16,518 nucleotides of DNA from contig JBBDNF010000060.1 of NCBI GenBank assembly GCA_040877685.1, forward strand, positions 18,817-35,334. Reading direction: 5' to 3'. This DNA comes from Nitrosopumilaceae archaeon. Its GTDB lineage: Archaea; Thermoproteota; Nitrososphaeria; Nitrososphaerales; Nitrosopumilaceae. The translations under genes were made by a program, and so were the position numbers. Below, piece after piece: positions 1 to 16,518 of the stretch (position 1 is its first letter; every line of letters begins with the position of its first letter). Below the pieces are notes generated by a model. The model was not told where the DNA came from, did not search any database, and saw nothing but the letters and a program-made list of their open reading frames with translations.

Positions 1-7
1 AACCTGT

Positions 8-550
8 ATGGAGGTTGTAAAAAGCAACTGGGGAAACAGATTCATAATTGCTGCCATAGTACAGGGCGGAATCATAACTTTCATGGCACTAAGCATGGTA
101 GGCATGCAGGTAGTTTTTACCAAAGTGAACATGATCCAATTCTTGTCGTTATCCTTTGAAGGACCCGCCAAGTGGTTTTTTATTGGACTTCTGTTTTATT
201 TGGTTCTCATTGTTGCCATAGCAGTAACTGCAGTATTTTACAGTCATTTGGAAATTAATATGAGAAAAAAGTTTTCTGGCGTATCAAACGTTCTTGCATG
301 GATACACCTGATAGGCATGAATGTTGGTGGGGCAGGTGCGACTATTCTTATGATATTTGCAGGACTATCTGGTTCTGGAGCACTTTCATTATTTACTGAA
401 GGGGAGTTAGGTGCACAAAACATTGCAATAATGGACTCTTTTATCCCACCAATAGCGTCATTTATTGGTGTTCTCGCGATAGGAGTCTTATGTGGTGGTC
501 TGGCTTATACAATTGCATATCTAAAAAAACCATCTTTAGAAAAATCCTAG
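8..550 (+). CDS. hypothetical polytopic membrane protein (several predicted TM helices); possibly 5'-truncated by the window edge
   Basis: The 180-aa ORF is dominated by long hydrophobic segments (IIAAIVQGGIITFMALSMVGM, FFIGLLFYLVLIVAIAVTAVFY, ILMIFAGLSGSGAL, FIGVLAIGVLCGGLAYTIAYL). There is no in-frame stop between position 2 and the ATG at 8, so the true start may lie outside the window. No family recognised. Confidence 0.6.
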   Translation: MEVVKSNWGNRFIIAAIVQGGIITFMALSMVGMQVVFTKVNMIQFLSLSFEGPAKWFFIGLLFYLVLIVAIAVTAVFYSHLEINMRKKFSGVSNVLAWIHLIGMNVGGAGATILMIFAGLSGSGALSLFTEGELGAQNIAIMDSFIPPIASFIGVLAIGVLCGGLAYTIAYLKKPSLEKS

Positions 551-600
551 GTGGAAGTATCAAAAAGACACCAGCTCCTGATAAGAAAACATTGGAACAC

Positions 601-738
601 ATGGCTACTCTAAGCTGGAATGACCTTATGTTATTCATGCATAAAAAATATGGTAAGAAATTCACACAGGAGTTTCTAAGAAATTACACATACAGACTAC
701 AAAAACTAAAGTGGCGCAAAAATCAAAAATGGAAATAG
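601..738 (+). CDS. possible small, very basic hypothetical protein (45 aa from the ATG at 601)
   Basis: The track ORF 490..738 overlaps the membrane-protein gene by 60 nt. The internal ATG at 601 gives MATLSWNDLMLFMHKKYGKKFTQEFLRNYTYRLQKLKWRKNQKWK (Lys/Arg-rich). No recognisable motif; it may be non-coding. Confidence 0.25.
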   Translation: MATLSWNDLMLFMHKKYGKKFTQEFLRNYTYRLQKLKWRKNQKWK

Positions 739-839
739 CTATTAAGAAAACACCCGCTAGTTAACACGAAGAACAAACTTCCCTCAAAATTAACAGAGGT
801 ATTTTACAATAGATTTAAGTATGAAATGATGAAATTGTT

Positions 840-854
840 GGGGTTTAGCTTTTA
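840..854. repeat. 15-bp direct repeat GGGGTTTAGCTTTTA, copy 1
   Basis: Exact 15-mer also present at 1005..1019. On the minus strand both copies read TAAAAGCTAAACCCC. Confidence 0.85.
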
Positions 855-956
855 TTCGTACCAAAAAAAGATCGTCTATCTTTTGGTGGGTAATGGGGGT
901 GTTTTGACCCTTGGCTCGCATATACACACACAAATGTTAAACCCCCCGTCAAAAAT

Positions 957-975
957 TGATTTTTTGAAAAAATCA
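957..975. terminator. AT hairpin TGATTTTTT-G-AAAAAATCA between convergent genes (possible bidirectional terminator)
   Basis: 19-nt palindrome with T-runs on both strands, in the 278-bp spacer between the plus-strand ORF ending at 738 and the minus-strand gene ending at 1017. It is nested inside a GC-rich 7-bp stem (CCCCGTC 944-950 pairing with GACGGGG 1002-1008). Confidence 0.3.
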
Positions 976-1004
976 CTTTATGAGTAAATTTTAGAAAATT
1001 AGAC

Positions 1005-1019
1005 GGGGTTTAGCTTTTA
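1005..1019. repeat. 15-bp direct repeat GGGGTTTAGCTTTTA, copy 2 (overlaps the stop codon of the zinc-ribbon gene)
   Basis: Exact copy of 840..854. TTA at 1017-1019 is the TAA stop of the minus-strand ORF 1017..1259. Confidence 0.85.
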
Positions 1020-1259
1020 CGAAGGAATCTTTTCGCGAGTCTGAACTATCTCTATTTCTACAGTTTCTAGCGGTTCATCTACTACGTTTCGTCTAATGGA
1101 AAACATCTTGGGTTTGTTAAAGTCCTTCGTGCAATCAGGACATGCATACACAAGAACCCTATATTCATTGGGAGCTTTTGGATTGGAAAGCCGGGGGTAA
1201 TAGACTAATCTTCCCCCACAATCGACGCAATATCTATTAGCGCGTCGTGTTCTGGCCAA
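1017..1259 (-). CDS. small zinc-ribbon protein, hypothetical
   Basis: 80-aa ORF with two CxxC pairs (CVDCGG ... CPDCTK) spaced as in a C4 zinc ribbon. The start is TTG (1259-1257), preceded by GGAGG (1270-1266) with a 6-nt spacer. There is no in-frame ATG near the N-terminus. Confidence 0.6.
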   Translation of the reverse strand: MARTRRANRYCVDCGGRLVYYPRLSNPKAPNEYRVLVYACPDCTKDFNKPKMFSIRRNVVDEPLETVEIEIVQTREKIPS

Positions 1260-1429
1260 TGCGAACCTCCTGCACGTATCCTAATGTTGCGATCAGTATT
1301 TGATCTAGCCTGTCTAATAGAATAAACACAGATGTGATCTTGTATAATGTTTCAAATCTCGAGTTATGAAATATTAAAAACAAATACCTGTAGCTCCCTT
1401 GACATGATGCACGGGATCAAAATAATATG

Positions 1430-1451
1430 TTTCTAAATTCGAATTTAGAAA
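1430..1451. repeat. perfect 22-bp palindrome TTTCTAAATTCGAATTTAGAAA (possible tRNA 3' terminator hairpin or operator)
   Basis: The sequence equals its own reverse complement. It begins 7 nt downstream of the tRNA-Asn 3' end on the minus strand and is followed there by TATTATTTT. Confidence 0.8.
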
Positions 1452-1458
1452 TATTAGG

Positions 1459-1532
1459 CGCCGCCCGTCAGACTTGAACTGACGACCAGCTGATTAACAG
1501 TCAGCTGCTCTACCACGCTGAGCTAGGGCGGC
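1459..1532 (-). tRNA. tRNA-Asn (anticodon GUU)
   Basis: Hand-folded cloverleaf on the minus strand. Acceptor GCCGCCC/GGGCGGC, D-arm GCTC-AGCGTGGTA-GAGC, anticodon arm GCTGA-CTGTTAA-TCAGC (GTT at positions 34-36), variable loop TGGTC, T-arm GTCAG-TTCAAGT-CTGAC, discriminator G. 74 nt. CC follows, but the full CCA is not encoded. Confidence 0.93.
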
Positions 1533-1556
1533 AACACGTTTTGTCCTAGGAGATGC

Positions 1557-1570
1557 GGATTTAATCTTTA
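1557..1570 (-). promoter_or_regulatory. candidate TATA box for tRNA-Asn
   Basis: The minus strand reads TAAAGATTAAATCC, centred about 30 nt upstream of tRNA position 1 and directly after the uL6 stop. Assigned by position and A/T pattern only. Confidence 0.3.
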
Positions 1571-1576
1571 CTAAGA

Positions 1577-2134
1577 TTATTTTTGGATTCCAGGGGATTT
1601 TTCAAAAAGATAGATGCCGTCAAGAAAAACACGGTGATCTTTATTTTTGACCTTGGTGTTTTGCTGCAAGCTTCCTGCAGTTTGTGCAACATCTGTTAAG
1701 ACAGACCCAGTTAAGATAACATCGTCGCCTTTTGTAACAACTTTGGTATCACCGCGTATTTTTGAAACCCTTGGAGCACGTTCACCTTGAAAATTCTCGA
1801 CTAAGATATTTCCATCCTTTACTTTTACTGTGATTGGAAAGTGTGCATAGACAATTTTCATTTTAAAGGTATAGCCCTTTTGGACTCCCTCAATGAGTGT
1901 CTTAATTATTGATTTAACAGTGTTGAATATAGCATAGTCTTTCTTTCGTGTACCAAGTGATTTTATTATGACATTTTTACCTTTTACTTCAAGGTCTACT
2001 GGTATTTTTTTGAAATCCTTTCTTGTCTTGCCAAGAGGCCCCTCAACGCTTAACATTTTCTTTGTTAATGAGACTTTGACGTTTTCTGGCACCGGTAGCG
2101 AGAATTCGTGCTGTTCTATCTGTTTAGTAGACAT
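1577..2134 (-). CDS. rpl6: 50S ribosomal protein uL6 (L6)
   Basis: 185 aa with two repeated L6-type domains (VKVSLTKKMLSVEGPLG..., YAHFPITVKV...NFQGERAPR). Sits after uS8 as in the conserved spc order; overlaps the uS8 3' end by 11 nt. Confidence 0.93.
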   Translation of the reverse strand: MSTKQIEQHEFSLPVPENVKVSLTKKMLSVEGPLGKTRKDFKKIPVDLEVKGKNVIIKSLGTRKKDYAIFNTVKSIIKTLIEGVQKGYTFKMKIVYAHFPITVKVKDGNILVENFQGERAPRVSKIRGDTKVVTKGDDVILTGSVLTDVAQTAGSLQQNTKVKNKDHRVFLDGIYLFEKSPGIQK

Positions 2135-2516
2135 ATCCTATCAATAATCCTCCTAATCCTTTCTTTAGTGCCTCGTGATGAGACATTACTCCTTGGTTTG
2201 TAGTTACTAGTAACATACCTTGTGAATATGATGGCAGGTATTGGCGTTCCCATTTTCCATAATCAGCTTTTCTAACCTTGAATCTTGGTGTAATTGCACC
2301 GCACTTTGTAATTTTGGCCAAAAGTTGGATCTTGAACTTTCCACCTTTCTTATCATCAATGTTCTCAAATTCCCCAATGTAATAGTGGTTTTGAAGAGTC
2401 TTTAGCACTTCCCTAGCAAGTTTTGAGGCGGGTAGTACGACGCATTCACTTTTACGCCTAGCTTCTGTATTAAACAATGTCACAAACAAATTTGCAATTA
2501 TATTATTTGATGGCAT
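2124..2516 (-). CDS. rps8: 30S ribosomal protein uS8 (S8)
   Basis: I start it at the internal ATG at 2516 (MPSNNIIANLFVTLFNTEARRK...GGLLIGYVY, 130 aa, typical S8 length and C-terminus). AGGTGA lies 4 nt upstream. The first 45 codons of the track ORF run from a TTG through the uS14 gene in another frame and are an artefact. Confidence 0.9.
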   Translation of the reverse strand: MPSNNIIANLFVTLFNTEARRKSECVVLPASKLAREVLKTLQNHYYIGEFENIDDKKGGKFKIQLLAKITKCGAITPRFKVRKADYGKWERQYLPSYSQGMLLVTTNQGVMSHHEALKKGLGGLLIGYVY

Positions 2517-2520
2517 TTTC

Positions 2521-2700
2521 TCACCTAAATTTCCTAAATCCCAATGATACAGCAACCTCTCTGAAGCAGCGTCTGCACAATGCCAAGTCATATTTTTGTA
2601 TGACTGCATTATAGTCTCCACAGCGTTTACACCAACGCGAGCCTTTGCCAAATTTATGTACGGTTCTTCCCGTTACTTTGTAGTCTCGATTCTTTACCAT
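2521..2700 (-). CDS. rps14: 30S ribosomal protein uS14 (S14, zinc-binding type)
   Basis: Not in the ORF track (59 aa). My hand translation of the minus strand gives MVKNRDYKVTGRTVHKFGKGSRWCKRCGDYNAVIQKYDLALCRRCFREVAVSLGFRKFR*. This has the CxxC...CxxC motif and the LCRxCFRE signature of archaeal S14. It sits exactly between uL5 and uS8, and its ATG overlaps the uL5 TAA by 1 nt. Confidence 0.92.
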   Translation of the reverse strand: MVKNRDYKVTGRTVHKFGKGSRWCKRCGDYNAVIQKYDLALCRRCFREVAVSLGFRKFR

Positions 2701-3221
2701 TATACTACCTCTATACCAAATTCTCTAGTTAGAAATTCCCTTGCTTCTTGGCTTGAAATTTTGTGTCTTTTTCCAACACTTGCTTTATGCTTGCTTCTAA
2801 ATCTGATATTAAATCCGGGTCGTTGTAATGAAATGGATACGTCTAATCCTAAAATGCCAACTTGTGGGTCATATTTTACGCCTGGAATATCAATGTGTTC
2901 TTTTATGCCAAATGAAAGATTGCCAAATTCGTCAAATGAGGAACCTTTGATCTGATTACCCTTTGCTGCAAAAAGTCTTTTGATGAGCTCAAGAGCTGGT
3001 TTTCTTCTAAGTGTTACCGCAACACCTATTGGTTCTCCTTTATGTACACCCCAATCTCTTTGTGTTGCTTTTGCATGTCGCGGGCTTGGCTTTTGTCCAG
3101 TAATTTGTAATAATGCAAGTTTTGCTTGCTCAATTGGCTCTCCAGACTTGCCAACTCCCATGTTTAACACTACTTTTGCAATTGAAATTTTTCTCATTTG
3201 ACTTTCTGTTATTTGCGACAT
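2700..3221 (-). CDS. rpl5: 50S ribosomal protein uL5 (L5)
   Basis: 173 aa with L5 hallmarks (VVLNMGVG, GQKP...AK, GEPIGVAVTLRR). Position after eS4. Confidence 0.94.
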   Translation of the reverse strand: MSQITESQMRKISIAKVVLNMGVGKSGEPIEQAKLALLQITGQKPSPRHAKATQRDWGVHKGEPIGVAVTLRRKPALELIKRLFAAKGNQIKGSSFDEFGNLSFGIKEHIDIPGVKYDPQVGILGLDVSISLQRPGFNIRFRSKHKASVGKRHKISSQEAREFLTREFGIEVV

Positions 3222-3225
3222 GATC

Positions 3226-3942
3226 TCACTCTATTTGTATTACAGGCTTGTCCTTTCCTACAACCATAACAAGGTCTACTGGAATTTCGATTTCTCTTTC
3301 GCCTATGTTTACTAGTGCACGCCTTGGAAGCACGAAAGTCCCTTCTTTGATTTCAACAACCTTGCCTATATGACCAGCATTAATTCCACTTGTCACAATG
3401 ACTTGACATCCCTTTTCCAATTTAATTGCATCAAGAATTTTTCCTTCTGGGATTTGCATAATGCATGTATCTCCTACATTTACTTTGGTGTCTGAAATAA
3501 TTGAATGCCCATCATGGAAACCAAGTTGGGTTTTTGAACCTCTAGTTGTTGTTTTTCTTGTTACTTTGACAAGTTTCTTTGTTTTTTCTGATTCATTTAT
3601 CTTGATTGGTTGAAGAACCATTGAGTCTTTTGGTACCAGCCTATAAACATCTGGAATACCTTCAAGCTCAACCACATCCATTAGTCCTATTCCATGGTGT
3701 AATGATCTACGGGTTATGCCATCCACTTTTATTTTTCCACCATAAATTACAGATTTTGCTTCTCTTAGTGTGGTAACAAGCTTTAATGTATCACGCACAA
3801 ATACTGCGGTTGGAATTGCAAGATGTTTTGGATGACCACCGGGTCTTACGGTTACAACGAACCGCGAATCCTTTCTTGTGATCCCCCAGAAAAGTGGTGC
3901 CATCTGTCTTTTTAGTTTCTTACTTCCAGCTATGCTTACCAT
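3226..3942 (-). CDS. rps4e: 30S ribosomal protein eS4 (S4e)
   Basis: 238 aa with an N-terminal KKLKRQMAP..W and an S4/KOW-type organisation typical of archaeal/eukaryotic S4e. Conserved position between uL24 and uL5. Confidence 0.93.
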   Translation of the reverse strand: MVSIAGSKKLKRQMAPLFWGITRKDSRFVVTVRPGGHPKHLAIPTAVFVRDTLKLVTTLREAKSVIYGGKIKVDGITRRSLHHGIGLMDVVELEGIPDVYRLVPKDSMVLQPIKINESEKTKKLVKVTRKTTTRGSKTQLGFHDGHSIISDTKVNVGDTCIMQIPEGKILDAIKLEKGCQVIVTSGINAGHIGKVVEIKEGTFVLPRRALVNIGEREIEIPVDLVMVVGKDKPVIQIE

Positions 3943-4538
3943 TATTTAGTCTCCTTTTTCGCTTGATTAGCCGCTTTTGTTTGTTTTGTTTTTTTAGTGG
4001 CCGGTTTTGATGCCTTTTCCTTTGGTTCTGGCGTTCCCTTGGCTGTTTCTTTTGGTTTTTCTTTCGATTTTTCTTTTAGTTTTTCTTTTGGTTTTGGAGA
4101 TTCTTTTAATTTTAGAGATTCTTCTTTCTTTGGTGCTTCTTTTGCGATTTCTTTTGGTGTTTCTTTTGGAGCTTCTGTGGTAACTTTTACTGCTTCTCCT
4201 TCTAATCTATTTTGTCGCCACTTGTCATCTAGGTTCAAACCGGTAATCATAACGTTAGATGTGTGAATGTAGATGTCTACGTTCCCACCCTTGAGTTTTT
4301 CACGTTTTATTCCCTCTACGGCTACGCCATTTTTTTCAGTCGAAATTTGAGTGACTTTGCCATCAATTCCCTTGAATTCTCCACGCATTACTCGTATAGT
4401 ATCACCTTCTACCACGCGCGCACTACGTTTTCCATATTTTTCTCTAAGATCTTTTGATAGTGTAGCTCCAAGCTGCTTACTTCTTACGTGATTGGACGCC
4501 TGGAAGAATTGTCTATTTCTTATTATTGTCGGCTTCAT
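3942..4538 (-). CDS. rpl24: 50S ribosomal protein uL24 (L24) with a long Lys/Glu/Pro-rich C-terminal extension
   Basis: KOW core (VVEGDTIRVMRGEFKGIDGKV). I prefer the ATG at 4538 (MKPTIIRN...), 1 nt after the uL14 stop, over the track's TTG at 4559, which lies inside uL14. The last ~85 aa are a low-complexity KE/P tail. Confidence 0.9.
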   Translation of the reverse strand: MKPTIIRNRQFFQASNHVRSKQLGATLSKDLREKYGKRSARVVEGDTIRVMRGEFKGIDGKVTQISTEKNGVAVEGIKREKLKGGNVDIYIHTSNVMITGLNLDDKWRQNRLEGEAVKVTTEAPKETPKEIAKEAPKKEESLKLKESPKPKEKLKEKSKEKPKETAKGTPEPKEKASKPATKKTKQTKAANQAKKETK

Positions 4539-4539
4539 T

Positions 4540-4977
4540 TTATACCACCATTGATGCAAGGTTTGCTATTCTTGGCCATTTCTCTGATGCCTCTACAGCA
4601 ACAGGACCTTTGATCTCTGTTCCTTTGATCTCTCCTTCTGGAGTAACAAGTACAGCTGCGTTATCCTCAAACATGACTCTAACTCCATTGAGTCTTTTAA
4701 TTGGATATTTTTGTCGTACAATGACAGCACCGTAGATCTGTTTTCTAAGTTCACCAGGTCCCTTTTTTACAACTACATTAACAAAATCTCCAACTGCCGC
4801 AGAAGGATACCGTGAAACTCTAGTTTTTGTTTTTTGTACCATTATAATTTCTAATATCTTTGCACCGGTATTATCTGCACAAACAACTCGAGCACCAAGT
4901 GGCAATGCTCTTGTAATATATGGCCTGAATTCTTGAACTCCCTTTGCAGATACTGCACGGCTCTTTGTTGTTGTCAT
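4540..4977 (-). CDS. rpl14: 50S ribosomal protein uL14 (L14)
   Basis: 145 aa; LPLGARVVCADNTGAK and a C-terminal VAVEASEKWPRIA... are typical of archaeal L14. Position after uS17. Confidence 0.94.
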   Translation of the reverse strand: MTTTKSRAVSAKGVQEFRPYITRALPLGARVVCADNTGAKILEIIMVQKTKTRVSRYPSAAVGDFVNVVVKKGPGELRKQIYGAVIVRQKYPIKRLNGVRVMFEDNAAVLVTPEGEIKGTEIKGPVAVEASEKWPRIANLASMVV

Positions 4978-5300
4978 TATGACAAAACCTCCACAACTAC
5001 GAATGAAACGCTCTTTGATATTGGCCTACACTCTGCAGTTAAAACTATATCTCCCTCTTTTACATCAATACAAGACGGTTTGTAGGCATGAATCTTACTT
5101 TGACTACGTGCATATCTTTTGAATTTAGTGATCATTTTTGGAAATTCTTGTTGAATCACAACCATCTTTGGGGCCTTTGAGCTGACCACTTTGCCTTCAA
5201 TTAATTTGCCCCTTACGCTAAGTGTCCCATGGAATGGACACATGAGATCTGTACATTCTGTTTTTGGAGCCTGAACAGAAATTCCAATATTTCTTGTCAT
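4977..5300 (-). CDS. rps17: 30S ribosomal protein uS17 (S17)
   Basis: 107 aa with an archaeal S17 pattern (CPFHG.L.VRG, GDIV...ECRPISK). 1-nt overlap with uL14. Confidence 0.93.
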   Translation of the reverse strand: MTRNIGISVQAPKTECTDLMCPFHGTLSVRGKLIEGKVVSSKAPKMVVIQQEFPKMITKFKRYARSQSKIHAYKPSCIDVKEGDIVLTAECRPISKSVSFVVVEVLS

Positions 5301-5563
5301 GCTTTTGTCCCTACTCTTTCCTGAGGTCTTTTTGCTAAGAGATTTCCATCTATCAGAGTTTCCTTTTTGTCAAAAGAAAACTTCCATTGGGCGTTTGCCT
5401 TTGGAATTTTCTTAATTCCTTTTGCGGTATTAAGAATTAGCATTGATTTTGTTTCGTCGATAATCTTTCCATAGAGCCCAACAGTTTGTGCATTATTACA
5501 CTTGACAACCTCAGCATCAAGTCCTATTAGTTCATGCAGTGTGATATTTTCCTGAGTAATCAT
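5297..5563 (-). CDS. rnp1: RNase P protein component 1 (Rpp29/Pop4 family)
   Basis: 88 aa; LIGLDAEVV...GLYGKIIDETKSMLIL matches the Sm-like Rpp29 core. It occupies the L29-S17 slot where archaea conventionally encode Rpp29. 4-nt overlaps on both sides. Confidence 0.8.
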   Translation of the reverse strand: MITQENITLHELIGLDAEVVKCNNAQTVGLYGKIIDETKSMLILNTAKGIKKIPKANAQWKFSFDKKETLIDGNLLAKRPQERVGTKA

Positions 5564-5763
5564 TGTTTTTTCATCTCGTTTAGTCTTGTCAGTATTCTTG
5601 CAATGTCTCTTCTTAACGGTCGTACTTTCCCATTTTCTTTTCTAAGGGTTCCTTTAGATGCCTCCACACGTAGTTTTGTAAGCTCGGACCGAAGTTGTCC
5701 AAGTCTATCTTTTAGATCTGTTTCATTAAACTCTCGTATAGTCTTCATCTTTAGTCGTGTCAT
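5560..5763 (-). CDS. rpl29: 50S ribosomal protein uL29 (L29)
   Basis: 67 aa, helical, with L..LR.EL..LR pattern. Position after uS3. Confidence 0.9.
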   Translation of the reverse strand: MTRLKMKTIREFNETDLKDRLGQLRSELTKLRVEASKGTLRKENGKVRPLRRDIARILTRLNEMKKQ

Positions 5764-6536
5764 TACTTTAGCTCCTCCTCTGCTTCCTCATATGTTTCTA
5801 CAGATTTGACAAGTTCTTCTTCCTGTGCTATTAATTCACTTTCTGTTCGCGGTTTGGTAGGATCTTCGGGCATTTCTTCTATGACTGCAATTTCTTTCTC
5901 TTCCTCTTCTTCTGCTACTTTTTTCTTGACAGGTTCTTCCTTTTTAGTCGTCTTGAATTCAAATTCTGGAATATAGTTTTCTTTTCTTGCAATTCTGATT
6001 CGCACACCGATAAGTCCCATTTTGGTATTAACGTGAACTATGTCTTCTGATACCACTACATCTGCATGATGACCAGCTCGTGGTAAAATTCCCTTATGAT
6101 GTTTTTCGAAAGAAGAACGTTCTCCTCTAAGTTTGCCAGAAATTGTAATTTGTACACCCATTGCGCCTGCATTCATTATTGTCTGCATGGTCCACATCAC
6201 AGCTCGCCTGAATGCGGTTCCCCTTGCCAAGTGTTGTGACATCCTGTTACACATTACACTTGGGTGCAGTTCAGGTTTGTCTATCTCGATTACAGAGATT
6301 TGTGGGCTCTTAAGCCCAAAGTCTTTTTCAAGTGTTTTAGTCAAGTCGCGTATGCCTGCACCTTTTCTACCTATTACTATTCCAGGTCGTGTTACGTGAA
6401 GTGTAACCCTAGTTCCCGTTGGTGTTTTTTGTATATCTACATCTGAAAATCCAGCTTCTTTGATTGCTTCTCTTAGATAGTCTTTAAGCAACATTATCTT
6501 GTAACTATCATTGATCACGTTTTTTACAGATGACAT
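5763..6536 (-). CDS. rps3: 30S ribosomal protein uS3 (S3) with an acidic C-terminal tail
   Basis: 257 aa with a KH domain (PGIVIGRKGAGIRDL) and S3 C-domain. The last ~63 aa are Glu-rich low complexity. Confidence 0.94.
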   Translation of the reverse strand: MSSVKNVINDSYKIMLLKDYLREAIKEAGFSDVDIQKTPTGTRVTLHVTRPGIVIGRKGAGIRDLTKTLEKDFGLKSPQISVIEIDKPELHPSVMCNRMSQHLARGTAFRRAVMWTMQTIMNAGAMGVQITISGKLRGERSSFEKHHKGILPRAGHHADVVVSEDIVHVNTKMGLIGVRIRIARKENYIPEFEFKTTKKEEPVKKKVAEEEEEKEIAVIEEMPEDPTKPRTESELIAQEEELVKSVETYEEAEEELK

Positions 6537-6537
6537 T

Positions 6538-7005
6538 TTAGATCTCCTGCGCTACAAGCTCCACATGTGTAAGTATGTCTATCTTTGGTGTTGCTCTTCC
6601 CATTGCACGTGGAATAAATCGCTCAATTTTCCTTCCTTTGTGAACAGTTGCGTTTACTATTCTTAGTCTATCTAAATCCATGCCACGATATTCTGCATTT
6701 GATTCTAAATTGTCAAGCAGTTTGATAAATTCATTAGCAGCTTTTTGCGGGTAACGTCCTGACATTACGCCGGTGTCTGATTTGTGTCCAACCTCGTTGT
6801 GATATCTTCTAAAGGCAACAGCTCGTTTTAACTTTACAACATCTTGCAAATAGTCTCTTGCCTTTTCAATTTTCATACCTTTTATTGCAACTGCTATTTC
6901 ACGTGCATGCTTGTGTGAAATCGTTTTTTCTCTTAGGGCAGAGCGTACATGTTTTGTTTTATCGTAGTTTTGAAAAGCGTACTTGAAGTTTGGCATCTCG
7001 ATCAC
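6538..7005 (-). CDS. rpl22: 50S ribosomal protein uL22 (L22)
   Basis: 155 aa; the pattern SHKHAREIAVAIKGM...A..L and position after uS19 fit L22. 4-nt overlap with uS19. Confidence 0.92.
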   Translation of the reverse strand: MIEMPNFKYAFQNYDKTKHVRSALREKTISHKHAREIAVAIKGMKIEKARDYLQDVVKLKRAVAFRRYHNEVGHKSDTGVMSGRYPQKAANEFIKLLDNLESNAEYRGMDLDRLRIVNATVHKGRKIERFIPRAMGRATPKIDILTHVELVAQEI

Positions 7006-7397
7006 TTTAATGGCACATACAAACTAGACCTTGATGCTCCCACACCAGGCGCTCCATGAATTACTCTTTTGTTTGTTCTCACATATTCTCCAGTATAATG
7101 ACCAATCATTTCCGGCTTTATGACAACAGGCACAAACTCTTTCCCAGAAAAAATGTGTATTGTAAGCCCTGTCATGTAAGGCATAATAATCAAATCCCTA
7201 AGGTGCGTTTTGATTGGAATCGCGAGTTTGCCTGCTTTTGTCAGTTTTATTTCGTCTAACAACTTTCTTTTGCCATCAGTTATTCCTCTGGTTAAAGATC
7301 TTCTAGATCTGGCTGGTAAAAGCGCAAATAGCTTTTCTAGTGACAGGTTCTGAAGCTCCTCCGTTCCAATTCCTCGATATTTAAATTCTTTAACCAT
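7002..7397 (-). CDS. rps19: 30S ribosomal protein uS19 (S19)
   Basis: 131 aa; FKYRGIGTEELQNLSLEKLFALLPARSRRSL...GKEFVPVVIKPEMIGHYTGEY...HGAPGVGASRSS is classic archaeal S19. Confidence 0.94.
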   Translation of the reverse strand: MVKEFKYRGIGTEELQNLSLEKLFALLPARSRRSLTRGITDGKRKLLDEIKLTKAGKLAIPIKTHLRDLIIMPYMTGLTIHIFSGKEFVPVVIKPEMIGHYTGEYVRTNKRVIHGAPGVGASRSSLYVPLK

Positions 7398-7438
7398 TCA
7401 AACTCACCATTATGCGACTGGATTCAAGGCAGACCATA

Positions 7439-7705
7439 TTATAGCATTCCTATCTTTGTTGCAAGATCCCTTGCCTTTTCTGTGGTCTGGAATTTTACAA
7501 AGGCCTTTTTCCCGTAAACTGTCTTGCACACATTTACGGCAGTAGGCTCTTCGTTGTATAGAATTTTAACCGCCTCCATGATTTTTGGTTTGGTGGCATT
7601 ATGCTTTACTATAAAGCATATCCTGTTTTCTTTTTCAACCAACGCAAAGGTCTTTTCTGTAATGTATGGCTTAAGAACTATCTGAATAGCTTCGTCGGCA
7701 TTCAT
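7439..7705 (-). CDS. rpl23: 50S ribosomal protein uL23 (L23)
   Basis: 88 aa; ...KPYITEKT......N...F.V...ATKP.I..AV and position after uL4 fit L23. Confidence 0.92.
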   Translation of the reverse strand: MNADEAIQIVLKPYITEKTFALVEKENRICFIVKHNATKPKIMEAVKILYNEEPTAVNVCKTVYGKKAFVKFQTTEKARDLATKIGML

Positions 7706-8517
7706 CTTGTCGTCACCATAAGCTCCAAGTGCGGAGATTTTATTTTTGCAAGTTCTTCAATTGCACTTTTTGAAAATACTGTTAATCTGATTGGATGTGC
7801 GCCCGGAACCAAATCTAATACACTTAGGCTGTCTACAGACTTTACGTCTACGCCCAAGAATGTTCCACAGGCCTTAACCAGATTCTTTGAGTCCTTTACT
7901 ACAATTAGTACACTTTTACCCACCTTGGTTTTCCTACCACGTAAAAGCGGCTTACCAGAACGACGCTTTAGCCTTGATCTTAATCTGTCTACATCTTGTG
8001 TCAAATTCAACGCGTCAAAGAATTTTGCCAAGTCTTTTGATTTTGATATTGATTCAATTTCATCAGAGACAACAATTGGAAATGATTCTAGCTTGTCGAT
8101 TTTGTGACCTCGTGATTTTATTAATGATACAGATGCGGTAGCGGCAATTGCGGAACAAAGTGCAAGTTTGTTTTCTTTTTTGTTTAACATTTTGTAAACT
8201 ATTTTTTCTGTGGTGGGCGGGTGTGCTTGCCTTCCTCCTCTTACCATAGCCACTCCACCGCCTTGGCCTTGCCTTCCACCGCCTCCACCACGCAGTCTTG
8301 CGACTCTTGCCTGATGATGACCCGTTGGAGGACTGTTTGATTCTGCTACTACATCCATACCAGCATTGGCGTATCGTCCTTGAACCTGAAAGTGATGTGA
8401 TTCAAGATTCACATACGCTTTGTGTAAGAGATCAGTTCTAAGTGGAGTAGAAAATACAAGTGGTAATTCCATCTCGCCCGCGTTTGAACCATTTATTGAA
8501 AAAACCGGTGCTTTCAT
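7702..8517 (-). CDS. rpl4: 50S ribosomal protein uL4 (L4/L1e)
   Basis: 271 aa with the Gly/Arg-rich extended loop (RLRGGGGGRQGQGGGVAMVRGGRQAHPP) typical of L4. 4-nt overlaps with uL3 and uL23. Confidence 0.94.
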   Translation of the reverse strand: MKAPVFSINGSNAGEMELPLVFSTPLRTDLLHKAYVNLESHHFQVQGRYANAGMDVVAESNSPPTGHHQARVARLRGGGGGRQGQGGGVAMVRGGRQAHPPTTEKIVYKMLNKKENKLALCSAIAATASVSLIKSRGHKIDKLESFPIVVSDEIESISKSKDLAKFFDALNLTQDVDRLRSRLKRRSGKPLLRGRKTKVGKSVLIVVKDSKNLVKACGTFLGVDVKSVDSLSVLDLVPGAHPIRLTVFSKSAIEELAKIKSPHLELMVTTR

Positions 8518-9506
8518 ATCATTATCTCCAAAACATTGGGTGGCGTTATTTTTGAAACTCTATGTCGCATTGGAGATCGTAGCTTGACTAACCGCCGGTA
8601 TGTTCCAGGAATTGATCCTCGTATCACAACATAGTCTCCATCTACCAGCCCAAAATGCTTGAATCCTCCTAAAGGATTGATTTTGAACTCATTAGTTTTT
8701 GTATTGCTAATTATCATAATTCTATTATTGTATTGTGTTCTTTGGTGGAATCCACGTTGACCTGCCCTTGGAACTGTATACATTATTGTAGCAGGACTGA
8801 TTGGACCCAATGTGCCAAGGGCCCTTACACTCTTTCTTGATTTGTGCTGTTTCTTTTTTACACCCCATCTTGTGATTGGGCCTTCAATTCCTTTTCCTTT
8901 TGTTATGGCAGCGACATCAACATCAGCGCCTTTTTGAAAAACTTGCTCAACTTTAACTTCCTTACCCAAAAGATCTTTGACAAAGGCAAATTGTTTGGCA
9001 ATATCGCCACCTTTTACAGCCACTTCAAAAACGTATGGTTTTTTTTGCTCCCTACCAGCTTGCTGTGGAAGGACAGCTACGATGGCAAAAAGATCAGAAA
9101 CCCTTCCAAGTGACTTTTCAGCTCTTTCAAGGCTTTTTTCATCCGACTTTGCAGTAAACAGTCTTGATAGCTCCTTTGGCAGATCTTTTGCATAAACATC
9201 AAAAATTGAATCTAGTCCGTATCTGTCTTTTGAATAGCCACGAATGCCAATTACTGTAAGAGGTGGTGTTACAACTACAGTCCCAAGGCTTACAAGCTGC
9301 TTACCAAAGTTTGGAGTCTTCTCTCTATCATCTATGCTAGCAATACGTATGCACCCAGCTTTGAATCCTGCATGCGCCATAAGTTTTGGCTGATCTCCAT
9401 CCTGATCGGGCCAACTGCGAATTCTTGCTTCCATGCTTTTAGCTCGCGCTCTTGGAAGATATGCAAGGCTTCCCCGCCTTGGTTGGCTATGTTTTCTATG
9501 ACCCAT
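8514..9506 (-). CDS. rpl3: 50S ribosomal protein uL3 (L3)
   Basis: 330 aa; the N-terminus MGHRKHSQPRRGSLAYLPR and the ...GKGIEGPITRWGV motif are diagnostic of archaeal L3. First gene of the operon. Confidence 0.95.
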   Translation of the reverse strand: MGHRKHSQPRRGSLAYLPRARAKSMEARIRSWPDQDGDQPKLMAHAGFKAGCIRIASIDDREKTPNFGKQLVSLGTVVVTPPLTVIGIRGYSKDRYGLDSIFDVYAKDLPKELSRLFTAKSDEKSLERAEKSLGRVSDLFAIVAVLPQQAGREQKKPYVFEVAVKGGDIAKQFAFVKDLLGKEVKVEQVFQKGADVDVAAITKGKGIEGPITRWGVKKKQHKSRKSVRALGTLGPISPATIMYTVPRAGQRGFHQRTQYNNRIMIISNTKTNEFKINPLGGFKHFGLVDGDYVVIRGSIPGTYRRLVKLRSPMRHRVSKITPPNVLEIMI

Positions 9507-9533
9507 GGATAAACGCTAAATGTCGTAAACCCC

Positions 9534-9541
9534 ATTATAAG
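9534..9541 (-). promoter_or_regulatory. candidate TATA box of the r-protein operon
   Basis: The minus strand reads CTTATAAT about 31 nt upstream of the uL3 ATG, implying a very short leader. Positional and compositional evidence only. Confidence 0.3.
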
Positions 9542-9591
9542 TCTACTATTAAAAATAATAATTTGAACTAATTTTTATGTAAATTTCGAAA

Positions 9592-9705
9592 TTATAGATT
9601 TAAGAAATCTGTTACTGTCATTACGATAATTATTCCGCCCATTATAATTCCTGCAATGCCAGCTGCAATTGCAAAAAGCAAGAATCGTTTTTGTTTTGAC
9701 AACAT
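9592..9705 (-). CDS. possible 37-aa single-pass membrane micro-protein
   Basis: Hand translation gives MLSKQKRFLLFAIAAGIAGIIMGGIIIVMTVTDFLNL*: a basic N-terminus followed by one hydrophobic helix. It lies in the 229-bp gap between the SPOUT gene and uL3. Below the ORF-track size cut-off and could be a chance ORF. Confidence 0.25.
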   Translation of the reverse strand: MLSKQKRFLLFAIAAGIAGIIMGGIIIVMTVTDFLNL

Positions 9706-9735
9706 AATTATGTAAATTTAAAAATAATATTAAAC

Positions 9736-10551
9736 TTAATTGCGTGTAAAGACGTTTAAGATTGCCAAAGTACCAAGTATAGCTTCTTCCAGACGCACTG
9801 TTTCGGTGGCCTGCTCTGGGAAGAAATTTAGAATCTGTGATCGTGGGATCTCATTTATTGCCTTTCCTAGAATTTCATGCAATCCCCTTTCAGGCGAACC
9901 AAAAACAACAAGCAATTGATTGTCTGAAATTTTATCAAAGTACTTTTGCATTTTGTGTATGGTTTTGCCTTTTTTTGAAGTTAGTATTATGTCCGAGCCC
10001 CAGTTAGTTAGAAGTGTGCGTAAATTTGCACTCTCTCTTATCTCATAGCCCCAATATTGCATTATCTCATTCCTAGAAATCTGCTTTGCTGAAAGTTCTG
10101 GAAAATCAGTTTTAAATTGCATGCTAACTCTTCTCCCTACTTTGTCTTCTCCAAAATATTGTACAAGTCGATCAAGTCCAACGTCAACATATTTTTTTCC
10201 TTTTGCAAAAACTATCATGCCTTCTCTTATATCGCCAGCTTTGATTTTTCTTGAATCTGAGGTATAGGAATGATGTGGAATCTTTAATGGACTAAGACTC
10301 CCAGCAAACCTTAGTTCAGAAATTTTTTGAAAAAGCCCTCGCCGTAAATATTGCGGTGTCTCAAGATACTTTAGTATAATACGTAAGAGTGATCTGTCTT
10401 GTTCGCTTCCAGAGCTTTCATGATAAATGTAAATGGTTTGTATACGAAATATTGCACATGCTCTTGCAATTAATGATATTTTCATTGATTTGCCAAGCTG
10501 TGTTGATTCGTCTTTAATTGACGAATCAGGAATTGCAATTGAAATTTTCAA
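9736..10551 (-). CDS. putative SPOUT-superfamily RNA methyltransferase (DUF171 / COG2106, C9orf114-like)
   Basis: 271 aa. The N-terminal strand ISIAIPDS followed by ISLIARACAIFRIQTIYIY, plus the C-terminal VVFGSPERGL...E...LR.EEAI pattern, match my recollection of this family, which often precedes rpl3 in archaea. The start is TTG (10551-10549), the only start-type codon after the upstream in-frame stop. Confidence 0.7.
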   Translation of the reverse strand: MKISIAIPDSSIKDESTQLGKSMKISLIARACAIFRIQTIYIYHESSGSEQDRSLLRIILKYLETPQYLRRGLFQKISELRFAGSLSPLKIPHHSYTSDSRKIKAGDIREGMIVFAKGKKYVDVGLDRLVQYFGEDKVGRRVSMQFKTDFPELSAKQISRNEIMQYWGYEIRESANLRTLLTNWGSDIILTSKKGKTIHKMQKYFDKISDNQLLVVFGSPERGLHEILGKAINEIPRSQILNFFPEQATETVRLEEAILGTLAILNVFTRN

Positions 10552-10589
10552 TAACCAGAGTACTTATTTGCGTTATAAAACGGTAGAGA

Positions 10590-11339
10590 TTAGCTCTGTC
10601 TTTTTGTGGCGTGTTCTTTTGCTTTTGTTGCGTATCTTTCAATGTCTTTTTCTGGCACTTTAGAAAGAAGCTTCGTATCGTTTTGGATTTGTGACATCTT
10701 GATGTGTTTTACACCTTCCTTATCCTCGCTGACAAGATATATTGATTCTATTGCAAGTGCAGCCGCGTCTTCTGTTGTCATATCTTTTTTGTAGAATTTT
10801 TCCAGATATTCAGTTACTTGATCAGCACCTGAACCAATTGCGACCGCATCATATGAGATGTATGTTCCACTTGGATCTGTAAGATATATTGTACTTCCAC
10901 TTCTGTCTACGCCGGCAATTATTAATGCAACACCAAATGGTCTAACTCCAGCGTACTGAGTAAACTGCTGGCACTGATCTGCAAGATGCTTTGCAACTGA
11001 CTCTACCTCGACTGGTTCATCATAGATCATTCTGTTACTTTGTGCGAAAAATCGTGCGTTATCTACTTGACTTCGTGCATCTGGAATGTATCCAGCTGCA
11101 GCAACCCCAATGTGATCATCAACTTGAAATATCTTCTGGGTTACCTCTGCATTTTGTAGTTTGCGTGGTTTTTCTTCTACAGCAAGAATAATGCCGTCTT
11201 CACTTTTAATTCCAATTGCAAGTGTTCCTCTTCGAACAGTTTCAATTGCGTATTCTACTTGGTATAATCTACCGTCAGGAGAAAATACTGTGATTGCTCT
11301 ATCATATCCTGCAGCTGCTGGTAACAATTCAATTTTCAT
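10590..11339 (-). CDS. psmA: proteasome subunit alpha
   Basis: 249 aa; YDRAITVFSPDGRLYQVEYA is the canonical alpha-subunit N-terminal signature, and the rest has the Ntn-hydrolase fold pattern. Confidence 0.95.
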   Translation of the reverse strand: MKIELLPAAAGYDRAITVFSPDGRLYQVEYAIETVRRGTLAIGIKSEDGIILAVEEKPRKLQNAEVTQKIFQVDDHIGVAAAGYIPDARSQVDNARFFAQSNRMIYDEPVEVESVAKHLADQCQQFTQYAGVRPFGVALIIAGVDRSGSTIYLTDPSGTYISYDAVAIGSGADQVTEYLEKFYKKDMTTEDAAALAIESIYLVSEDKEGVKHIKMSQIQNDTKLLSKVPEKDIERYATKAKEHATKRQS

Positions 11340-11379
11340 ACCTTTGAAGGTTTAATTTAAGTCTAGTGCTATCACGATC

Positions 11380-11796
11380 GTGCATTTCGAGATCCCATTT
11401 TACGGTCACGAAAATATTCGATCACTACATCAGAAAACTATCGAGATAACAACAGAATCAGAACTCACACTACAAGGAAATTGCATAATAGGAGTGCGTG
11501 CAAGTTGTGGTTGTAATGACATTCCAGAAAAAATGAAAAATCTTTTGCGTGCTTCAAAATCAGATGTGTTATTTACAATTACAGTAAAAGATCTTTCCTT
11601 TAAAGTAAAAGGCAGAGGTCACAAGGATCTGATTTTGACTAACCCCCACGATATAGTAATTAGAAAAAGCTCCTTTATCTGTCCACGGACTTTGGCTACG
11701 TATTGTGACAAAGCATCAGATTCCATTCCACGCAACATAATCAGACTCTTACAAAACCAAGATTCCTTTGGAGTCTTTGCGATAGATGTCAGCTAG
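11380..11796 (+). CDS. conserved archaeal protein of unknown function (DUF371-like)
   Basis: 138-aa ORF with a GTG start. GHENIRSLHQKTIEITTE...LTLQGNCIIGV resembles the DUF371/COG2090 family as I recall it. The family assignment needs a profile search. Confidence 0.65.
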   Translation: MHFEIPFYGHENIRSLHQKTIEITTESELTLQGNCIIGVRASCGCNDIPEKMKNLLRASKSDVLFTITVKDLSFKVKGRGHKDLILTNPHDIVIRKSSFICPRTLATYCDKASDSIPRNIIRLLQNQDSFGVFAIDVS

Positions 11797-12369
11797 TTAT
11801 TTTTTAGATATAAAGTTTCTCTTTCTTGTAGACAATGCGTTATGACTAAATCCATTGTTTTCAAATACATTTGTCACAGCACGATTTACTATTTCTAATA
11901 AGACATATTTATCATAGTCTTGTTCAGAATTTTCGCCGTTTCCAAGATTTTTCTTTTTTATTTTTGATGTACTTTTTTGAGCAAGATTTTTGATTATTTT
12001 TTCCATTTTGACAGAAGTGTCAGTTATTGTTTTTAAAAACTCTGAATCAAAGTTTGGTGGAATTGTATATCCCAATAGATTTATTGATGTACCATAAAAT
12101 TTCATTACAGCTCCACGGATCTCTTCCATCCTAACAATTTCCACAAGACCTGCATTTTTTAGTACGTCCAGATGATACCTGATTGTTGTAGTAGCTTTGT
12201 TGTATCCTGCCTTATGTAATTCATCAGCTATTTGTTCTGCAGAAAGCTGTCTACGATACAAAGTTTGAAGGATTTTTATCCTTGCTTTGTCATCTAGCGC
12301 TTTGGCTTGTTCAACGTTTGTTGTGACTATTCGGTTCACTTTGAGGTCTTTTTGTAATAGCGTAGACAT
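11797..12369 (-). CDS. ArsR-family winged-helix transcriptional regulator with a C-terminal extension
   Basis: 190 aa; ALDDKARIKILQTLYRRQLSAEQIADELHKAGYNKATTTIRYHLDVLKNAGLVE is a typical ArsR/SmtB-type wHTH. The C-terminal ~90 aa are unassigned. Its stop abuts the stop of the convergent DUF371-like gene with no gap. Confidence 0.8.
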   Translation of the reverse strand: MSTLLQKDLKVNRIVTTNVEQAKALDDKARIKILQTLYRRQLSAEQIADELHKAGYNKATTTIRYHLDVLKNAGLVEIVRMEEIRGAVMKFYGTSINLLGYTIPPNFDSEFLKTITDTSVKMEKIIKNLAQKSTSKIKKKNLGNGENSEQDYDKYVLLEIVNRAVTNVFENNGFSHNALSTRKRNFISKK

Positions 12370-12513
12370 TTCGTCATTGAATTAAGATTTGGCCTAAAAG
12401 ATCACGATATCATAATTTTTTGCTTAACGTGTTATTTTTTTTATGCTAGAAAAGTTGTAAGAATACAAGACCTGTCCTTATTCTACAATATAACATATCT
12501 TAAAATCATTTAC

Positions 12514-12543
12514 ATGGTACCATAACTATGTAACTAGTACCAT
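12514..12543. promoter_or_regulatory. composite palindrome ATGGTAC-N16-GTACCAT (candidate operator)
   Basis: ATGGTACCAT (12514-12523) is a perfect 10-bp palindrome, and GTACCAT recurs at 12537-12543 (20-bp spacing). Between them lies TAACTA-TG-TAACTA. The site is in the 286-bp spacer upstream of the ArsR-type gene. Confidence 0.3.
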
Positions 12544-12655
12544 TACAATAAAATACAAAAATTTTTTAAAAAAAGCATTTTTTGAGAATTCTAGGAATTT
12601 TGCTATCAGTCAAAGCCTAAAATGGGCAAAAGATCCTTTTACAATCAATATTAAA

Positions 12656-13483
12656 TTAGAGTGAATGGCCAGTTATCCGTTCGTATGCTGTAATGTATCT
12701 TTCAGACATTTGCTGGCACAGCTCTGGTGGTAGTTCTGGGGCAACAGGATTCTTGCCTGTACTTCTTTCCATTTCAAATCTCTGTTGATAGCCACGTTCA
12801 GCTAACCAATCACGAAGAAGCTGTTTGTCATAGCTTTCTTGAACTTTACCTACCTTGTAGGTATCTTTTGGCCACATCCTATATTCATCAGGACCAATTG
12901 AATCTCCAATTAGTATTTGTTCTCTTGATTTTCCAAATTCTAATTTCAAGTCAGCCAGTATGAATCCGCCATCTTCTGCTATTTTTGTCATGTTTTTGTA
13001 AACGCCAATAGAGGTCTCTTCTAGCCAATCGTACTCTTTTGAACTAACAAGGTTCCTTGCAACTGCGTCTTTTTTAGTTATTGGCACATCATGTGTTTCT
13101 GATTTTGTTGTGGGATCAAACACGGGTTGTGGCAGCTTGGTAGCCATTGTAGTATCTGTATTTTTTGATAAAGTGATCTCACCATTTTTCCATCTCGTTA
13201 CAAAACTGCCATAAAAATATCCTCTAACAACGCATTCTATTGGCATCATGTTTAGTTTTTTTACTACCAATCTGTCGTTTGCTTCTGTTCTAACATAGTG
13301 ATTAGGATATGGAAGTTGTTTAAACCAGAACTCAGCAAACTTGCAAAGCACCTCACCTTTTCTAGGAATTGGGGTTGGAAATTTTACATCAAATGCAGAC
13401 ACCCTGTCACTAAAATGAAAGAGTAAATTCACATCATCAAGCTCGTAAATGTCTTTTACCTTACCTGAACGAAGAAATCTCAA
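12656..13483 (-). CDS. purC: phosphoribosylaminoimidazole-succinocarboxamide (SAICAR) synthase
   Basis: 275 aa; GKVKDIYE...FSDRVSAFD...LADLKLEFG...IGDSIGPDEYRMW are SAICAR-synthase motifs. The start is TTG (13483-13481), immediately after an in-frame stop. Confidence 0.93.
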   Translation of the reverse strand: MRFLRSGKVKDIYELDDVNLLFHFSDRVSAFDVKFPTPIPRKGEVLCKFAEFWFKQLPYPNHYVRTEANDRLVVKKLNMMPIECVVRGYFYGSFVTRWKNGEITLSKNTDTTMATKLPQPVFDPTTKSETHDVPITKKDAVARNLVSSKEYDWLEETSIGVYKNMTKIAEDGGFILADLKLEFGKSREQILIGDSIGPDEYRMWPKDTYKVGKVQESYDKQLLRDWLAERGYQQRFEMERSTGKNPVAPELPPELCQQMSERYITAYERITGHSL

Positions 13484-13535
13484 TCATCCGTCATTTGACT
13501 ACGTCTGATTTAAACTGATATTGGTACGTATCGAA

Positions 13536-13907
13536 TCAAGAACCCATCATCCCCGGCATTTTTATTGGAGTTCGGTATGGAACTGTTAAATTAATGCCTT
13601 CATCAGCCGTTACAGTCACCTCTTTTAATACACTACCACTAGGAGGAGACATGATAAGTTTTTCCCCTGGCCTTAGTAAAGAGATTTTGTCTGCATATCC
13701 TCCGTAATCTATCATTACATTAGTGAGTGGAGCCTTGCCTGTATTCTGTATGGTAACGCGTGCTGTTACAAACAAGTCTTGTGGATCTTTGAATGGGTCT
13801 ACATAAATCGCGTACTGCTCAGATGGTCCCTGGATTATAATAATTATTGTGATAGCTATTGCCACGGCAGCACCACCAGCACCTGCTGCAATAAAATTGA
13901 ACTTCAA
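13536..13907 (-). CDS. hypothetical membrane-anchored protein with a small beta-rich ectodomain (weakly CARDB/Ig-like)
   Basis: 123 aa with an N-terminal anchor FIAAGAGGAAVAIAITIIIIIQG. VTARVTIQNTGKAPLTNVMIDYGG then resembles the V.N.G...a..v pattern of CARDB-type domains. This is a weak assignment. Confidence 0.6.
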   Translation of the reverse strand: MKFNFIAAGAGGAAVAIAITIIIIIQGPSEQYAIYVDPFKDPQDLFVTARVTIQNTGKAPLTNVMIDYGGYADKISLLRPGEKLIMSPPSGSVLKEVTVTADEGINLTVPYRTPIKMPGMMGS

Positions 13908-14005
13908 TATACCAAAACCAGTTTTTACTAACTATAAAGTCTAACTTAACTATATTGTGCAAATAGCCATATTGCTTAAATCCAACACAGGCGGTTTGAG
14001 GCGAC

Positions 14006-15169
14006 ATGAGTCTTAAAACTCAAGGAAAAACACCCGAACAGGCACTAGAAGATTACCTGGATTCAATACACATTCAGTCTCATAGTCAAGCATCCGTTAA
14101 TTCATATCGTACTGCAATTATCGGAGTAAAAAACGGGTTTAGGATATTTTTAAAAGAAAAATACAATTGTGATGAAATACAGCTTAGAGCAAGGATACAA
14201 AACCAGGAGCTAGACGTTTACAACATTCTAAACGAGTATGCTATTTTTCTGGATAAAAAAGGACTCAAACCAAAGACCATAAGGCTATGGTTTACAGTCG
14301 TTAAAGGCTATCTTACGCACTTGCAGGTAGAGGTTTTTTCAGAAAAATGCAAGCAAAGGATCAAGCTTCCAAAGGTCAGACGATTAAAAAAAGAGGCTTT
14401 AACAAAAGAAATTCTAGTCAAATTACTTCGTAACCTAGACGCTAAACTACAAACTGCCGTGCTTGTGGCCACATCAAGCGGTATGAGAGTTGGTGAAATA
14501 GCTGGCCTGACTCTAGCCGATATTGAGTTTAATCATGAACCTGTTAAAATTAACGTAAGAGCTGAAACCTCAAAATCAAGAGAGGACAGGGAGACTTTTC
14601 TAACAAACGAGGCCTCAGAAGCGTTAAAGGATTATCTCAAGCGTTATTTTGGTTGGAAGGATGACAACTCAAATTCACAATTACAGGGCCTTAGAGTCTT
14701 TGGGCGAACAAGTAAAATCAGAACGGGTAGCTTGAAAGGTCGATTGCCAAAGCTAGAAGAACAGCTATCAGACGCTATTTTACTCCAAAAAACTCTAGCT
14801 GGAAGAATTGCAAAGGTTCCAGAATTAAATCGGCTAGGCCGCAATGGTAGGAAAGTAATACATTTTCACGCCTTTAGAGAGTTTTTCTATACTGTTGTCA
14901 GTAACGTGTCAGGATCTAATTTTGCTCATGCCTTAATGGGCCATCATGAATACCTGGATACATACTATGCATTATCGGAGACGCAACAAATCAAGCTGTA
15001 TCAGAAAGCTATGCCTTATCTGACGGTATCAGATTATAGCAGGATAGAGCGAGATTTGGAGAAAATTCAAAACACTCAAGATGGATTACTTGAAAAATAT
15101 GCCGAGTTTGAGCGATACCTAAGAGCTAAAGACCCCTCATTTTTGGAATTTCTAAAAAAGAATAAATAA
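14006..15169 (+). CDS. tyrosine recombinase / phage-type integrase (appears intact)
   Basis: 387 aa with an N-terminal SAM-like core-binding region. The catalytic set is readable: R in SSGMRVGEIAGL, TSKSREDR beta-hairpin Lys, H-x-x-R in HFHAFREFF, H in LMGHHEY, and nucleophile Tyr in LDTYY. It is longer than the ~280-aa archaeal XerA. GAGG lies 4 nt before the ATG. Confidence 0.9.
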   Translation: MSLKTQGKTPEQALEDYLDSIHIQSHSQASVNSYRTAIIGVKNGFRIFLKEKYNCDEIQLRARIQNQELDVYNILNEYAIFLDKKGLKPKTIRLWFTVVKGYLTHLQVEVFSEKCKQRIKLPKVRRLKKEALTKEILVKLLRNLDAKLQTAVLVATSSGMRVGEIAGLTLADIEFNHEPVKINVRAETSKSREDRETFLTNEASEALKDYLKRYFGWKDDNSNSQLQGLRVFGRTSKIRTGSLKGRLPKLEEQLSDAILLQKTLAGRIAKVPELNRLGRNGRKVIHFHAFREFFYTVVSNVSGSNFAHALMGHHEYLDTYYALSETQQIKLYQKAMPYLTVSDYSRIERDLEKIQNTQDGLLEKYAEFERYLRAKDPSFLEFLKKNK

Positions 15170-15173
15170 AATG
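15134..15173 (+). repeat. direct repeat, left copy (3' end of the integrase gene, ...PSFLEFLKKNK*)
   Basis: Aligns without gaps to 16264..16303 (offset exactly 1130 bp). 30/40 nt are identical by hand count, including the exact 11-mer TTTTGGAATTT. Confidence 0.6.
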
Positions 15174-15183
15174 TATGGATCTG

Positions 15184-15192
15184 TTTTTATCG
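15184..15192 (+). promoter_or_regulatory. candidate TATA box of the nuclease gene
   Basis: TTTTTATCG is centred about 25 nt upstream of the ATG at 15213, implying a leaderless or near-leaderless transcript independent of the integrase. Positional evidence only. Confidence 0.3.
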
Positions 15193-15212
15193 ATCTTTAG
15201 TAGATAGATTAC

Positions 15213-16235
15213 ATGCCATACTGCTCTGGTTGTGGGAATGAAGTTAAATTAGATGCAAAATTCTGTTCTGAGTGCGGAAAAAAGGTAAAAGTTGAACAAG
15301 AAGAACCAGAAGTTTTAGAAACTGACGAACCTGTGGTTGAGATGAAACCTATTACAGAACCTGAACAAATTGAGTCGGATGGTTCACGAATAGGTGGCAG
15401 AGATGGTGGAGAATGGCTAGAAAAAACTGTAGAAAGCATATTCAAAAATGCAAACTTCCAAACTAAAACACAAGAAAACGTTCCTATCATGGGTGAGGAC
15501 TCAAAATCATTCAAGATAGATGTCTTAGCAGATGACGGCAAACATGTGGTGTTTGTTGAATGTAAAGACTACGTCGAACCTCAACAGAAATCATTGTGGG
15601 AATTTATTGGCCAGTTAAAGACGTTCAGAGAGAGACAGAACAGACGGGTAATAGGCGTACTTGCAGTATCAAAAAGAAATGATGATAGGTTCAAAGATTG
15701 GAGAAAAAAACTAGAACAGGATGACTCGGTTCTTTTTGATGGCAGTATAATTGAGAGTTTTCAGACAAAAAGAGCTGAGCTCGGCAATAATGCCGATTTT
15801 TACAATTATCTTGCTAATTTCCTCAATATTGAAGTCAAAAAATCGAATCAGGAAGACAATGCAGTAAAGTACAGAGTCAGATTCAACTTTCGTACAATAG
15901 AACCAAGAGAATACATAGGAGGAAAATATGATCCTCTGATTATTCTGTCAGATATTGAAAAAAAGTTACCTTCTCATATCAAAAGAGCACACTATCAACA
16001 AGATAAAAACTCACCACAGATCTTTGCAGATTATTTCTTTAATTACGATGACCCTAATATTGCAAAACAAGAAAAGAAGGGGTTTTTAGCAAGACTATTG
16101 AGTAATGACTCATACGACAAGTTACTTGAAAAGGACTTGGAGCGAGTAAAAGAGATTATAAAAAAAACATATGGCATAAGCAAAGATAAACAGAACAAAA
16201 TTGAACATACTGTGGCACGGGAAGGCCGTGATTAA
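15213..16235 (+). CDS. zinc-ribbon + Mrr-like PD-(D/E)xK restriction-endonuclease-fold protein with an uncharacterised C-terminal domain
   Basis: 340 aa. C4-x2-C7...C18-x2-C21 zinc ribbon, then an acidic linker. The nuclease core follows: GGEWLEKTVESIF (E67/E70), FKIDVLADDG (D103), VVFVECKDY (E116-x-K118, nt 15558-15566). Residues ~186-340 have no motif I recognise. Confidence 0.8.
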   Translation: MPYCSGCGNEVKLDAKFCSECGKKVKVEQEEPEVLETDEPVVEMKPITEPEQIESDGSRIGGRDGGEWLEKTVESIFKNANFQTKTQENVPIMGEDSKSFKIDVLADDGKHVVFVECKDYVEPQQKSLWEFIGQLKTFRERQNRRVIGVLAVSKRNDDRFKDWRKKLEQDDSVLFDGSIIESFQTKRAELGNNADFYNYLANFLNIEVKKSNQEDNAVKYRVRFNFRTIEPREYIGGKYDPLIILSDIEKKLPSHIKRAHYQQDKNSPQIFADYFFNYDDPNIAKQEKKGFLARLLSNDSYDKLLEKDLERVKEIIKKTYGISKDKQNKIEHTVAREGRD

Positions 16236-16263
16236 CTCTATCACTTAATCAAAACTCTAACTA

Positions 16264-16303
16264 CCTTTGCTTTTGGAATTTTTGAAAAGAAATAAAGAAA
16301 ATT
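16264..16303 (+). repeat. direct repeat, right copy: relic of an integrase-like 3' end (reads PLLLEFLKRNKEN*)
   Basis: In the frame equivalent to the integrase it matches PSFLEFLKKNK at 8/11 residues. It is cut off upstream by an in-frame TAA at 16258-16260, so it is non-functional. Confidence 0.55.
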
Positions 16304-16339
16304 AAAACCTAGGCATTTAATTCCCATAATCTTTCTACC

Positions 16340-16361
16340 GTTGAACCCTTGTTGAACCCTT
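16340..16361. repeat. perfect tandem duplication of the 11-mer GTTGAACCCTT
   Basis: GTTGAACCCTT appears at 16340-16350 and again at 16351-16361, followed by GTTGTTGTTGG. Confidence 0.9.
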
Positions 16362-16374
16362 GTTGTTGTTGGTT

Positions 16375-16427
16375 TTTGGTTATGTTTGGTTCTGTTTTGG
16401 TTGATTCTTGCTAATTTTTGGTTGATT
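16375..16427. repeat. four phased copies of TTTGGTT (two extended to TTTTGGTTGATT)
   Basis: TTTGGTT occurs at 16375, 16385, 16396 and 16417 (spacings 10, 11 and 21 bp). The 12-mer TTTTGGTTGATT occurs at 16395-16406 and 16416-16427. No ORF covers this region on either strand. Confidence 0.85.
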
Positions 16428-16518
16428 TTTGTTCAGTTCAGCTCTGATCTGTTCTGTAGATTTGCAAGGGTATACCCCACACTAGTACACCTAGGTATTC
16501 CATATGTCTGGCATATGT

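Follow-up and report, generated by a model that had tools for sequence, protein, structure and literature searches.

The window analysed here (the whole stretch of 16,518 nucleotides from a Nitrosopumilaceae archaeon) encodes, behind a tyrosine integrase, a putative metal-dependent DNA endonuclease whose nuclease domain lies between an N-terminal C4 zinc ribbon, tethered flexibly by an acidic linker, and a ferredoxin-like C-terminal domain that belongs to no described family. In our study we establish the domain anatomy of this protein, the conservation of its catalytic residues, its homology to Mrr_cat nucleases, the cargo status of its gene and the insertion of this gene as a cassette; for the gene product we infer nuclease activity and a DNA substrate. 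The nuclease gene is an optional, exchangeable cargo cassette of ~1.1 kb with its own promoter and not part of the element backbone. Its alleles are swapped between unrelated thaumarchaeal mobile elements, namely tyrosine-integrase elements and a casposon. As optional cargo that has its own promoter and moves between mobile elements, it is a plausible but unproven defence gene. A role in defence or in conflict between elements is the most likely one and the best explanation of the data, with a chance slightly short of even.

Domain organisation of the nuclease

The open reading frame and the parts of its product are located as follows.

15213..16235, + strand: nuclease open reading frame, complete, ATG start, 340 aa (zinc ribbon, linker, Mrr-type nuclease and C-terminal domain)
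15219..15287, + strand: C4 zinc ribbon, residues 3-25 with C4, C7, C19 and C22 (Pfam Zn_Ribbon_1)
15288..15398, + strand: acidic, Pro-containing disordered linker, residues 26-62 (AlphaFold2 pLDDT)
15399..15767, + strand: Mrr_cat-type PD-(D/E)xK core, residues 63-185, with the catalytic candidates E70, D103, E116 and K118
15768..15824, + strand: two-helix connector, residues 186-204, with model helices at 177-190 and 193-203
15825..16232, + strand: C-terminal domain, residues 205-340, a ferredoxin-like beta-alpha-beta-beta-alpha-alpha-beta sandwich without assignable family

A preliminary description of this DNA had read a C4 zinc ribbon and an acidic, Pro-containing linker from the translation, and both were borne out. 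Pfam Zn_Ribbon_1 matches residues 3-25 with 26.8 bits against a cut-off of 25, and the cysteines of the CxxC...CxxC pattern are invariant across the related set of zinc-ribbon and Mrr_cat proteins (alignment A3). Outside the zinc ribbon the protein sequence holds a single cysteine, C117. Residues 29-56 of the linker are acidic and have a pLDDT below 50 in the AlphaFold2 model, which corresponds to predicted disorder; both the sequence and the length of the linker vary across relatives. In the connector, F196 and Y199 are conserved in the alignments of the relatives.

For the C-terminal part the preliminary description had recognised no family. Accordingly, residues ~205-340 match no family in Pfam, NCBIfam, PADLOC or PHROG, and in the PDB neither Foldseek (E<=1e-3) nor a sequence profile gave a match. 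The AlphaFold2 model of the domain has a pLDDT of 81.5 and a pTM of 0.74, so that the ferredoxin-like sandwich is modelled with confidence, although the family of the domain is previously undescribed. Y234, D273, Y320-G321 and R336 are its conserved residues. Ferredoxin-like Foldseek matches in the PDB to EF-1beta, SEA, IS200 TnpA and ACT were rejected as non-specific, none of them reaching E<=1e-3, and an IS200-type nuclease is unlikely because the domain has no conserved HUH motif. The C-terminal domain was also found as a stand-alone protein of ~130 aa in at least 12 clusters. The promoter motif of the cassette, which is described below, is kept by derivatives that lack the zinc ribbon as well as by those that consist of the C-terminal domain only.

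Assignment of the nuclease core

A Mrr_cat-type PD-(D/E)xK core with D103 and E116-x-K118 had been proposed in the preliminary description, together with E67 and E70 as the residues of the first helix. The core and its motif were confirmed. Across 15 close relatives, the most distant of which have ~30% identity, E70, D103, E116 and K118 do not vary, and in the family set of 24 sequences each is conserved to at least 90%. Of the two helix residues only E70 stood, whereas E67 is variable and replaced by Ser in the relatives P0007 and P0008. In the AlphaFold2 model the core has the topology alpha-beta-beta-beta-alpha-beta-alpha-beta with a pLDDT of ~90 for residues 68-175 (H68-79, E83-91, E99-107, E111-118, H125-139 and E145-152). 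The catalytic candidates are placed on the expected elements, with the E on helix 1, the D on strand 2 and the (D/E)xK motif on strand 3.

The window protein itself gave no match to Pfam PF04471 even at E<=1, and its sole sub-threshold nuclease match in Pfam is Cas4. Since the protein lies below Pfam Mrr_cat, the assignment is made via profile-profile and transitive evidence. In hhalign, the family profile A2 matched the profile A3, which comprises zinc-ribbon and Mrr_cat proteins with PF04471 E values of 1e-13 to 2e-20, at 98.4% and E 4.4e-15 over residues 63-181 with the catalytic residues in register. A phmmer search with residues 1-140 led to zinc-ribbon and Mrr_cat proteins as well (E 5e-8 to 8e-4). 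Moreover, PF04471, whose gathering threshold is 21 bits, is matched directly at E<=0.1 by five of the 24 family members (best E 9.1e-13). The best Foldseek matches of the core in the PDB and BFVD are all REase-fold nucleases; the fold matches comprise VC1899, Can2, AF1548, MspJI, NucS and Hjc as well as Bax1. Profile comparison and predicted fold strongly support the biochemical assignment to the Mrr_cat branch of the PD-(D/E)xK superfamily.

Zinc-ribbon and Mrr_cat proteins (P0062, P0044 and P0140, which are uncharacterised) share with the window protein the N-terminal C4 zinc ribbon, the variable linker, the helix-E, strand-D and strand-E-C-K residues in register and a terminal '…LWDG…' strand-helix. 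However, they have no ferredoxin-like C-terminal domain but other, often Cys-rich, C-termini, and unlike them the window family is limited to Nitrosopumilaceae mobile elements. A literature search for zinc-ribbon and Mrr_cat proteins found none. The nuclease domains of Can2/Card1/VC1899 and AF1548 (PDB 8q3y, 1xmx, 1y88) are the best fold matches of the core, with Foldseek E values of 1e-4 to 5e-4 over ~130-150 aligned columns, and AF1548 also ranks first among the PDB sequence-profile matches (E 0.06) once a de novo designed protein is set aside. In contrast to Can2/Card1/VC1899, the window protein lacks a CARF domain and any other sensor of cyclic oligoadenylates, and at 13-15% identity the likeness is one at fold level only.

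Cas4 (PF01930 / TIGR00372) is a PD-(D/E)xK nuclease like the window protein and gave sub-threshold sequence matches over residues 66-158; Cas4 genes are present in some thaumarchaeal casposons (PMC6563490). A Cas4 identity was rejected with scores of 15.8 against 22.7 bits for PF01930 and 13.2 against 65 for TIGR00372, a missing C-terminal four-cysteine Fe-S motif and a far stronger match to Mrr_cat. The same applies to Hjc, for which Foldseek (1ob8, E 0.015) and Pfam (one of the 24 members, E 0.009) gave matches much weaker than that to Mrr_cat. Besides, arCOG08677 ('Zn-ribbon domain containing protein'), which is among the top five arCOGs of thaumarchaeal integrated elements (PMC6563490), has members of ~130 aa and is therefore not the family of the window nuclease.

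Insertion of the cassette in the integrase gene

The region around the nuclease gene comprises the following features.

13952..14005, + strand: left edge of the mobile element, with the conserved region upstream of the integrase (…AAATAGCCATATTGCTTAA…)
14006..15169, + strand: tyrosine integrase, 387 aa (PF00589, E 8e-14)
15140..15175, + strand: upstream direct-repeat copy, which forms the 3' end of the integrase gene in its present, altered state (…FLEFLKKNK*)
15177..15191, + strand: predicted cassette promoter, with GGATCT at 15177-15182 and the TATA-like TTTTTATC at 15184-15191, ~25 nt upstream of the ATG
16270..16305, + strand: downstream direct-repeat copy, relic of the original integrase 3' end, stop codon included
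16340..16431, no strand: T-rich tandem repeats with a period of 10-11, GTTGAACCCTT x2.4 and GTTGATTTTTG-like x6

Similarity to the related elements L007 (78%) and L011 (86%) begins at position 13952, whereas the host flank reaches just 65-68% against L007, and the AAATAGCCATATTGCTTAA motif is common to all three. As a candidate att site, a single 12-nt exact repeat was found in L007, which is not significant. The integrase has 27 metagenome relatives with 46-89% identity, and its XerA-like match is far under the equivalog cut-off. As the preliminary description had stated, the nuclease gene is co-oriented with the integrase, which ends 43 bp upstream of its start, and it has a TATA-like box of its own. 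The position of this TTTTTATC box ~25 nt before the ATG suggests a leaderless or near-leaderless transcript. GGATCT and the TATA-like motif, which probably function as a promoter, are conserved 5' of the homologues in L011, L007, L004 and L003 and occur as a variant in L013 and L015.

The imperfect direct repeat that had been noticed around the gene withstood a comparison with chance: 15141-15172 and 16271-16302 are identical at 27 of 32 positions, against 23 of 32 in the best of 500 composition-matched resamplings. The downstream copy agrees with the genuine integrase 3' end of L045 in 35 of 36 nt (91% over 46 nt), and L022 and L028 are matched as well. A promoter and gene cassette of ~1.13 kb has displaced the original integrase 3' end, of which the downstream copy is the relic. 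The cassette has entered the final ~50 nt of the integrase gene, whereby the reading frame was restored and the old end was left behind. A gene cassette of the integron type was considered and rejected, with integron-integrase models at 30.4 against 265 bits, a repeat at one locus only and the occurrence of both orientations.

An insertion of this kind might be the work of a selfish homing-type nuclease cassette, which would cut cassette-free elements, for example at the 3' ends of recombinase genes, and be copied in by repair. Its spread across elements would then be explained without benefit to host or element. We consider this rather unlikely, although promoter and reading frame lie within the end of the integrase gene with the frame restored and a relic of the old end, as homing would predict. 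Filled and empty alleles beside a conserved gene, with a relic of the target after the insert, are likewise the pattern by which the insertion of homing genes is recognised. However, the orphan integrase-end relic, and with it the flanking repeat, is present at the window locus alone among the loci compared, and in L003, L004 and L012-L017 the nuclease gene is not located beside a recombinase 3' end. Moreover, we know of no homing endonuclease of the Mrr_cat type.

It is distinctly improbable that the locus represents an autonomous mobile cassette of promoter and gene (~1.1 kb), of a kind undescribed in archaea, which enters the 3' ends of recombinase genes. Either the recombinase of the element would capture such a cassette at a site overlapping the 3' end of its own gene in an integron-like manner, or the nuclease would bring about its own insertion through homing. 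Such a cassette would account for the 36-nt integrase-end relic, the use of the junction in both orientations and the spread across elements, and the stand-alone C-terminal-domain derivatives would be possible dominant-negative inhibitors.

Downstream of the cassette the window stops at 16518, within the element and 283 bp past the nuclease gene, and no open reading frame and no RHH gene was detectable in the tandem-repeat region 16340..16431. This stretch bears on the idea that the nuclease is the toxin of an addiction (toxin-antitoxin-like) module, which would stabilise the element and be neutralised by an RHH protein of ~105 aa or by its own C-terminal domain. The RHH family co-occurs at five loci, in three of them (L002, L004 and L011) directly next to the nuclease gene, DUF5615 PIN-like toxins are found in the same slot of sister elements, and the stand-alone C-terminal domain, which keeps the cassette promoter, could act as an inhibitor. 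Nevertheless, we regard such a module as very improbable, given that the window has no RHH gene in the 283 bp downstream or elsewhere, that the adjacent RHH gene is usually convergent (L002, L004) and not operonic, and that L036 has an RHH gene beside its integrase and no nuclease. RHH genes are also common backbone genes of thaumarchaeal elements (PMC6563490). With inconsistent adjacency (distant in L003 and L007) and absence from the window, the RHH protein was rejected as an obligate partner or antitoxin.

Distribution and exchange of the nuclease gene

Seven loci of the nuclease family were found among 185,579 species genomes, all of them in Nitrosopumilaceae or Nitrososphaerota; the family is small and restricted to Nitrosopumilaceae. 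These locus scans used alignment A1, as A2 is too diverse for scanning. The family occurs in integrase elements, one casposon and chromosomal islets. In a survey of genomic neighbourhoods, which the preliminary description had proposed, the closer homologues (the alleles with at least 37% identity and L003) lie in integrase elements or the casposon and have no fixed core-genome context. In contrast, the six distant loci (L012-L017) are situated among host genes, and no integrase or other recombinase was found in the ORFs tested there. One of these six adjoins an IS transposase, two are disrupted, and L014 and L015 have flanking host genes in common in a different order. Regarding viral carriage, an IMG/VR scan gave no relative and BFVD just generic REase-fold matches.

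Among the loci that have a related integrase and a downstream sequence of 680 bp or more, 13 are empty, that is, they have no nuclease gene, and the filled sites are the window, L011/L021 and L007. The L007 element has an integrase that is 79% identical and uses the same purC-side site as the window. Its nuclease allele is 43% identical to that of the window and 84% identical to the copy within the casposon L004, which is recognised by TIR, TSD, Cas1 and PolB. The flanks of the two genes in L004 and L007 have nothing in common beyond ~40 bp of the promoter. L011/L021 carry the same cassette at the same integrase junction in reversed orientation, and the position and orientation of the nuclease gene differ from element to element. 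Many copies are decayed (truncated in L007, frameshifted in L015, disrupted in L018 and with an E116G exchange in P0023). The L007-type element has a truncated copy only, yet it is present on 16 contigs.

In a casposon, cargo other than this gene is bordered by a comparable duplication, in that case of the Cas1 3' end.

The reversed cassette at one integrase junction, the sporadic presence, the many decayed copies and the passage between casposon and integrase element also fit homing. Sporadic distribution, decay and insertion in a conserved gene are explained by such homing just as well as by a role in conflict, which weakens the case for the latter. A transfer without common flanks beyond the promoter, however, is unlike homology-driven homing.

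The same comparison speaks to a housekeeping nuclease of the mobile element, which would be either structure-specific (a Holliday-junction resolvase or NucS-like) or an accessory to the integrase or casposase in recombination or replication. Such a function agrees with the co-oriented position immediately 3' of the integrase, the presence in two kinds of self-integrating elements and fold matches that take in NucS/EndoMS, Hjc and Bax1. Furthermore, Cas4, NERD and HNH nucleases have been proposed to aid casposon integration (PMC6563490). Yet a housekeeping nuclease is decidedly unlikely in view of the 13 elements that have a related integrase and lack the gene, its varying position and orientation, the exchange of alleles independently of the element backbone and the 16 contigs of an element with a truncated copy only. 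In addition, Mrr_cat is matched far better than Hjc or NucS.

A proposed role in conflict between genetic elements

If the nuclease takes part in defence or conflict between elements, it would cut the DNA of incoming viruses or rival elements. It may act alone in the manner of a type IV restriction enzyme, which is proposed because no partner methyltransferase is present: none was found among the called genes of L003, L004 and L007, the three elements whose extent is known fully or almost fully and in which many small ORFs are unannotated. Mrr is a type IV restriction enzyme, and E. coli Mrr and other type IV enzymes such as MspJI share the catalytic fold family with the window nuclease, which resembles them also in being encoded by a solitary gene. 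Alternatively, the window nuclease could be toxic and act upon activation. Binding of the target, oligomerisation or regulation would fall to the zinc ribbon and the C-terminal domain. Unlike Mrr and MspJI, the window protein carries the zinc ribbon and the new C-terminal domain in place of a winged-helix or SRA-like reader, and its domain order differs. As no modified-base reader domain (SRA, PUA/EVE or winged helix) was matched by Pfam in the window protein, the type IV analogy is based on the catalytic family and the absent methyltransferase only.

A conflict role is also supported by the cargo of sister elements, in which the equivalent integrase-proximal slot is taken by HEPN_AbiV, with a score of 51.7 bits at a cut-off of 27.1, or by DUF5615 PIN-like genes. 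Because this slot is also home to RHH and MCM backbone genes, the association by position is weak evidence; recognisable conflict genes make up three of ~13 alternative occupants. The frequent decay by truncation, frameshift or the E116G variant was counted in favour of a conflict role as well. In PADLOC-DB v2 the window protein gave a weak Cas4 match only (E 0.0024) and the alleles of L004 and L013 gave no match. With no PADLOC model matching the three alleles, the nuclease cannot be counted among the recognised defence systems, and the location of L012-L017 among host genes likewise speaks against a conflict role.

For bacteria, integrative elements with hotspots of defence cargo have been documented (PMC9122126). 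The hotspots of P2 phages and P4 satellites resemble the window in having, amid conserved backbone genes, a variable integrase-adjacent slot that is filled with alternative conflict genes in related elements, here the nuclease, AbiV and DUF5615 (PMC9122126). In contrast to them, the elements studied here are archaeal and have another integrase family.

Implications for thaumarchaeal mobile elements

Nitrosopumilaceae, which oxidise ammonia, belong to the most abundant archaea. The cargo genes that their viruses and mobile elements carry are mostly unannotated; in thaumarchaeal integrated elements 63-82% of the proteins are without functional annotation (PMC6563490). The locus described here is a concrete candidate for an element-borne nuclease in the inter-element conflict of Nitrosopumilaceae, and it yields a new, foldable C-terminal domain family. 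It further provides a clear case of filled and empty sites, in which cargo enters an integrase-proximal slot and moves between thaumarchaeal integrative elements and casposons. If homing or an autonomous cassette were the right reading, the locus would show archaeal genes moving in a new way. Should the defence role hold true, archaeal elements would share the pattern of integrase-side defence hotspots that is known from bacterial phages and satellites.

The nuclease gene and its setting

The preliminary description had placed the nuclease gene directly behind an integrase, and in the window its reading frame indeed lies 43 bp past the integrase stop codon in the same orientation. The region comprises the following features.

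14006-15169, + strand: tyrosine integrase (PF00589, E 8e-14)
15177-15182, + strand: GGATCT, part of a conserved pair about 25 nt before the ATG
15184-15191, + strand: TATA-like TTTTTATC, part of the same pair
15213-16235, + strand: nuclease ORF, 340 aa, ATG start

The pair of GGATCT and TTTTTATC is kept upstream of alleles that are 30-43% identical in protein, which supports the earlier reading of a TATA box. Because the pair is conserved upstream of such divergent alleles, the predicted promoter moves together with the gene, and we refer to this unit of about 1.1 kb as the cassette. The integrase is preceded by a ribosomal-protein operon, purC and a small ORF, and the whole set is syntenic with the related locus L007. 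The window has a G+C content of about 33-44% and is archaeal; the identical protein in NCBI is named 'zinc ribbon domain-containing protein [Nitrosopumilaceae archaeon]'. An antisense ORF of 110 aa (15209-15541, - strand) and the nuclease gene overlap along the latter's 5' third; since relatives conserve the + frame, the antisense ORF is most likely spurious. A tRNA-Asn (GTT) near the left end (1457-1532, - strand) is distant from the element and is not its target.

A divergent nuclease of the Mrr_cat type

An exhaustive phmmer search returned 139 matches, about 25 of which are true relatives, full-length or partial. Most of the others matched the zinc ribbon alone, and the alignments of a third group spanned residues 1 to about 140. 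All ten proteins checked from this group consist of a zinc ribbon and Mrr_cat (PF04471, E 1e-13 to 2e-20, well above the Pfam cut-off). Profile-profile comparison of the window family with such proteins gave 98.4% probability (E 4.4e-15, residues 63-181) and aligned E70, D103 and E116-C-K118 to their invariant E, D and E-C-K. Moreover, PF04471 is matched directly by 5 of 24 family members (best E 9e-13) and the related family RRG7 by 7 of 24. Foldseek neighbours of the nuclease model were VC1899, Can2, AF1548, MspJI, NucS and Hjc, and AF1548 was also the top natural protein in a sequence-profile search of the PDB (E 0.06). Pfam gives the window protein no direct nuclease match beyond a sub-threshold Cas4, and residues 63-340 match no family in NCBIfam, PADLOC or PHROG. 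The phmmer, profile-profile, PF04471 and Foldseek evidence shows that the earlier 'Mrr_cat-type' call was correct; the window protein is a divergent member of this type that itself falls below the Pfam model.

The proposed modules hold as well. Residues 3-25 exceed the cut-off of Pfam Zn_Ribbon_1 (26.8 vs 25 bits), and the linker (residues 29-56) is acidic and predicted to be disordered (pLDDT <50). The predicted core, residues 63-185, is alpha-beta-beta-beta-alpha-beta-alpha-beta with a pLDDT of about 90. In an alignment of 15 relatives down to about 30% identity, G66, W68, L69, E70, D103, E116, C117, K118, D119 and Y120 are invariant. Of the residues named previously, E70, D103, E116 and K118 are conserved in at least 90% of a 24-sequence set, whereas E67 is not conserved. 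There is one clear exception, the relative P0023, which has FVGFKHG where others have FVECKDY (columns equivalent to residues 114-120) and, owing to this E116G change, is probably catalytically dead.

Cargo of several kinds of mobile element

Relatives of the gene occur in integrase elements, one casposon type and chromosomal islets. A scan of 185,579 species-representative genomes yielded only 7 loci, and IMG/VR yielded none. In L007-L010 the gene sits in integrase elements at the same purC-side site as in the window, and in L003 in an island of about 9 kb opened by a different integrase. L011/L021 share 88% (integrase) and 87% (nuclease) aa identity with the window in a convergent arrangement. 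L004-L006 carry a casposon, bounded by perfect terminal inverted repeats of 25 bp or more and by the target duplication TAAAGGTCT; within it, the gene separates Cas1 (PF01867, E 3.5e-48) from a family-B polymerase (PHROG, E 4e-61). L004:2952-12131 is a complete family-1-type casposon of about 9.2 kb (inverted repeat ATAAAAAGGGAAAGCCCCCCTCCCA; protein-primed-type PolB), with the nuclease homologue at 5906-7003. L012-L017 are islets among host genes in complete Nitrosopumilus genomes; one adjoins a DDE transposase. About 2 kb upstream of the distant homologue in L017, on a complete Nitrosopumilus chromosome, a 379 aa protein (6825-7961) carries a C-terminal NucS_C endonuclease domain (PF01939, E 1e-14).

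The window and L007 have the same insertion site, and their integrases are 79% identical in aa and 78% in nt, against 65-68% nt identity in the host flanks. Window 13952-15157 (integrase) is more conserved towards L007 than 5146-13486 (ribosomal-protein and purC genes). In a third lineage, L039 (purC 76% aa, integrase 83% aa), an element occupies the same purC-side site. The higher conservation of the integrase, together with L039, suggests that one element family has recently spread by horizontal transfer into a fixed target site. Between the window and L007 the nuclease alleles share only 43% identity. At the protein level the L007 allele matches the casposon copy at 84%, with 79.5% nt identity over 643 bp from about 40 bp upstream of the ATG. 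Among 27 further loci with integrase relatives, the nuclease is missing in 13, each with at least 680 bp downstream. That the gene is cargo and not backbone of these elements is well supported by such comparisons.

The slot behind the integrase also holds other genes: a HEPN_AbiV gene in L032 (1275-2063, - strand; 51.7 bits vs a cut-off of 27.1; PADLOC AbiV E 1e-5), DUF5615 PIN-like genes in L024 (1347-1837) and L042 (1365-1718), RHH and MCM in L036, and various genes of no assigned function in further relatives. A 50 aa ORF precedes the DUF5615 gene of L024. Given the AbiV-type HEPN and DUF5615 genes, thaumarchaeal integrative elements bear recognisable abortive-infection or toxin cargo here, and the slot is reminiscent of the hotspots for defence cargo in bacterial P2 phages and P4 satellites (PMC9122126). 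A recurrent element protein of about 105-140 aa combines an RHH DNA-binding domain at its N terminus with an acidic linker and, towards the C terminus, a conserved ISYDGGKTW motif that was observed in the copies from L002, L004 and L007. Its gene often adjoins the nuclease gene or the integrase (L002:2423-2758, L003:6609-6929, L004:7000-7308, L007:14933-15259, L011:3306-3632, L025:3361-3789, L036:7170-7556).

Insertion of the cassette

The direct repeat reported around the gene (15141-15172 / 16271-16302) is real, with 27 of 32 positions identical compared with a maximum of 23 in 500 resamplings. Its downstream copy (16270-16305) is identical at 35 of 36 positions, stop codon included, to the integrase 3' end of the nuclease-less L045 (91% over 46 nt), and L022 and L028 matched too. 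From these matches, the downstream copy is what remains of the integrase's original 3' end, and the inserted segment of about 1.13 kb comprises a new integrase tail (…FLEFLKKNK*), the promoter and the nuclease gene. The L021 integrase equals that of the window as far as …GGAATTTCTAAA, where it meets the 3' end of an inverted cassette. An orphan integrase-end relic was found in the window and in no other locus. Directly past this relic, 16340-16431 holds a T-rich tract repeated in tandem with a period of 10-11 (GTTGAACCCTT x2.4, then about six degenerate GTTGATTTTTG-like units), which may represent iterons, a binding array or an att region. A comparable duplication occurs in casposon L004: an ORF of 200 aa is flanked by an internal second copy of the Cas1 3' end (5144-5224), which is 85% identical in aa to Cas1 residues 321-347.

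The insertion could have come about by single crossover of a circle (Campbell type), by deletion within tandem elements, by site-specific capture or by homing. A selfish homing-type cassette is also the main rival account of the gene's role. The insertion into a conserved gene agrees with it, as do the sporadic distribution and the frequent decay, which is common in the family (E116G in P0023, a frameshift in the L015 islet, a disrupted copy in L018). Nevertheless, we consider it rather unlikely.

Separable modules

Modelled alone from 18 sequences, residues 205-340 are confidently predicted to form a beta-alpha-beta-beta-alpha-alpha-beta sandwich (pLDDT 81.5, pTM 0.74). In a profile search of a large protein database, this domain had counterparts of 115-143 aa, at 51-59% identity, in at least 12 clusters. 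These forms are genuine stand-alone genes, as L020 shows: its homology with the window begins around residue 200-221, the cassette promoter motif is kept, and about 150 bp of intergenic sequence separate the gene from a divergently transcribed 574 aa gene. Such genes of about 130 aa (L020:1876-2259, L019:72-506; proteins P0169-P0180) adjoin host genes (Rieske, AdoHcyase and, by eye from sequence, NurA-like). Their proteins arose by loss of the zinc ribbon and nuclease part and may be inhibitors or remnants. In L002 and P0003-5 the zinc ribbon is gone with the promoter kept, and in L007 and P0015 the C-terminal domain is gone with no remnant in any frame. The flanking modules are separable, and the nuclease core is the sole module common to all full-length forms and both single-module deletions.

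Biological role

The usual roles of the Mrr-type catalytic family point to conflict or defence, and effector domains like Mrr come up repeatedly in the papers on defence that were consulted. Together with the accessory status, the allele swapping, the conflict-type slot occupants and the lack of a methyltransferase in the gene lists examined, this leads us to favour, tentatively, a role in inter-element conflict or defence. Counting against it, no known defence model in PADLOC matches the window protein or the L004 and L013 alleles, and no sensor or modified-base reader is recognisable in the protein. That the protein serves as a housekeeping nuclease of the element is less likely still than homing, and an addiction toxin is the least probable of these roles.

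The nuclease core is of a known kind, and the family as a whole is unnamed, uncharacterised and absent from the discussion in a survey of thaumarchaeal integrated elements (PMC6563490). Its combination of three modules, its C-terminal domain family and its behaviour as a cassette are new. The molecular identity, a predicted Mrr-type PD-(D/E)xK endonuclease carried as mobile-element cargo, is well supported.
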